Source: an uncultured archaeon
GTDB taxonomy: Archaea; Asgardarchaeota; Thorarchaeia; Thorarchaeales; Thorarchaeaceae
NCBI GenBank assembly: GCA_964558645.1
Contig: CAZLEV010000002.1
Location: forward strand, 320,001-384,000
Reading direction: 5' to 3'
Length of the DNA: 64,000 nt
Positions within the stretch are counted from its first letter, which is position 1. Every line of letters starts with the position of its first letter. The notes below the pieces were generated by a model that worked only from the letters and a program-made list of their open reading frames with translations, had not been told where the DNA came from and did no database searches. Shown piece by piece: positions 1 through 64,000 of the stretch. Both the position numbers and the translations under genes were made by a program.

Positions 1-1
1 G

Positions 2-88
2 GTCGTGTCAACTGACAGGTGGTGGGCAGGGAAACTAGACGAAGGTAAAGACCCCCATGAGCTCCACAAGGAGAAGCCAATTCCCTAA
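2..88 (+). CDS. possible 3' end of an upstream gene (…VVSTDRWWAGKLDEGKDPHELHKEKPIP*), truncated by window edge
   Basis: Open frame from base 2 to TAA at 86-88, overlapping the stop of the convergent gene. Confidence 0.3.
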   Translation, partial: VVSTDRWWAGKLDEGKDPHELHKEKPIP

Positions 89-1215
89 ACCTTGATGGGA
101 TACCTCCCCCGCTTTTTTGCATAATCATACATCGTGAGAGTCTTCTCCGGAGTTGAGTCCGGTTGAATGTTGTGGGCAGGAGCCAGTATGTAGCCTCCTC
201 CAGGAGCGAGTGCCTTCAGACGAGTGTCCACCTCCTCCTTGACTTCCCGAACTGTTCCCCGCTCGGACATTGCCCGTTGCAGGTCAATAGCTCCGTGGAA
301 AGAGAGGCGACCTCCATATTTCTCTTTAAGCTCTGCTGAATCCATTCCCTTTGCCAATGGCTGAATTGGGTTGAGGATGTCCACTCCAACATCTATAAGA
401 TCGTTGATAAGCGGTTCTATAGCCCCACAGCTGTGGTAGAGCAACTCGACATGGGGTGCACGTCTGTGTATGTCCCCGTAAATCTTCTCATGCCTAGGTC
501 TGATGAGCTTCCTGTACATTCTTGGACTCATGATGAGCCCGTGCTGATGACCCAAATCATCTCCCACTTGAACAATGTCGAGGTATTCGCCAACTGCATC
601 TAACAATACACGGTTCATATCCATGGCGAATTCCATTGACTTATCCATCATGGCCTCAGCGAGGAGAGTTCCCTCCGCAAGGTCAATGAGGAACTTCTCA
701 AAGCCTCGCATGTAGTGTGCACATATCTCGAAGACGCCCCAGGGCCCCCCAACCATGCCCACCACAGCATAGTCAGTTTCCTCGTGAAGGTGTTGAGCCC
801 ACTCAGTGACGCCATCCATTCTAGAGGGGTCATCCGCATCCGGCCATTCCCATCCCTCGACTTCCTCAACTTCCGTGATTTCCGCCCACGGGAAGTGGGT
901 TACCTCCCAGTAGGGTCCGAACCACTTTCCCCGGAAACCATATTCCGAATCAGTTGTTCCATCAGGATAGGTCTTCACTTTGAATCTAGCTGAAGGATTC
1001 ATGTATACACGACGAAAGTCGACGTGAAGTCGCTTCAGCATCTCTTCAGATATCTTCCAGTTTGACATGATGCCCCACTCTTGTGTTTCAGGGGCTGTAA
1101 TTCCGAGATGTTCCCGCAGTTGCTCATACGCTGAGGGAGTTGTCCAGTAGTCAATGGGTACCCTGTCAGGTTCTTCATGGCCCAATGCCTTCAAGACACG
1201 TTCACGAGGTTTCAT
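85..1215 (-). CDS. uroporphyrinogen decarboxylase family / MtaA-CmuA-like methylcobamide methyltransferase
   Basis: N-term MKPRERVLKALGHEEPDRVP, GDDLG, YHSCG, LNPIQP, GGGYILAPAHNIQ motifs; start at ATG 1215 preferred over ORF start 1257. Confidence 0.85.
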   Translation of the reverse strand: MKPRERVLKALGHEEPDRVPIDYWTTPSAYEQLREHLGITAPETQEWGIMSNWKISEEMLKRLHVDFRRVYMNPSARFKVKTYPDGTTDSEYGFRGKWFGPYWEVTHFPWAEITEVEEVEGWEWPDADDPSRMDGVTEWAQHLHEETDYAVVGMVGGPWGVFEICAHYMRGFEKFLIDLAEGTLLAEAMMDKSMEFAMDMNRVLLDAVGEYLDIVQVGDDLGHQHGLIMSPRMYRKLIRPRHEKIYGDIHRRAPHVELLYHSCGAIEPLINDLIDVGVDILNPIQPLAKGMDSAELKEKYGGRLSFHGAIDLQRAMSERGTVREVKEEVDTRLKALAPGGGYILAPAHNIQPDSTPEKTLTMYDYAKKRGRYPIKV

Positions 1216-1240
1216 GGTGTTTGTCAAGATTACACCTCGA

Positions 1241-1273
1241 TTATTAAAGTGCTCCATGGCAGCTCTTTAATAA
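1241..1273. promoter_or_regulatory. palindromic back-to-back TATA boxes (bidirectional promoter)
   Basis: TTATTAAAG(1241-1249)...CTTTAATAA(1265-1273) perfect inverted repeat between divergent starts at 1215 and 1307. Confidence 0.6.
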
Positions 1274-1306
1274 CCCGAACGTGAGAAATGGGTCGGAGAC
1301 CGAAAC

Positions 1307-2689
1307 ATGGTGACCATAGAGAAGTTGACCAATCTTCTGAGTGAAGCTATTGGTCCCGAACGAGTCACTGACAAGGACTTCGACTTGATCACGTATAGCC
1401 GAGACCTCAGTCCTGCTCGACCAAAGATGCCTTCCCACGTAGTCATGCCCGAAACCCGGGAGGACATCAGGGCGATTCTTGCAATAGCGAATGAACAAGA
1501 CGTTCCAGTATACATTCGGGGTGGCGGAACGTCACACTGGGATGCATATCTAGCCCAAGAGCCTGGAATCATGATGGACATGGGTCGAATGAACAAGATT
1601 CTCGAGATAAATGACCGTGATTTGGCCGTGACAGTACAGCCCAATTGTACTTGGGGAAAGCTCGATCAGGCTTTGAGGAAACGCGGTTTGACATATCTCT
1701 GCTCGGAGGCAGGAGGCCCAGCCATGACCATCGGTGGGTCAGTCATGAAGGCAGGAGGAGGTCCTCATTCAACGGCTAAGTTCGGCTTCCACGGAAACCA
1801 AGATGTTCTTACTCTTGAGATGGTTCTTCCAAACGGGGACGTCGTAGAGACCGGCTCTGCTGCATGGCCGAGCGCTGGAAAGTTCGAACGTCAGTGTCTT
1901 GGCCCTGATCTGGCGGGTATGTTCATTGGAGCTGAGGGTATACTAGGCGTCTGTACGGAGTTGACCCTACGAATTCGTCCTGCGACAGACTATATTGAGC
2001 GAATCCTGGTAGTAATGAAGACTCTTGATGACGTCGTCGAGTTTGGTCATTTCGTCAACCGTTATGTGGGTGACGAGTACTTGCAGGGCATCTATCTCTG
2101 GGTTGATCCCGATTCCCCTGATGCATTCGTTCTCATGATGGATCTTTTTGGCTACGAGAAGGAAATCATCGAATATCGGAAAGAACGAATCCTTGCGAAA
2201 ATCAGTGAACTCGGCGGAGAGATCGGAGATCCTGCTCCTGCCAATGATTACTTTGACAGAATTCTCACGGGTTTCACCGATCTCTTTACAGAAGGTGTCT
2301 GGCACTTCTTTGGAGCTGGGACTCTTCGAATCGATGATATCCAGTTTGTCTACAGGATCTGGAGAGAGGAGCTCCTCGAGAAACGAGATTACAAGAAGGC
2401 AGGGTTTGGTGGACAAATCCTTCCTCGTCGATGGCTGGCCTTCATGGTCACGAACTATAAGGAGCCTGAGGATTGGAAGGAACTTGTAGAGATGGCTGAT
2501 GAAATTGATGCCAAGGTGCTCTCCGGTCCTGTTGTGCCCTATGGCATTGGAGGCCGTGACGGACTAAGACGTTTTGTGGCCGAAAGGGACACTGGCTACT
2601 ACCGACTCCTCAAGACCCTGAAGAAGACACTCGACCCCAAGAATGTCCTACAACGGGGCATATTCATCCCTGAAGAGGAACTACGATGA
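1307..2689 (+). CDS. FAD-binding oxidoreductase (GlcD/D-lactate dehydrogenase-like, FAD_binding_4)
   Basis: RGGGTS, TIGG, GPDLAGMFIGAEGILG, C-terminal KKTLDPKNVL motifs. Confidence 0.85.
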   Translation: MVTIEKLTNLLSEAIGPERVTDKDFDLITYSRDLSPARPKMPSHVVMPETREDIRAILAIANEQDVPVYIRGGGTSHWDAYLAQEPGIMMDMGRMNKILEINDRDLAVTVQPNCTWGKLDQALRKRGLTYLCSEAGGPAMTIGGSVMKAGGGPHSTAKFGFHGNQDVLTLEMVLPNGDVVETGSAAWPSAGKFERQCLGPDLAGMFIGAEGILGVCTELTLRIRPATDYIERILVVMKTLDDVVEFGHFVNRYVGDEYLQGIYLWVDPDSPDAFVLMMDLFGYEKEIIEYRKERILAKISELGGEIGDPAPANDYFDRILTGFTDLFTEGVWHFFGAGTLRIDDIQFVYRIWREELLEKRDYKKAGFGGQILPRRWLAFMVTNYKEPEDWKELVEMADEIDAKVLSGPVVPYGIGGRDGLRRFVAERDTGYYRLLKTLKKTLDPKNVLQRGIFIPEEELR

Positions 2690-3882
2690 GAATCGAGGAA
2701 TACAGAGACATGATTTACGCCTGCGGAAGGTGTAATTTCTGCAAAGGAACAGACTTCAATGAACGTTGTCCGCAGATATTCACGCAGACTTGGGAATCAG
2801 CCACACTCCGGGGACGAATGGCCATCGCCCGGGGGCTTCTTGAGGAGAAACTCGAATATAGCGATGAGCTGGCTGAGAGAATCTTTGGCTGCTTCATGTG
2901 CGGCAGGTGTCGTGAGGAGTGCAAGAAGGCAGCCAACATTGATGCCATAGCAATAACAAAAGCAATGCGCGCGGACTTCGTGGACCAAGGAGTGAAGATA
3001 CCTGAAGGAGGAGAAACCATGGCCAACACTGCCATTCAAACCGGCAACATCTTCGCAGATACGCCCGAGCGCCACACAAAATGGGCTGACGGACTGGAGT
3101 TCAAGGAGGGCTCTGGAGTGTTGTTCTTCCCTGGTTGCTTAGCCAGTCATCGTTTCAAAGAGAAGACCAATATCCTCGTGCGCTTGCTTCAGACCGCTGG
3201 GTATGATTTGGATTTCCTTGGCGATGACCAGATGTGCTGTGGAGCACCCTATTGGATTACTGGGCAAGTCGAGAATAATGAACAGTGGGCACGGGATTAT
3301 CTGAAGAAACTGCAGGAACGTGCAGTGAAGGAGATTATCACGCCGTGCCCCAGCTGCTTTAGGGCCTTCGACGAGGAATATCCTAAGATCTTGAATCTAG
3401 ATGCGTTTCCAATCAAAGTCCGACACACCAGTCAGGTCCTAGAGGAGATAGTCGACAAGAAGAAACTGGAGTTCACGATTCCTCTCAACAAGAAAGTAAC
3501 CTATCATGACCCATGTGAGATTGGGCGTTATCGCGGTATCTACGAACCGGCTCGGAAGATTCTCGCGGCGCTTCCGGGGGTTGAGTTCGTTGAGATGTCA
3601 CGGAACAGAGAAGAGGCATTTTGCTGCGGTGGCGGTGGCGGCGTGAAGATCATGTACGAGGACTACTCCAACAGGGTGGCCAAGGAGCGAATTCAAGATT
3701 TCATAGAAACCGGTGCCGAAACCCTGGTCACAATCTGTCCTGCCTGCGAGATGAATCTCACCCACGGGACTTACGCGGCGGATGTTGAGGCACGAGTTCT
3801 GGATATTGCCGAACTAATGGCAGTGGCTGTCGGGATAGAAGATCCTGAGATTCTGGAGTCGGATTACTTCCCTGAAGACTAG
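2686..3882 (+). CDS. (Fe-S)-binding protein, GlcF/HdrD-like with two CCG domains
   Basis: CGRCNFC and CFMCGRCREEC ferredoxin motifs; FPGC/CCG/CPSC and YHDPC/CCGGGGG/CPAC; ATGA overlap with upstream gene. Confidence 0.9.
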   Translation: MRIEEYRDMIYACGRCNFCKGTDFNERCPQIFTQTWESATLRGRMAIARGLLEEKLEYSDELAERIFGCFMCGRCREECKKAANIDAIAITKAMRADFVDQGVKIPEGGETMANTAIQTGNIFADTPERHTKWADGLEFKEGSGVLFFPGCLASHRFKEKTNILVRLLQTAGYDLDFLGDDQMCCGAPYWITGQVENNEQWARDYLKKLQERAVKEIITPCPSCFRAFDEEYPKILNLDAFPIKVRHTSQVLEEIVDKKKLEFTIPLNKKVTYHDPCEIGRYRGIYEPARKILAALPGVEFVEMSRNREEAFCCGGGGGVKIMYEDYSNRVAKERIQDFIETGAETLVTICPACEMNLTHGTYAADVEARVLDIAELMAVAVGIEDPEILESDYFPED

Positions 3883-4169
3883 CCGCCCACAGCTGCAATC
3901 ATGAATACCACGAGATCTCCCTTGGAGAGCTTTGTTTCCAGTCCCGCTCTAGCGACCATATTCATTCCGTTTACTATGACAATGGCATCTCTTCGAAGAT
4001 TCTTCTTCTTAGCATCATCGAGGTAGCTCTCAAAGCGCTCCCCATACTCCTCATGGAGGTGCTCAATGAGATCCCGTATGGTCGAGCCTTCTTCAGCCTC
4101 AAATGGGAACATATTGTGTTCGTCGTATTTCATGCCCTTGTTCATGAGCTTAACGTAGACCTCGGTCAT
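3879..4169 (-). CDS. MoaD/ThiS/SAMP ubiquitin-like sulfur carrier
   Basis: ~96 aa, IVIVNG motif, C-terminal AVGG. Confidence 0.85.
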   Translation of the reverse strand: MTEVYVKLMNKGMKYDEHNMFPFEAEEGSTIRDLIEHLHEEYGERFESYLDDAKKKNLRRDAIVIVNGMNMVARAGLETKLSKGDLVVFMIAAVGG

Positions 4170-4391
4170 ACTAAGCACGTCCTTTCTCAGGTTGCTTAAG
4201 CTGTGCGGTCAAGTCTTTTATGCCTCTCGATTAAGACATATTGGACATCCATAAAGCTTTTAATAACTGTGAAGAGGCGGAACTCGCATACGGTCAAAGC
4301 CTGCATATGCATTGCCCATAAACGCTGAAGAGAACCGTCAACTCATAGGTCTAGATTGCGACACGACAAAAGATAATGGTTGCTTTGAATA

Positions 4392-5171
4392 TTGGCTGAC
4401 TCAAGAACTTCCCGGACTACACTTAGAGAATGGATGGCTGAAAACGCCCGAAACGAGCCAATCCACTATCGGGAGATTGCCGAAGAGCTTGGAAGAGATC
4501 CCGCTTCTGTGTCTGCCTCTCTTTCGATTGAGAAGGCACAGGCCGAAACTGAAGGACGTCCTCCATACTTTGTGCGAGTGAAGGCCGGTCTCTACCGTTA
4601 CAACGAGCTCTGTGAGGCCGCGAAAGACGAGGAAAAGATTGATGCGGAGATACGAGAGAAGGTCAAGGAAGTGAACCGGAAGGCTCGAAGCGATGTTAAC
4701 GAGGCTATTGACCGACTCGATCTAAATGGGTTCACCCAACTGGCAAATACCATCCTTGCTAACATCAGAGTGCGCGTGGAAGATGTGCGGGAGCGAGAAC
4801 GCTACAACGCAACTGTTGTTCTCACAGGCTCTTGGCTCGATGATGGCGGCGCGGCTCCAGTAGTATTCTATATCAAGAAGTGCGGATTGGATGAAGAGAT
4901 TGGAAAGGCCACCATCCTAGAGATTCGAGGTGCGCTTCCCAACTATCAAGCCAATCAAGGTGTCCTGATCAGCAACGGCATCTGCACGAAGGAGGCTAGG
5001 GAGGCGGCGGTGATGAGCCGTTATTCAGTGCCACCCATTCACATCATGGACAAGGAGATCATCTTGAACATTCTGGAAGAGAGCCGCGCGGGTGTGAAGT
5101 CTCGCAAGATCGACATGCTGTTCCTAGATGAAGAGTTCTTTGGACAACTGACATCAGATGGCGCAGCGTAA
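4392..5171 (+). CDS. HTH (HARE-HTH-like) plus Mrr-like restriction endonuclease-fold protein
   Basis: N-term PIHYREIAEEL...PASVSASL...YFVRVKAGLY; C-term GVLISNG..TKEAREAA...IHIMD typical of Mrr_cat. Confidence 0.6.
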   Translation: MADSRTSRTTLREWMAENARNEPIHYREIAEELGRDPASVSASLSIEKAQAETEGRPPYFVRVKAGLYRYNELCEAAKDEEKIDAEIREKVKEVNRKARSDVNEAIDRLDLNGFTQLANTILANIRVRVEDVRERERYNATVVLTGSWLDDGGAAPVVFYIKKCGLDEEIGKATILEIRGALPNYQANQGVLISNGICTKEAREAAVMSRYSVPPIHIMDKEIILNILEESRAGVKSRKIDMLFLDEEFFGQLTSDGAA

Positions 5172-5621
5172 TTCCCCTATGTTTAATTTCGGCTTAATCG
5201 GCCCAGAGAGTTCCTTCAAGATCCACTGCCGCGCTGATCCATGGATTGGCAGCACTAGACGCAGTCCTCCTCAAGAATCCGTCATTTCTAGATAATCTGT
5301 TTCTTACAATTTGGTGAGTGAACGTCACCTGTAAGAGACTTCTGCGTTCCATCCCTCCCCTGAGAGTGTTCAAGACTACATGTCAGCAAGGAGGAAATCA
5401 TACACATATCTGACAAAATGACTAGGAAATCAAGGCGTTTTTAAGATTCTAGAATCGAGTTGTGTTCCCATTGCCTCTCCGTATATAACCAAGACCCCGT
5501 TTTCGTTTGTTAAATAGCTCGCCAGCCAACCTTAAATACAGCCGTTACTGTCTTCTCAGTTATCACCGGATATGTCTTATACGTATCTTGTGAGAGATAA
5601 AATGTAAGGAGAACAACGCAA

Positions 5622-7172
5622 ATGAGTGAGGAAGAAAAACTCCTCTTCGTGCGAGAGAGCTCCGGCCTCGTGAGAGAGGTTGGTACGGGTTTCGCTCTAC
5701 TTCTTCCAATAGCACTAACCCTGGGTCCATGGTTCCACTTCTTTGGACCGCAGGTTTCCACTTGGTATCCTGGTGCACATCTGGTACCTATGTACGCAAT
5801 CGGTGCAGGTATTGTATTCTTTGAAGCTATCGCGCTGATGGTGCTGATGCTTGCCATGCCAAGGTCTGGAGCCTCATACCACTTCACTGGACGTGGTCTG
5901 AGTCCAATATTCGGTGTTATGGAAGGTTGGCGAAGCGTTATCACCAACCCTGTCTTCAGGGGAACTGGTAGCTTTTTCGCCGTGCAAATATTCGCTGGCG
6001 GGCTCACTGTTGTCGGCTACGCATCGAATAATCCCGGGCTGATCAGCTTTGCAACAACCCTTGGCACTGATGTCATCTGGTTGTTTACAGCGGCGGTTCT
6101 GATGATACTCGTTGGTTTCATCTTCAGCTATCTCAGCGTAAAATGGCTGGGATGGTTTGTGATAATCCTAGGTATCATCAACATCTTGGCGCTATTAGTA
6201 GCTGATTTAGTCATGATTACAACACCGATGACCGAAACAGTATGGGAGAATGTGTTTGGTGCAGGGTCTTGGGCGCCTATAGAAGCCTTTGACAATTCTG
6301 CGTATGTGGACTTCAACCCAGCTGCAATAGGTGGTGCGCTCATTCTGACAGTCGGTGGAATGTGGCCTTATCTAATCATGCCTGTTGCTGGCGAGGTGTC
6401 ACAACCGAGCAAGAACATTCCGCTCAGCAATGTGGGTGGTTGGGCGGGCATTGCTGCCTTTTTCCTACTCTCTGCCTTTGCGGTTGAGAGTTCCATGGGA
6501 GAGTATTTGTACGGGATCAACGTGACGTCCTACAGCCTCGGATTCTTCCCTGGATTCGGTAATTATGCAGCCGTGATTCTGGGTGCCAGCCCACTGGCAT
6601 TCTTCGTGATCTTGTGCCCGATTTTTGCCAGTGTACTAGACTCCCCGAGTAATGCGCTGTGGGTGACACGCCCAATGCATAGCATGGCCATGGACAGATT
6701 CTGTCCCGAGATGTTTGCAAGAGTCCATCCAAAGTATCATGTTCCACACATTACACTGTGGTTCTGGTTGATTCTTTCGGTTGGAACAGTAGCTTATGCT
6801 ACAATCTTGCAGTACTTCTACGGAACAGCACTCGCCTCTCTGATAGGCGTGGCATATACGTACGTGTTTATCAGATGGCAGATGTCTCTCGCTGCAGTGT
6901 CGCTCCCATACTACCGACCTACATTATGGGAGCGGAGCGGATCTTGGAAGATCTTCGGCATTCCACTGATTTCGATTGGTGGTCTGATAGCAGGTACAGC
7001 CTTCTTCTATGCCATGGTGGCATACACGCCTGATCCCGGGGTTCAGTATGAAGTCTGGTTCACTGTGATCATCTACGTGATAGGCCAGCTTGCCTATCTG
7101 TACTATGGCATGAAGAACAAGGCCAAGGGTATTGAGATGAGTGCCATATTCGGACAACTCCCGCCCGAGTAG
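5622..7172 (+). CDS. APC family amino acid permease
   Basis: LFVRESSGLVRE start, AMPRSG, AGEV, about 12 TM helices, archaeal C-terminal LPPE. Confidence 0.9.
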   Translation: MSEEEKLLFVRESSGLVREVGTGFALLLPIALTLGPWFHFFGPQVSTWYPGAHLVPMYAIGAGIVFFEAIALMVLMLAMPRSGASYHFTGRGLSPIFGVMEGWRSVITNPVFRGTGSFFAVQIFAGGLTVVGYASNNPGLISFATTLGTDVIWLFTAAVLMILVGFIFSYLSVKWLGWFVIILGIINILALLVADLVMITTPMTETVWENVFGAGSWAPIEAFDNSAYVDFNPAAIGGALILTVGGMWPYLIMPVAGEVSQPSKNIPLSNVGGWAGIAAFFLLSAFAVESSMGEYLYGINVTSYSLGFFPGFGNYAAVILGASPLAFFVILCPIFASVLDSPSNALWVTRPMHSMAMDRFCPEMFARVHPKYHVPHITLWFWLILSVGTVAYATILQYFYGTALASLIGVAYTYVFIRWQMSLAAVSLPYYRPTLWERSGSWKIFGIPLISIGGLIAGTAFFYAMVAYTPDPGVQYEVWFTVIIYVIGQLAYLYYGMKNKAKGIEMSAIFGQLPPE

Positions 7173-7186
7173 CCCATAAATCATAG

Positions 7187-7209
7187 GAAGAGAGCAGCAA
7201 GCTCTCTTC
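7187..7209. terminator. hairpin between convergent genes
   Basis: GAAGAGAGC-agcaa-GCTCTCTTC 9-bp perfect stem 15 nt after permease stop. Confidence 0.5.
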
Positions 7210-7248
7210 TCACCTTTATTCCTCGAGTTCAGACCTGCCTATCTGAAA

Positions 7249-8181
7249 CTAAAATCTATCTTCCTCAGTGAAGTCATGGATAGGTGGGAAAGCATTACGG
7301 CTAGCTTTGCTTGAGAGAGGCTCCAGTTTGTCCCATGTCCTGTGAAAACGAGATGGAAATGACCACGGTCTGATGAGAAGAAGTTCTTCAACATTCTCCG
7401 ATGAATTGTACAGTTGAAGGGCGTTTTCTGCTGCCTCAGCGAACCTTTTACGCTCATCATCTTCTAACACCTGCTGACTGAAGACATAGGCATCGTCTTT
7501 CCACTGATAGCGAACGGAGAACTCGTCATGATCCGCGAACACCCTCTTGATGAGTCGCCAAGGCCAAAAAGTTGCCATCTGCTCAAGCTGCTCTCCTGCG
7601 CCGTATAGGTCCAGCGCCATGCCCTCCTTGCAGTACACGTAGTCGGGTGCTCTCTCTCTGAACTTGGGATTTGGTCTTGCCTGCCGTCCCTTCTTTGTCC
7701 AGTCATACCAATTAGAGCCTATGCGCTCGATGACCTCGCAACGCTCAATTATGTACTTCACAGCCGCAGCAGTACCATGATGGGCAAGCCCCGGCAGGTA
7801 GGGTCTTCGAAGTTTCGCTTCAATGAGCCCCCTGACCGTCGGAACATCTTCTAAGGGAATAATGCTCCATATCGGGAAGAACGCTCTGCCGTGGGGGAGA
7901 TTATAGAGATATACAATTCCCACACTATCGATGGGTTCGAATCCTTTCGGCAGTTCTTCGTCAAGTGGCCATGTGGAATTGTTCATACAATAGTGTACAT
8001 CGCACACATCAAAGGAAACTACTTCATCCCAACTGGCGTCATAATGTGCATGGTATTGCTTTCCCTTCCTCTCTCGCTGCAGGAAGAATGTGGCACAGGT
8101 TCCACCAATTCGAACTTCATTCTCCGGATTGAGGGGGTCAGTGCCAACGTATTCAAAGTCATCAAGCATATCTCGACTCAC
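7249..8181 (-). CDS. hypothetical protein
   Basis: 310-aa ORF filling the gap; no recognised motif. Confidence 0.65.
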   Translation of the reverse strand: MSRDMLDDFEYVGTDPLNPENEVRIGGTCATFFLQRERKGKQYHAHYDASWDEVVSFDVCDVHYCMNNSTWPLDEELPKGFEPIDSVGIVYLYNLPHGRAFFPIWSIIPLEDVPTVRGLIEAKLRRPYLPGLAHHGTAAAVKYIIERCEVIERIGSNWYDWTKKGRQARPNPKFRERAPDYVYCKEGMALDLYGAGEQLEQMATFWPWRLIKRVFADHDEFSVRYQWKDDAYVFSQQVLEDDERKRFAEAAENALQLYNSSENVEELLLIRPWSFPSRFHRTWDKLEPLSSKASRNAFPPIHDFTEEDRF

Positions 8182-8305
8182 ATCATTCGTCCGTTAAATA
8201 GGCTTTCGGACGTTCCACTCTTAAGTAAAGTGACATAGGTTAAACTCTGAATCAAAAACGTTAAGAGCTCGTGTCTTGGAACCTGACAGGAGAGGACTCT
8301 TACCG

Positions 8306-9001
8306 ATGAGCCAAGGACCCAAGCGAAGCCGGAGTTCTTCTGATTCCTTTGAGGCCTTAGAGATTGAAACCTCAGGTCTGCCTCTGAAATTCAGCAAGAA
8401 TCTCGCCACCGTGATGGATGCGTATCGCATTAATAGGACTTACAGCACTGAGTTTGTTGATAAGGCAATCAATAGAGGCGAACTTCCAAGAGGTTTCATA
8501 CAGCAATGGGGGACTATCAGGGCTGTGCTTCACAGGATTGCTGCAGTGGGACCAAAGATACCAAACGTGGAGAAGTGGCTCAATCAGAGACAGTATGTTT
8601 CCTTCGCGTCAATGGCACTGTTGACAATTGCTGTTCCTCTTCTTCTTGCCACATGGGTACTGCAGTTAGCTTGGCTGGAACCCATTGCACTTCCGCTGTC
8701 CATCGTGGCCATGGCCCTACTCCTGATTAGCTGGCTGACTTCTGCGTGGTTCAACCGAAAGGTTGCGTGGACCATACATGACTACATAGAGGATCATCCA
8801 GAACTTGTGCGCAAAGAAAGGAAGGTACTCAAGAAATGGTCCCAATCCATGATCTATCATATTGCTAGGCTCCTGCGCAGGAGCAATGCGGATCCTGACA
8901 AGAACCTACTGAAGCTCTTCAACAACGATTACAAGGGAATCGACATCCTAAAAGAGCCGTCAGGCTTCAGAAAACACTACGTTGTTAGAATCAGGGTCTA
9001 G
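8306..9001 (+). CDS. hypothetical membrane protein (2 TM)
   Basis: Long ORF (track start 8276; ATG at 8306) with two central hydrophobic helices. Confidence 0.7.
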   Translation: MSQGPKRSRSSSDSFEALEIETSGLPLKFSKNLATVMDAYRINRTYSTEFVDKAINRGELPRGFIQQWGTIRAVLHRIAAVGPKIPNVEKWLNQRQYVSFASMALLTIAVPLLLATWVLQLAWLEPIALPLSIVAMALLLISWLTSAWFNRKVAWTIHDYIEDHPELVRKERKVLKKWSQSMIYHIARLLRRSNADPDKNLLKLFNNDYKGIDILKEPSGFRKHYVVRIRV

Positions 9002-9069
9002 TCCTCACTTGGACTGAGGTATTCTTGCGGAGTTCAGGGTCGGCCAATCATACCGCCGATACTCTGATG

Positions 9070-10197
9070 TTAAAGTAAGACCTCTATGGGCCTGTAGTCA
9101 AGATTGAATCCGAAATGACGTGGTCCCAACACCTTCAGACCCTCTGGCTCTCTGAATACAGGCGCTCCTTTCATCCCAATCACGACGACATTGTCGCCTT
9201 TCCTGATGTCTGTGTTTGTGATTGGCTCTCCTGTCTTTGAATCGATAATCTCGATAATATCGGGGCTCGTCACCCAGGGTTTTCCATCAAGCCACGTGAT
9301 ATGATTCTCGTTTTTGAACCAAACCTTGAGCTTAGAACCAATCTTAGGTCCACTACCTTTGATCTCTGTTTCACCCCACATGTAACCCTGCTTGTTCTCC
9401 CAGGTCTTCTGAACGACGGTGCCTTTGAATAGAATCCATCCACCAGCCTTTTCTACAATCTTCTCTGCAGGATCATCTCCGGATTCTCTGCTCTCTCTAA
9501 TCAGCCGGCCCACGGTAAAGGCCTTAGAGAGTGTTCCGGGGATGATTGCTCTGTGGAAGTCTTTGCCCTGAACTGGAAATGCAACGTTCCCGAGACGACC
9601 CCACGCCACCTCGCTGAGTGCTTTCGATATCCTTTCTCCCATCTCGTAGTTTATGACATGTTCCACGATGGTCTTGTTGCCATACCAGTCTATCAGGGCC
9701 ATCGGGGCCATAGAGAATCCCTTCACGCAGACTGTGTTCTGACAGATTTCGGGAACCGCCCTTCCTGAGTAGTCTCCGTCTACGCACGGAATTCCGTGTT
9801 TCATGGCTGCATCAATGGGCGCCGGTGTGTTCACTCCGCCAAGCTCAAAGGGTGCTACTGCTGCAAACTCGACGTCCATGTGTTTCTCGAGGGTTGCAAG
9901 CCCTTCTGCAAGCTCATTCTCGAATAAATCCCAAGCAAATCTCTTTCTCAGCGCATCTGTTTCCGGCGTCGGAGGAGCAATTGTGCCCGAGTAGTATGGA
10001 CACGCGAGCCAGTCATCAAGTTTGATCTTTTCAACATCAATGATATCGATTTTCTTTCCTGCGTCGACATGCGGGTAAAGCATGTTCAAGCCGAGCTGCT
10101 TGCTCCCTCCACCCCCCGTACCAAAAAAGGTACAGCCAGTTGCGAGATCTTCGATGTCTGTACGGTTCTTTAAGATTAGGCCCATGATTTCGACCAT
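9070..10197 (-). CDS. DUF917 family protein
   Basis: GCTFFGTGGGG, FELGGVN, VDGDYSGRAVPE, KNENH, SPDII, GPRHFG motifs. Confidence 0.9.
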   Translation of the reverse strand: MVEIMGLILKNRTDIEDLATGCTFFGTGGGGSKQLGLNMLYPHVDAGKKIDIIDVEKIKLDDWLACPYYSGTIAPPTPETDALRKRFAWDLFENELAEGLATLEKHMDVEFAAVAPFELGGVNTPAPIDAAMKHGIPCVDGDYSGRAVPEICQNTVCVKGFSMAPMALIDWYGNKTIVEHVINYEMGERISKALSEVAWGRLGNVAFPVQGKDFHRAIIPGTLSKAFTVGRLIRESRESGDDPAEKIVEKAGGWILFKGTVVQKTWENKQGYMWGETEIKGSGPKIGSKLKVWFKNENHITWLDGKPWVTSPDIIEIIDSKTGEPITNTDIRKGDNVVVIGMKGAPVFREPEGLKVLGPRHFGFNLDYRPIEVLL

Positions 10198-10311
10198 CCT
10201 TTGCGTGAGTTTAACACCTAAGCAAGTTTAACTCCCTTAAATCTATTCACACAAACTGGACGAAGAGAAGCAAGGAGGTCGCTCATGTATCGTCCTGTCT
10301 TTTGTTTATTT

Positions 10312-11253
10312 CTAGAGCTCTACGCGGCCTGCTGTGACCTTGCCGTCATCAACATTGATGACGAATCCCTTTAGAATGCCCTCACGATACTCAGAACCTG
10401 GATTGATGCAGAGGGTCTTGCCAATCTGTCGATACCCCACTGACTCGTGGATATGTCCATGCATGCCTAGGAGAGGCTGATACTTCTCAATAACAGCACG
10501 TACCGACTTGCTGCCCACTGGTTCCATTACCTCATATGCCCCAGACTTCTTGATTCTGTGGTCAGCTGTGAGTGATGGAGCTGTATCGAGTCCAGAGTTG
10601 TGTGGCGGGTCGTGGAAGTTGCAGATCACATTTGAGTAATCATCAGTTTCAAGGCGGGCGAATTCCGCTTCAAGCTTGTCCATTAGTTCTTCATCTGGGC
10701 ACTCCCGATGTGTGTTCCAAGGTGTCGAGTTCACCCACTCGCATGATATCATAGGATATCCTCTTACATCAACGACTCTGTTCAGTGGGTAGATAATCCT
10801 CGGGTCATTCTTGATGACCTCATCGATAGCCCAATCGTCGTCATTTCCTGGATTGACCACAACCATCACATCTTCAGGGATTCTCTCCCTGGCCATATCC
10901 ATCCACAGCTGTATCCTCTCTCTCATCAGGTCTTTGAATAGCTGGGTAATGGCTCCTTCAGTTTCTCTGAGCTTGGCTAGCTCGTCGGGTGTTAGAATCT
11001 TGGGATAGTAACCCTCAGTTTCTACAAATCTGATGAACTTGTCAAGATCTTTCTGCTTCTTGAAGGTCTTCTTATTGCCATATGGCTGCGCATACCAACG
11101 GTCTTCCTTCTCCTGGATGATCGGCATGATTGCCTTTCCAGTAAGATCACCACACATCATGGCTACATCAGCCTTGAACACCTTCGGTGCACGACACATC
11201 TTCTCCCACGTCTGTTGACTTCCGTGGGGGTCTGCTGCTAGGAATATCCGCAT
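10312..11253 (-). CDS. calcineurin-like metallophosphoesterase
   Basis: AADPHGS, CGDLTGK, PGNDD, HDPP, HGHIHES, INPGSEY; start at ATG 11253 (MRIFLAAD). Confidence 0.9.
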   Translation of the reverse strand: MRIFLAADPHGSQQTWEKMCRAPKVFKADVAMMCGDLTGKAIMPIIQEKEDRWYAQPYGNKKTFKKQKDLDKFIRFVETEGYYPKILTPDELAKLRETEGAITQLFKDLMRERIQLWMDMARERIPEDVMVVVNPGNDDDWAIDEVIKNDPRIIYPLNRVVDVRGYPMISCEWVNSTPWNTHRECPDEELMDKLEAEFARLETDDYSNVICNFHDPPHNSGLDTAPSLTADHRIKKSGAYEVMEPVGSKSVRAVIEKYQPLLGMHGHIHESVGYRQIGKTLCINPGSEYREGILKGFVINVDDGKVTAGRVEL

Positions 11254-11435
11254 TGTACTGCCTCTCGGGAATCTTATCTCTCTCTGTACTTGAAAGCTCA
11301 GAACTAGTCTTCGGCTGATTCCGACGTTTAAAGGTATTATGGTGCAACAGCAGCCCAATTTAAGAAATGAAACTCAACAAGTCGTAAGATATTAAAACTC
11401 CGATTGGCTTCTCCAGAGAGTCACTATACGGTCTA

Positions 11436-12242
11436 TTGGAGATTGGTAAATTGTCTGGCAAGTATGGGGCTATTCTTGACGATTTCATGGAAGAAGCCTT
11501 GAGGATTGAGAAAGCAGCAGCAGGAATCGGAGTACCCCTGCGTATTATCGGATGTTTGGCTTTCAGGCTTAAGAGCCCTGAGTATACTGACCTTCACAGG
11601 AAGATGGGTCGAGAGGTCACAGACATTGACTACGTGTCTTACTACAAGTTTCAACAGAAGATAATCAACCTCTTTAGAGATGATCTTGGTTACCATTGGG
11701 TGCCTCCCAGCTTTGCCCGAGCTAGCACTCTTAGAGATCTCTTTATCGACAAGGAAAGAGGACGGAAGGTCGACGTCTTCTATGACCATCTCGAGTTCTG
11801 CCACAAGATCGATTTCAAGAAGAACAAACGTCTAGAAGTTGATGCCCCCACAATCCCTTTGGCTGAGCTGTTTCTCGAGAAGACACAGATTGTTGAGATC
11901 AATGCCAAGGACCTGAAAGACCTCATAATCACGTTTCTTGCTCACGAGGTTAGTGACAACGATGATGATTCCATGATCAACGGCTCCTACATTGCCAAAG
12001 TACTGTCAGATGATTGGGGATTCTACTACACAGTCATCACCAACATCAAAAAGTTCTTGGATTTCATACCAGGAGTTGAGGAGATTACTCAGGAGCAGAC
12101 GGATTTGATAACTAAAAGAGTGATGAAGCTCGCCAAGATGATTGAAGATGAGCCCAAGTCGCGTGGGTGGAGAAGACGTGCCAAAGTGGGCACAAAGCAG
12201 CGATGGTACAAGATTGTGGACTCTATGGATGGAACCCGATAA
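11436..12242 (+). CDS. nucleotidyltransferase-fold hypothetical protein
   Basis: LRIIGCLAF...TDIDY, KVDVFYD, LEKTQIVEINAKD motifs. Confidence 0.65.
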   Translation: MEIGKLSGKYGAILDDFMEEALRIEKAAAGIGVPLRIIGCLAFRLKSPEYTDLHRKMGREVTDIDYVSYYKFQQKIINLFRDDLGYHWVPPSFARASTLRDLFIDKERGRKVDVFYDHLEFCHKIDFKKNKRLEVDAPTIPLAELFLEKTQIVEINAKDLKDLIITFLAHEVSDNDDDSMINGSYIAKVLSDDWGFYYTVITNIKKFLDFIPGVEEITQEQTDLITKRVMKLAKMIEDEPKSRGWRRRAKVGTKQRWYKIVDSMDGTR

Positions 12243-12266
12243 ACAGACTAGAGCAGGTTCAGAGGT

Positions 12267-13397
12267 TTGGCAACAATGAAGCTGTCGATACAGAACGCTT
12301 ATGATATGCTTACTGGAGTTGGGATTCTTGGAACTGGCGGTGGCGGCGACCCCGTAGGCTTCGGGAAGCCCATGGTGGATTGGGACTACAGAAAGGGGCG
12401 AGTCTACGAAGCAACACCTTCATCAGAAATCAAGGATGATGCCTTCATCGTCTGTGGAGGTTACATGGGTTCTGTCAGTGCTTTCACATCCATAGGGGAT
12501 ATGCTGAAGACATGGGAAACTCGTTACGAACTCCACGAAGCCATGAAGGTGTCAGAGAGGATTACTGGGAAGAAGGTTGACCATCTTGTACCCTTCGAGC
12601 TTGGAGGCACAAACACAACGGTCATGCTCTCGCTGGCCGCTCGTGCTGGAATCACAACAGTCGACGGCGATGGTCTTGGCCGGTCCGCACCTGAAACTCA
12701 GATGATTACCTTCGTTGGCTATGGAATCGAACTCTGTCCGATGCCAGTGGTATCAAAGAACGGAAGCATAATCATCGTTGAGAAGACAACATCTCCCGCA
12801 CTTGCAGATGAGATTGGTCGGTTTGCCGTGGTCAAGGATGGCGGGGCCGGGGCAAATAATCATTACTACCAAACAGGCGCACAGCTTAAGGAGGCTGTAG
12901 TTCCTGATAGCATCTCGAAATCGATTCGGCTTGGTGAGGCGATACGGGATGCCAATGAAAACAAGCAAGATCCGATCGAGGCGTTCTTGGATATCATGCC
13001 TGATTCCCAAAGAGTGGCTTCGGGGAAGATTACTGAAGTAAAAGGGGAAGACAGGGCAGGACACTGGCATGTGTCTGTGACCATTGCTCCAGATGATCTC
13101 AAGGGCAATCTCCAGATAGTCGTGAAGAACGAGTACATGATGGCCCTCTTTGATGACGAACCCATCGTCATGTTTCCTGATTTGATCTGCATCCATTATC
13201 CGGATACTGGTCATGGTGTTATGAGTTCCAACCTCAAAGAGGGCATGGATATTGTTGTCACAGCGATGCCCGCACACGAGAGGCTGAGGTACGCGGCAAA
13301 CACAGAAATTGGCAGGAAGGCGTTTTCGCCCGAACGATATGGACACCCTGAGCTGAAATACAAGCCCATGGAAGATATTATTGGGCGGCTTGGCTAG
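12267..13397 (+). CDS. DUF917 family protein (second paralog)
   Basis: GILGTGGGG, FELGGTN, VDGDGLGRSAPE, KNEY, FPDLI. Confidence 0.9.
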   Translation: MATMKLSIQNAYDMLTGVGILGTGGGGDPVGFGKPMVDWDYRKGRVYEATPSSEIKDDAFIVCGGYMGSVSAFTSIGDMLKTWETRYELHEAMKVSERITGKKVDHLVPFELGGTNTTVMLSLAARAGITTVDGDGLGRSAPETQMITFVGYGIELCPMPVVSKNGSIIIVEKTTSPALADEIGRFAVVKDGGAGANNHYYQTGAQLKEAVVPDSISKSIRLGEAIRDANENKQDPIEAFLDIMPDSQRVASGKITEVKGEDRAGHWHVSVTIAPDDLKGNLQIVVKNEYMMALFDDEPIVMFPDLICIHYPDTGHGVMSSNLKEGMDIVVTAMPAHERLRYAANTEIGRKAFSPERYGHPELKYKPMEDIIGRLG

Positions 13398-13456
13398 ACG
13401 GAGAAAGAGAATCCCTCTTCTTGGAACGAGGGAATTCACAATGGAGTATGTGCCAC

Positions 13457-14227
13457 ATGACACGTCTTGCACTCATCGGGGCCACTGGGATTGATTGGTG
13501 GACTAATCCAAAGAAGAGATCGTACATCATGAAACACGTTCCAGAAGGTTCTGAAGTTGGAAATATGACCCCGCGACATGGTACTCACAGTGTGGAGTCG
13601 CTAGCCGATGAGGCCTATAATGCACCTTTCATCCTCGAGCAAATTGTTCGTGCTAACAGGGAGGGTTATGATGTCATAGTAATTGACTGCGCCTGCGACC
13701 CTATTCTCGAGGCGGCTCGAGAGGTTTCACAGATTCCTGTTGTGGGTCCCAGGAACACCTCGCTGCATCTTGCTCTCACTCTTGGAACCCGTTTTGGGGT
13801 GGTCACTGTACAAGGTGAGTCATTGAAACGGTGTTTTGAATATGGTATCAGAAAGGAGGGTCTGGAGCCCTTCTGTGCCGGTGTCAAGTACTTGGACATT
13901 CCAGTTCTTGAAATCTCAAAGAAGCCAGAGGATGCTCAAAAGGAGATACTGACCCGGAGCAGGGAACTTATTGAGGGAGATGGCGCCGACGTAATTGTCC
14001 TAGGTTGCACCGCCCTCTCTTACGAGGTTGACCTCCATCCCATCATGGAACAACTAGGCGTTCCTGTGATTGATCCTTGGGTGGTCGCGATGAGGACGGC
14101 CTTCTTACTTGTGGAATCCGGACTCTCACACAGTAAGGTTGCCTATCCAAGTCCGCCCCCAAAGAGGGTGAATGAGGCACCTTCCTTAAAGGGAGCGTTC
14201 GATGGTATCCTCAAGGAGAGGTCATGA
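13457..14227 (+). CDS. Asp/Glu/hydantoin racemase family protein
   Basis: VIDCACDP and GADVIVLGCT catalytic Cys motifs, GVPVIDP, LSHSKVAYP. Confidence 0.9.
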   Translation: MTRLALIGATGIDWWTNPKKRSYIMKHVPEGSEVGNMTPRHGTHSVESLADEAYNAPFILEQIVRANREGYDVIVIDCACDPILEAAREVSQIPVVGPRNTSLHLALTLGTRFGVVTVQGESLKRCFEYGIRKEGLEPFCAGVKYLDIPVLEISKKPEDAQKEILTRSRELIEGDGADVIVLGCTALSYEVDLHPIMEQLGVPVIDPWVVAMRTAFLLVESGLSHSKVAYPSPPPKRVNEAPSLKGAFDGILKERS

Positions 14228-15467
14228 CCTGCCCATCCCTTCTCAATAATGGCATAATCCCAATGAGTACAATCAATGAGAGCACCGTACACATTAGGTA
14301 GGGCAGATTGATAACGAAGTCTGCTAACCAGCCGCCAAGAATGGGACCAATAAAGAGCCCCAAGCCACCCATACTCTCAACCAGGCCAGCATAGGACCCC
14401 TTATCGATCTCAGTGGCGGATACAATGAGATAGATAGCACCGAGATAGCTGAAGCCTACGGCTACTCCCGATACAACCATGGCAATCGTGAGCATCCAGA
14501 AGTCAGTGAACACAAACAAGACCAGAGAAGAGATTCCTGATAATATGGCTCCACATGTTATCACTGAGCCCATGAATCGGTCCGGTAGTCGAGCCGTGAT
14601 TATGAAGGCCACAGTCCGGATTCCGTTCCAGACCAGCAACATGACTCCCCACTGGTCTGCCCCCAAACCCGGCAGCGATTCAACATATGATGGGAATAAT
14701 GCCAGAACAACTGTGGATACTACACCCCACAGCAAGATTGAGAGATATGAGGCAATAAATCTGGGACTGGTCCTAGATGCCTTCTTAGGCGAGATAAATG
14801 AATTCTCTGAGGGTTGGAGTTCATCCATTCTTTCAGCAAAAAACGTAGTCTTTCTCCGATATCCATGTAAGAACCCTCCAATAAGTCCCAGAGATATGAG
14901 TTCAATCGCCAACACAACGTAGATTGGTGCTTGTGGTGTATAGAGCCCTTGGACATAGGCTATGACGAAGGGGCTCATAATCATTCCAGCACTCCAGGAA
15001 GTCGAAAAGTTGCCTAAGACCTCACACTCGGCCTCTGGGGTCAATTCGGCCAGCATTCCTTCGATAGACGGAGCGATAAATCCGTATACCAATCCTTCGA
15101 GTGCTCTAATGCTGATAAGGTACAACGGACTGGCAAAAGGATTCAAATACAGAATAAGAACGACGACGTAGGCAGACGTTGCTATCATTAGTGAGAGTTT
15201 TCTTCCTACCCGATCTGAGAACCGTCCTCCTAATGCAGGAGATATCATATAAACCGCTCCAAACGAGCCCATTGCCCATCCTATTTCAAATCCGCTGCCG
15301 CCTAAGATGCCGGTGTACCAAGGCGCAAATATCTCTGTAGTACCTAGAGTGAAGGTGACAAGGAAGGTAGACACATATGCTATGATTCGATTTCTTCGTT
15401 TGGAGGCGGACGGTAAGTCGACCGCCTCATCGTCACCTAGGCAAAAGAACTCCACTGGCTGTGTCAT
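14211..15467 (-). CDS. MFS transporter
   Basis: GRFSDRVGRK motif A, about 12 TM. Confidence 0.9.
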   Translation of the reverse strand: MTQPVEFFCLGDDEAVDLPSASKRRNRIIAYVSTFLVTFTLGTTEIFAPWYTGILGGSGFEIGWAMGSFGAVYMISPALGGRFSDRVGRKLSLMIATSAYVVVLILYLNPFASPLYLISIRALEGLVYGFIAPSIEGMLAELTPEAECEVLGNFSTSWSAGMIMSPFVIAYVQGLYTPQAPIYVVLAIELISLGLIGGFLHGYRRKTTFFAERMDELQPSENSFISPKKASRTSPRFIASYLSILLWGVVSTVVLALFPSYVESLPGLGADQWGVMLLVWNGIRTVAFIITARLPDRFMGSVITCGAILSGISSLVLFVFTDFWMLTIAMVVSGVAVGFSYLGAIYLIVSATEIDKGSYAGLVESMGGLGLFIGPILGGWLADFVINLPYLMCTVLSLIVLIGIMPLLRRDGQVMTSP

Positions 15468-15511
15468 TGATGAGGTCCCCGATTTTGGTGATGTTGGTTT
15501 TTGCTAGAAGG

Positions 15512-16519
15512 TCACTCGAGATGCGGAGCAATCTCGCTCGCTAATATCTCTGCTGTTTGAATGGGATTCGTGCCAGGAACCGGGAAGGCGACAACAGTGT
15601 TTGCACCTGCGTCTATTATCTCCTGCAGCTGTTTTGTACAGGACTCGATGTCGCCAACAACCCCTAGTGTCACGACCATCTTGTCCGTGATTAGCTCTCC
15701 TACGTCTTCTCCGGCTTCTTCTGCCCTTCGAAAGGCGAGGGTATCCTCGTCCTTGATTCCTGCACGCTCCATCAGGGGACCGCCCGGTTGAGAGTGAGGC
15801 AAGTAGAGTTTCATCAAATTCCTTGCAAGGCCTATTGCCTTGTCAGTATCTTCATCTATCACCATGGGGAGGTATGAAACCATCTCGAAGTCTTCGGTAG
15901 ATCTTCCCGCTTTCTCTGCGCCGAGTTCGACTCTGTCCCATGCCCATTTGACATAGCTCGCGGTGTTGAAGATGGAGAGAATCGCACCATCGCCAATCTC
16001 TCCGGCAAGTTTGAGCCCCATCTTTCCTTCAAAAGCCAGGTAGATTGGCGGGTTATTTCTTACAGGTTGGAAGATGAGCTTCACATCTTCTGCCTTGAAG
16101 AACTGTCCGTCGAACGTGACGCTGTCCCCTGTCAGTATCTTCCTGATTAGCTCGGTGCATTCTCTCGTGCGAGAGAGAGGCTTCTTCACAGGAAAACCCA
16201 TCTGTTGCATCCAAAACGGGACTCCTGAGCCGATTCCGAATACTGCTCTCTTGCTAGACATCTCGTCAATCGTCGCAAATTCCATTGCTATTAGAGCTGG
16301 ATGCCGGGAATACGGATTCACTACTCCCAATCCTATCCTCACGTGTTCTGTGGCCATGGAGGCAGCAGCCATGTATGGAATACCTCCTCTGAAGAAGTAG
16401 TCCTCAGCAAACCAGACTGAACCAAGCCCAAACCTCTCGGTTGCTACAGCCATCTCAACGGCTTCGGAGACTGGAAAGACTCCGGTCATTGCCAACCCTA
16501 TTTCCTTGAATCCTTTCAT
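15512..16519 (-). CDS. LLM class (Mer-like, possibly F420-dependent) oxidoreductase
   Basis: WFAEDY, IGLGVVNPYSRHPA, PPIYLA...LAGEIGDG. Confidence 0.85.
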   Translation of the reverse strand: MKGFKEIGLAMTGVFPVSEAVEMAVATERFGLGSVWFAEDYFFRGGIPYMAAASMATEHVRIGLGVVNPYSRHPALIAMEFATIDEMSSKRAVFGIGSGVPFWMQQMGFPVKKPLSRTRECTELIRKILTGDSVTFDGQFFKAEDVKLIFQPVRNNPPIYLAFEGKMGLKLAGEIGDGAILSIFNTASYVKWAWDRVELGAEKAGRSTEDFEMVSYLPMVIDEDTDKAIGLARNLMKLYLPHSQPGGPLMERAGIKDEDTLAFRRAEEAGEDVGELITDKMVVTLGVVGDIESCTKQLQEIIDAGANTVVAFPVPGTNPIQTAEILASEIAPHLE

Positions 16520-16574
16520 TCTGCTACTGTCTCCTATCTATTGTAAAGGAGATGAAGAGGGCTTGCCTCCTCAC

Positions 16575-18494
16575 CTAGGGCAGCTTCCCAATCTCATCCA
16601 AGTACTCCGCCACGTCGTTGAGACTCAGTTTCTCAAGTGTTTCTCTGGTGGGCCAGCTGGTTTCCTTATCCCATTCGTGGAGTGCATAGTACCTGTCAAG
16701 CATTTGGTCGAGCTCCTCTTGTGAGTTCTTCTCGCCCTTGAGAGGACCTGAAGCTGCACCTTCGTTCATGAGTCGCCACGGGAGATTATCGTGCTCTCGT
16801 GTGGCGCCACGGGTCACATTGAATGCCTTCTCAAGAGTTACTACCCTTCGGCCTGTTTCCATAATCTTGTCTTCATTCATCGGGATACCTGTGGCCGCCT
16901 CAAACAAGCGGGCCATGTTGTCGGGGTTAACACCGTAGGCTGCAGTAGACGTGAACACGCAGAAGCCGAGAGCCTCAGTTATCTCATAGCAGTCCTCGTG
17001 CCAACGCACTATCTCTGCTCTATAGTCAGTGAAATGAGGTGAGGCCCATTTCTTATCACCCGTGAGCTTCTCTATGAGTTCGACCGCCTCTGGGCTTGCC
17101 CCAAACTCAGCAAAGGTCTCAGTCATGAGGTGGTCATTTCCTCTCGGGTTAACGGCGAAAGCTAGAGCGTATGCTTTGGCTGAGCGTGTTTCGACATTTG
17201 ACTGCTCAAGACCCTTAGCATTTATGATTGCCCATTTGTACGAGTCTTGGCCTATCTTTTCGGTGGCTATCTTCAGGCCGTCGGCCAAAAGGTTTCCGAG
17301 CTTGCCTTCTCTCTTGGCAATGGCCTCAATCGTTTTGAGGGTTTCATCAATCTTACCCCAACCAAGGTCGAGTCCGTTAGTGTCCTCCTTCTTCAGGATG
17401 CCTCTCTCATAGCTCTCAATGGCCCATTGTGTGACTGTCCCTGCTGAGATCGTGTCAAGACCAAGCCTGTTGCAGGTTTCGTTGAGAATCAGAACTCCCT
17501 CGGTGCTAATGATGCCCGGCCCGTTGCCCAGCGCACCAAAGGTTTCGTATTCTGGGCCTCCACTAGCAATTCCGGCATTCTCTCCCTGGTCAATTGTGGA
17601 ATACCTGTGACACCCTATGGTACAACCAAAGCAGGCCACTCGTCTCTTGAGATAACCTTGTTCGGTAAGAGCTTGGCCCGTTATGGGATAGACGTTTGGT
17701 GTGTAACCCGTCTGCCAGTTCTTACCTGGGAACGCATGTAGCTCATTGACACCCGCAAGTGAACCAGAAGTGCCGTGTTCGTGTAGGCTAATTGCTCCGC
17801 TGTCGCTTCGCAGGTTCTCTCTCATCTCCTCTGCAGTTTCTGCGAACTTCTTTGGATCCTTAACCTTAACGGGCTTGGTTCCCTTGACCGAGATGGCCTT
17901 CAGCTTCTTCTTGCCCATCACTGCAGCACCACCACCCCTTCCCGCCGCGTGATATACGGAGCAATGGATAGACGCCGCTCGTACTAGATTTTCGCCTGCG
18001 GGACCGATATAGAGACCTTTCGAGTCTTCTCCATGCTTCTTCTTGAGCCATGCGTCTGTTTCAATTATGTCCCGGCCCCATAGTTCCTTTGCGTCAAGTA
18101 TCTCTACGTTGTCATCCTCAATATGAATATAGACTGGCTTGTCTGACTGTCCATGAACCACAAGATGATCATAGCCTGCAAACTTCAATTCGGCCCCCCA
18201 ATGCCCACCAGTATTGCTCTTCAGGTACAATCCAGTCGTACAGCCCACAGTGGTCACGGATGTCCTACCTGATGCCGGAGCAGTCGTTCCCGTGAGTGCA
18301 CCAGGGGCGTAGATGATGACATTTTTCGGGTCGTCCCAAGTAATCCCAGGATCCTTGCAGTAGTCCCAGAGAAGACGTGCATTTATTCCTCTTGAGCCTA
18401 TGTAGAGTTCTCTCCACTCTTGGGGTAGACCTTCCTCCCATATCTTTCCATCGCTTAGGTCGACGTGTAGAATCTTGCCTTGATGTCCGTACAT
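16575..18494 (-). CDS. aor: aldehyde:ferredoxin oxidoreductase family (W/Mo)
   Basis: GKILHVDLS, GGHWGAELKFAGYD, IGPAGEN, GRGGGAAVMG, CFGCTIGC, GPEYE, GLDTIS. Confidence 0.93.
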   Translation of the reverse strand: MYGHQGKILHVDLSDGKIWEEGLPQEWRELYIGSRGINARLLWDYCKDPGITWDDPKNVIIYAPGALTGTTAPASGRTSVTTVGCTTGLYLKSNTGGHWGAELKFAGYDHLVVHGQSDKPVYIHIEDDNVEILDAKELWGRDIIETDAWLKKKHGEDSKGLYIGPAGENLVRAASIHCSVYHAAGRGGGAAVMGKKKLKAISVKGTKPVKVKDPKKFAETAEEMRENLRSDSGAISLHEHGTSGSLAGVNELHAFPGKNWQTGYTPNVYPITGQALTEQGYLKRRVACFGCTIGCHRYSTIDQGENAGIASGGPEYETFGALGNGPGIISTEGVLILNETCNRLGLDTISAGTVTQWAIESYERGILKKEDTNGLDLGWGKIDETLKTIEAIAKREGKLGNLLADGLKIATEKIGQDSYKWAIINAKGLEQSNVETRSAKAYALAFAVNPRGNDHLMTETFAEFGASPEAVELIEKLTGDKKWASPHFTDYRAEIVRWHEDCYEITEALGFCVFTSTAAYGVNPDNMARLFEAATGIPMNEDKIMETGRRVVTLEKAFNVTRGATREHDNLPWRLMNEGAASGPLKGEKNSQEELDQMLDRYYALHEWDKETSWPTRETLEKLSLNDVAEYLDEIGKLP

Positions 18495-18497
18495 TGC

Positions 18498-18989
18498 TTA
18501 TCTACCCTCCTTCTTCATGTTTCGGTACATAGCCATTCGGGCTGAACGGAGCTTCTTCTTCTGCGTCATTGCTTCTGGAGTTGCATCCACCCAAGTCAAA
18601 GCTTCCGGCACACAGTGTTTCACACAGTAGGGGTCGCCTCCACAGAGGTCGCAGATGAGGGGAACACTGGTTTCTGGATGTAGTCTTATACCATGATAGG
18701 GGCATGCATCAACACACGAACCACATTGTGTGCAGATCTCGGCATCTACAGAGATGATTCCGGTCTTCTCGCTTCGTGAAAGCGCACCCTCTGGACATGA
18801 ATCAATGCATGGATACGCATCACACTGTTCGCAGAGCAGCTGGATGCCCAGGGCGATATCCTCAAACTTCATCACCTTGATTCGCCCGCGGGCTGGGTCA
18901 AAGAGGTCTTCTTTGATAAATGAACATGCGAGGTCACACTGCTTGCAACCCGTGCACTTGTCCATATCAACAAGTAGCAGTTTCTCCAT
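18498..18989 (-). CDS. 4Fe-4S dicluster ferredoxin subunit (AOR partner)
   Basis: CTGCKQCDLAC, CEQC..CIDSCP, CTQCGSCVDACP, CDLC..CVKHC. Confidence 0.92.
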   Translation of the reverse strand: MEKLLLVDMDKCTGCKQCDLACSFIKEDLFDPARGRIKVMKFEDIALGIQLLCEQCDAYPCIDSCPEGALSRSEKTGIISVDAEICTQCGSCVDACPYHGIRLHPETSVPLICDLCGGDPYCVKHCVPEALTWVDATPEAMTQKKKLRSARMAMYRNMKKEGR

Positions 18990-20200
18990 TTTGTCATCAG
19001 TCCGTTTCTTAAACTTAGTAATACGCTCACACTTTCACATTTTAATTCTGCCGTTTCCGTCCTGAATGGTTTTACATATCGTGGTCACTATTTCCCAAAG
19101 CCTGTTCTCGAGGGCACTAATAACCTTCTTAGTTTCTGTTACCAAGAGGAATTTCACAGGGATGTTTTGATTAAAGTCTGAATATTAACAATTTGATGTG
19201 CATAACTCAACCAGTCACTCTTGGTACAGATTCAGTCGTATCAACAGCAACTCGACGTTTGGGGTGCGAACCAAGTACGCCCACAGCGAACACGTCAATA
19301 GTGTCAAGTCGGCCTGTGGTGTAGTGCCGAAGGTGACTGAAGACCGAAGGCAGTCCCACCACTACGAGGCGCAAACACATCAGTATTCTGCAAATGCGTA
19401 GACTTAGTACTCGATACCACCTGCCTAGAATTCCTTCGCCCGATGCGTTCCCAACCCCTCAACCACATACTGTGACATCATATTGTGCCTGCGGATGGAA
19501 CAACATAGCAGTCGCCACTCGATGACAAGTCCCTCAACGGTATGGTTTCTCATTACTCGTGCGGCCTCTGTGGCATATTCCTGATTCCAGTATCTGTTGA
19601 GAAAATCGTATCCGATTTCAACACAGGGTACGGACTGTCAGTAAGTTGCTCTCAGAGGAGATTATGGTGCTCAAGGGCTTGGACGGACTCCTCTGCATCA
19701 TCATCTGAAAAGATTGGACATCTAAGAGAATGTGAGTAATGTGACTGGAAGAGTACTGCGATAGCGGTGAAATACAAGAACTGTGAGCGGTGTTATAGCC
19801 TGTACGACATAAGGCCGGTGTTATCTCCGGACCAACTGACATATCAGAATGAGAATAGAGGAAAACAGGATTGTAGAATCCTTCACCAAACCTGCCTACG
19901 TGCCACAGAAGTAGAAACGGCTCTCCGGCAAGACGTAACGCCATGTGCCCTTCCTTCTTTTTCTTTTCTTTCACTCAGCAAGAGGATCCGCTTCTGTCCT
20001 CAGCCGGTTCTCTAGGAGGGGAGATTGCAGTATCGCTGATTGAAACCGATGCTGTCAGATGACGGTACAATGCGTCCAACACTTCTGGTCATCTTGCCCA
20101 CATGATAGAGTATGACCTAGTCAACAGAATCTTGTGATTGGAGGATGAGTCCTGTAATTCCAAAGAGTCTTCAGGTACCGGCCCAGTCATCGAAATGACC

Positions 20201-20884
20201 ATGAAGATCCAGTTCCTTGGCACACGGGCAAACACGGACCTGTCAGCACCATATCACTCGAAGCACTCAGGTGTGCTTGTTGACGGCACGCTGCTCTTCG
20301 ACTTGGGAGAAAGGGAGTTTCTTGACGAGAGTCCCGCAGCAATCTTCATCACCCACCTTCATCCCGACCATGCGATATTCATCAGAGATAACGTTGAGAT
20401 AGACATCGATGCACCAACTTATGCTCCAGAGGAGTACGAGAAGGGCTTTCCCAAGGTCGTGCCTGAAGAGGTCGAAGTTAAGGGATACCGAATTGTTTCG
20501 ATTCCCACAATCCACAGCAAACTCGTCAAATCCAGTGCCTATCTTATCGAGTCTGATACGAGGGTCCTTTACACCGGAGACATGGTCTGGATTGAGAAGG
20601 AGTATCACGACGGACTTGAAGAGCTTGATCTGGTCATCACAGATGGGAGCTTCATCAGGAAGGGAGGCTTCATCATGAGCGACGGGGAGAGTGTCTGGGG
20701 ACACAATGGAATCGGCAAACTGGTCGGCCTGTTTGGTGACTTCACTGACCACATCATCTTCACGCATCTCGGGAGCTGGTTCTATGATGACCCAAGAGAG
20801 GCCCGTAGGAAACTGCGAAGACTCTCGGACAGCATCAAGATTGAGGCTGCATACGATGGAATGGAAGTTATCGTGGGTGACTGA
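20201..20884 (+). CDS. MBL-fold metallo-hydrolase
   Basis: MKIQFLGT, LFDLG, THLHPDH, YTGD, FTHL, AYDGM. Confidence 0.88.
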   Translation: MKIQFLGTRANTDLSAPYHSKHSGVLVDGTLLFDLGEREFLDESPAAIFITHLHPDHAIFIRDNVEIDIDAPTYAPEEYEKGFPKVVPEEVEVKGYRIVSIPTIHSKLVKSSAYLIESDTRVLYTGDMVWIEKEYHDGLEELDLVITDGSFIRKGGFIMSDGESVWGHNGIGKLVGLFGDFTDHIIFTHLGSWFYDDPREARRKLRRLSDSIKIEAAYDGMEVIVGD

Positions 20885-20918
20885 TGCTCAAAGACATCCA
20901 CAAGGCTCACCCCATGGG

Positions 20919-21620
20919 TCAATCGTTGTACGAGAAATCAACCGTCTTTCCATCACAACCGACAAGAATCTGAAATGCTGAACCCGTCCGTTTTCCTCCC
21001 AGTCCCCCAAGATACGGTTCTCGGTCAGCCGGTTCAACAGGCCCTTCAAAGATGGCACGCTTCATGCACATCATTGCCAGATCGTGTGTGATATGAAGGT
21101 GAGTTTCCGGTGAATCAGTGTCGCGCAGCCGTCCGAAGGTATCTCGAAGTAGGCGAGGGATGTACTCATCAAACGGCTCCATCCTCTCTCCGAACCGTCC
21201 CTCTGCCCAGTGATTCACGAACTGGGTGACATTCTCTCCGTCAGGATGCAGATTGGTCCAGACCTCCTTCTCACTCACATGGGGGCCCATCAGAACCGAT
21301 AGGGCCTCGATGTCGCTGACAGTCCCACCACTCTCGGAAATGCCCTCAGCTATGGCCTCAGCAGTCTGGAAGCTTCGGGGAACGATACTTGTGAACACAC
21401 GGTAGGGTCTGTCCATCGGAAGCCGTCGTCCCATCTCCCTAGAGAGATGCTTTCCAATCTCTGTCAGTTCGCCGGTAACCATGGTGTCCATATCATCAAT
21501 CTGATCACGATGAGAATGTCTCAAGAATAACAGCAATGGAAACCCGGACGAGGATGTGCGCGCCCACTCCACGATTCTTTGCCCACTGTACAACCAGTCA
21601 GCCGCTTTCCATTCATCCAT
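20919..21620 (-). CDS. histidine phosphatase superfamily protein
   Basis: LRHS motif, ELTEIG, TSIVPRSFQTA, ITHD. Confidence 0.8.
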   Translation of the reverse strand: MDEWKAADWLYSGQRIVEWARTSSSGFPLLLFLRHSHRDQIDDMDTMVTGELTEIGKHLSREMGRRLPMDRPYRVFTSIVPRSFQTAEAIAEGISESGGTVSDIEALSVLMGPHVSEKEVWTNLHPDGENVTQFVNHWAEGRFGERMEPFDEYIPRLLRDTFGRLRDTDSPETHLHITHDLAMMCMKRAIFEGPVEPADREPYLGGLGGKRTGSAFQILVGCDGKTVDFSYND

Positions 21621-22075
21621 GGCTTGGCACCTATAGTGTCCGCACTCTCGCACCACGGATAAACCTAGCTACTTAGGCTTGAAACGACTATTGACACGGT
21701 AGAACATGTTCCACGTGTTGTTCTGCTGCCAGAGCAAGGACTCTTATCCAGCTTCTGCGGTATGCATCGAAGAGAGTTGATGGGGTGTTTCGAAGACGAG
21801 AACGAATACCGAGAGCTCAGGGAGTGCCCATTTAGAAAAGAGATGTATCGCCAATGCCTGCATGTTCTGGACTGCTGTTGACGCACGGTCTGGCTACTGC
21901 AACTTCAATGCAATGAGAAACTCAATAAGAACGATGGAAACTGCCGCGGTCTGCGTTGCGTTCATGCTTTTCACCTTGATTATCCTGATATTGAGTCCAG
22001 CTGCCTGAGCGGACGCTCCAACCGACTCGTATCGCCTCGAAGAGATTATATCGCACTCTGCAAATCCGTTGTGCC

Positions 22076-22657
22076 ATGCAATTGGCACCCATAGACCTTG
22101 TCTTCATGATTGGCGACTACGCAGTATCAGTCGTTCTCATCCTGCTCTTCATCTATTTGTATAGAAGTGGACGGATCGATCGGGCACTCTACTATGCATT
22201 TTGGATCGGTTGCCTCATAGGAGCAACCTGGGAGTTCACATTCATGTTTCTGGGACCCGATTTTGCGTACTCGGTCAATCCTTGGCCCTTTGGCCTCAGC
22301 GGATGGCCGAAGAAACTGAGCCACTCCATCTGGGACGGAGGCATCTTCATGGTGGGTGTCTGGCTCTCTCAAAGACTACTCTCCAAAAGACCTCTCTTCA
22401 CATCATTTGACTGGAGGGAGTTGGCTATCATGGAGAGCTGGGGAGTGTTTCAAGGCTTCCTCGTAGAGTATCTCTTTGTGGGTCGTGTGTGGTTCTATGT
22501 GCCACTTCCATGGAACCCCGTCATCATCCCGCCACTCCCGGGCGGGGCAAGCGAGGTCGGCTACACCCTGATCCCACAACTGGTCTGGACAGTCGCCCCG
22601 ATAGTCTTCTATCTGGCATTGCTCTGGCTGAGGCAGAGATATCCACCCGAGGCATAG
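22076..22657 (+). CDS. hypothetical membrane protein
   Basis: 193 aa, about 5 TM, HSIWDGG motif. Confidence 0.75.
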   Translation: MQLAPIDLVFMIGDYAVSVVLILLFIYLYRSGRIDRALYYAFWIGCLIGATWEFTFMFLGPDFAYSVNPWPFGLSGWPKKLSHSIWDGGIFMVGVWLSQRLLSKRPLFTSFDWRELAIMESWGVFQGFLVEYLFVGRVWFYVPLPWNPVIIPPLPGGASEVGYTLIPQLVWTVAPIVFYLALLWLRQRYPPEA

Positions 22658-22673
22658 TTTCACGTCGGGTCTA

Positions 22674-22919
22674 TCACGTAATAGACTGTTGTGATTCTAT
22701 CCACCTCAGATAGAGGCCGTATAGAACGAGAATCAGACCGATTGGTATCAACGCTAGGAAAACAGTACCCGCAATTACGGCAACTGGTGGGGGTATTTCC
22801 CCGGGCTCTGGCATAACAGCCTGGTAGAATAGCCAGATTACAACTTGGTTCAACAGAAATCCTAGAACAATCAGGATGACTCCTACTGTCACATATTTCG
22901 AAGAACGTCTCAATTCCAT
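22674..22919 (-). CDS. small membrane protein (2 TM)
   Basis: 81 aa, two hydrophobic helices, upstream GGAG. Confidence 0.65.
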   Translation of the reverse strand: MELRRSSKYVTVGVILIVLGFLLNQVVIWLFYQAVMPEPGEIPPPVAVIAGTVFLALIPIGLILVLYGLYLRWIESQQSIT

Positions 22920-23007
22920 TTCTCCATACTCAGCATAGGCTATCTCGCTTTATGGTAATCAGTCTACTTCTTGAACGTGTCAGACGTTCACCTAGACTGT
23001 GCAGGAG

Positions 23008-23382
23008 TCACTGTGACAGAAACGACGGTTCTGAGATGTTGAATGCATCACGAACTCTCGGTGTGAGAAGATAGACTGTGACCACTGCAGCCCAGATTGC
23101 TGACAGACTAGGCAGAAATCCCAGGGCGGCAGCGACGATTGCAATCAGATTGTGCCCTATTCCTGCAAACCAACCCCATGTCTTTATCTTGGCAAGTCCC
23201 AATCCGATACAGATGGGCACTGCCACAAAGGCTGCTAGGTACACGAACCACGCAAAGGTCAGAAAAGTGGGGTTATACACTATGGCCCAACCAAGGCCGA
23301 AAGCATAAACGATTATCAACTGGAGGGCAGACAGGATATAAAGCACACCCAGAATCTTCGGACCCTCAATTTCCTCGGACAT
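23008..23382 (-). CDS. small membrane protein (4 TM)
   Basis: 124 aa hydrophobic; YLLTPRVRDAF C-terminal motif. Confidence 0.7.
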   Translation of the reverse strand: MSEEIEGPKILGVLYILSALQLIIVYAFGLGWAIVYNPTFLTFAWFVYLAAFVAVPICIGLGLAKIKTWGWFAGIGHNLIAIVAAALGFLPSLSAIWAAVVTVYLLTPRVRDAFNISEPSFLSQ

Positions 23383-23632
23383 TTAGATATCTCCGTTATC
23401 AAATGCATAGTTATGGATTTAATCCTTTGTACGAGTGGCACGGTCTCACAGAATTGGTCAAGTCCCGTTTCTGAACGAATGTCACTCTGTTGTCCAAGTA
23501 TGTCCATCCAAAGGTGAGCGGTATGAGCGCTCCACTATAACAAGACGGCACACATCTGTAGACCTGCTTCCCAAAGGGCACATTTGAAGTCCGGCTCTTT
23601 CACTCACCGGACTCCGTTCCAACTGATTTGAT

Positions 23633-26600
23633 TCACGCCTTTGTCCAGCTGTCTGAGGTTTCCACATTCGAGGCAGAGTCATACTCATATCCCGTACCAG
23701 AGAGATTGGTCACCGTGAAGATATACTCGCCTGACAGAAGGGGTTGATTGGGTCGGAACTGGTACGTGAATGTGATCACACCATTTGCGTCTGTCTGTCC
23801 CGAATACTGCTCCACTGCGCCACTTGGAGTAGTGAGTTCCCCGGTGACGGTAACACCCTCTGCCGGAGTCCCTTCCGCATCAACTACTTCGATTGTGATG
23901 TCAAGATACTCTGTACGTCCATTTGATGAGTAGTGAGTCGAGAAGCTGATACTCTGTACATGAATATATACTGGCGAGGGGGACTGTCCCGCGTTGCTTG
24001 AACCTGGAGTTGGAGACGTGAAGGTGGTCCATGTGTCGCCGCCGTCAGTTTCTCTTCCGTAGCTCACATCGTCACTAGATGAGGAGTAGGAATACGAATC
24101 GATGACAGTTGTGCCATCAGGTCTGAGAAAGTTGACAGTGTCGCCGTCGTTGTTCAAATAGATGCCGGTGGTGCTCTGATAGAAGACTACGAATCCGAAA
24201 GCCGGAATCGTCGTTCCCGAGGGGATCGTATACGACGCCGTTCCGCCGTTCGTGATATCGTCCAGAACATAACCTGAAACATCCACTTCTACATCGAGAG
24301 GATTGTAGAGCTCAATCCATTCCTCTGAATAGAGTGAATACGGGTCGGGGAGAAATTCGTTGATGACAACAGAGTCTGCCAATGAACTCGTTCCGCCGTT
24401 GGATTCGCCGGGAGTTGGTGAGTCAAAGGTAGTCCATGTAGAAGACCCATCAGTCTCACGGCCATAGCTCACATCATCGCTCGATGAGGAGTAGGAATAC
24501 GAATCGATGACGGTGGTTCCATCGGGTCTCAGATAGTTGACGGTGTCACCGTCGTTGTTCAGCCCAATACCTGTGGTGCTTTGATAGAAGACGACAAATC
24601 CGAATGCAGGAATCATAGTTCCGGCAGGTATTGTGTATGGATTGGTGCCACCGGTAGTTATGTCATCCAATACATAACCCGAAAGGTCTACCTCTACGTC
24701 AAGAGGATTGTAGAGCTCAATCCATTCCTCTGAATAAAGTGAATACGGGTCGGGGAGAAACTCATTGAGGACAATCGAATCAGCTAGAGAGCCTGTTCCG
24801 CTGTTGGACTCACCTGGTGTCGGTGATGTGAAAGTTGTCCAGGTGTCGCCGCCGTCAATTTCTCGTCCGTAGCTAACGTCGTCAGAGGATGAAGAATAGC
24901 TGTACGAATCCTGAACCGTGAAGCCATCTGGCTGAATCAGGTTGACATCGTCACCAGCATTGTTGAGGCCCACACCAGTGGTGCTCTGATAGAATACTAA
25001 GAAACCATATCCGGGGATGACTGTGCCATCAGGAATGGTATACGGATTAGTGCCACCATCTATGAGATCGTCAACGATGTATCCTGACAGGTCAGCCTCA
25101 AGCTCTTGGGGATTGTAGAGCTCAATCCATTCCTCGCTGTAGAGAGAGTAGGGATCAGGCAAGAATTCATTCAAAACCACAAGGTCAGAAGAACCGCCCT
25201 GATTGGTCGTGGCAGTAGCTGGCTCGGATTTAGGTCCCTCGTTCAGACTAGTATCACGAGCGGATACCTCGTAGACATAAGTGGTTGCAGAATCAAGTCC
25301 GGTGTCACTGTAGCTGGTCCCGTATGCCTGTGCAATGAGAACACCGTCACGGTAGATTCTGTAGTGGGATAGGTCACCCTCTGTGTTAGGATCCCAAGAC
25401 AGATCGATTCTCGACATACTGACAGTCTGAGCAGTTAGACCAGTGACCTGAGCTGGAGGGGTCGTATCAGGTTCGCTAGTCGAGTTCCAGCTTATGAACG
25501 CATCCACACTGTAGTGGTCTGACCCTGTGTCTGCAGTTGGTGTGTCGCCACAGGTCGAATTGATGAGCTTGTCTGCGAAGAATGAGTTTACAACAATGAA
25601 GTCAATGCGGGAGGTATACTCCGGGCTCTGATGGCCATAGGAATAACCGGGGTCGGTCGGATTCAGGGTCCGGAAGACGTCTATGAAGGTATGCAGCGAA
25701 GAGGCATACTGACCGTATGTTGGATCTGATGGATAGAGCTTCATCGTCATCGGTCCATATCCGAGATCACCCATCGGGGCCAAGTCACCTGTGTCATCAG
25801 GAGAGAATGAGTTCAAGTCGCCCATGTATATGATGGGCACGTCGCCCAGATTATCCATATAGTTGATAATTCCCTCAGTCTCACGTTCCCTGCGCCACTC
25901 GTTTTCGCTTCCTGACATAGCCTTCAGGTGGGAACCGAAGACATGGATGTATGTGCCGTCGATATCAACCACTGCCTCAATGAAGTCATGGGTGACATCA
26001 TAGTCTGATCCATCATCCAGTGGGACCAAGGGTAGCTGATTGAACTCTAGAACGGGATATCTCGAGAGAATGGCCTCCCCACTTGTGGAATATGTAATAT
26101 CTTGAGCGCAATATCCAACGTATGGAATCTCGTCAACAAAGTAGGCATTGAACTCGTCAACAACTGAGTTGAGCGTGTAATTGCCACCATCATCCCATGT
26201 GCCAGTCTCAACCAGAATGAGGATATCGGGGTTCTCCTCCTTTACTACCTGCTTCCAGTCAGCATTTGCACCGGAGGCCTCGATGTTGTAGGTCATCACC
26301 TTGAATGCATCGTCGGTGGGCTCTGATGACCCAGAGTTGTCCACCGTTACGGTCACCGAGTCTGAGCCTGTGAGGCCACCAGTATCTGTGACCTCAGCGA
26401 AGACGAGATGACCGCCATCAGAATAAGACGTAGTGTCCCAATCGTAGCTGAAAGCAGTGGCAACATAGATGTCGTCGATGTAAATGTCGGGCACAAGCGA
26501 GTCTTCGTCATCCACAGTGACGGTCACAGTGACGGTCCCTGAAACGATAGAAGACTGAGCCGGGTTTGTGATTGTGACTGTGGGTGCTGAGTTCTGAGCG

Positions 26601-26959
26601 CCGTTATCAACTGTGACGGTGATTGAGTCCTCGCCCCAGTTCTTTGAGTTATCACGAGCACGGCAGGTGATTGAGTGTACAGCATCGGCCTCTTGGGTTG
26701 TATCCCAATCATACGATTGAGCTGACCCGCGAAGAACACCGTCGATCAGAATCTCATACTCTACCACAGGATTCTCATCGGTTGCAGTGAAGGAAACCGT
26801 GACCAAGCCAGACACATATGTCCCGTCAGAGGGGGAAGTTATTGTGACTATCGGGGGCGTGGTGTCCTTTGGTGGTCTTGCTGCAAGAATCGGAAGTGTG
26901 TATGCTAGTGTCAACAAGAAACAGAATCCCAGTATGATACAGGTTTTCTTAATCCTCAA
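23633..26959 (-). CDS. secreted multidomain protein: 2x Ig-like, EEP (endonuclease/exonuclease/phosphatase) domain, FN3, 3x lamin-tail domain, C-terminal Ig-like
   Basis: Signal peptide; KVMTYNI, LVE, HLKA, MGDLNS, RIDFI, GSDH (EEP); PAQVTGL..W..YRIYR (FN3); NEFLPDP..EWIELYN..SYGR..SPTPG x3 (LTD). Confidence 0.88.
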   Translation of the reverse strand: MRIKKTCIILGFCFLLTLAYTLPILAARPPKDTTPPIVTITSPSDGTYVSGLVTVSFTATDENPVVEYEILIDGVLRGSAQSYDWDTTQEADAVHSITCRARDNSKNWGEDSITVTVDNGAQNSAPTVTITNPAQSSIVSGTVTVTVTVDDEDSLVPDIYIDDIYVATAFSYDWDTTSYSDGGHLVFAEVTDTGGLTGSDSVTVTVDNSGSSEPTDDAFKVMTYNIEASGANADWKQVVKEENPDILILVETGTWDDGGNYTLNSVVDEFNAYFVDEIPYVGYCAQDITYSTSGEAILSRYPVLEFNQLPLVPLDDGSDYDVTHDFIEAVVDIDGTYIHVFGSHLKAMSGSENEWRRERETEGIINYMDNLGDVPIIYMGDLNSFSPDDTGDLAPMGDLGYGPMTMKLYPSDPTYGQYASSLHTFIDVFRTLNPTDPGYSYGHQSPEYTSRIDFIVVNSFFADKLINSTCGDTPTADTGSDHYSVDAFISWNSTSEPDTTPPAQVTGLTAQTVSMSRIDLSWDPNTEGDLSHYRIYRDGVLIAQAYGTSYSDTGLDSATTYVYEVSARDTSLNEGPKSEPATATTNQGGSSDLVVLNEFLPDPYSLYSEEWIELYNPQELEADLSGYIVDDLIDGGTNPYTIPDGTVIPGYGFLVFYQSTTGVGLNNAGDDVNLIQPDGFTVQDSYSYSSSSDDVSYGREIDGGDTWTTFTSPTPGESNSGTGSLADSIVLNEFLPDPYSLYSEEWIELYNPLDVEVDLSGYVLDDITTGGTNPYTIPAGTMIPAFGFVVFYQSTTGIGLNNDGDTVNYLRPDGTTVIDSYSYSSSSDDVSYGRETDGSSTWTTFDSPTPGESNGGTSSLADSVVINEFLPDPYSLYSEEWIELYNPLDVEVDVSGYVLDDITNGGTASYTIPSGTTIPAFGFVVFYQSTTGIYLNNDGDTVNFLRPDGTTVIDSYSYSSSSDDVSYGRETDGGDTWTTFTSPTPGSSNAGQSPSPVYIHVQSISFSTHYSSNGRTEYLDITIEVVDAEGTPAEGVTVTGELTTPSGAVEQYSGQTDANGVITFTYQFRPNQPLLSGEYIFTVTNLSGTGYEYDSASNVETSDSWTKA
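23990..25190 (-). repeat. three ~405-bp tandem intragenic repeats (lamin-tail domains)
   Basis: GATTGTAGAGCTCAATCCATTCCTC recurs at 24301, 24706 and 25111 (405-nt period). Confidence 0.9.
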
Positions 26960-27148
26960 TGTATTATCTCCACAATATCTACGAAATACCTGTAACTCGC
27001 CACTGTATGGTCAGTATTAAATCTTGGTTGACCTCTACGTCGCCCCGCCCTGTTTGGCGCGAAGTAGGATAGTTCCATCACTGCCAAAACAACATCAGCT
27101 GAACAGATACAGCCAAGCTCTTATCTCCTGAAACGCCATCGAACAGGT

Positions 27149-27805
27149 ATGTATTCGTTTGAAGAGATAGACATAGTAGGGCAAGCTGGTGAAGTCCCCA
27201 ATGAGTATCTGCAGCTGAAGACGGACTCAAACAGATATGCAATCACTTTTCCGGGTAGAGGCTACACGACTCAGGCCCCCCTGCTATACTACACAAACAG
27301 ATTCTTGCTTCACAGTGGAATCAACGTCTTGAACATCAACTATGACTACTCAAACAATCATGAGTTTGCGGCCAAGAGCCAAGAAGAACAGATGGAGTGG
27401 CTAAGAGGTGACGCCCTTGCAGCTTACAGGGCCGCAGAGGAACAGCTGGACGCAAGGCCCTATTGCCTAATAGGGAAATCTCTGGGTACGATTGCCCTGG
27501 CGTACGTCCTTGACGGAATTCCCTCCTCCCGCAATCTCAGATTCGTCTGGCATACTCCATTGATTCTGCTGCCTCAGATTCAGAAGGCTCTGAAGGTTTA
27601 TACGCCAGAGTCATTGTTCGTGATCGGTACGAAAGACCCGCACTACGATGAGAGCATACTGTCGGAACTTGTGAAAGAAGTAGACGGCATGAAGGTAGTC
27701 ATCGAAGGCGCAAACCACGGATTGGAGGTCTCGACTGACCCCAAGGAGCTCTTGCAGGTCATAGAACAGGTGCTCCGAGGCTTGGAACGGTACTTCGATG
27801 CTTGA
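27149..27805 (+). CDS. alpha/beta hydrolase
   Basis: FPGRGY, GKSLG nucleophile elbow, GTKD, GANH. Confidence 0.85.
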   Translation: MYSFEEIDIVGQAGEVPNEYLQLKTDSNRYAITFPGRGYTTQAPLLYYTNRFLLHSGINVLNINYDYSNNHEFAAKSQEEQMEWLRGDALAAYRAAEEQLDARPYCLIGKSLGTIALAYVLDGIPSSRNLRFVWHTPLILLPQIQKALKVYTPESLFVIGTKDPHYDESILSELVKEVDGMKVVIEGANHGLEVSTDPKELLQVIEQVLRGLERYFDA

Positions 27806-27839
27806 TGCAACGTACCAAGTTGTTGAAACGTGAACTCCT

Positions 27840-28232
27840 TTACTGTTTCCCCTTTATCGCCAAGAAATCCTCAAGGAAGAGCAGACCAAATAGCAGGTCA
27901 CCGGTAACAACCACCAAGACCAGAAGTGATGCCTCCGCAAGGAGGAAATAGTACAGCCCAATCACGAAAACCCAGCACTTCTCGAAGATGGCTATCTGGA
28001 CGAGGCCATGGTTCTCAGCAGTGCTTCTGCTGATGAGGTAGAATCCAATACCGAAACCAAAGACGAGCCCCATGAAGCAATCAAACCACAGCATGGTTGG
28101 TGGAATTGTATCCCCTGCCAAGAAGAAATAGCTAATATCTATACGCGGCAAGGCGAGGAAAACAACAGCGAGAAACCAGTTCCAGACCGCTGCGGCGAGG
28201 TACATGTACTTGTGATATCTCTCTCGGTCCAC
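27840..28232 (-). CDS. hypothetical membrane protein (4 TM)
   Basis: Hydrophobic ORF; GTG start at 28232 preferred to track start 28382. Confidence 0.65.
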   Translation of the reverse strand: MDRERYHKYMYLAAAVWNWFLAVVFLALPRIDISYFFLAGDTIPPTMLWFDCFMGLVFGFGIGFYLISRSTAENHGLVQIAIFEKCWVFVIGLYYFLLAEASLLVLVVVTGDLLFGLLFLEDFLAIKGKQ

Positions 28233-28484
28233 GTGAATCCCTTCGGAGGGGGCAATGGCATATCCTAGATATAACTCCAGTGCCTCTACAAGGAGACCAG
28301 GGAGCGAGGGATTCATCTCTGAATCAACAGACGGACGCCATATCTCTCCTTTCCAGAGAACATCCAACCGTAAATGGGCCATGGGCTTGACGAAATCGTG
28401 TTTGATCTACAGAGATTCACAGAAGAATGAGATATCATAGAGTCCCAAAACGCCGACTATGTGATGAGCGGATTCTAAAGAGAT

Positions 28485-29384
28485 TCAGAGAAGTATCTGC
28501 ATGTGCTTTGCAGTTGAAAGGTTATTCTTAGGTGCTTCAAGTTTCGGATCCAGTTTCAGGGCACGATTGAAGCACTCTATGGCACGTTTGACCTCACCCT
28601 TTTCTCGCAGTAACACACCCAGGTTATTCCATCCTCGGGGGTCATCAGGAGCGGACGCAGTATACTCTTCCATAAAGGGAAGGGCAGCAGACCAGCGCTC
28701 CATGAACCAAAGGCTGTTTGCCAAACGTAGAAGAACAAGAGGACGGTCCCAATCAATGGCAAGGCACAGTCTGTAGAACTCGATTGCACGTTCGTAGTTT
28801 TCTGCTTCGTAGCAGATATCCCCCACCTTCGCTGCGGCGTCGCAAGAGTCAGAATCGAGCTCCATGGCCACATTCAGACTGATACAGGCCGCGTTGTATT
28901 GCGACTTACGTGCCTGACAGATGCCTCTCATCTCCCATACCTCGGCCACATCATCGTCCAGTTCAATGATTGAGGAGGTTGTTCTCAGAACCTTACTGCA
29001 TAAGTTCAACCTGAATGCAGTCCGGGCCAGAATGAGAAGAGTATCGAGATTATCTCCACCCTTCTTGGTGTAGTCCTCAAGGACGGAGAGGGCCTCCTCA
29101 AGACAACCCTCCGAGTACTCCAGATTGCCCAGATATGCAAGAGAGGATATCCTTTCAGAGTTCAAGGAAACAGCTCTTTGCAGACATTCTCGCGCACGAC
29201 TAGCTTCCCCTGTTCTAATCGAGAGAACTCCGAGTTGTTCCCAGGCCTCATCATAGGAGGGAGATAACCTCACTGCTTCTTGGAGCGAATCAATAGCTGC
29301 ATCTATCTGGTCAAACTGATGGAATTGCATCGCTCGTTGATAGTAAGCTGCTGCCTCTTCCCTTTGTTCCTCATGCACGTCCAT
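28485..29384 (-). CDS. tetratricopeptide repeat protein
   Basis: Repeated AW..LG / A...F.RAL.LDP patterns. Confidence 0.88.
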   Translation of the reverse strand: MDVHEEQREEAAAYYQRAMQFHQFDQIDAAIDSLQEAVRLSPSYDEAWEQLGVLSIRTGEASRARECLQRAVSLNSERISSLAYLGNLEYSEGCLEEALSVLEDYTKKGGDNLDTLLILARTAFRLNLCSKVLRTTSSIIELDDDVAEVWEMRGICQARKSQYNAACISLNVAMELDSDSCDAAAKVGDICYEAENYERAIEFYRLCLAIDWDRPLVLLRLANSLWFMERWSAALPFMEEYTASAPDDPRGWNNLGVLLREKGEVKRAIECFNRALKLDPKLEAPKNNLSTAKHMQILL

Positions 29385-29735
29385 CCAACATCCATCCCGG
29401 GAACTATGCACGGGATTCCCGTGCCCGAGAGCCTCATCGATATCTTCTTTGCCTGGGTCTTTTATAACTGACTAGCATAATCATATTCTTTACTAGTGCA
29501 ATTCGAGTTCAGTATAGGAGAGTTTGCACCAGTAGGAGCACACTCTTTGGCCTCATAAGCCATCCAATGTCACATGGCATCAACTGTCTCTCTCCCCACA
29601 CTCCACCTAGAGATGCACGATAGACTTACATAATATTTTATCGCATCTCCTATTAGAACGGGTCTGAACCGAACCTGCTCGTTGATGCCTGAATAAGGCA
29701 TTGCCGCCACAAAGACCCAGTCTAGACCCCACCGA

Positions 29736-30122
29736 ATGGAGTGTTCTTGCCAGATGAAATCACAAGTAGCCGGGAGCTTGGATGAAGTGCAAGCGTGCAA
29801 ATGCGGTAGGTGTGGATGTGTCGTTGTATACTCCGGAAACCATTGTATATTCTGTGAAATGACAATCGAGATGGTATGCGATCTTCTCAAGGAGTTCTCT
29901 ATGGGGGTTGAGGGTGTGGTGATTGTTGATATTGAGAAAGGATGCAGTTGTGGATGCTCGGCGGAGGTGACAGCTCTGCCTGCAGTGAGAGTTTGTGACC
30001 AAACAGTCGTTGGACTCCCGGACAGGACAAGCCTCAGAGAATTGCTGATTAATGCGATGATGAGCGACTGCTTCCATCAGACTTGGGACTTGATGGCGCT
30101 CCACTGTTCCCCACAAGTATAA
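29736..30122 (+). CDS. Cys-rich thioredoxin/glutaredoxin-like protein
   Basis: VYSGNHCIFC (CxxC), VTALPAV cis-Pro loop, VVGLP. Confidence 0.6.
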   Translation: MECSCQMKSQVAGSLDEVQACKCGRCGCVVVYSGNHCIFCEMTIEMVCDLLKEFSMGVEGVVIVDIEKGCSCGCSAEVTALPAVRVCDQTVVGLPDRTSLRELLINAMMSDCFHQTWDLMALHCSPQV

Positions 30123-30138
30123 GACTGACCAGGTCTCA

Positions 30139-30594
30139 TTAGAAATCGAGTCTCAGAGTTTCCCACTTCACTCTGCCGGCCTCTACAGCCTCCTTAATCC
30201 GTCGCTCAGTCTTGTTCAGAGAAGCGTTACCAGTCTTTATGTCGGCAAGAACTACCGTTATTGGCCTGTCAAGGTTACCGTCCTTCACGGCAGTATACCC
30301 GTCGAAGATAAGATAGTCGATAGGAGCGCCGATGAATCGTGCATCAGAGGGATCATAGCGAAATATGTCGCTCAGTAATGGAACCATGTGTTCGGCAATC
30401 TTTCCCTTCAACACGTAGCGACTTCTGTTCGCGGCGTCTTTTCGTATCGAGGACTCCTGCTCCGCCCATAGCTGTCTGAACTCAGCCTCTACAACATCGA
30501 TTCGTTGACGGAGGCGCATCTTCATGGCAAAATAGACGACCACTGCAACTAGCAATCCAGCGACGAGTCCAAGAATCATATCCTCAATAGGCAT
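30139..30594 (-). CDS. membrane-anchored Holliday junction resolvase-like endonuclease (Endonuc_Holl type)
   Basis: N-term TM; SRYVLKGKIAEH, DARFIGAPIDYLIFDG, DIKTG. Confidence 0.85.
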   Translation of the reverse strand: MPIEDMILGLVAGLLVAVVVYFAMKMRLRQRIDVVEAEFRQLWAEQESSIRKDAANRSRYVLKGKIAEHMVPLLSDIFRYDPSDARFIGAPIDYLIFDGYTAVKDGNLDRPITVVLADIKTGNASLNKTERRIKEAVEAGRVKWETLRLDF

Positions 30595-30905
30595 GACTCT
30601 ATGTCATGCTGCGAGAATATAATCCCCCGTAATTGTCAGATATTCGCTGGGCATTATGTGAACCAAGAGAGGACCGAAATCCCATCCATTTGGTCGGGAG
30701 AATTGGCGATGGCTGCGAACTCCTGACTGTGAAATATCCGAGTTCTCACACTCATGGACCTTGGCCCGAAACTATCGATACGGAGAGTCTGGAGTGGGGA
30801 TTTGGAAGAGAATGATGACTGAAGGAACCACTTCAAAGGATTGAGATAGAGATATGAAGAGCACGACTTAAGAGCATTGAAACACTGAATCACTGATGAT
30901 TTCCG

Positions 30906-31949
30906 ATGCCCAGTGACGTGTTTGAAACTCTGAAGCTGCTGTCAGAAACACCTGGTCCCGTAGGACGTGAGGAAGAGGTCCAGAAGAAGTTCATCTCTCA
31001 TATTGAACCATATTGTGGAAAGATAAGACAGGATAAGATTGGGAATGTAGTCGCAACACTGGCGGGCTCAGAGAAGCATTTTGCCATTGTGGCTCATGCT
31101 GATGAGGTGGGCTTCCTTATTTCAGCGATTGATTCGAACGGGTTCATGAAAACAAAGTGGAACACGCAGGGCTACATGCCAGACCTGAGATTGCTGCCAG
31201 GTCAGCGAGTTCTCATCATGACTGATCAGGGGCAAGTACCTGGCTGTTTCTGCGTCAAGACTGCCCACATTGCAGGAGCAAAGGGAAAGAAGAAGATTCC
31301 CGACTACGATGAGATCTTTCTTGATGCAGGGGAAGACTCAGATGTGGACATAGCAGAGCGGGGGATTAGGATTGGAGACCCCGCAATCTATGATACTAGC
31401 TTGCAGCAGATTGGGAAGAACTGGGTTGGCAAGGCGATAGATGACCGTGTGGGGCTTACAGTCATGATAGAGCTTGCAGGAAGACTCTCAGGACTGGAAA
31501 TCAGTCAACGGCCCACTGTCACGTTCGTGAGCACTGTCATGGAAGAACTCGGAGCCAAGGGCGCTGCCGCTGTAGCCGACGGACTGGATGTTGACGGAGT
31601 CATTGTCCTTGACATAGGTCTTGCAGACGACTACCCGGGAACCTGTGGGGAGGCGAATGTAGCGCTGGGAGAAGGCCCTGTCGTTGTTGTGAAAGATAAC
31701 CAGATGCACTACTCACACCATCTCAATAAGCTAGTCTACCAGGCCGCACAGAACAGGGGCATACCCGTGCAACGCGCAGTCTATCACAACTACGCAACGG
31801 ACGGTCAGAAGATTGCAAGCAGGGGGCAGAGAGTTTCTGCGATTGGTGTTCCCTGCAGGTACTCTCACAGTAGCTTTGAAACCATCGATCCAGAGGACCT
31901 TGATTGGACAATTCAGCTGGTAGAAGAGCTCCTTATGAGCAGGGCGTAG
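30906..31949 (+). CDS. M42 family aminopeptidase
   Basis: AHADEVG, KAIDDRVG, MEELG, LDIG, RYSHS. Confidence 0.92.
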   Translation: MPSDVFETLKLLSETPGPVGREEEVQKKFISHIEPYCGKIRQDKIGNVVATLAGSEKHFAIVAHADEVGFLISAIDSNGFMKTKWNTQGYMPDLRLLPGQRVLIMTDQGQVPGCFCVKTAHIAGAKGKKKIPDYDEIFLDAGEDSDVDIAERGIRIGDPAIYDTSLQQIGKNWVGKAIDDRVGLTVMIELAGRLSGLEISQRPTVTFVSTVMEELGAKGAAAVADGLDVDGVIVLDIGLADDYPGTCGEANVALGEGPVVVVKDNQMHYSHHLNKLVYQAAQNRGIPVQRAVYHNYATDGQKIASRGQRVSAIGVPCRYSHSSFETIDPEDLDWTIQLVEELLMSRA

Positions 31950-32018
31950 ATTGAATATCCTAGTCACACCATACCTGATATAAAGCAGACACAGCAGCAC
32001 ATCATCTGGGAACTTATC

Positions 32019-33149
32019 GTGAAGACCGAAACCATTCAGGTCATGGCCGGAGCAGCAAGCCTTGCTGCATTCACATATGTCCCAATACTGGCTCGAGATG
32101 TGCTTGGTCTTAGCGAGTTCTATGTTACTCTCCTAGTAGGATCGTATGGTGCAGCCGGATTCGTTTCAAGCTATATCTTCGGGAGAGCAGGAGATATCTA
32201 TGGGCGCAGAATTATACTGCGTTTTGGACTTCTCATGGGGACCATGAGTTTCGGACTTTTGTGCCTAGCTTCGAATCCGGAGATTCTCTTCATTGTGAGA
32301 ACGCTGAATGGGTTTGCCATAGGCATGTATCCAGGAGCGCTAGCTGCGTATGCATACGATTCCAAAATGAAGATGGGGAGGTTTGCATCATTTGGCGCCC
32401 TTGGATGGGGATTTGGAACTGTGCTTGCCGGTTATGCAGCCGGACTCAACATATATTACGCCTTCCTGGTATCGTCACTGTTCTTCATGGTTGCATTTGC
32501 CAGCGCCCTGACTCTCCCCACGGTACAAGAGATACAGATTGATGTCCCCCGATTTCCCGTTGAAACCATCAGACAAAACGCACCAGTCTATCTCGCAGTA
32601 CTGATACGCCACAGTAGCGCCTTTGCCCTCTGGACACTCTGGCCACTCTTCCTGCTAGACCTCGGAGGAACCCTCTTCACGATTGGACTTGTTCAAGCAA
32701 CGAACTCCATCGCCCAAGTCGTGTTCATGGTCGGGATAACTGATAGGATGGAGAAACAACATCTCTTACCTTTGGGACTCCTCAGCACCGGAGCCACATT
32801 CGCATGGTTTGCATTGGTGACGGACATATACCAGATATTCCCAGCTCAGGTCTTGCTTGGATTCTCGTGGGCATGTCTGTATGTTGGAGCCCTCAAGTAC
32901 GTGACCGAAGAGAACGAAGAACGTGCAACCGCATCGGGTATACTGACGTCCGTCATGTCCATGGCACAGGTCATTGGCCCAGCTATTGCTACAGTTCTCT
33001 ACTTCATCTGGCCGGGATACACAGCGATTCTGCTCTTTGGCGTTGGAATGTCAGTGATCGCATCGCTTGTTTTCATGGTAGCCAACAGAAGAAGAGACCT
33101 GAGACCGGGACGTCAGCTTGCAGACCACGAGGTCATTACTTCACGGTAG
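32019..33149 (+). CDS. MFS transporter
   Basis: GRAGDIYGRR motif A, about 12 TM. Confidence 0.88.
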   Translation: MKTETIQVMAGAASLAAFTYVPILARDVLGLSEFYVTLLVGSYGAAGFVSSYIFGRAGDIYGRRIILRFGLLMGTMSFGLLCLASNPEILFIVRTLNGFAIGMYPGALAAYAYDSKMKMGRFASFGALGWGFGTVLAGYAAGLNIYYAFLVSSLFFMVAFASALTLPTVQEIQIDVPRFPVETIRQNAPVYLAVLIRHSSAFALWTLWPLFLLDLGGTLFTIGLVQATNSIAQVVFMVGITDRMEKQHLLPLGLLSTGATFAWFALVTDIYQIFPAQVLLGFSWACLYVGALKYVTEENEERATASGILTSVMSMAQVIGPAIATVLYFIWPGYTAILLFGVGMSVIASLVFMVANRRRDLRPGRQLADHEVITSR

Positions 33150-33891
33150 CTTTCACAAACCAGTAGTCCTGTTCTCGGCCACCTGTACCTGAAACAGTGG
33201 GTGTGATGTCTATTATCACAAACTCTGAACTCAATAACTCTCGAATCTCACTCGCGGAGAAAGCATAAGGCTGGGAATCAGGCTTCGGATGCCTCGGCCC
33301 TCGTACAATCGCGAGATACATCCCATCAGGATTCAGATAACCAGCCACAGAGTCAATGTATTTCTTCCTGAGACTCGGAGGTAGTGTCTGTAGAAAGGAT
33401 CTCTCGAAGACATAGTCGTATTTGGAATAAGGTAACTCAACATCATCCATGAAATCGCCGACCACGGTATGAATCGAGATATCCATCTTCTCAGCGTTCT
33501 CTCGGATCTTGCTGATAGCTGCTGAGGAGATGTCTACTGCAGTAACATCAAAACCATTTGCAGCCAGAAAGAGAGCATTCTCGCCGTTACCTGCCCCGGG
33601 CTCTAGTAACGTGCCCGGGGTGATTGCTTCATTCTTCGTGAGGCTCACTACTACCGGATGAGGGAGACCTGTTGACCAGGGTAGTTTTTCTCGTTCGTAG
33701 GCGATTGCATTTGCCATAAACGCCATGCATGAATAGTGGGCAAGCCCTTCTTCTCCAGTCATGTCCGCCACCCAGCCCCTGACGGGTACCGGCGGATCCT
33801 CCTCTGTGAAGGGGACATCACATAGAACACATCGCCCTTTGTTTTCGTGGTTCATCTTAGCTCTTTCCAAGTCATGGGGTGTCGTAGACAT
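33136..33891 (-). CDS. class I SAM-dependent methyltransferase (TPMT/TehB-like) with N-terminal CxxC..HxxC motif
   Basis: LPW, LLEPGAGNG, VTAVDIS, YDYVFERSF. Confidence 0.82.
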   Translation of the reverse strand: MSTTPHDLERAKMNHENKGRCVLCDVPFTEEDPPVPVRGWVADMTGEEGLAHYSCMAFMANAIAYEREKLPWSTGLPHPVVVSLTKNEAITPGTLLEPGAGNGENALFLAANGFDVTAVDISSAAISKIRENAEKMDISIHTVVGDFMDDVELPYSKYDYVFERSFLQTLPPSLRKKYIDSVAGYLNPDGMYLAIVRGPRHPKPDSQPYAFSASEIRELLSSEFVIIDITPTVSGTGGREQDYWFVKATVK

Positions 33892-34190
33892 TTGAACAGG
33901 AACGCGGCACCCTTATAGATACATGGGCGAGTGACGGAAAATAGTAAAGTTCCCCCTTTTTTCTTCGAATCTGTCCAAGTTTCTTCTCTGCAAGTGAACA
34001 CTCTTCTGAAAGACTATCATGGTAGGACACGGGAGCACGGTCATATAGATGAGCGCATGGAGTCTCAGAAGATTCTCGCGCGGATCAGAAGGGCCTAGAA
34101 TCATGATGACAGGTCTTCACACAAGGAAAACCATTTGTAACTTCGTGTGCAACACACCCGTGATTATCTGCTAAGCGATGAGGGTGTTAT

Positions 34191-35192
34191 TTGAGCCGTA
34201 GAGTGCTAATCAGTTACGCAATCAGAGCAATCGGGCTCTTCTTGTTCGTCTACATAGTCATGAGTATCGACATTCAGCGAATGGTTGTATTAGCACTCGA
34301 TTTGGACTTGGCCGTGCTCCTCGTGATGATATCGATTGTCGCCGCTATAGTTATTCTGAGAGGTATAAGGTGGCAAGTTCTTGGTGAAGAGATGGGATTG
34401 TGTTTCACAAAAAGAGAGGCTGTTGATGCGCTCTGTGTGTCTCAAGTGACTGGTCTGGTCCTGCCCGGAGCCCTCGGGGATCTGATTCGCGTTCCCTATC
34501 TTACTTCGAGGGGAAATTCAACGGATGTCGCAACTCTCAGCATTCTTGTAGATGCGATAACAGCATCTGTCATTCCCTATTCTGTGGCCATACTTGCCCT
34601 CATCCAGATCTTTGAAATCCCTGTCACCGTGAGTTCGCTCTTGATTCCCATTCTCTGGATTGGAGGACTCTATCTAGTCTACAGAGTTCTGAAGGCAACC
34701 TTGTGGCCATGGATAGTAACAGCACGGCTCAGGAAACTGATGACCTCCGGAATCACCGGCAACGTTCTCTTCGATATACCTGCCACAATTCGGTCTATCG
34801 GACTGAAGAAGACAGGACTTGCGATAATCCTAGCAGCAAGCTCGTGGTTTCTGTATACGGTGCAAGGATACCTCCTTGCAGCTGCGATGGGGTTGAACAT
34901 AACATGGAACTATCTAGCAATCTCTCTGAGTGTTTCAATAATGCTCACAGCAATCCCCGTCTCGATAGTTGGTCTGGGAATTCGAGAGGGAACTCTGCTG
35001 TTTATGTTCGGACTCGTGGGCATTGAGGCGGTGACTACGGTCGCATTCTCACTAACTCTTCTCGTGACATCTCTGACTCCGTCCATTGCAGGCATCATTA
35101 GCTGGATGAGGGATCCGTTTCTAGATGCGGAAACCCATCCCATGAGTCTCTCACTAGGAGCAAGTCGTCCAGCCAATTCTGAACATGAGTAA
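34191..35192 (+). CDS. lysylphosphatidylglycerol synthase TM / flippase-like membrane protein
   Basis: RGIRW, LPGALGDLIR, IPVSIVGLGIRE. Confidence 0.85.
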   Translation: MSRRVLISYAIRAIGLFLFVYIVMSIDIQRMVVLALDLDLAVLLVMISIVAAIVILRGIRWQVLGEEMGLCFTKREAVDALCVSQVTGLVLPGALGDLIRVPYLTSRGNSTDVATLSILVDAITASVIPYSVAILALIQIFEIPVTVSSLLIPILWIGGLYLVYRVLKATLWPWIVTARLRKLMTSGITGNVLFDIPATIRSIGLKKTGLAIILAASSWFLYTVQGYLLAAAMGLNITWNYLAISLSVSIMLTAIPVSIVGLGIREGTLLFMFGLVGIEAVTTVAFSLTLLVTSLTPSIAGIISWMRDPFLDAETHPMSLSLGASRPANSEHE

Positions 35193-35304
35193 GAACTGTC
35201 ATGCCGAGAGAGATTGCGAGAAAGCATGTCTTTGATAACAGAGACAGGATGTCTATAGATCAGACAGTTGCATCGTCAGGAGAAGACCTCGGAGATTATC
35301 GACG

Positions 35305-36147
35305 TTGATGGAAATCAGGCCGATGGAGAAGAAAGATATTCCTTTTGCAGTGGGGCTGACAACCTCAGAGGGCTGGTCAAGCATTCCTTTGGATTTTGAG
35401 GCTCTTGTGAGTTATCATCCCACTGCTGCGTTTGTGGCTGAGAGAAGAAGCGAGAGACTCGGCATGGTGAGTGCAGTCTCATACGGCTCTTTTGGATTCA
35501 TAGGGAATCTGATAGTAGAGAAGGAGCAGCGAAAAAGAGGGATAGGAACCGACCTGATGAACCATGGAATAGACCACTTAGAACGGCTTGGCAATGCGAG
35601 TATCTTCCTTGATGCCGTGCAAGAAGCTCAGCCTCTCTATCAACAGCTGGGCTTCAGACGCCTCTGCGAGTCTATGCGCTTTAGTGGCTGCATCCAGTGC
35701 AAACAGGACAGGAGTACAAGAGTCATCCAGAACCAAGACACTACCTCCATCTTCAACATGGACAGGAGAGCCTTTGGAGCTGACAGGAGCTTCTTCCTTA
35801 TGAATACTCTACAGCATCATCGTAGTACCTGCAAAGTAGCAGTTGATGATAAGGGAGTGAGAGGATACTGCCTAGCCGTCCAAACTCCGGACTGGCTGAA
35901 GATTGGGCCTCTCATAGTTGAAGAGGACGCCGATGTTGTTGGAAATCTGTTGAGAGCGCTGCTTGAAGACTGGAAGACTGCACGAGTAAAGGTTGGTGTC
36001 CTAGAGGAGAACACCGAGGCAGTCAAGCTCTACCGAAGTATTGGGCTTCAAGAAGCATCTCCGTCGATTCGGATGATAAGAGGCGAACAAGTCCCTGAGA
36101 GAAAACACGGTAACGAGTTTGCCATTGGTTCGCCTGCAAAGGGGTAG
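35305..36147 (+). CDS. tandem-GNAT acetyltransferase
   Basis: IGNLIV..EQRKRGIG, LYQQLGF, FGADR, KIGPL, C-term SPAKG. Confidence 0.88.
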   Translation: MMEIRPMEKKDIPFAVGLTTSEGWSSIPLDFEALVSYHPTAAFVAERRSERLGMVSAVSYGSFGFIGNLIVEKEQRKRGIGTDLMNHGIDHLERLGNASIFLDAVQEAQPLYQQLGFRRLCESMRFSGCIQCKQDRSTRVIQNQDTTSIFNMDRRAFGADRSFFLMNTLQHHRSTCKVAVDDKGVRGYCLAVQTPDWLKIGPLIVEEDADVVGNLLRALLEDWKTARVKVGVLEENTEAVKLYRSIGLQEASPSIRMIRGEQVPERKHGNEFAIGSPAKG

Positions 36148-36399
36148 CAGACAGAGAGTAACCAACAGAACAGAAGCTTGGAGTATCGCAGCTCGAACAG
36201 TCAGCTACAGTAACGAGCAACATAGCTGAAACTGAAAGGCAGACAGACCTGAACAGATCCGTGGTCTCGGAGATTCGTTCAGATGCCATTGTGCAGAAGT
36301 ATCAGTCTACTATCCAGGATTGGCCAGTTCGCAGCGAACAGCGGGCAGATCCCATCATCGGTATCAGTGAGAATTAGCAGAAAATATTGATAGAAGTAC

Positions 36400-36522
36400 T
36401 CAAGTGGCTTCCCACGCGAGTACTTCTTCGCGGGTGATTATGTCTTCATGACGTTCTGAGGGAGAGCCGTGCTCTTCTTGGGCAAATGCTCTCATTTGAT
36501 CAATATCGTTATTCAAGGTCAT
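36400..36522 (-). CDS. small peptide 4 (MTLNNDIDQMRAFAQEEHGSPSERHEDIITREEVLAWEAT)
   Basis: ATG directly follows peptide 3 stop; N-term MTLNND resembles peptide 3 MTTNND; lacks the C-terminal motif; alternative TTG start at 36516. Confidence 0.4.
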   Translation of the reverse strand: MTLNNDIDQMRAFAQEEHGSPSERHEDIITREEVLAWEAT

Positions 36523-36615
36523 CTACCTGTATAGATACGAGTAAGCAAGCGCCCGTGTTGACACTTCCATTCTATCCTTCTTTGATCCAGTTACACAGTC
36601 ATTGTTGGTGGTCAA
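36523..36615 (-). CDS. small peptide 3 (MTTNNDCVTGSKKDRMEVSTRALAYSYLYR)
   Basis: TTG start 8 nt after GGAGG; shared C-terminal motif. Confidence 0.7.
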   Translation of the reverse strand: MTTNNDCVTGSKKDRMEVSTRALAYSYLYR

Positions 36616-36620
36616 TTCAT

Positions 36621-36719
36621 TTACCTCCTGTATGCAAATGCATAGCCTACAGCCTCAGTTGAAACAGCTCTGACTCTGTTCATCTTTGCGTCGGACTCGT
36701 TTCTTGTGAAATATGCCAA
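36621..36719 (-). CDS. small peptide 2 (MAYFTRNESDAKMNRVRAVSTEAVGYAFAYRR)
   Basis: TTG start 9 nt after GGAGG; shared C-terminal motif with synonymous substitutions relative to peptide 1. Confidence 0.75.
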   Translation of the reverse strand: MAYFTRNESDAKMNRVRAVSTEAVGYAFAYRR

Positions 36720-36725
36720 CTACTA

Positions 36726-36830
36726 CTACCTCCGGTATACATAGGCGTAGGCAACAGCCTCGGCCTTCATCATTCGCGAGTCCAGATTCTTTCCAAGGGA
36801 TTCCTTTCTAGTGTTCTTTGCTAATGCCAT
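36726..36830 (-). CDS. small peptide 1 (MALAKNTRKESLGKNLDSRMMKAEAVAYAYVYRR)
   Basis: ATG 6 nt after GGTGA RBS, downstream of TATA box; shared C-terminal motif. Confidence 0.78.
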   Translation of the reverse strand: MALAKNTRKESLGKNLDSRMMKAEAVAYAYVYRR

Positions 36831-36845
36831 TGTTTTTCACCGTTT

Positions 36846-36910
36846 TAGTTTGTCAAACAAACTATTCTTACAGTATTAGTTGTGTACCTTTACCAATATA
36901 AAGGTTTGCC
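36846..36910 (-). promoter_or_regulatory. promoter (TTTATA at 36902-36897) and palindromic operator-like site for the peptide array
   Basis: TAGTTTGT-caa-ACAAACTA (36846-36864) perfect 8-bp inverted repeat between TATA box and RBS. Confidence 0.6.
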
Positions 36911-37393
36911 TTCCAAACTATATATGCCTATTTTGGTGTATCTGATGCACTTTAAGCATGTTGTGCATTTATGCATGGAACTGAACCTTGAACTGTCTGC
37001 AACCCCACAATCAATTAGACGTTCCAAGCACTATGTGAATCATCAGCACTCTCTGTCGCGCATCAGACTTGAGAGTGACAGAGATTTCGACTCGTCACGA
37101 AATGACACTACTCCACAGAACTGTCTAGATGTGCAAGAAGGGCGGAATCAGTTTGGTCTAGGATCAGCTTCTTCGCAGAGTGGCTTGCGATTGAGAACCA
37201 ACACCACTTAGGTCGTGCCGCCCTCCCAGATGCAAGGGAGGAGGACATTCACGTATTGCCCTTCAAGATATGGTTTATCGAATCAACTGGTAGGTGCTAG
37301 ATAGTTTTATACGCAAACGTTTATATTAGAAGCTGCAGACTTATACAGCTGTACAGAGGGTTGTTCTGTAGTAGTTCCAGCGGTGAGATGTGA

Positions 37394-38143
37394 ATGAATG
37401 AAGAAGAAATCACCGACTCGCTAAAGAGCGCGGATGAGATTGAGTTCTACGACAAGGGAAAAATCCAGAACGAGCTCATATTTATCACGCATGATGATAA
37501 GATGCAGGCTCTAGACGACCCTGTCCGGTTAACCATAGTCACCGTTCTTCGCAAAGGCGTCCCTGACACCCTTACCACAAAGAGGGTAGATGAGAAAACA
37601 GGGGATACAATCATACGACAACGCGAAGTGCAGCGTCATGCACTATCTGTAGTTGAAATAGTCAAGATGTCACAGGAACATGCCGATGTGGAAGAGATAA
37701 CAAAGAACCAAGTCTATCACCATCTTCCAAAGCTTGAAGACGCCGGTCTGGTTGTGAAATATTGCACAGCAAGAACTGGGAAGCGAACTACGGACTATTA
37801 TCGACGTACAGCCAAGGGCTTTGTGATTGCTGCCGGCTTTCTATCAGCTGACAAGAAGCAGCGAGAAAATAAATTGGAACTGCTCGTTGAGAGACTCGAC
37901 AAGGTTTTCGGGGTAGAACTCTCCAAGGAGGAGGCTCAGGAAGTGGAGCGCCTCATAAGAGAGGAATGGGAGATTGAAGCCAAGGGACGGTCCAAAGTTG
38001 CAAACATGATTCGCGGGGACGTTGTGGACAGCGACGTTCTCGACCTGTACGGTTACCTTGTCGATTTGTGGTCCCTAAAGGATGAGCGGCTTCTTGAGAT
38101 CAAGGAGAAGCTACGAGCCATAGTCTTCTCTGACAGCGAGTGA
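37394..38143 (+). CDS. winged helix-turn-helix (ArsR-like) transcriptional regulator
   Basis: ALDDPVRLTI, NQVYHHLPKLEDAGLV, DYYRRTAK; GGTGA RBS. Confidence 0.82.
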   Translation: MNEEEITDSLKSADEIEFYDKGKIQNELIFITHDDKMQALDDPVRLTIVTVLRKGVPDTLTTKRVDEKTGDTIIRQREVQRHALSVVEIVKMSQEHADVEEITKNQVYHHLPKLEDAGLVVKYCTARTGKRTTDYYRRTAKGFVIAAGFLSADKKQRENKLELLVERLDKVFGVELSKEEAQEVERLIREEWEIEAKGRSKVANMIRGDVVDSDVLDLYGYLVDLWSLKDERLLEIKEKLRAIVFSDSE

Positions 38144-38192
38144 TGACAATAGTTTTCTAGGCCAGACGTCGACTGTCTGCCGATCCTCTCAA

Positions 38193-38429
38193 TCAGCATT
38201 CAGCGCATATATTCGTCTGTGTTTCAAGAATGCCCGGAATAGCCTTCAGCTTTTCCGAAAGGAACCGCCCCATATCCTCCTTACTCTTGAATTCTCCTTT
38301 GATAATTATATCATAGGCCCCAAAGAGGATGAAGGCTTCCAAGGTTTCATCAAGACTCTTGATTTTATCAAGAATCTTCTTGTTTCTATCAGGTCCGACC
38401 TTGAGCAGGATGTAGGCATATATAGGCAT
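38193..38429 (-). CDS. stand-alone Lrp/AsnC ligand-binding domain protein
   Basis: AYILLKV, LFGAYDIIIK, IPGILETQT. Confidence 0.85.
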   Translation of the reverse strand: MPIYAYILLKVGPDRNKKILDKIKSLDETLEAFILFGAYDIIIKGEFKSKEDMGRFLSEKLKAIPGILETQTNICAEC

Positions 38430-38505
38430 CTGGTCACACTCTTTTCAAGAATTGGAACAGCGTGAGATATTCCTCTTTATTACTGTTGCAGTGCCAAGAC
38501 CAGTA

Positions 38506-38877
38506 TCACATGATGCCCTTGAGTGCAAGGGCGGTCATCTCAAGGTCTATGATTGCCAAGGCGGGAACCGCACTTCCATCAACCCAAGCAATGACCCATG
38601 TGTCGCCGATGACCTGCGCCATCATCAAATGTCCTTTCTTATCACCTGCAGTTCCGGCATAACGATTTTCATCGTCTATCACGGTGCTGTATTCGGTGTC
38701 ACCCAGTGTGATGTGCGATCCGGTCCTCAAGGAGTCACGAATCTGTTCAATCTCGCCTACCAGGTTCCAGTTGGATGTCTGCCATATTACCGTTGAGTCG
38801 GTACTCACTGCAAACGCTTGGAATTTCGAGTTGTTGTGGTATAGAGAGTTCCAAGCCTTGTCGATAGTTGACTCCAA
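38506..38877 (-). CDS. Asgard-type profilin (paralog 2)
   Basis: IWQTSNW, ITLGDTEY, KKGHLMM, VIAWV pattern resembling Asgard profilins; paralogous to the adjacent gene. Confidence 0.65.
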   Translation of the reverse strand: MESTIDKAWNSLYHNNSKFQAFAVSTDSTVIWQTSNWNLVGEIEQIRDSLRTGSHITLGDTEYSTVIDDENRYAGTAGDKKGHLMMAQVIGDTWVIAWVDGSAVPALAIIDLEMTALALKGIM

Positions 38878-38967
38878 GTTTCATCCCCAGGGGATATTAT
38901 GTTCAGTATTGAAGGGAATTGGAAACGCATTCCACGAGAAGGAATCTAGCCCGAGAAGCACTCGAAA

Positions 38968-39348
38968 CTAGATTTTCCCTTTGAGGGCCTTGGCTGCACG
39001 ATCTACGTCAACGTAGATCCCATCAGGTGATGCATTGGGGTCAGCCCATGCGACCACAAACTTCTCACCCTCAATCTTCGCCAACACAAGGATACCATTC
39101 CCAGAAACGCTTCGAGCAACCAAGCTGTCTGGCGTTGTCCTGAGTGTGCTATATTTGACTTGGTTCTGAACCACCGAAGTGGCATTGTTCTTGACAGCCG
39201 AACCTAGGGCTGCAGCGTCCTCTGCTAGGTCCCAATTGTCGCTCTGCCATAACACGTTACCTGATGTGGTTATTACACCGAAGGCCTGAACCATCTCTTT
39301 CGAGTCGTTGTATGCTTGCGTATATGCTTCCATAACTGGATCTGCCAT
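38968..39348 (-). CDS. Asgard-type profilin
   Basis: 126 aa; GVI...G.VLWQSDNW, VKYSTL, SVSGNGILV, VAWADP..P pattern as in Loki/Thor profilins; GGTGA RBS. Confidence 0.75.
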   Translation of the reverse strand: MADPVMEAYTQAYNDSKEMVQAFGVITTSGNVLWQSDNWDLAEDAAALGSAVKNNATSVVQNQVKYSTLRTTPDSLVARSVSGNGILVLAKIEGEKFVVAWADPNASPDGIYVDVDRAAKALKGKI

Positions 39349-39488
39349 TCTGAATTCACCCCGATTCAGTCTAACTGTCGGTCTATAGGCAGGAAGAACA
39401 GTGATTCCATTTTAACTTAATCACGATAGCCTCCTTTCACTTCCGATAACATAATAGTGGAGCGCCACCTCAGTCAGAGAGACTAAGA

Positions 39489-39791
39489 ATGAATGATGAA
39501 GCTATCTGGGAAGGTGAGGCCGGCACCTTTGTCAGGGTTGTTGTGAAGACGCAGTCAAGAGATGAAGAGTTTGTGGCTGATGTTTCACCAGACTTCATTG
39601 AGGTGAATCTTCGTAGTGCGCCCCGAAAGGGCAAGGCAAACAGGGAGCTCTTGAAGCAGTTCTCTGATCTTTTTGATTGCTCCACATCAGAAATCGTGAT
39701 TGCATCAGGTCATAGGTCGCGGGAGAAGGTACTTCTTATCTTAGGACGGCACGCCGAAGAAGTCAGAAAGACGCTGGTCGAAAACGTATAA
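39489..39791 (+). CDS. DUF167 / UPF0235 (YggU-like) protein
   Basis: APRKGKANRELL, IASGHRSREK. Confidence 0.85.
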   Translation: MNDEAIWEGEAGTFVRVVVKTQSRDEEFVADVSPDFIEVNLRSAPRKGKANRELLKQFSDLFDCSTSEIVIASGHRSREKVLLILGRHAEEVRKTLVENV

Positions 39792-39805
39792 ATGACACAG
39801 TCATT

Positions 39806-42088
39806 GTGCCAGAGCAACCTCGACATGCTTCGGTACAATCTCGTAACTTCCACCTTGGCCGTCGAACCCGGAGGCTTCATCGACTGACCGAGAGAACTCA
39901 ATCTACGCTAAGACTGCTGGCGGGACTGTATGGAGCCAGCCTCTTCTATGTAGTTCTGGTGATGTTTGAGGGGAGATGGCAAGACCCTGCGATACTTGTG
40001 GCACTGACAATCAATGTGTTCCTTCTTTTCTCTTCCATTACTGGACGGTATGTCACCAAGAAGGGGCTGGCGGTCATTATTGCAGTGATGGGGGGCTATA
40101 CGGTTTCTTCTGTAGCAATCGGCAGTTTCTCTGAGGTTGTTATCATGACCTCAGGGGGGCTGGCATTGTACGGTGGTATGATGAGTGAGCCAAGGTTCCC
40201 CTTGACAAGGAGGGCCATGACAACGGGCATTGCTGTCGCAGTCATAATGACGTTTCTGGGAATATATCTGGCATTGAAACTAGGAGTAGTTTATTTCGTG
40301 GGTGCCGAGATGCTGGGTGCGATAGTCCTCAGCGCCAATGGTCGATATACCAAAGAAGAGAATACAGTGGTGGTTGCGATAGCTAATACCTCGGCTATGG
40401 TCGCGGTCGGCGTTCTCATCGCGTTTCCAGTGATAGCAATATTCCAACCTGCGATAGCTCCTGTACTCATAACCTATCCATTCATTGCATTTGTCACCGG
40501 AACGAGCGCGACATTCGGCCTCATTCTTCTTCTGCCCTTCCGCGATCGTTTCGACGATGAAAGATGGCCCCAGGTGAGACCACAAGCTCAATGCATAATC
40601 TCTCTTGGTGAGGACACTGAAGCAAGAAAGAACGTGGGAAAAGGGGTAATCGCTTCAGCCGGATGGGTAGGGGCAACGAAAGTAGCCGAATATGCAACAG
40701 GAGCAAACTTGAGCTCACTGCCTCACGCGCTCGGACCAATAGTCCCGGACGCAGCCACGATACCTGACTGGATAGGTGTCTCAAATTCACCGTTGATTGC
40801 AGCTATCGGGTTCTTTGTGGGCTGGAAGAGAGCAATTGTTCTCGCAATCGGGAGCCTCGTTTCGTTCTTGATATGGGGGATTCTTGAAGGAGCAGCCCTC
40901 ATTACATTCGGGACACACTTGAGTAGACCGGAGATTCTGTATCTAGCCCTTGGCGTATTTGCCAGCGTCATTCTAAGTGATGTTCTCTTAGGAAATAGAA
41001 AGAGGAAATCAAGGCAAGAAGACGGTGAACAGATATCTGAGGAGATGTGTCGGGCAGAGCCCATGGGGGATGAAGAGGACAAGCCCTCCCGACTGGCAAG
41101 GGTTGGTAGGGTCAGGGAGGAGTTGTTCTCGGTAGAGGCCTTCAAGTATGAGATTTGTCAGATGATTCGGAATCCGAAAGAGTATCTGAGAACGCGACGG
41201 GGGCAGCTTCCGCCCTGGATTACATTTCTCTCTCTGGCGCTCTATGTCATAACTGGCATCGTCGTGTTTTCGTTGCTGAGACCGTTTCCAGCAATCGAGA
41301 TTCACTGGCTGCTGTTCATTCTCGGAGCTCCACTGGCAATGATCTCAGCCTATTTCACTGCACGAGCAATCAGTGAAACTGGCATGCTCGCAGGATATAT
41401 TTCGGATGCTGTGGCAATTCCAGCCGTCTTGTTCTTCAGGGTTTCATTTCAAGCGATTACCACTTTCATGTCAATGCTTGGAGCGCTCCAGGATGCAGCG
41501 ATTGCATTGCTTGCTCAGTTGAAACTAGGCAAAATGACCGGTGTCAGAGGAAGAGACATATTCAAGGCAGTGGTCATCGGCGTGGTCGTGGGGACGTTTG
41601 TAGGATCGCTGATAACTTACATGATATACATTACATACGGTTTCGGTACAGCAGATTTTCCAAGCCCTGCAGCCCAGCTATTTGGTTTTCTGATAATTGG
41701 TCTAAGGGGAATAGGGGAGTTCCAGATGCCAGGACTCGACGAGTTCACAACATTACATCCTGCAATCGGATTTGCATATCTCCTAGGGTTTGGCGTGTTG
41801 GGTTTTCTCTTGGGACACGAAGTGAACAAACGAGATATGAGTGCAATGAGCCTTGCAGTGGGCTTACTCATTCCTCCAGCAACATCAGTTACAATACTGA
41901 TTGGAGGTCTAATAGATTACCGCCTTAAGAAAATGAGGGATAGAATCCCCGAAAGTGATCAGGTTAGACAATCCCGTCATGAGGGGACGCGAGAGAGGTA
42001 TGGCAGACTCCTCAGTGGTGTTCTCGCAGGAGAAGCAATTGTAACGGTTATCTGGGTCTTCTGGAGTGCCATTGCTCTGTTTTTCTAG
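39806..42088 (+). CDS. OPT/YSL family oligopeptide transporter
   Basis: LTRRA, YLALKLG, EENTVV, ISETG, QLKLG, FPSPAA, SGVLAGEA; start uncertain. Confidence 0.8.
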   Translation: MPEQPRHASVQSRNFHLGRRTRRLHRLTERTQSTLRLLAGLYGASLFYVVLVMFEGRWQDPAILVALTINVFLLFSSITGRYVTKKGLAVIIAVMGGYTVSSVAIGSFSEVVIMTSGGLALYGGMMSEPRFPLTRRAMTTGIAVAVIMTFLGIYLALKLGVVYFVGAEMLGAIVLSANGRYTKEENTVVVAIANTSAMVAVGVLIAFPVIAIFQPAIAPVLITYPFIAFVTGTSATFGLILLLPFRDRFDDERWPQVRPQAQCIISLGEDTEARKNVGKGVIASAGWVGATKVAEYATGANLSSLPHALGPIVPDAATIPDWIGVSNSPLIAAIGFFVGWKRAIVLAIGSLVSFLIWGILEGAALITFGTHLSRPEILYLALGVFASVILSDVLLGNRKRKSRQEDGEQISEEMCRAEPMGDEEDKPSRLARVGRVREELFSVEAFKYEICQMIRNPKEYLRTRRGQLPPWITFLSLALYVITGIVVFSLLRPFPAIEIHWLLFILGAPLAMISAYFTARAISETGMLAGYISDAVAIPAVLFFRVSFQAITTFMSMLGALQDAAIALLAQLKLGKMTGVRGRDIFKAVVIGVVVGTFVGSLITYMIYITYGFGTADFPSPAAQLFGFLIIGLRGIGEFQMPGLDEFTTLHPAIGFAYLLGFGVLGFLLGHEVNKRDMSAMSLAVGLLIPPATSVTILIGGLIDYRLKKMRDRIPESDQVRQSRHEGTRERYGRLLSGVLAGEAIVTVIWVFWSAIALFF

Positions 42089-43053
42089 CCCTGCTTTTCT
42101 ACATAATCAGTGAGAGCTTGAAGAAAAATAGGGAGATCATCCGCTTTCATGCCGGCACCGGCGGCTTGGGGATGCCCACCCCCGTGAGCATCGGTTATGT
42201 CAGAAACAACTTCCCTCACCGCTCTATTCAGATTAATGCGAGAATTCCTTAGCCGTATGGACAGATCGATCTCGGCGTTGTAAGAACGAGCGCTAATCCC
42301 AATTTGAGAATCTGTCGCATATGCCGCGAACTTAGCACTCTTTCCTCGGTATCCACCAATCGGCATATCAAGTATATAACCGACCTGCCCAAGCTTTCGA
42401 GCGTTGTTATTGACATAACGCAAGACCTCATGCTCTATTCGCGTTGCTTTCATAGCAAGTGTCACAATATCAACCATCGAGCTTGGACTCATCCCGAGCG
42501 TCAAGAAGCGCACCAAATCCTTTGCCGCTCGTTGATAGTCAATCTCTTGGAGGGCCTGAACAAGGATTCCCGATTCCAAGTAGAGAGTCCTTTTGTCAAA
42601 ATCCTCGAAGTGTTCTCGGGCAAAGGGCGTGTTGTCACAGAAGTCACCAATTGCGCCGTAGAGGGCAAGATGCAAGGCATGCTCAGGTAGTCGCTCAGAG
42701 AACTTGCGATAGGTTAGCTCTGCAGCACTGGGTCCCCGCTCATGGAAGAAATCAACTCTCTGCTGGAGTCTCTTCTTCAGTCTACTTGGTATTGGATGGT
42801 GGTCGATCCAATGGATTGTGGTAGTCTCAGGGAACCGCTCAATCGCCTGAAGAATCTTGTCAAATCGGGACGTGTTGATTGCTATATCACTTATTGAGAC
42901 CACTTCGGGATCATCTTTTGCAATCCGGAACAGATCATGGTGAATCTGGGAAGGTCTGGTAAAATAGAAGTCGGCTCCAGGAAACGCAAGCAATGCTATT
43001 GCGCCAGAAGTGATTCCGTCAAGGTCTCCATGTGAAAGGACAACGGACTTCAT
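42085..43053 (-). CDS. DHH/DHHA1 family phosphoesterase
   Basis: HGDLDG, SDI, IDHH, GGGHPQAAG. Confidence 0.9.
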   Translation of the reverse strand: MKSVVLSHGDLDGITSGAIALLAFPGADFYFTRPSQIHHDLFRIAKDDPEVVSISDIAINTSRFDKILQAIERFPETTTIHWIDHHPIPSRLKKRLQQRVDFFHERGPSAAELTYRKFSERLPEHALHLALYGAIGDFCDNTPFAREHFEDFDKRTLYLESGILVQALQEIDYQRAAKDLVRFLTLGMSPSSMVDIVTLAMKATRIEHEVLRYVNNNARKLGQVGYILDMPIGGYRGKSAKFAAYATDSQIGISARSYNAEIDLSIRLRNSRINLNRAVREVVSDITDAHGGGHPQAAGAGMKADDLPIFLQALTDYVEKQG

Positions 43054-43074
43054 GCTGTTCCAACTCTCAGTTCA

Positions 43075-44448
43075 TCAACGCTTGTATGTTTCTTCTAGAG
43101 CCCTGTCCCATTCGTCCTCCCCATCCTTCAGTCTGCTCTTGCGTGCTTCAGCACGTTCCCTTCTAGACTTGGCAGCTTCTCTTCTCCTCTTCTTGATCTT
43201 CTCTTCGCGCTTCTTGCTGAGAGACTCTTCTTCTTCGGACACAACGCGTTTTGCTTCCTCTCTCTTGGTCATCCAGCTGATGACCATCGCGGCAAAGACA
43301 AAAGTAAGGGTTGCGGGTACTAGGAACAGGAGGACAATCTCTGGTTGGAGAAGCTCGGCGCTATTCTCAATTCCCGGGGGCAATGATAGGATTTGTACAA
43401 AGATGTTAGGGCTCATCAAGAGGAATGAGAGCGCAACTACTGCCAAGAAACGAATCGCAGACCCCATCAAGGTGGATGATACAACATATCCCACAGAGGG
43501 GGCTGCAGCTCTCGCAGTCAATTCGTTCTTAGCATTCGGGTCCTCATTCAGTAACTCATCTATGAAGATCTGCAGACGGCGTACATCACTGATGGCATCC
43601 AAGTTCTCCAAGGCACTGGTACCACCCGCAACCTTTCTCTCGATTGCCTCTCTCAGGAAAGAAAAGGCCGTTGCTCCTGTGGTTCGACTCATGGCAGAAT
43701 GGGAAGCGATGTCTCCGCGCTCAATGGCGCTCTGTTTCTTGGTGGCAGACCTCAGAGCGAGCAATTGCTTCTTGAGGGTTTCCTCCCGGTCTTCCACGGG
43801 TTTCCCCACAGAATGGCTGTAGATCATCTGGTAGCTAATCTCAAGATATGCAAATGAAACAAGAACAAGGATTTGAAGCTCAGAAGTGACGAACTCAACA
43901 AAATCCGTGGGGAATAGAGCGTAATCATAGATTGGCAATTCTCGGAATGCAGCCACAATCAGGATGGCTTGTATTGATACAAAGGCGGCACCAACAAACT
44001 TGTGCTCCATTCTGACCAGTGACTGAAGGAAGAACGCAATACCCAAGGCTGCAAATAGGAAGTACAGAAAAGTGAATGTGCTATCGTAAAGCTCAAGGGC
44101 TATTGACATGATATTGCCAGCAAATGAGATGAACACCTCATTCACATTGGTGACTGGATCTGTTATCGCATAAGGCTGGAGATACCACATTCGAAGAATT
44201 ATGGTATTATACAGACCGCTGAGAAGAGTGTTCAGGCTCTGACCTCCTGTGAATATGGCACCCAATCCATTCACAATCAAGACAGCAACGAAGAAGACGA
44301 TAAAGGAGAGCAGTCGAAATACAGTTACTATGAAGATGTAAGGAGCATCCCAGTCCCAATAACCTGACAGAAGCGAATAGACGGTATACGCCATGATTGA
44401 GAACATGATTATAGACAGGATTCGGAGAACCCAAGTAACAACCTTCAA
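43075..44448 (-). CDS. hypothetical multi-pass membrane protein of the MoxR operon
   Basis: About 7 TM, charged C-terminal tail; start overlaps DUF58 stop. Confidence 0.8.
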   Translation of the reverse strand: MKVVTWVLRILSIIMFSIMAYTVYSLLSGYWDWDAPYIFIVTVFRLLSFIVFFVAVLIVNGLGAIFTGGQSLNTLLSGLYNTIILRMWYLQPYAITDPVTNVNEVFISFAGNIMSIALELYDSTFTFLYFLFAALGIAFFLQSLVRMEHKFVGAAFVSIQAILIVAAFRELPIYDYALFPTDFVEFVTSELQILVLVSFAYLEISYQMIYSHSVGKPVEDREETLKKQLLALRSATKKQSAIERGDIASHSAMSRTTGATAFSFLREAIERKVAGGTSALENLDAISDVRRLQIFIDELLNEDPNAKNELTARAAAPSVGYVVSSTLMGSAIRFLAVVALSFLLMSPNIFVQILSLPPGIENSAELLQPEIVLLFLVPATLTFVFAAMVISWMTKREEAKRVVSEEEESLSKKREEKIKKRRREAAKSRRERAEARKSRLKDGEDEWDRALEETYKR

Positions 44449-45797
44449 AACAGAGCAACCCCCCGTTGCTTGGCAAGATTATACTGTCGGATGATTGTGG
44501 GTAGAAAATCTTCGGGGCCGACGTTCACAACCTCTATTCCAAACCTCGCCAGAGCTCTGGCAATCTTCCTTCTCCGTTCCCACAGCTCCTCAGAAACAGC
44601 CTCAGCAAGGACCTTCTCGACTGGACCAAACTGGCCCACCGGAGCCTCAAACCACGGTCCGAAGGGACTGATGACCTGAGCCTTATGACCATTGGCAACA
44701 ACAGCCTTCATGGCATTCAAAAGGGGAGCCGGACTCTCCTCAAGGTCTGTAAGAAATATGAAGAGGGTGCGTTTCCTCGTGTTCTCAATCACATGTGCTA
44801 CTGCATTCTCATAGTCGCTCCATCCCGTCGGCTCGGCCATTGCAAGTGCCTCAAGTACATCATACATATGATTGGGCTTCAAACTAGGCTTCACATAGGA
44901 GTGGACAATGTCAGAGAATATACAGGCCCCAATGAGGTCCTTGCGCTCTAGACCCATGTAGGTGAGAAGCACAGCCGCCCGGATGGCATACTCAAGTTTT
45001 GTGTTATCTGGATAGCCATTTCCCATGCTACCCGATGTGTCAATCATGCAGACAACCTGAACATTCTTCTCCATCTCGTACTGCTTCACGATGAGATTGC
45101 CACGCTTTGCACTGGTCTTCCAGTCAATCTTGCGGAATGCGTCACCTGGAGTATACGGTCGAAAGCCAGCAAAATCAGTCCCCATTCCGACCACCCTTGT
45201 TCGGTGCGCACCAAACATCAGTCCAAGCTGTCTCTGTTTTCCCAGAGACTCCATCCGCCGTACATCTTTCCAAGTGGGATACACCAGAATCTCGGTCTCG
45301 GCCTCAAGAGTCCGGGTATAGTAGTGAAACCCAAGTCGGTCACGCATCACAACCTCGGTGGGTCCCAAGTAGTATCTGCCGCGGTTCTTCGCCTGTAGAA
45401 TATACGAGAAGGTTATGCTGCTTCCGGGTTCTATTCTAGAAGCCATGAAATTCTCACCAATGGCCAGAATCCATGTCTCGGGATATCTATCCCATACCTC
45501 AATGAAGTCGAAGTGTCGTCTTGACTTGTTCCGAATGGTGACCCTCACCCTCAGAAAATCACCTGAGAATACCTTTACTTTGTCGACCTTTCGATCCACT
45601 TCAATACCAGAGATGTTCGCAGTAGTCGCAAATAGAGGTAAGGTAACAACTAAGCCTACAATGAGATATACTCCTAGGGTGGTCAAGTAGAAGTTCGAAA
45701 ACGCAAATCCACTTGTGAGGAGTAGAACTCCTGCAAAGACAACCACGAAACCTCTCTCTGTAATCACTTTGGACCTTCTCCAGAACAATCCACACAT
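44445..45797 (-). CDS. DUF58 / VWA domain protein
   Basis: ILVYP, FRPYTPGD..KIDWKTSA, DTSGSM MIDAS. Confidence 0.92.
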   Translation of the reverse strand: MCGLFWRRSKVITERGFVVVFAGVLLLTSGFAFSNFYLTTLGVYLIVGLVVTLPLFATTANISGIEVDRKVDKVKVFSGDFLRVRVTIRNKSRRHFDFIEVWDRYPETWILAIGENFMASRIEPGSSITFSYILQAKNRGRYYLGPTEVVMRDRLGFHYYTRTLEAETEILVYPTWKDVRRMESLGKQRQLGLMFGAHRTRVVGMGTDFAGFRPYTPGDAFRKIDWKTSAKRGNLIVKQYEMEKNVQVVCMIDTSGSMGNGYPDNTKLEYAIRAAVLLTYMGLERKDLIGACIFSDIVHSYVKPSLKPNHMYDVLEALAMAEPTGWSDYENAVAHVIENTRKRTLFIFLTDLEESPAPLLNAMKAVVANGHKAQVISPFGPWFEAPVGQFGPVEKVLAEAVSEELWERRRKIARALARFGIEVVNVGPEDFLPTIIRQYNLAKQRGVALF

Positions 45798-45798
45798 A

Positions 45799-46785
45799 CT
45801 ATCTTGGACAATCCACTTCTCCCAGAATCTTTGAAACTAGCCTTTCAACTGTGAGGCCCTCGAGTTCAGCCTCAGGCTTTAGCATCAAGCGATGATTCAT
45901 AGTCTGCACACAGAGCCTGCGTACATCCTCGGGGATAACGTAGTTCCTGCCTTGCATAGCAGCCCGAGCCTTGGAGGCGTTCATGAGAACCAGTGAGGCC
46001 CGCGGAGAGCCCCCAAGCAGTATCTGAGGATCATTTCGCGTTCTAACTACAATATCACGAATGTACTCTATGATATCCTCGTCGATGAAGACCGTCTTGC
46101 ATGTGTTCTGCATCTTTATGATGGTTTCCGGATTCGCCAGAACCCTCAGATTCTCAGCTTCGCCAAGATGTTTTCGACGGATGACTTCAGCTTCTTCCGT
46201 TCCCGTTGGATAGTCTAGTACAAGTCTGAACATAAACCGATCCAGCTGTGCCTCTGGGAGCGGATAAGTACCCTCCTGCTCCACCGGATTCTGGGTGGCG
46301 ATGATGAGGAAAGGCTTCGGTAGTGGGCGTGTGACCCCCTCTATGGATACTTGGCGCTCCTCCATCACTTCCAGTAGAGCACTCTGCGATTTTGGTGGGC
46401 AACGATTAATCTCGTCCGCCAACACCAGATTTGCAAACACAGGGCCCTTTCGGAACCAGAACTCGCCTGTACTTTGATTGAAGACATTGCTGCCAAGCAA
46501 GTCTGCAGGCAGTGTGTCCACAGTGAGCTGAATCCGTCTAAACTCGCATCCTAGAATAGATGCAAATGTGCGGGCCATGTACGTCTTAGCCAACCCCGGA
46601 ACGCCCTCCAGTACAACATGGCCGTTGGACAGCATTGCAATCAGGCAATCCGTCAGTATGTCGGTCTTGCCAACAATGATCCGCTGCACTTCCCGTATTA
46701 TCTCAGTAGTCAAATCGTGTACCTCTTCGATACTCAGCATCTCCGACGTTCCACCTATCTGCCCACTTGTTTCGTCAACTGTCAT
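45799..46785 (-). CDS. moxR: MoxR family AAA+ ATPase
   Basis: HVVLEGVPGLAKT, LADEINR, ATQNPVEQEGTYPLPEAQLDRF, SPRAS. Confidence 0.96.
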   Translation of the reverse strand: MTVDETSGQIGGTSEMLSIEEVHDLTTEIIREVQRIIVGKTDILTDCLIAMLSNGHVVLEGVPGLAKTYMARTFASILGCEFRRIQLTVDTLPADLLGSNVFNQSTGEFWFRKGPVFANLVLADEINRCPPKSQSALLEVMEERQVSIEGVTRPLPKPFLIIATQNPVEQEGTYPLPEAQLDRFMFRLVLDYPTGTEEAEVIRRKHLGEAENLRVLANPETIIKMQNTCKTVFIDEDIIEYIRDIVVRTRNDPQILLGGSPRASLVLMNASKARAAMQGRNYVIPEDVRRLCVQTMNHRLMLKPEAELEGLTVERLVSKILGEVDCPR

Positions 46786-46796
46786 TTCGTGTTACC

Positions 46797-48197
46797 TCAC
46801 CTTTTTGCATTGATAAGTTTAGATTCGATGTTTCTTACAAAGAAGAAGATCTCCATCATCTCATTCTCACCAATCTTCATATCTGGATTGGATGAGATCT
46901 CTTCGATTCGCTCGATTTTCTCGAAGAAGTGTTCTTGCTTCAGTTTAGGATCTTTATGTTTCATCATCTCCCAGACTCCATGTGGGTCATACTTCGTCCA
47001 CATATTCTTCTTCATGATGTCCCGACGCAGTTTCCGGTATATCATCTTCACAACTCGGGCATAGTTACCCTCATGTCTGTAATAGGACATTCTCTCACTG
47101 AAATACGTCTGACCCTTGCGCATGAAGACTTCCGAAACGGCCTTGACCTCAGGTTTCTTCATGTCAGGAAGATACTTCCTGATTCCCACAGCTGTGACAA
47201 GGGGGTACAGGGCCGAGAAATATGGCATTGTTGAAAGCCAGAAGGCCCGTGCTAGATAGAGACCATAGAAAAACTCCGCAGAGGTTGGGGGTACTTCTAG
47301 CAGATGCTCACAGAATACTATCGGAATACTGGCATTACCCCGAGACAACCACCGAACGGTATTGCTCGCAAAACGAGCATTGTCTGGCCATAGCCCGATC
47401 ATGTCATTTGTAAACACACTTGGATCGCTCACAGCGACAATTCTACCTGTCACCGATGACGCACCGCCAAATCCAAGGTCTATTGCTCCAACAACAGGAA
47501 GAGAGCCATTCCATTCTCCCTCACTGGGCCAGGGGTCCTCCTTCTCAATATCAGTTTCACACCACGCACGTTCGGTGGTCCATGCTATACCTGCCAGCCC
47601 CAAGGCTGAGCGCGGACTGAGGGCTGTGGCCCAGTTTAGATGCAGACTGTTCACCCCTTGAGTCAGAGCACCTCCATCGAGTCCTGGCCGCAAGTCAGTT
47701 ATGACAGGGAGTTTCGGGCTCTTGTCATAGGAATCAAGATCGAGAAGAACACCGCCAGTGAATGACAATATGCCACTGACAGGAAACGGACTCGAATCGC
47801 CCCATGCATTGGAGATCAGAGTATTTAGCAGGAAGAATGAGTTGTTTGCAGTACCAAAGTCGTCTGCAATAAGCACGCTGCCGCCTGCCATCAGGTGATC
47901 GAATAGAACGAGTACTGCGTCAACACTGAAGTCACGAACTGGCCCCATAATCACGAGGACCGCATCACCTTCGTATCGAGTAATCACACTCATAGAAGAC
48001 TGAATTGCGTGTGTCTCATGCCCTTGCGCCTCTATCTGTTCTCTGAAGCTGCTTAGGCCATTCCAGTCTTCGTTGTAGATTCCAAAGTCTTGAGGATACG
48101 TTTCCGTGACATCAAACGCAGTAGTCGCAACTAACATGCCTACGGGAAACCAGGCAAATACGAACAGTATCATCCAGAGTCCGTCTTTCCAGCCCAT
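46797..48197 (-). CDS. DUF4350-like membrane-anchored protein
   Basis: FGIYNEDWNGLS, GGSVLIADDFGTAN, GRIVAVSDPSVFTN; operon context. Confidence 0.75.
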   Translation of the reverse strand: MGWKDGLWMILFVFAWFPVGMLVATTAFDVTETYPQDFGIYNEDWNGLSSFREQIEAQGHETHAIQSSMSVITRYEGDAVLVIMGPVRDFSVDAVLVLFDHLMAGGSVLIADDFGTANNSFFLLNTLISNAWGDSSPFPVSGILSFTGGVLLDLDSYDKSPKLPVITDLRPGLDGGALTQGVNSLHLNWATALSPRSALGLAGIAWTTERAWCETDIEKEDPWPSEGEWNGSLPVVGAIDLGFGGASSVTGRIVAVSDPSVFTNDMIGLWPDNARFASNTVRWLSRGNASIPIVFCEHLLEVPPTSAEFFYGLYLARAFWLSTMPYFSALYPLVTAVGIRKYLPDMKKPEVKAVSEVFMRKGQTYFSERMSYYRHEGNYARVVKMIYRKLRRDIMKKNMWTKYDPHGVWEMMKHKDPKLKQEHFFEKIERIEEISSNPDMKIGENEMMEIFFFVRNIESKLINAKR

Positions 48198-48230
48198 TAG
48201 TATTCACATCATTGGTCGACTCATATTCAT

Positions 48231-51200
48231 CTACTCGGACATTGCTCCAACATCTATTCGGGGATAGATATCGGTGAATATACGGACTGCCTCCTCATAC
48301 TGCTCTCTGGACATCTCGGACCCCGAGAACCGCGCCTCTTCGTAGATATACATGAACTGCTCCGCGTCGGCACTGTCCAAGGGGAGAGATTTGAGAACTC
48401 TGTCGAGGTATTCTCGAGCGGTCTCGGAGGCAAGTCGTTCCGAACCTATTTTCATTCCGCACATCTGTTCAAAAGTTCTGTACGCAAGTGTGATAGATTG
48501 GCCGTACTTACCTGCACCTGCGAGTTTCTTGATATTGCGGAGCTTACTTGGTATGTCCATTCCCGTTCTCTTTGTGGGACTTCTGAACATTCCCTTCACA
48601 TAGTATAGGTACAGAAGCACAACAATCACTGCTCCAGCAAGTGCTATGCTCGGTACCAAAATGTCAATCAGACTTTGCATGAAACCACCTGTATTGGTTT
48701 GAATTTGAAGTGTATAAGACCCAACGGTCATGTTATTGGCATCGGAAAGAATCGTGATTGTGTAAGTGATAGATCCATTCCCTAGTTGCCCTAACCATCT
48801 GTGACTGAAGTTCCCGTTGTCATCGGTGACGGCAGTTTCCTCGCGACCCCCGATGGAAATCACCAACGTACGCCCAGCAATCGGCAACCTCGTACTGCCG
48901 CCATCATTGTACAATGTGCCGCTGATTATCAAGTCGTTCCCGTATTGGATGCGTTCAGGGGTTGCGTTATCAAGATCTGCGCCTATGAAGACATGAATCG
49001 CCCCGGTAGACTGAGCCTCATCACCGTTGATGAAACCTCCACCATCATATGCAATATTCACAAAATAGAGTCCACTGGCGCCTGACCAGTCAAGAGGAAT
49101 GGTGATAGTAATGGTCGTCCAGTTCGGGGAATTAATGCGTCGACTGCCCAATTCGGTGTCGTTGAGAAACAAGAGCACAGTGCCATCGATTGCATTACCA
49201 TCTTCGTCGAGAAGACGGATAACGATCCGAATCGTTTCTCCAGGCATGACGTCTTCGTTGGTCAGTAGGTCTACAGACAGCTCAGAACGTAGATGTATCT
49301 CAACGGTCCAGAAATCAGGACTACTCTCAACATCAACAAGTGAGGACTCGGCAGTCACGGTTATCTCGTAGATGGCCGGCTGTGCATCTTGGGGAATAAT
49401 AATGTCAATTGAGAACTCGCCAGCAGTGTCAGTCACGGCGCTCTGACCCGTGGATGATCCATTTGCATAGACCAAGATGGTTATGTCAACGGCGGCGCCC
49501 CCCTCATTGGAGGCTGTTCCAGTGATAGTCAGGGTATCACCGCGCTCCAATGTGAAGACTGATTGTTCATCGAGAGTTATCACAACGAGGTCGCGGACCT
49601 GCAAGATTTGAGGAGAGGTCTGGGCATCTTCATAGGCATCTGATGGAGAAACAAACGTGACAACAAAGGGCACCTCCCCCAACCAGTGATCCCATGGAAT
49701 TTCAAATGAAAGGGTGAAACCTCCACTACTATTTGTGGGCGATGTGGCCTCCACAGAGCCATCCCAGACAAGTTCGACAGTGTAGCCAACCATGGCGCTT
49801 CCGTTTCCAAAGGACAATGTGCCCGTTACAATCACGTCTTCTCCCCGGTAGAGTGAAGTGGAAATAGAATCGGCTGCGATTGTAACTGGAATGAGCTGGA
49901 TATCGACAGACATAGAGTCAGACTGGCTCGGACTCACGAAAGAATCAGGAGGTAGACAATACGCCCAGACGATTGTTGTGCCTAGTGGTGTGGTGCTATC
50001 CAGTGTGAAGACATACTGGAAGACTCCATTGATATCTGTCTGCACGGTCCCGAGGAGGATCTGACCTTCTGCATCAGACGAATGATCCCAGTAGACATCG
50101 ACATCAACGAAGCCATAGGGAGTTCCGTTATCCAGAACCATTGTGCCGGTAATATTGAGCGAGTGCTCCCGATATACAACAGAGGGTGTGGCCTCAATCG
50201 TCCAGACAATGGTCATGGCACTGATATTGAGAGTGCTCACATCAGACGTGGTACCTGCAATCCAGTTCTCCGTCGGTTGGAGTTCGATCCAGATGTCATA
50301 GATGCCTGGGCTCGTCGATTGTGGAATCTGCCATTGAATGTAGAAGTAGCCATCAGGGTCCGTTGAAACTGTGCCGACATTGTTGCCATCGAAGATAATC
50401 TGTAAGGTCGCATTTGCATATGGGACATCCGTGCCAGATAGGTCGTAGAAGAGGGTACCATTCAAGGGAATGTAATCGCTGATGTAATAGTCCGTAGAAC
50501 CTCCTGTCATGAATCCGCTGATCAGGGTCTGCCACTGCTCAAGTTGGAGAGGCTCATGGATCGACTCGTTGGTAGACAGGAGAAGCGTACCTGCAAAGGT
50601 TCCGTATATCTCGATTCCGGTCCATTGTGTGTGCTCCTGAAAGCCCGTGTAGTTGAGGGTGTGCTCGCCATTCTCATCAGTCAAGATCCAGCCTATCGCA
50701 TATTCGGTTCCGTTATACCACCATATAGTCACATTCTCGCCCGAGATATCTGTTCCATTGGAGAAGTAGAGATGAACATAGATTGACAGAGACTCATTGA
50801 GTTTGACAGAGCTGGAGCTGATGCTGATGTCCAGATTCACCAGGTATCTCTGAGCGTTCACTGTAATCAGGGAGCTCGTGGCATTGGCATCAAGAGGGCT
50901 TGTGCTTGTGTAGTTGCACTTGAAGTCGTACAATCCCTCACTCTGGTCACCAAGCGTGAAATCATAGAGGTAACGAAAACCTCCCGAAGAGTTTGTCTGG
51001 ACCGTATCAAGAAGAACCCAAGTACCGCTCTCAAAGAGATAGATTCGAACATCGGCTTCTGTGAGTGGTGGAGTACCGCTGCTGTATGTCAGATTCCCTT
51101 GGATAACGAGAGTTTCATCCAGATAGACTGCTCCGGGAACGTCCATGCTGAAAGTGGGCTGATACAGAACTAAATCGAAACCGACACCGGGCGTGGATGA

Positions 51201-54200
51201 CGCATTGTCCCAGAGCGCCTCGGTCGATGTATACTCCGCCCAGACGGTGACAGCACCAGGAGAGTCATTGGCGGGAGAGCAGGTATAGAAGAAATTGAAG
51301 AATCCGGATGAGTTAGTCGTCAGTCCATGATACGAGTCTATTGTCCCGTCCCCCCAGTCCCAGTAGAGTGTCACATTCTCCCCGGCTACTTCAGTACCGT
51401 CCAGAAAGGCAAGTTGACCGTATACCCAGACTGTTTCATTCAGATGATAGGATGTCGAGTTTACGCTGGTGGTCAGAGTCAGCTCATAGGGAATAAGATC
51501 CACATCGCGGTTCGCAGACTGAGCATCCGCCCATAGATCAGGTTTGCTACTGTTATACGATGCCCACAGGCGCACGGTCTCGAAACTGTCAGTCCCGACG
51601 CTTAGATTGTAGAAAAAGGTGAAAGCGCCGGCACTGTCTGTCAGTCTTGTGAAGTGATATGTCGATGTGGAGTTTTGGTAGGATATGGTGATTGTTGCAC
51701 CAGAGATAGGAGCACCGTTCTCATCGAAGGTCAGAGTGCCGGAGAACGTTATTATTTCATCGAGATGATACTCAGTACTATCGGTGTTAGCATTCAGGTT
51801 CAGCTGATACAGCTGAAGCGTAATAGCAGGAGTAAGAGTGCTGCTGGAATTGCCATACAGCCGACTCCAAGAAGTGAAAGCAACAGTGAGATTCACAGTA
51901 CTGGGGCCATCAGAGGTGTCAAGCTCGTACGTGAAGTTGTACCAGCCAGTTGAATTTGTGAGTCGCTGAAATGACTGTTGAAGGGTGCCGTTGTCCCAGT
52001 AGATATCAATTGTAGCACCGGAGATTGCGGTCCCGTTTGTGAACTGAAGTTGCCCCCAGATATACGCGGTCTCATTGAGATGGTAATAGGTGCTGTTTGA
52101 GAAGACAGAAACTGCCGTCGGATAGTAAGTGACCGTGATAGGGACATTATCTGATATGTCATCAGCGAAGACATCAGAGTCAGGGGCAAATTCTGCCCAG
52201 ATACTGAAGGTCTCATATCCATGGTCGAAGGGGATCTGATGGGTGAACTGGTACTGACGGTTTCCCCCGTCCGTCAACACAACTGTCAGATTATGCGGGC
52301 CCGTGCTATTGCCCCACCAGATTGTGACAGGTACACCTCCCAAGAGGGCGCCCATCTCAGGAACTGAAACATTCCCTGTGATATTCACATATTCAAGCGG
52401 ATGAAGCGTCGATTCATCAACATCTATCAACACTTCGGTGGTCCATTTCTCAACTGAGATTGTCATATTAGATGAACGACTGCCATCATATTCTGGATCC
52501 GACGAGATGAACTCAGACCAGTAGGTCACAGGACCAAGATAACCCACCGGTACTGTGTAGTTCAGTTCGTAATAGCCGCCATCTGTTGTATCCACTGTCC
52601 CAATCAACTGAGGGGTGGTTCCATTGTCCCAGTAGATATCAACTTCCTGACCAACAAGGCCAGAACCATTGAGAACATCTGTCAGATAGCCAAAGATTGT
52701 GATATTCTGGTAGGGATGGACTACTTCTGGGGCTCGTGGTGTTGAATCTATCGTGAGACTGCTTGCACGAATAGTGACTTCAATCTGAACTGTATTACTC
52801 CAGTTTCCAAGAATGCCTGACAGGGTAGCTGTCCAGTTGGCCACAGCATCATAGGTACCTGTTTCTTGCCCAGCTGGGATGGCATAAGAACCACTGAAGC
52901 CACCAGTAGAGTTGGTCAAGTCGGAGTCTACTAACACCCCATCAAAGAACATGTTGATGGTTTCGAAACTAAGAGGGGTGCCATTGAGCATCTCGGCACT
53001 TCCATCGTAGAGAAGGACAGCACCGGGATATGCACTTGTGGGTGTCACGGTGAGAGCGATCTCTATCTTCCCCCAGAGGGTGATTGTGGAGTTTTCTGCC
53101 GAACGTGCTGGAAGGAGGATCGGGATTCCCTCTTCGTTGTATTCTCCCGCATAGCTTGACCATACCTCATGTGGACCCGGCGCCATACGAGGGGCATTGG
53201 GGTCGACGAATATGTCAAGTTCATACGTGCCGTCCGCTTGGATTGTGGCATTGCCCATCCATGTTTCGTCCCACATGATCTGCATCTGGTCGTTGTTCAG
53301 GGTTGTCCCATCTACCGGTTCTCCCCCCACCGTCATGAGCCCATGGGCATGTACGGTATCCTCCCAAGCTCCGGTGTAATTGTCCAGACCCAGTTTGAGG
53401 TTCATATCTATCGTTTCGGCAGGGGAGAAGACAGCATCGGAAGATGAAGAGATGGGTTGCAGAGGATCCGGCTGAGCGACAACATAAAGCAGAGTAAAGT
53501 TTCGAACATCATAGGTTGGGGCGTGGTATGTGGCAGTGATGTTGTGGAGGCCAGGAGTTGCTCCCGGTTCATAGGTATAGGTGATATTTGCGAGAGGTAA
53601 CGTTGAGCCCTGCTCAATCATCGTACTACCCAACAGCATGTTATCAGTCAAATCACGAAAGACAATGAACTCTGATGTGGAGACAGGGACATAGTCAACC
53701 ATGAGGAGGGCACTCAGAGTGAATTCATCGCCTATCTCTACCCAACCTTCTGGAACATTCGCCCAGACCCATAGCTGAACATCCCCTTGTTCTACATTCT
53801 CGGGTATCTCATCTCCACCCATGTCAGGAGGGAGGGGGATTGGAAGTATCTGTCGCCATTCTCCACCTTCTGACGAGTCAGACATAGGGATGAAGACTTC
53901 GGCCCAGAACATCATGTGCTTCACCTTGAGAACACGATAGCCGTCCTGTGCATCACCGATTGCATAGCCCTTTGCGATCCGTGCAGGGATATCCAGGTAT
54001 CGCATGAAGACGCAATATGCGGTGGCAAAGTCCATGGGTAAACCACCACCTCGTTCCAAGAACCAATCAGTGACTTCTTGGTCTGAATCTGGACGTTCAA
54101 AGACCTCTGGTTCCTCGATCATGAGTTCGAACGTGCTCCGGAAGTAGCTTTCGACAACGGATGCAGTCTGAAAAGCATTATCGCCAACGTCCTCAAACTG

Positions 54201-55040
54201 AGTGATGTTGTCAATAACCCTTGTTGTCAACGATAGGCCAGCAAGAGTGGGAAGACCATATGTGTTGCGAATAGAGACCGGTGCTAGACTGCCTTCTAGA
54301 GCGCTTGCGGCCATATTGGCGAGATCTTGCTGCTCAAAGGTAATCTCATAGCTGATGAGAACATGCTCACCCGTCGGCGCCTCCAAGAGGGGACTGAAGA
54401 GCAGAGTACCATAGTCGTCCGTTTCTAGATCATACCGCACCAACCTGGATTCTGCATCTGGCTGGTAGCTTCCGGCTTCAACATGTCCCGTTGTGAAGGA
54501 GTCTTCGATTACCAGGATTGCGGGAAAGAGGGTGGGTAGTTCTATCTCACCAACATTGGGGCCTGCGGTCACGTTGATGACAACGGTGTATATCTCGTTA
54601 CCAAAGACTTCTGCCTGAGATCGAGTGATGATCTCAGGTCCCACGTCACGGATTGAGTCCCCCAGCGTCTTCCCCCAGCTCGAGCCGTCGTATTCGTCGT
54701 ATGCACCAGTCCGCCAGAGCTGAGGGGGGTGGTCGGGATAGACGTAGAAGACCACGTCATCTAAGTGATCAAGAATGTCGGGGGGGAGCTCTTGGTCCAT
54801 GGGAATGTCTGTGTAGTTGACATTCTCAAACCAGTTTGACTGCCCTCCAGCCCAGCTTATGTCATATGGCCAAGGAGTGACATCATCATACTGCTCATGT
54901 GGAGTATTCGTCCGAACTGCCCCCATCTGTATCACAATGAAGGTGTTTGCGGCCCATATGATTGTCAACAGAAGAAAGATAGAGCTGAGAATGGTTGTGA
55001 TACCCATCTTACGTTTGGGCTTGACTTCGGCGGCACTCAC
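48231..55040 (-). CDS. giant surface protein: transglutaminase-like domain (catalytic triad absent), many Ig-like repeats, TM, DUF4129-like C-terminus
   Basis: LWRTGAYDEYDG, FATAY..R.LDIPARIAKGY, WAEVF; repeated T(D/N)xxG Ig units; SETAREY...YEEARFS. Confidence 0.85.
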   Translation of the reverse strand: MSAAEVKPKRKMGITTILSSIFLLLTIIWAANTFIVIQMGAVRTNTPHEQYDDVTPWPYDISWAGGQSNWFENVNYTDIPMDQELPPDILDHLDDVVFYVYPDHPPQLWRTGAYDEYDGSSWGKTLGDSIRDVGPEIITRSQAEVFGNEIYTVVINVTAGPNVGEIELPTLFPAILVIEDSFTTGHVEAGSYQPDAESRLVRYDLETDDYGTLLFSPLLEAPTGEHVLISYEITFEQQDLANMAASALEGSLAPVSIRNTYGLPTLAGLSLTTRVIDNITQFEDVGDNAFQTASVVESYFRSTFELMIEEPEVFERPDSDQEVTDWFLERGGGLPMDFATAYCVFMRYLDIPARIAKGYAIGDAQDGYRVLKVKHMMFWAEVFIPMSDSSEGGEWRQILPIPLPPDMGGDEIPENVEQGDVQLWVWANVPEGWVEIGDEFTLSALLMVDYVPVSTSEFIVFRDLTDNMLLGSTMIEQGSTLPLANITYTYEPGATPGLHNITATYHAPTYDVRNFTLLYVVAQPDPLQPISSSSDAVFSPAETIDMNLKLGLDNYTGAWEDTVHAHGLMTVGGEPVDGTTLNNDQMQIMWDETWMGNATIQADGTYELDIFVDPNAPRMAPGPHEVWSSYAGEYNEEGIPILLPARSAENSTITLWGKIEIALTVTPTSAYPGAVLLYDGSAEMLNGTPLSFETINMFFDGVLVDSDLTNSTGGFSGSYAIPAGQETGTYDAVANWTATLSGILGNWSNTVQIEVTIRASSLTIDSTPRAPEVVHPYQNITIFGYLTDVLNGSGLVGQEVDIYWDNGTTPQLIGTVDTTDGGYYELNYTVPVGYLGPVTYWSEFISSDPEYDGSRSSNMTISVEKWTTEVLIDVDESTLHPLEYVNITGNVSVPEMGALLGGVPVTIWWGNSTGPHNLTVVLTDGGNRQYQFTHQIPFDHGYETFSIWAEFAPDSDVFADDISDNVPITVTYYPTAVSVFSNSTYYHLNETAYIWGQLQFTNGTAISGATIDIYWDNGTLQQSFQRLTNSTGWYNFTYELDTSDGPSTVNLTVAFTSWSRLYGNSSSTLTPAITLQLYQLNLNANTDSTEYHLDEIITFSGTLTFDENGAPISGATITISYQNSTSTYHFTRLTDSAGAFTFFYNLSVGTDSFETVRLWASYNSSKPDLWADAQSANRDVDLIPYELTLTTSVNSTSYHLNETVWVYGQLAFLDGTEVAGENVTLYWDWGDGTIDSYHGLTTNSSGFFNFFYTCSPANDSPGAVTVWAEYTSTEALWDNASSTPGVGFDLVLYQPTFSMDVPGAVYLDETLVIQGNLTYSSGTPPLTEADVRIYLFESGTWVLLDTVQTNSSGGFRYLYDFTLGDQSEGLYDFKCNYTSTSPLDANATSSLITVNAQRYLVNLDISISSSSVKLNESLSIYVHLYFSNGTDISGENVTIWWYNGTEYAIGWILTDENGEHTLNYTGFQEHTQWTGIEIYGTFAGTLLLSTNESIHEPLQLEQWQTLISGFMTGGSTDYYISDYIPLNGTLFYDLSGTDVPYANATLQIIFDGNNVGTVSTDPDGYFYIQWQIPQSTSPGIYDIWIELQPTENWIAGTTSDVSTLNISAMTIVWTIEATPSVVYREHSLNITGTMVLDNGTPYGFVDVDVYWDHSSDAEGQILLGTVQTDINGVFQYVFTLDSTTPLGTTIVWAYCLPPDSFVSPSQSDSMSVDIQLIPVTIAADSISTSLYRGEDVIVTGTLSFGNGSAMVGYTVELVWDGSVEATSPTNSSGGFTLSFEIPWDHWLGEVPFVVTFVSPSDAYEDAQTSPQILQVRDLVVITLDEQSVFTLERGDTLTITGTASNEGGAAVDITILVYANGSSTGQSAVTDTAGEFSIDIIIPQDAQPAIYEITVTAESSLVDVESSPDFWTVEIHLRSELSVDLLTNEDVMPGETIRIVIRLLDEDGNAIDGTVLLFLNDTELGSRRINSPNWTTITITIPLDWSGASGLYFVNIAYDGGGFINGDEAQSTGAIHVFIGADLDNATPERIQYGNDLIISGTLYNDGGSTRLPIAGRTLVISIGGREETAVTDDNGNFSHRWLGQLGNGSITYTITILSDANNMTVGSYTLQIQTNTGGFMQSLIDILVPSIALAGAVIVVLLYLYYVKGMFRSPTKRTGMDIPSKLRNIKKLAGAGKYGQSITLAYRTFEQMCGMKIGSERLASETAREYLDRVLKSLPLDSADAEQFMYIYEEARFSGSEMSREQYEEAVRIFTDIYPRIDVGAMSE

Positions 55041-55238
55041 CAGGTTTTCACTCTCATAGACTCAGCGTGCACATTCTCAGTATGGAGATGGCGGTCTCTG
55101 ACTAGTCCGGTTCGATGTGTCTTCCTGAGGATTAAAGGATTTCTTGTCCAGTCTCAACAGCATCGCTGAAGAAGACGCCTACAGAGCGAAAGAGCCAAGA
55201 AACCGAGCTCTTGCTAGAAGATAAGATGGTGAAGGTCC

Positions 55239-55847
55239 TTGAACGATTATCTTGAGACAATTCATGAGAGAGTCAAAGCTGCATTACAGGGTAACGAGCT
55301 GGGAGCACATACCTATGACCATTCATTGCGTGTTCTCAGGATTGCCTTCAGAATAGGTCATGAAGAAGGTGCTGATCTGAGAGTTTTGTCTGCAGCTGCA
55401 CTGCTCCACGACATCGGTCGAGTACGGGAGAGGGAGACTGGTACATCCCACGCCGTCCTGTCAGGACAGATGGCACGGCCAGTCCTCGAGGAAGCAGGCT
55501 ATGCAGATGATGAGGTTTCTCTTGTCGTTGACGCAATCAGAACACACCGCTTCAGCGAAGGACTGACTCCAAACACTCTGGAGGGGAAAATACTGAGTGA
55601 TGCGGATAAGCTGGATGCTATGGGGGCCATAGGAGCATATCGTGCAATTGCTCAATCGGCAATCACTGGTGTTGGTATAGAGGGCTTCTTGAAACACGCA
55701 GACGAGAAGCTGCTTCGACTCTATGAACTCCTCTACACTCAGACAGCAAAGCAGCTAGGCAAGCAGCGTCATCGTATCCTGGAGATGCTTGTTGAAGAGA
55801 TGAGAAGAGAGGTTGCTTCCACAGAACAGACTATGATTCAGGACTGA
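55239..55847 (+). CDS. HD domain phosphohydrolase
   Basis: HTYDHSLRV, LLHDIGR, HRF, DADKLDAMG. Confidence 0.9.
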   Translation: MNDYLETIHERVKAALQGNELGAHTYDHSLRVLRIAFRIGHEEGADLRVLSAAALLHDIGRVRERETGTSHAVLSGQMARPVLEEAGYADDEVSLVVDAIRTHRFSEGLTPNTLEGKILSDADKLDAMGAIGAYRAIAQSAITGVGIEGFLKHADEKLLRLYELLYTQTAKQLGKQRHRILEMLVEEMRREVASTEQTMIQD

Positions 55848-56409
55848 GCAGTAGTTCCAGATAAGACAGTCGTACTGAACGCTCAGGATCCAATCCCAAG
55901 CTCTCTGCCAGTTCAAGCAGATGGTCTCGTTTCGCTTCAATCTGAGACTCATACTCGGTCTCGGTCTCGAGTTCTATGAAATGGCCGAGAGAGTCCACTC
56001 TATCCACTGAAACGTGAGTTCCCTGCAAGAGATAGTCATGCCGCTCCTTGCGCACTGTATGGACCTTAGTGAAGCCCAATGCGAGCAGTAATGACTCGGC
56101 AAACTCTCCCTTGTCAATGGGTACCGAAATCTCAACCCTTGTCTTGGACTTGTCATCGACCTTGGGCCCCTTATAGGTCAACTCGATATGAGGAGGGGAG
56201 CTCGTGCCCGCATCAGATTCGGGGCGCTGATATCTGATTCGTAGGGCCTCATCAGTCTCGGCAAAGGCCCGACAGGGATGATCATAGTAGATATCCTCTT
56301 GGAAGACTGATTCAGCCCTTGTCCCGCCCGCATCCATTAACCGTTCTATCACGTTTTCTACCTGATCTTCGAACACTCTGAACTTGGTCTCGACTTCGAA
56401 CACATTCAT
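55831..56409 (-). CDS. cyaB: CYTH domain protein (class IV adenylate cyclase family)
   Basis: EVETK, QEDIYY, ALRIR, LTYKGPK, VRKER, FIELE. Confidence 0.9.
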   Translation of the reverse strand: MNVFEVETKFRVFEDQVENVIERLMDAGGTRAESVFQEDIYYDHPCRAFAETDEALRIRYQRPESDAGTSSPPHIELTYKGPKVDDKSKTRVEISVPIDKGEFAESLLLALGFTKVHTVRKERHDYLLQGTHVSVDRVDSLGHFIELETETEYESQIEAKRDHLLELAESLGLDPERSVRLSYLELLLSPES

Positions 56410-56514
56410 GTAGGTCACCTTGTTCTCAAGACTCCTGTGCGCCATACCCGTTGTTGCACCGAGGCCGTAACTCACTTAACCATGGATATATGTCGTGCAT
56501 ATGTTGGTGACGGT

Positions 56515-57762
56515 TTGGCCAAATACAAGCAAATACAGTGTGCGGGATGTGGAAAGACCTATGACTTCAATGAAGTGCCCCCCAATGATGGGTGCGGAGG
56601 ACGGATAGACTTCCATCTCGATATCGATACACTTCGGAATGCAACTGAAAAAGAACGAGACAAAGCAACTGCTGGTATATGGAAGTACTTCGATTTCTTA
56701 CCGCTTCGTCACAGAAACAACGGATTGACTCTGGGAGAAGGTAACACACCATTGGTGAGGAGTCAAAGACTTGCCGCATATCTCGGGGTGAAGAATCTAC
56801 ACTTGAAGATCGAAACAATGAACCCCTCCGGATCATTCAAAGACAGACCAATCTGTGTCGGCGTGAGCCGTGCTGCAGAAGACGGAGTGAAGACCGTAGC
56901 TGCGGCATCGTCAGGTAATGCCGCTGCTTCGATGGCAACGTATGCCGCTCGAGCAGGGCTTGATGCCGTTGTTCTTGTACCCGAAAAGACACCAGTCGGC
57001 AAGACAGTCCATCTGCAGACACTGGGAGCCCACGTCTTTAGGGTCAAGAAGGAAGAAGAGGGGGTGGATCCGACAACCACGCTCCTCAAGAAAGCATGCA
57101 ACGAGTTTGGCTGGGTACCGGTTCCGTCCTTCGGACCTTTCAACTGCTTTCAGTTCGAGGGAAACAAGACAATCGGATATGAGGTGTCAGAGCAGATGGA
57201 ATGGAAACCCCCAGATTGGATCCTCTTTCCCACAGGTAGCGGGGGGCTGATGGCAGGTACGATGAAGGGGTTCGTCGAATACGAAGAGCTTGGCTTCATA
57301 GAAGATATACCACGACCTGTTGTGGTTCAACCAGAGGGCTGTTCACCTATAGTGCGTGCCTTCAAAGAGCAGGTTGAGCCGAATAATATCATGCCCTGGG
57401 ATTCGAATGAGACTGTCGCAGGAGGGCTCGCAGACCCCTTTCCTTGGGATGGGGACGCAGCGCTCAAGTACCTAGATGACCTCGAAGGGGAGGCAGTCTC
57501 AGTCACTGATGAGAAGATAAAGGAGTATATGCTTCGTCTTGCCACCCTTGAGGGGATATTTGCGGAGCCAAGTGGAGTCGCGGCACTGGCAGGTCTCGAA
57601 GTTCTGCTCTCCGATGGAGTCATCGACTTAAGAGATTCAGTATTAGTGCCAATAACCGGTTCGGGGTTCAAAGATCTCGCCCTCGCTCAGACCCTTACTC
57701 CTGAAGCTCCTATAATCAGACCAGGAACAGAAGATCTCAGCAAGCATCTTGGAGCAGACTAG
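56515..57762 (+). CDS. thrC: threonine synthase
   Basis: TLGEGNTPL, NPSGSFKDR, ASSGNA, EGNKT, PTGSGG, AEPS, TGSGFKD; TTG start after GGTGA. Confidence 0.88.
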   Translation: MAKYKQIQCAGCGKTYDFNEVPPNDGCGGRIDFHLDIDTLRNATEKERDKATAGIWKYFDFLPLRHRNNGLTLGEGNTPLVRSQRLAAYLGVKNLHLKIETMNPSGSFKDRPICVGVSRAAEDGVKTVAAASSGNAAASMATYAARAGLDAVVLVPEKTPVGKTVHLQTLGAHVFRVKKEEEGVDPTTTLLKKACNEFGWVPVPSFGPFNCFQFEGNKTIGYEVSEQMEWKPPDWILFPTGSGGLMAGTMKGFVEYEELGFIEDIPRPVVVQPEGCSPIVRAFKEQVEPNNIMPWDSNETVAGGLADPFPWDGDAALKYLDDLEGEAVSVTDEKIKEYMLRLATLEGIFAEPSGVAALAGLEVLLSDGVIDLRDSVLVPITGSGFKDLALAQTLTPEAPIIRPGTEDLSKHLGAD

Positions 57763-57763
57763 C

Positions 57764-58213
57764 ATGAATGCGGAGATGGGGCAATTCATGGGTGAAGCTA
57801 TCCGAGAAGCAGAGAAGAGCCTAGAAGAGGGTGGAATTCCTATTGGCTCGGTTCTAGTGATTGACGGAGAGATAGTTGGTAGAGGACACAACAGACGCGT
57901 ACAGAAAGGAAGCGCCATTCTTCATGCAGAGATGGACTGTCTTGAAAATGCGGGCAGAAGGCCTGCCGCCGAGTATAGATGCTCTGCTCTCTATTCAACA
58001 TTATCTCCATGTGATATGTGTAGCGGAGCGCTATTGCTGTACGGAATACCCAAGGTCGTAATCGGTGAGAACAAGAATTTCAGCGGGCCCGAAGACTATC
58101 TGAGAGAGCGCGGAGTCAACGTAGTCGTCCTCGATGACACACGATGTGTTACATTGATGGAGAGCTTCATCAAATCCAGACCGGATGTCTGGAGAGAGGA
58201 TATTGGAGAGTGA
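57764..58213 (+). CDS. cytosine/nucleoside deaminase (FCY1-like)
   Basis: GRGHN, HAEMD, LSPCDMC, WREDIGE. Confidence 0.9.
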   Translation: MNAEMGQFMGEAIREAEKSLEEGGIPIGSVLVIDGEIVGRGHNRRVQKGSAILHAEMDCLENAGRRPAAEYRCSALYSTLSPCDMCSGALLLYGIPKVVIGENKNFSGPEDYLRERGVNVVVLDDTRCVTLMESFIKSRPDVWREDIGE

Positions 58214-58246
58214 GGCTCTCCGAGTTGCGGTCGGTGGTAGTGATTC

Positions 58247-59215
58247 ATGAAGACAAGGGATAGGAAACAGAAAGCGAGGGAACTGGCACAGAGATTCGGA
58301 TATCTTCCCTACATGACCGAGAGATACCTGGCCCTCTGGGGAGAGAACGAAACAGTGGAGTTCCTGCAGGCATGTGAGAAACCCCCCAGAACATCAATTC
58401 GAGTCAACACCCTGAAGACGAAAAAGGACGAGCTCATAGAAGCACTCGACGCGAAGAATGTGGCTCTGGAGGAGATTCCATGGCTCGAAGAGGGCCTGTA
58501 TGCCGACTTCAAAGGATTCTCCCCAGGTTCGCTCACAGAGTATATGCTAGGACACTACTACGTCCAAGGAGTCCCTTCGATGGCTGTTGCGAAGGCGCTT
58601 GATCCTCAACTGGACGAAACGGTCTTCGACTTGGCGGCTGCACCGGGAGGGAAGACAACTCACATTGCTCAGCTGATGAATAACTCAGGCAGAGTCGTTG
58701 CCATCGAACAGGACCGTGAGAGAATCAGGAGCCTTGAAAGCAACATCCTCCGTTGCGGAGTAAAGAATTCGATTGTTCTGAGAGGAGATGCCCGCAAATT
58801 GGATGAGCTTGACATAGAACCGGACAGAATTCTGTTGGATGCTCCCTGTTCCGGGGAAGGGCTCCTAGCGGTTGACCCCGAACGTAAGACCAGCAAGAGC
58901 ATGGCTGATATCAGATTCTGTGCCACTATCGAGGATCAGCTCCTTGACGCAGCAGTCCAATCCCTCCGCCCGGGCGGAGTCATTCTCTACTCGACATGTT
59001 CCATTGCACCTGAGGAGGGCGAGTACATTGTGGATGGAATGCTACGTAAGCATCCGAATCTCAAACTCGTTGACATTGAACCGGAGATGGGTGTACCTGC
59101 TTTCACATCTCCATATGGTGTACAGATGGACGAGTCATTAGAGAAGGCAAGAAGGTTGCTACCGCACCTACACGGAACTGAGGGATTTTTCGTTTGCAAG
59201 ATGATGAAGGATTGA
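58247..59215 (+). CDS. RsmB/NOL1/NOP2 family RNA m5C methyltransferase
   Basis: IRVNTLK, DLAAAPGGKT, LLDAPCSGEG, YSTCS, GFF. Confidence 0.95.
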   Translation: MKTRDRKQKARELAQRFGYLPYMTERYLALWGENETVEFLQACEKPPRTSIRVNTLKTKKDELIEALDAKNVALEEIPWLEEGLYADFKGFSPGSLTEYMLGHYYVQGVPSMAVAKALDPQLDETVFDLAAAPGGKTTHIAQLMNNSGRVVAIEQDRERIRSLESNILRCGVKNSIVLRGDARKLDELDIEPDRILLDAPCSGEGLLAVDPERKTSKSMADIRFCATIEDQLLDAAVQSLRPGGVILYSTCSIAPEEGEYIVDGMLRKHPNLKLVDIEPEMGVPAFTSPYGVQMDESLEKARRLLPHLHGTEGFFVCKMMKD

Positions 59216-59280
59216 AATGACCATGAAATGGATCTCAACAACTCCGCAACCAGATCAGAAAAGAATGACGAGGGAAACGC

Positions 59281-59820
59281 ATGGTTAGTCTTATTGAACC
59301 ACACTTCTGGGATGACATTAAGAGACAGATTGACAGAGACTTCGGAGAAGGAGTGACACAGAAACTACTGGGAAAGAGAGCCCCTGTGGTCATCGAACGT
59401 GGAAAGAAGCAGTCGGTCTATTTCATCCCGATGGATTGGGTCCAGCTCGTTGACTCTGATTTTGGAACCTTCAGGCTTCGATACCTTGGGACTTGGCTCG
59501 GCGAGATGTCGGGAGATACGCTCATGCTCAGCATCGGCATTCTTGCAGAACTGGACCCTTTGACTGACAGCAAGATAACAGTACATAGAAGGGGTGCAGA
59601 GGCATTCACCTATGGAAGAAGCATTCTAAAGGAGTCTGTGTTCTCTCTTCCGAGTCATCTAAGCCGCGGACAACGTGTCCTTGTCATCGATGAGCATGGT
59701 GCCTGTATTGGACTAGCTGCTCTGGCCATTGATGCATCACTTCTTGACCGCTTGGGAAAGGAGAAGCTTGTGGCCAAGAATCTCGTTGATATCGGCTGGT
59801 ATCTAAGACGCTATAGTTAG
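59281..59820 (+). CDS. nip7: NIP7-like PUA domain ribosome biogenesis protein
   Basis: FTYGRSI, C-terminal DIGWYLR; follows NOP2-like gene. Confidence 0.75.
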   Translation: MVSLIEPHFWDDIKRQIDRDFGEGVTQKLLGKRAPVVIERGKKQSVYFIPMDWVQLVDSDFGTFRLRYLGTWLGEMSGDTLMLSIGILAELDPLTDSKITVHRRGAEAFTYGRSILKESVFSLPSHLSRGQRVLVIDEHGACIGLAALAIDASLLDRLGKEKLVAKNLVDIGWYLRRYS

Positions 59821-60560
59821 ACGAACATGTCCGTGGAACGATCTTCGGACTCTATGGACTTTCGCATCTTTTCCAAGCGTTCGATCTCCTTGCTCTCCTC
59901 AAGGAGCTGGTCTACGTCTGCATCCAACCCGTATACTTCGTTGATCTTGCCGAGCATAGCAGCCGCTGAGCGCGGGTCGGGCCTACCACGAGTGGCATAG
60001 GTCAAGAGGCCAAGTGCAGGTGCGTTGCGCATCTCGAGTTCGGCCAGAAGGAGAGCCAAGGGTCCGGCCACGAATAGACCTTCCTCCAAGACCGGGACAT
60101 TCCACTTCTCCAGCTGCGGAGCATAGGCGGATGTGGGAACGCATCGCATATCCTCATCATCTTCTTGGAAACTGGCATCCAGCCCGCCCAGAAGAAGTAT
60201 GTCTGCGAATTGATGTATACTGATCCATTCAGCAAGACGGCCGACAAAATTCCATTGTTCTGACTGATGAGGCTGGAAACGCGGGACGAGGAATACAATC
60301 TTCTCGTGGATATATATCTCGAAGGGTAGAACTAGTTTCTCTTCTTCTATGGAAACAAAGAGGGGGAGCATGTCGCTACGTATGAAGCCAATCCGTTGAG
60401 CATCCAGTGTCCGAGCTAGATGCGCAGTGCTCAAGAATCCGACTTCGCCAAGTCCGTGGAATCCACATACAAATGTAGCATTCTTGGGTATCTTGACCCC
60501 TTCTTTCAGAATTATCCCGAAATGCGAATCCCTTGTTGATACGAATGCCATTGCGGTCAA
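59817..60560 (-). CDS. PAC2 family proteasome assembly chaperone
   Basis: GFHGLGEVG, LLGG, PDPRSAA, C-term DMFV. Confidence 0.88.
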   Translation of the reverse strand: MTAMAFVSTRDSHFGIILKEGVKIPKNATFVCGFHGLGEVGFLSTAHLARTLDAQRIGFIRSDMLPLFVSIEEEKLVLPFEIYIHEKIVFLVPRFQPHQSEQWNFVGRLAEWISIHQFADILLLGGLDASFQEDDEDMRCVPTSAYAPQLEKWNVPVLEEGLFVAGPLALLLAELEMRNAPALGLLTYATRGRPDPRSAAAMLGKINEVYGLDADVDQLLEESKEIERLEKMRKSIESEDRSTDMFV

Positions 60561-60851
60561 ACCTCATGTCTTCAAACGGACAGTCTCACGTAGACTATCT
60601 GTGTTCATCAAGGAGGCACTGAGGACGTCCTTTTGTATCTGTGTATCATGCCGTTCTTGCAGGCATCATTGAGTAGCCCCGTCAGAAACCTCGCCACTTC
60701 ACCAGCACCTATCATGATTCGCAGACCGAATCGCTCACTTTCTTCATTCATTGGAGACCCGGACTTTTTGTCGAGAGAGAATGCGAAAAACTAATAGCAA
60801 TTGATAAGCTCTACTATATACTGGATACGCTATCAGGGGGGCTAGACCACC

Positions 60852-63071
60852 TTGAGTACGCTAAGAGAACTGGAACTTGAACGGATATCTCCACATCTGC
60901 TGGAGATACTAAGAAGACAGGGAAACGTATCACTTAGTGAGTTCCAGAAGAGTGCACTAAGAGCGGGATTGATGCGTGACGAAAACATCATCATGCAGAC
61001 CCATGACTACGATGAGGCGTACAAGATAGGTGAAATTGCGCTACTAAACCAGGTGACATCAAACTTCCGAGCAAGAGGCATCATCCTCTGTCAGAACCCT
61101 CATCAAGCGGAGAAACGACTCTCCTCGGTGAGCAGAAAGTGCAGCAGGCTTGGCATTAGGGTGACTCCGATAATACGGAGGAGAAAAGCGACCGGCATCC
61201 TAGCAACACGCGAAAGAGTCATTGTGGCTACAATTCGCTCACTAGGTATTGCCATTCAGTCGCAGCCTGGCCTGCTAAATGATGTCAAGTCGATACTAGT
61301 AGAGAGGATAGATAGGATAGGACAATCGAATTATGGTGCAACTCTCGAGGGGATTCTGGTCAACCTCATGGGTGTTTCTGAGAGGGTTCAGTACATCGCC
61401 ACATGTCCTCCTGTGGCGGACATAGATGATCTGAGTAGATGGTTGAAGGCGGAGGTCGTTGAAGATCCAGAACCAGAGATCAAGCGAATCTTTAGTGTGA
61501 AGGCCTTCCCTAGCATGGCTGAGTCACTCGCGGATCTTGCAGAGTTTGTCCATTACAAAGAGGGACAAATCATGATACTCTGCTCAGACATCGATTCCGC
61601 GGAAGAGCTCGCGTATCAACTCACTGGCCTTGATGATGTTCACGAAGACGCAGTACTAGACCTGCGGCTCCTGCCTGAGGACCGCGATGAGTTAACTCGA
61701 CTTGCACAACAGATTGGAGGGCATTTCTTCGATTGCGAGCTGACTGACAGACTTCAGGATGTTGTTTCTAGAGGGGTTGCATTCTTCCACGAGGGAGTGC
61801 CCAGAATCCAAAGACGGATGATATCAGAGGCGTGGGAAGAACAGGTTCTCCCGGTTCTTGTAATGCCAACCCGTTTCGCGATTGCAAGCGGCCTCCGCGC
61901 CACGGTTGTCTTCCTCCTTGGCGCATACATGAAGGATGCGTATTCGGATCTATCTGGTCAAGAGGATCTCACAGTCTTAACAGAACTTCAGCTGTCCGAC
62001 CTTCTCGAAAAGGCCGGTAGACCAACACTGGATAAAGAAGGGTTTGGAATAGTAGTAGTGGGCAGCGATGCGGAAAGGAAGCGCGTACTTGAGAGATATT
62101 TCATCAAACACGAGGACGGAAACATATCCCCAAGGCTCGGAGAGGTTGACAGCTCCATGGACGACCCTGAGAACTTTCAGGATCTCCTCTTGAGTCAACT
62201 TTGTGCGGATTCCGACGGCTCAGATACCCCCTTCTCAATTCTTGACCGAACATACTGGGCCGCCTCGAAACGCAGAGTCGGCATCACAGCCGACGTGATG
62301 TCTCCAGTTGAAAACGCCAATGCTGAAACACTGATAGACTTCAGGACTAACAAGTCCACCCTCAATCGAGCGGCAGACATTCCAGATTCAAGTGTCAGAA
62401 TAGTATCAGTTACCCCATCCAAAATCGAAGGCTTGGTCCATAGTGGCTCACGGGAGCTGTGGCACTTTGTGACCCTAAGAGCTGCCGAGGGCGTATCTTG
62501 TTCATGTGAAGCATGGAAGTATCAGGGTATAAGCAGGCATCGCCTTTGCAAGCACCTTGTGAAGTTCTCGAAGTTTGCTTTAGAAGACGAAGATACGCGG
62601 TCCTATGCAGCTTCAGTTATCGAACAGGCACTTCGAGGGCTCAGCCTAATCGACGAATTGGAACAGGAAGGTCTAGTTGTAAGAGAAGATAACAGAATCA
62701 AGTGCACAGTGCTCGGAGGTAGCGTCGCAAGACTAGGAGTTCCGGTCGGCGATGCGAGACAGGCCCTAAAAGCACTCTCCGATAAGAAGGGTGATCTCTC
62801 CTCCATCCTACAGAAACTCTTGGTGAGTCGAACGGGTCTATCGGAAGACCTCATCCATGAAGTGCTCTCGTCCGTTCCCGCAGATTCCGTTGAGCAGATA
62901 GGAAAGTGTGCAGAGCACATGCCCGGTGTTGTTGAGAACCTGCTCGAAGAAGCTCAATATGTGAATTCCATTCTCCTAAGCCTCATGGCTAAAGACAAGC
63001 GGAATGAACTCAGTCGAAGAAGCCTCAAGTTGCAGGACTCACTCATGACTCTCCTAGAAGACCATTCTTAG
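60852..63071 (+). CDS. degenerate Hel308/Ski2-like helicase-fold protein with SWIM zinc finger
   Basis: Q-motif LSEFQ, RGVAFFHEG, KAGRP..D.EG retained; Walker A/B lost; CSC...CKH SWIM. Confidence 0.75.
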   Translation: MSTLRELELERISPHLLEILRRQGNVSLSEFQKSALRAGLMRDENIIMQTHDYDEAYKIGEIALLNQVTSNFRARGIILCQNPHQAEKRLSSVSRKCSRLGIRVTPIIRRRKATGILATRERVIVATIRSLGIAIQSQPGLLNDVKSILVERIDRIGQSNYGATLEGILVNLMGVSERVQYIATCPPVADIDDLSRWLKAEVVEDPEPEIKRIFSVKAFPSMAESLADLAEFVHYKEGQIMILCSDIDSAEELAYQLTGLDDVHEDAVLDLRLLPEDRDELTRLAQQIGGHFFDCELTDRLQDVVSRGVAFFHEGVPRIQRRMISEAWEEQVLPVLVMPTRFAIASGLRATVVFLLGAYMKDAYSDLSGQEDLTVLTELQLSDLLEKAGRPTLDKEGFGIVVVGSDAERKRVLERYFIKHEDGNISPRLGEVDSSMDDPENFQDLLLSQLCADSDGSDTPFSILDRTYWAASKRRVGITADVMSPVENANAETLIDFRTNKSTLNRAADIPDSSVRIVSVTPSKIEGLVHSGSRELWHFVTLRAAEGVSCSCEAWKYQGISRHRLCKHLVKFSKFALEDEDTRSYAASVIEQALRGLSLIDELEQEGLVVREDNRIKCTVLGGSVARLGVPVGDARQALKALSDKKGDLSSILQKLLVSRTGLSEDLIHEVLSSVPADSVEQIGKCAEHMPGVVENLLEEAQYVNSILLSLMAKDKRNELSRRSLKLQDSLMTLLEDHS

Positions 63072-63152
63072 TTGCCGGCACTCAAGCTTTTTATGGTAGC
63101 TCCTTTTGGCCCCGACTAGAAGCAATGTTCATTTTCCCATTGGTGAAAGGTA

Positions 63153-64000
63153 ATGAAACTGTTCGAACATGAGGCAAAGGATATCTTTCGGGAGTTCAAA
63201 ATGCCAACACCTCCAGGAGGTGTTGCAAAGACACCCGGAGAAGCAAAGAAGAGAGCCGAAGAGGTTGGCAGACCGGTTGTTGTGAAGGCTCAGGTTCTCT
63301 CAGGTAAGAGAGGAAAGGCAGGCGGAGTGAAATTTGCAGATACTCCTGAAAAAGCTGAGAAACTCGCAGCAGAGATCTTGGAAATGCGAATTAACGATCT
63401 TCCTGTGGAAGCAGTTCTGGTCGAAGAAAAACTGAATATCGCTCAAGAGATATATGCAGGAATAACCATCGACCGAAATACACGACAGTATGTCGTTATT
63501 GGGAGCTCTTCAGGTGGAATGTCGATTGAAGAGCTTGCTGAAAGGAGTCCCGAGAAAATCATCAAAAGACGTGTTGATCCATTTCTCGGGTTCCAAGCAT
63601 ACGAGGCCCAAGAGATGGCTGTGGCAATGGGCTTTGAGGGCAAGGATATTCTGAAACTTGCTGGTTTTTTCCTGAAACTCTGGAAGATAGTCGAGAAGTA
63701 CGATGTCGAACTGACAGAAATCAACCCCCTGATACTTACGGGTGAAGGAGAGTTTCTTGCAGCAGATGCGAGGCTCAATATAGACAACAATGCTCTGTAC
63801 AGACATCAGGACCTGATGAAGAGCCTCGAAAGAAAGCCTCACGAACAGAATGAGAGAGAGCGCTTGGCTACTGAGGAGGGAATGGCATACGTTGAGTTAG
63901 ACGGCAACATAGCCTGTATCTGTAACGGTGCAGGACTCACTATGGCCACCCTCGATGCGGTTGACCTCTATGGAGGCAAGGCAAGTACGTTTCTCGACCT
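63153..64000 (+). CDS. sucC: succinate--CoA ligase (ADP-forming) beta subunit, truncated by window end
   Basis: Manual translation MKLFEHEAKDIF...VVKAQVLSGKRGKAGGVK...EINPL...NGAGLTMATLD; not in ORF track because there is no stop in the window. Confidence 0.93.
   Translation, partial: MKLFEHEAKDIFREFKMPTPPGGVAKTPGEAKKRAEEVGRPVVVKAQVLSGKRGKAGGVKFADTPEKAEKLAAEILEMRINDLPVEAVLVEEKLNIAQEIYAGITIDRNTRQYVVIGSSSGGMSIEELAERSPEKIIKRRVDPFLGFQAYEAQEMAVAMGFEGKDILKLAGFFLKLWKIVEKYDVELTEINPLILTGEGEFLAADARLNIDNNALYRHQDLMKSLERKPHEQNERERLATEEGMAYVELDGNIACICNGAGLTMATLDAVDLYGGKASTFLD

Follow-up and report, generated by a model that had tools for sequence, protein, structure and literature searches.

A multi-copy family of tyrosine-striped micropeptides encoded by compact operons in one family of Thorarchaeota

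In this report we describe a multi-copy and hitherto undescribed family of approximately 30-aa, Tyr-striped peptides, which occurs only in one Thorarchaeota family and whose genes form compact promoter-to-terminator cassettes. The study started from a 64,000-nucleotide stretch of a Thorarchaeaceae genome, called the window here, for which a first-pass annotation based on the letters alone had proposed a regulated operon of four minus-strand micropeptide genes, P1 to P4. A profilin match is in line with the assignment to Thorarchaeota. Sequence comparison confirms, far beyond chance, that P1–P4 are real genes, and their locus is a complete small-protein operon. As to function, we favour, at a probability of roughly one half, the reading that the peptides are trans-acting small proteins co-regulated with an MFS transporter system.

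The features of the locus are collected in Table 1. When re-read from the sequence, all four ORFs were found where the first-pass annotation had placed them, with the C-termini it had quoted, and both the GGTGA and the TATA box it had named are present. Our recount of the last codons of P1 and P2 also agrees with its five silent changes (the stop counted) and three conservative ones. The idea of four peptides sharing one motif holds for P1–P3 and had to be given up for P4, which is acidic, belongs to a different class and is not a paralogue.

Table 1. Positions of the cassette features and of the divergent regulator gene in the window
Feature	Position	Strand	Description
P1	36830-36726	-	ATG start, 34 aa, cationic Tyr-stripe peptide, first-peptide class, MALAKNTR...AYAYVYRR
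P2	36719-36621	-	TTG start, 32 aa, Tyr-stripe peptide
P3	36615-36523	-	TTG start, 30 aa, last-peptide class, C-terminus LYR, stop TAG
P4	36522-36400	-	ATG start, 40 aa, acidic, separate class, C-terminus TREEVLAWEAT
Upstream palindrome GTTTG-N5-CAAAC, putative operator	36904..36918	-	abuts the TATA box; found as a repeat
TATA box TTTATATT	36895..36902	-	cassette promoter, its function inferred from sequence
Downstream palindrome GTTTG-N5-CAAAC, putative operator	36848..36862	-	about 32 nt past the TATA box, covering the region where the start site is expected
Shine-Dalgarno GGTGA	36837..36841	-	6 nt ahead of the P1 ATG
Stem-loop, 15 bp, GAAG loop	36393..36426	-	encloses the P4 stop codon; T-rich tract after it; likely the 3' end or terminator
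Winged-helix regulator, 249 aa, HTH_20/PadR-like	37394..38143	+	Pfam assignment; divergent to the cassette

The cistrons are chained tightly. P1 and P2 share one frame and are separated by TAG-TAG-TAG, of which only the first TAG is conserved, while P3 and P4 are also in the same frame, the ATG of P4 following immediately after the TAG of P3. The ribosome-binding site of P2 is a GGAGGT made by the final codons of P1, and the terminal Arg codons of one cistron (AGG AGG TAA, AGG TAG) form the Shine-Dalgarno (SD) sequence of the next. SD-like sites lie ahead of 59 of the 65 family ORFs and of 22 out of 23 first peptides, compared with 17% of random positions. The terminal Arg is encoded by AGG in 64% of the family ORFs and in 21% of long genes; the terminal Arg residues are largely accounted for by the ribosome-binding site embedded there.

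In three congeneric genomes, at 81–86% DNA identity, P1–P4 are preserved without an indel or frame break. Peptide-level selection, previously suggested by the codon differences between P1 and P2, was borne out when substitutions were pooled within the genus: in-frame dN/dS amounted to 0.31 for the P1 class, 0.40 for the P3 class and 0.41 for P4, as opposed to 0.85–1.85 in the two shifted frames (0.90 and 1.17 for P4), which supports selection at the protein level on the micropeptides predicted from these genes. Between P3 and its counterpart at L003, the differences are distributed 2/5/15 by codon position. The TTG start of P2 is kept in the three congeners and its C-terminal motif is retained, although its N-terminus evolves fast; equivalents of P3 in other genera begin with ATG. 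The promoter block is 91–94% identical in two congeners, which equals the level of P1 and exceeds that of P2–P4. The region was also found in metatranscriptome libraries, as had been proposed as a check: contigs from two studies span 36433-36797 at 97–99% identity and bridge P1-P2-P3 and P2-P3-P4, these being assemblies from RNA libraries that possibly contain DNA. They hint at transcription of the cassette; the runs were selected for cassette content, and missing cover of the GNAT gene or of intergenic DNA proves nothing.

The six-frame profile search of Asgard genomes that had been recommended returned homologues in 80 of the 86 genomes of one Thorarchaeota family at E<=0.1. At E<=0.001 the family was matched in 64 of 76 genomes within that family and in none of 224 genomes from 29 other Asgard families. 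Most of the positive genomes carry several peptide loci, five cassettes being present in the genome of the window itself, and an ORF length of 35–37 codons is maintained over hundreds of copies. Among 1.84 billion representative proteins, the sole relatives are stand-alone peptides of 29–46 aa; three long profile matches (P0001, P0003, P0010) are repeat proteins and were judged spurious. The exact P1 sequence occurs in a public protein collection, where the entry is a small protein without a name. Other resources agreed with the first impression of an unrecognised family: P1–P4 had no match in Pfam, NCBIfam or PHROGs, nor among the PADLOC defence and toxin-antitoxin models at E<=1, Rfam yielded nothing for 35500-38000 at E<=1, the ESM Atlas contained no usable structural look-alike of P1, and our literature search found nothing on this peptide family.

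P1–P3 are hydrophilic, cationic peptides of 30–34 aa with a net charge of about +5 to +6. The mean GRAVY of the peptides is from -0.66 to -0.82, the apolar part being only an Ala/Tyr stripe. Each of the three is predicted to form a single helix bearing this stripe (AxxYAxxY); in the AF2 model of P1 one helix covers residues 7–33, with a mean pLDDT of 70 and about 85 over residues 21–30. The most conserved block comprises the last 13 residues, adjoining the stop codon, and the middle is variable; an N-terminal MALAxNxRN block is conserved too, and purifying selection extends over the whole length. Profile scores are 55.8 bits for P1 and 50.8 bits for P2. The P4 class is acidic (-2), 40 aa long in the window, with EEVLxWEAT at the C-terminus. 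Co-folding of P1 with P4 from family alignments scored 0.00, which counts neither for nor against their pairing.

Several more familiar identities were considered and rejected. P1 and P2 contain E-A-V-x-Y, reminiscent of the PqqA-like E-x-x-x-Y, but the reading fails because the Glu position of the family is occupied by E, D, K, R, Q, G, N or H. An HbYX proteasome-docking tail does not apply, since the register of Tyr relative to the C-terminus is not kept (L-Y-R in P3, Y-R-R in P1 and P2, and YNR, YSPR, TVVR or FRR in relatives). Pyrrolysine read-through of the in-frame TAGs was dismissed as well: no PylS match was obtained in the 93% complete genome, although the positive controls worked, and ARAGORN detected no CUA-anticodon tRNA in the same assembly. 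Finally, the 70-aa protein P0018, a seeming fusion of P3 and P4, derives from DNA that has a TAG, read as Gln by the ENA gene caller.

The window locus represents a syntenic, conserved cassette which we call type A. Its GTTTG-N5-CAAAC palindrome beside the TATA box is conserved in type-A cassettes of other genera, and the TATA context ...AAACCTTTATAT... is invariant in the three congeners and kept in other genera. Within the downstream palindrome only the spacer varies among the three congeners; the same element is present in L004, in L024 and in the MFS-linked loci of g4. In 20 of 30 peptide loci, spread over many genera, an orthologue of the wHTH gene flanks the cassette in divergent orientation, which answers the earlier question about synteny. 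Together with the SD sites and the conserved palindromes, this substantiates the regulated micropeptide operon proposed at the outset, and the wHTH protein is presumably the one that binds the GTTTG-N5-CAAAC sites. The hairpin closes the window cassette, like all type-A loci, and a convergent gene lies beyond it; at 14 type-A loci this neighbour encodes a Zn-ribbon/UbiE-like methyltransferase, replaced in the genus of the window by the GNAT gene. In an alignment of 24 cassettes, 77.5% of the hairpin cells are paired compared to 35–48% in slid controls, and the third position of a Val codon covaries synonymously with a base of the 3'-UTR, at a level reached by 3 of 500 shuffles.

A second cassette type, type B, was newly found here. 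It has the operator GTCACA-N3-TGTGAC and is dispersed as near-identical promoter-to-terminator copies; in each copy of an unbiased sample the operator precedes the first peptide by about 80 nt. The repeat unit of G010 reaches exactly from the operator through the 3' arm of the hairpin, with unrelated flanks. Peptide ORFs vary from 1 to 4 per unit, and the P4 class is present in both cassette types.

The cassettes are linked genomically to an expanded family of MFS genes, and in the genome of the window a type-B promoter module precedes such an MFS gene. At 20 of the 30 loci of this MFS family, representing 7 genera, peptide genes immediately precede the MFS gene in the same orientation, one operator lying before the peptide genes and none before the MFS gene; most MFS loci have one to three peptide genes in this position. 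Nine of the 30 are without a peptide gene in the flanks inspected, and one has a peptide only downstream of the MFS gene. Genus g4 stacks its promoters, a type-B promoter driving Y1 being followed by a type-A promoter that drives Y2, then a uORF and finally the MFS gene, whose start codon is overlapped by the uORF. At L028 a different, DHA3/MFS_3 efflux-type MFS gene begins 8 nt after the peptide gene; the MFS genes adjoining peptide genes in L042 and L028 are of different families. The sister family f12 has the same MFS gene and operator without peptides, paired with an ArsR-GyrI-like ligand-sensing regulator, a pairing typical of inducible efflux pumps; a search for an orthologue of this regulator in the genome of the window gave weak HTH-level matches only. 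The main MFS protein itself had a weak MFS_1 match and none in NCBIfam or among PDB sequences. Because of the peptide-free loci and f12, the pump is expected to work without the peptides. The MFS-linked operons do not possess the GAAG-loop hairpin, and either P4 or the MFS gene fills the last position of a unit. The window cassette itself has no member of this MFS family beside it, and the link of this particular cassette to the transporter consists of its family membership and a promoter type shared with MFS-linked loci in another genus.

In the reading that we favour, the wHTH regulator would bind the two palindromes bracketing the TATA box, and the promoter would yield one short transcript with four translationally coupled cistrons, the hairpin ending the unit. 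Upon induction the peptides would be made together with the MFS transporter system and would be the cargo, or the precursor of the cargo, exported by the pump; alternatively, they could be soluble partners acting on or with it. In stand-alone cassettes P4 would stand in the place of the transporter gene. Action in trans rather than in cis is suggested by the ability of peptide genes to have their own promoter, as in g4, by the terminator end and convergent gene of the stand-alone cassettes, and by conservation at both ends of the peptides. We know of no precedent for an MFS pump exporting an intact, hydrophilic 4-kDa peptide, and the cargo version would therefore need processing, while the soluble-partner version is speculative. 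A bolder proposal, to be taken as doubtful though worth stating, is that Thorarchaeaceae possess a peptide or Tyr-product "archaeocin" or signalling system exported by MFS pumps, or else the first ribosome-sensed efflux leaders of archaea.

Much of the arrangement at the MFS loci would also suit cis-acting leader or arrest peptides. Ribosomes pausing at the Tyr-rich Arg-Arg-stop ends, owing to a shortage of tyrosyl-tRNA or to a small molecule in the exit tunnel, would then set the translation of the MFS gene or P4, as happens with bacterial pumps of the mef(E)/mel type (PMC4335068). At 20 of 30 MFS loci the peptide ORFs do form part of the 5' leader of the pump gene, with only one promoter region ahead of them, an extra uORF overlaps the MFS start, the strongest conservation falls on the final 13 residues, which adjoin the stop codon, the cistrons are coupled by embedded SD sequences, and the P4 stop is enclosed by a hairpin which the terminating ribosome has to open. 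We nevertheless consider this explanation unlikely, since the hairpin end and the convergent gene leave the window cassette and all type-A loci without a downstream target, and the dispersed stand-alone copies own both a promoter and a terminator. Moreover, tandem peptide genes may have separate promoters and vary in number from 1 to 4, the MALAxNxRN block and the full length are under purifying selection, and in a non-exhaustive look at the g4 leader no alternative terminator/antiterminator pairing was noticed. Quite unlikely, too, is that the peptides are RiPP precursors, in which an unlinked maturase (a radical-SAM enzyme, or the nearby methyltransferase) would modify Tyr-x-Tyr-x-Tyr and the MFS protein would export the product. 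Other organisms do have small Tyr-crosslinked RiPPs served by MFS exporters, and the short peptides with a conserved N-terminal and a Tyr-rich C-terminal block, the many precursor-like paralogues per genome, the transporter in the same operon at many loci and the Zn-ribbon/UbiE-like methyltransferase at 14 type-A loci would all fit. However, the lack of a maturase already remarked on for the window extends to the family: among the genes within 1.5–3 kb of about 70 cassette loci we saw none for a radical-SAM enzyme, YcaO, P450, lanthipeptide enzyme or protease, and apart from unrelated housekeeping genes only the wHTH, methyltransferase and MFS genes recur there. The methyltransferase is convergent, and in the genus of the window a GNAT gene is there instead; the block that would be the core is the best conserved of the peptide, opposite to the hypervariable core expected.

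The dispersal of near-identical copies would be accounted for if the cationic peptides were harmful, through binding to nucleic acids or membranes or by aggregation, and were neutralised by P4 or the pump. Partners of opposite charge, basic (+5 to +6) and acidic (-2), are in all cases encoded together with their translation coupled, the last position belongs to P4 or the MFS gene, whole promoter-to-terminator units have been copied into unrelated sites, and a palindromic operator over the promoter is shared with many toxin-antitoxin operons. Such a toxin-antidote role is improbable all the same: no defence or toxin-antitoxin model was matched, the peptides are too small for a DNA-binding domain, and in f12, which lacks the peptides, the MFS gene is under the same operator. 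Synteny of the type-A locus is stable throughout the family, which is unlike the behaviour of a mobile addiction module, and none of the viral contigs scanned matched the type-B promoter pattern. More improbable still would be RNA-binding peptides that act on the conserved G-A-A-G-loop hairpin at the end of their own transcript, controlling termination or mRNA stability. The predicted basic helix with stacked aromatic residues is compatible with this, and arginine-rich-motif peptides are known to bind boxB; the Thor peptides, however, are Lys/Asn/Thr-rich rather than Arg-rich, and the hairpin is missing from the MFS-linked operons. As for there being no genes at all, only a conserved non-coding RNA or promoter region with chance open frames, we regard this as barely credible. 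The very small size of the ORFs, the TTG starts of P2 and P3 in this genus and the hairpin, which points to selection on RNA structure in part of the region, would fit, but they are outweighed by the frame-specific dN/dS contrast, the 35–37-codon lengths kept over hundreds of copies, the ATG starts in other genera, the SD sites before the starts and the absence of an Rfam match.

Small proteins are largely absent from archaeal annotation. To our knowledge no small-protein family has been characterised in Asgard archaea, and our literature search found none. The present family has unusually strong comparative support in the form of hundreds of copies, frame-specific selection and a conserved regulatory architecture, and may serve as a lineage marker limited to one Thorarchaeota family. 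Its regulatory logic is well defined, compact and amenable to tests in vitro, since it consists of operators of two types, translational coupling from cistron to cistron and a hairpin around the P4 stop, and the MFS family as genomic partner turns export, pump modulation and leader control into testable hypotheses. If the peptides are secreted or sensed, they would bear on the contacts of Asgard archaea with syntrophic or competing neighbours, and should the archaeocin or signalling proposal be true, these genomes would hold banks of repressor-controlled micro-operons without counterpart in other archaea.

Among known systems, the RiPP precursors with Tyr cores or Tyr-derived cofactors (PqqA, MftA, cittilin CitA and the fungal ustiloxin UstA) resemble the Thor peptides in being short, with a Tyr-rich C-terminal block, many paralogues and methyltransferase and MFS genes nearby; they differ in that the Thor loci have no linked maturase, E-x-x-x-Y is not conserved and the C-terminal block is the least variable. 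Leader-peptide control of mef(E)/mel and similar bacterial efflux pumps (PMC4335068) has in common with our loci short ORFs preceding an efflux-type MFS gene in its 5' leader, C-terminal conservation and a coupled downstream ribosome-binding site. Most Thor copies, including that of the window, differ from these leaders in having no downstream gene to control, and the ORFs are several in tandem, with separate promoters possible and no alternative RNA pairing seen. Further inducible resistance or efflux genes under leader-peptide control are ermC, cmlA and fexA; no archaeal example of such control of efflux genes was found in the literature.

Also comparable are the small transporter modulators of E. 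coli, AcrZ, SgrT, MntS and MgtS, two of which, SgrT and MntS, are soluble. These proteins of 30–50 aa act post-translationally on a transporter and share with the Thor peptides their co-regulation with it, but are single-copy, whereas the Thor cassettes are tandem, multi-copy and dispersed, and their interaction with a transporter is hypothetical. In gene organization the comparison leads to multi-peptide operons without signal peptides, such as S. aureus psm-alpha (four peptides of about 21 aa), aureocin A70 and garvicin KS. The psm-alpha peptides and leaderless bacteriocins are hydrophobic or amphipathic, membrane-active and ABC-exported, while the Thor peptides are hydrophilic (GRAVY about -0.7) and MFS-linked; an acidic fourth peptide, the stop-enclosing hairpin, the archaeal origin and the lack of sequence similarity set the Thor cassettes apart as well. 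What they have in common with these operons is a head-to-tail series of 2–4 paralogous ORFs of 20–35 aa without signal peptides, every ORF having a ribosome-binding site of its own, together with a predicted helix, direct control by a transcription factor (presumed in the Thor case) and a dedicated transporter gene often nearby.

The four minus-strand ORFs placed by the first-pass annotation between a GNAT gene and a winged-helix regulator are present exactly at the coordinates claimed (see the table), and its codon-by-codon comparison of P1 and P2 proved correct on re-reading of the sequence. P1 and P2 lie in one frame, separated by TAG-TAG-TAG, of which the first TAG alone is conserved; P3 and P4 also share a frame, the TAG of P3 being followed immediately by the ATG of P4, which lacks the Tyr motif. 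No Rfam family matched over the P1-P4 region.

Coordinates of features in the window and, where a genome (G), contig (C) or locus (L) is named, elsewhere
Feature	Position	Strand	Remark
P1	36830-36726	-	ORF
P2	36719-36621	-	ORF
P3	36615-36523	-	ORF
P4	36522-36400	-	ORF
GNAT gene	35305-36147	+	Flanks the ORF stretch
Winged-helix regulator	37394-38143	+	Flanks the ORF stretch on the other side from GNAT
TATA box	36902-36895	-	Bracketed by two GTTTG-N5-CAAAC palindromes
GTTTG-N5-CAAAC palindrome	36918-36904	-	Abuts TATA box
Second GTTTG-N5-CAAAC palindrome	36862-36848	-	
15-bp stem-loop	36426-36393	-	Encloses P4 stop codon; 3' end of unit
AsnC/RAM gene	38193-38429	-	Adjoins regulator
Two ~125-aa ORFs	38506-39348	-	Past AsnC/RAM gene
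Second ~125-aa ORF	38968-39348	-	Weak Profilin match, E 8.6e-4
MFS gene, own genome	C1:136039-137490		Type-B module ahead
Type-B-like operator locus, own genome (L043)	C9:53334-55006		
tRNA-Sec, own genome	168976-169066 of one contig		Anticodon TCA
Third-class peptide, genus g3	L008:1843-1929	-	C-terminal motif
ArsR-HTH/GyrI-like regulator, family f12	L079:2-763	-	Divergent from orthologous MFS gene
Second MFS paralogue	G005:C39:45321-46727		In-frame TGA
Second MFS paralogue	G020:C80:20769-22175		In-frame TAG
Second MFS paralogue	G098:C108:4696-6102		In-frame TAG

The region occurs in two congeneric genomes, at DNA identities of 86% and 81%, and in both of them P1-P4 are open, free of indels and conserved in their stops. 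The more distant of the two conserves only the block from ~36920 to ~36375, between unrelated flanks, so the promoter-to-hairpin stretch, hereafter the cassette, acts as a unit. The dN/dS values (Nei-Gojobori, within-genus pairs pooled from five genera) in the annotated frame were 0.31 (first peptides), 0.40 (last peptides) and 0.41 (the acidic P4 class), versus 0.85-1.85 in the two shifted frames, which bears out the peptide-level selection proposed earlier. Of 65 ORFs of the peptide family, 59 are preceded by a Shine-Dalgarno-like match of 4 nt or more, as against 17% of random positions, and a GGTGA box stands ahead of P1. The terminal Arg codon is AGG in 64% of cases versus 21% in neighbouring long genes, an excess consistent with terminal Arg codons doubling as the ribosome-binding site of the next cistron. 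The region was also recovered, as assembled contigs, from metatranscriptome libraries of two salt-lake studies; these span 36433-36797 at 97-99% identity and cross the P1-P2-P3 and P2-P3-P4 junctions, and hint no more than weakly at transcription, since such libraries can contain DNA. We conclude that P1-P4 are genuine genes for small proteins, joined in a micro-operon that is regulated and translationally chained.

The promoter block is 91-94% identical among congeners, which equals the level of P1 and exceeds that of P2-P4, and the TATA-abutting palindrome was found again in equivalent loci of other genera. Among 24 cassettes, 77.5% of cells in the 3' hairpin are paired versus 35-48% in slid controls, with covariation between the synonymous third base of a Val codon and a 3'-UTR base; in many copies a T-rich tract comes after the hairpin.

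Homologous small ORFs, whose existence the first-pass annotation had made a matter for a profile search, were found in six-frame translations of 80 of the 86 genomes of the window's taxonomic family, mostly at several loci each, in open frames of 35-37 codons. The lineage belongs to Thorarchaeota, with profilin genes close by the locus. A phylum-wide search (E<=0.001) matched 64 of 76 genomes within this family and none of 224 in 29 other families, the latter serving also as the negative control of the profile. In other genera an array consists of one to four peptides with the Tyr motif, followed by a P4-class peptide whose C-terminus is (T/C)xEEVLx(W/L)E(A/C)T and by the hairpin. A search of 1.84 billion representative proteins gave as true relatives exclusively stand-alone peptides of 29-46 aa, named 'hypothetical protein' or not at all; Pfam, NCBIfam, PADLOC, PHROGs and the ESM Atlas gave no match, and literature searches returned nothing on the family. 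The peptides thus form a lineage-specific, multi-copy cassette family. All three classes are hydrophilic: first peptides (33-36 aa) have a mean net charge of +4.7 and a mean GRAVY of -0.66, last peptides (26-30 aa) +6.3 and -0.82, and the P4 class (29-41 aa) -2.2 and -1.02. The AlphaFold2 model of P1, from the family alignment, is a single helix over residues 7-33 (mean pLDDT 70, ~85 in the conserved block); if helical, P1 would present A25, Y28, A29 and Y32 on one face.

The window's locus, of the type with GTTTG-N5-CAAAC palindromes (type A), is syntenic across the family, and the association with a divergent winged-helix gene was found at 20 of 30 peptide loci. A convergent Zn-ribbon/UbiE-like methyltransferase occurs at 14 of the 30, its position being occupied by the GNAT gene in the window's genus. 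In one of the congeners (L003, G002:C217) the GNAT neighbour is retained, a voltage-gated chloride-channel gene replaces the regulator on the promoter side and the regulator's start region is matched ~11 kb off on the same contig, which points to rearrangement or insertion exactly at the cassette boundary. PADLOC Csa3 models matched the winged-helix part of the regulator (E 1.4e-9, profile positions 139-244 of 305), a likeness limited to the HTH domain, and no CRISPR context was seen around it. The AsnC/RAM gene beside it encodes a stand-alone ligand-binding domain of 78 aa; a ~125-aa ORF lies past the regulator in four other loci too.

Four further cassettes occur in the own genome, at C2:276.7 kb and on C8, C10 and C26, with a promoter module (type B) of GTCACA-N3-TGTGAC, a GTGAC repeat and a TATA box, in this order. 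In genomes sampled without bias the exact operator stands ~80 nt ahead of the first peptide in every type-B copy, and copies within one genome are near-identical; in G010 the repeat runs from the operator to the 3' arm of the hairpin (~385 nt) between unrelated flanks. The promoter pattern was not found in viral contigs.

Besides these cassettes, an MFS gene and a bactofilin-domain gene of the own genome have the type-B module ahead of them. The MFS family is expanded: a genome can have up to nine matches, and 52 of 61 searched genomes are matched. At 20 of the 30 best MFS loci, in seven genera, the MFS gene is immediately preceded, in the same orientation, by one to three Tyr-peptide genes. 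A single operator with a TATA box stands ahead of the first of these, the MFS gene has none of its own, and P4-class ORFs are absent. At L028 a different MFS gene, of the efflux type (DHA3/MFS_3), begins 8 nt after a peptide gene. In genus g4 a type-B promoter precedes one peptide, and next a type-A promoter with window-like palindromes precedes a second peptide, a uORF and the MFS gene, which connects type A, the type of the window's cassette, with this transporter system. The peptide family is therefore genomically coupled to this MFS family. In the sister Asgard family f12, which lacks Tyr peptides, 19 of 19 genomes have the MFS gene. Its operator is retained there, and next to it runs a divergent gene for an ArsR-HTH/GyrI-like regulator, the type that normally accompanies inducible efflux pumps; this regulator has no close orthologue in the window's genome. 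The operator-pump regulon is thus older, and the peptides were added within Thorarchaeaceae.

Several side observations concern these loci. At L043 a type-B-like operator, GTCACATCTTGTGAC, with a TATA box lies between a 414-aa bactofilin-domain gene and a gene for a 104-aa HTH_45 winged-helix protein, a candidate regulator of the type-B operator. A third small-peptide class, ending SL(Y/F)YDY(C/H)xWR, opens the type-A cassettes of genus g3, and its kin in genus g7 are uORFs overlapping the MFS start codon (L056, L058, L063), another thread joining cassettes to the transporter leader. In three genomes of one genus the second paralogue of a tandem MFS pair aligns over its full length apart from one in-frame stop, and could be a pseudogene, a split gene or a case of recoding.

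We favour, at a probability of about one half, the peptides being trans-acting partners of the MFS system, as its cargo (or the precursor of this) or as proteins associated with the pump. Three observations speak for trans rather than cis action: a single peptide gene may carry a promoter of its own, cassettes that stand alone end in a terminator opposite a convergent gene, and conservation spans the whole peptide. That they are cis-acting leader peptides of the MFS gene agrees with their position in its leader and with conservation next to the stop codon, and is nevertheless doubtful. RiPP precursors are unlikely, no maturase gene having been seen in the 1.5-3 kb around some 70 cassette loci. 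A toxin-antidote cassette is improbable, a peptide binding the hairpin more so, and non-coding DNA scarcely credible.

Resemblances to the HbYX and PqqA motifs were ruled out by variation across the family, and pyrrolysine read-through of the TAGs because neither PylS nor tRNA-Pyl was found. ARAGORN listed only 21 tRNAs in the own genome, intron-containing ones having probably been missed; its tRNA-Sec suggests that the organism probably uses selenocysteine. An apparent natural P3-P4 fusion, a 70-aa 'protein' on the 697-nt ENA contig L039, is a database artefact: the TAG that separates the last Tyr-peptide ORF from the P4-class one was translated as Gln, and its annotation could mislead searches.

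Arrangements of this general kind are known from bacteria, where leaderless micropeptide genes stand in tandem next to a transporter gene or uORFs precede an efflux pump. New are the peptide family, its architecture of dual operators and chained Shine-Dalgarno sites, the hairpin around the stop codon, the dispersal of whole promoter-to-terminator units and the occurrence in Asgard archaea.
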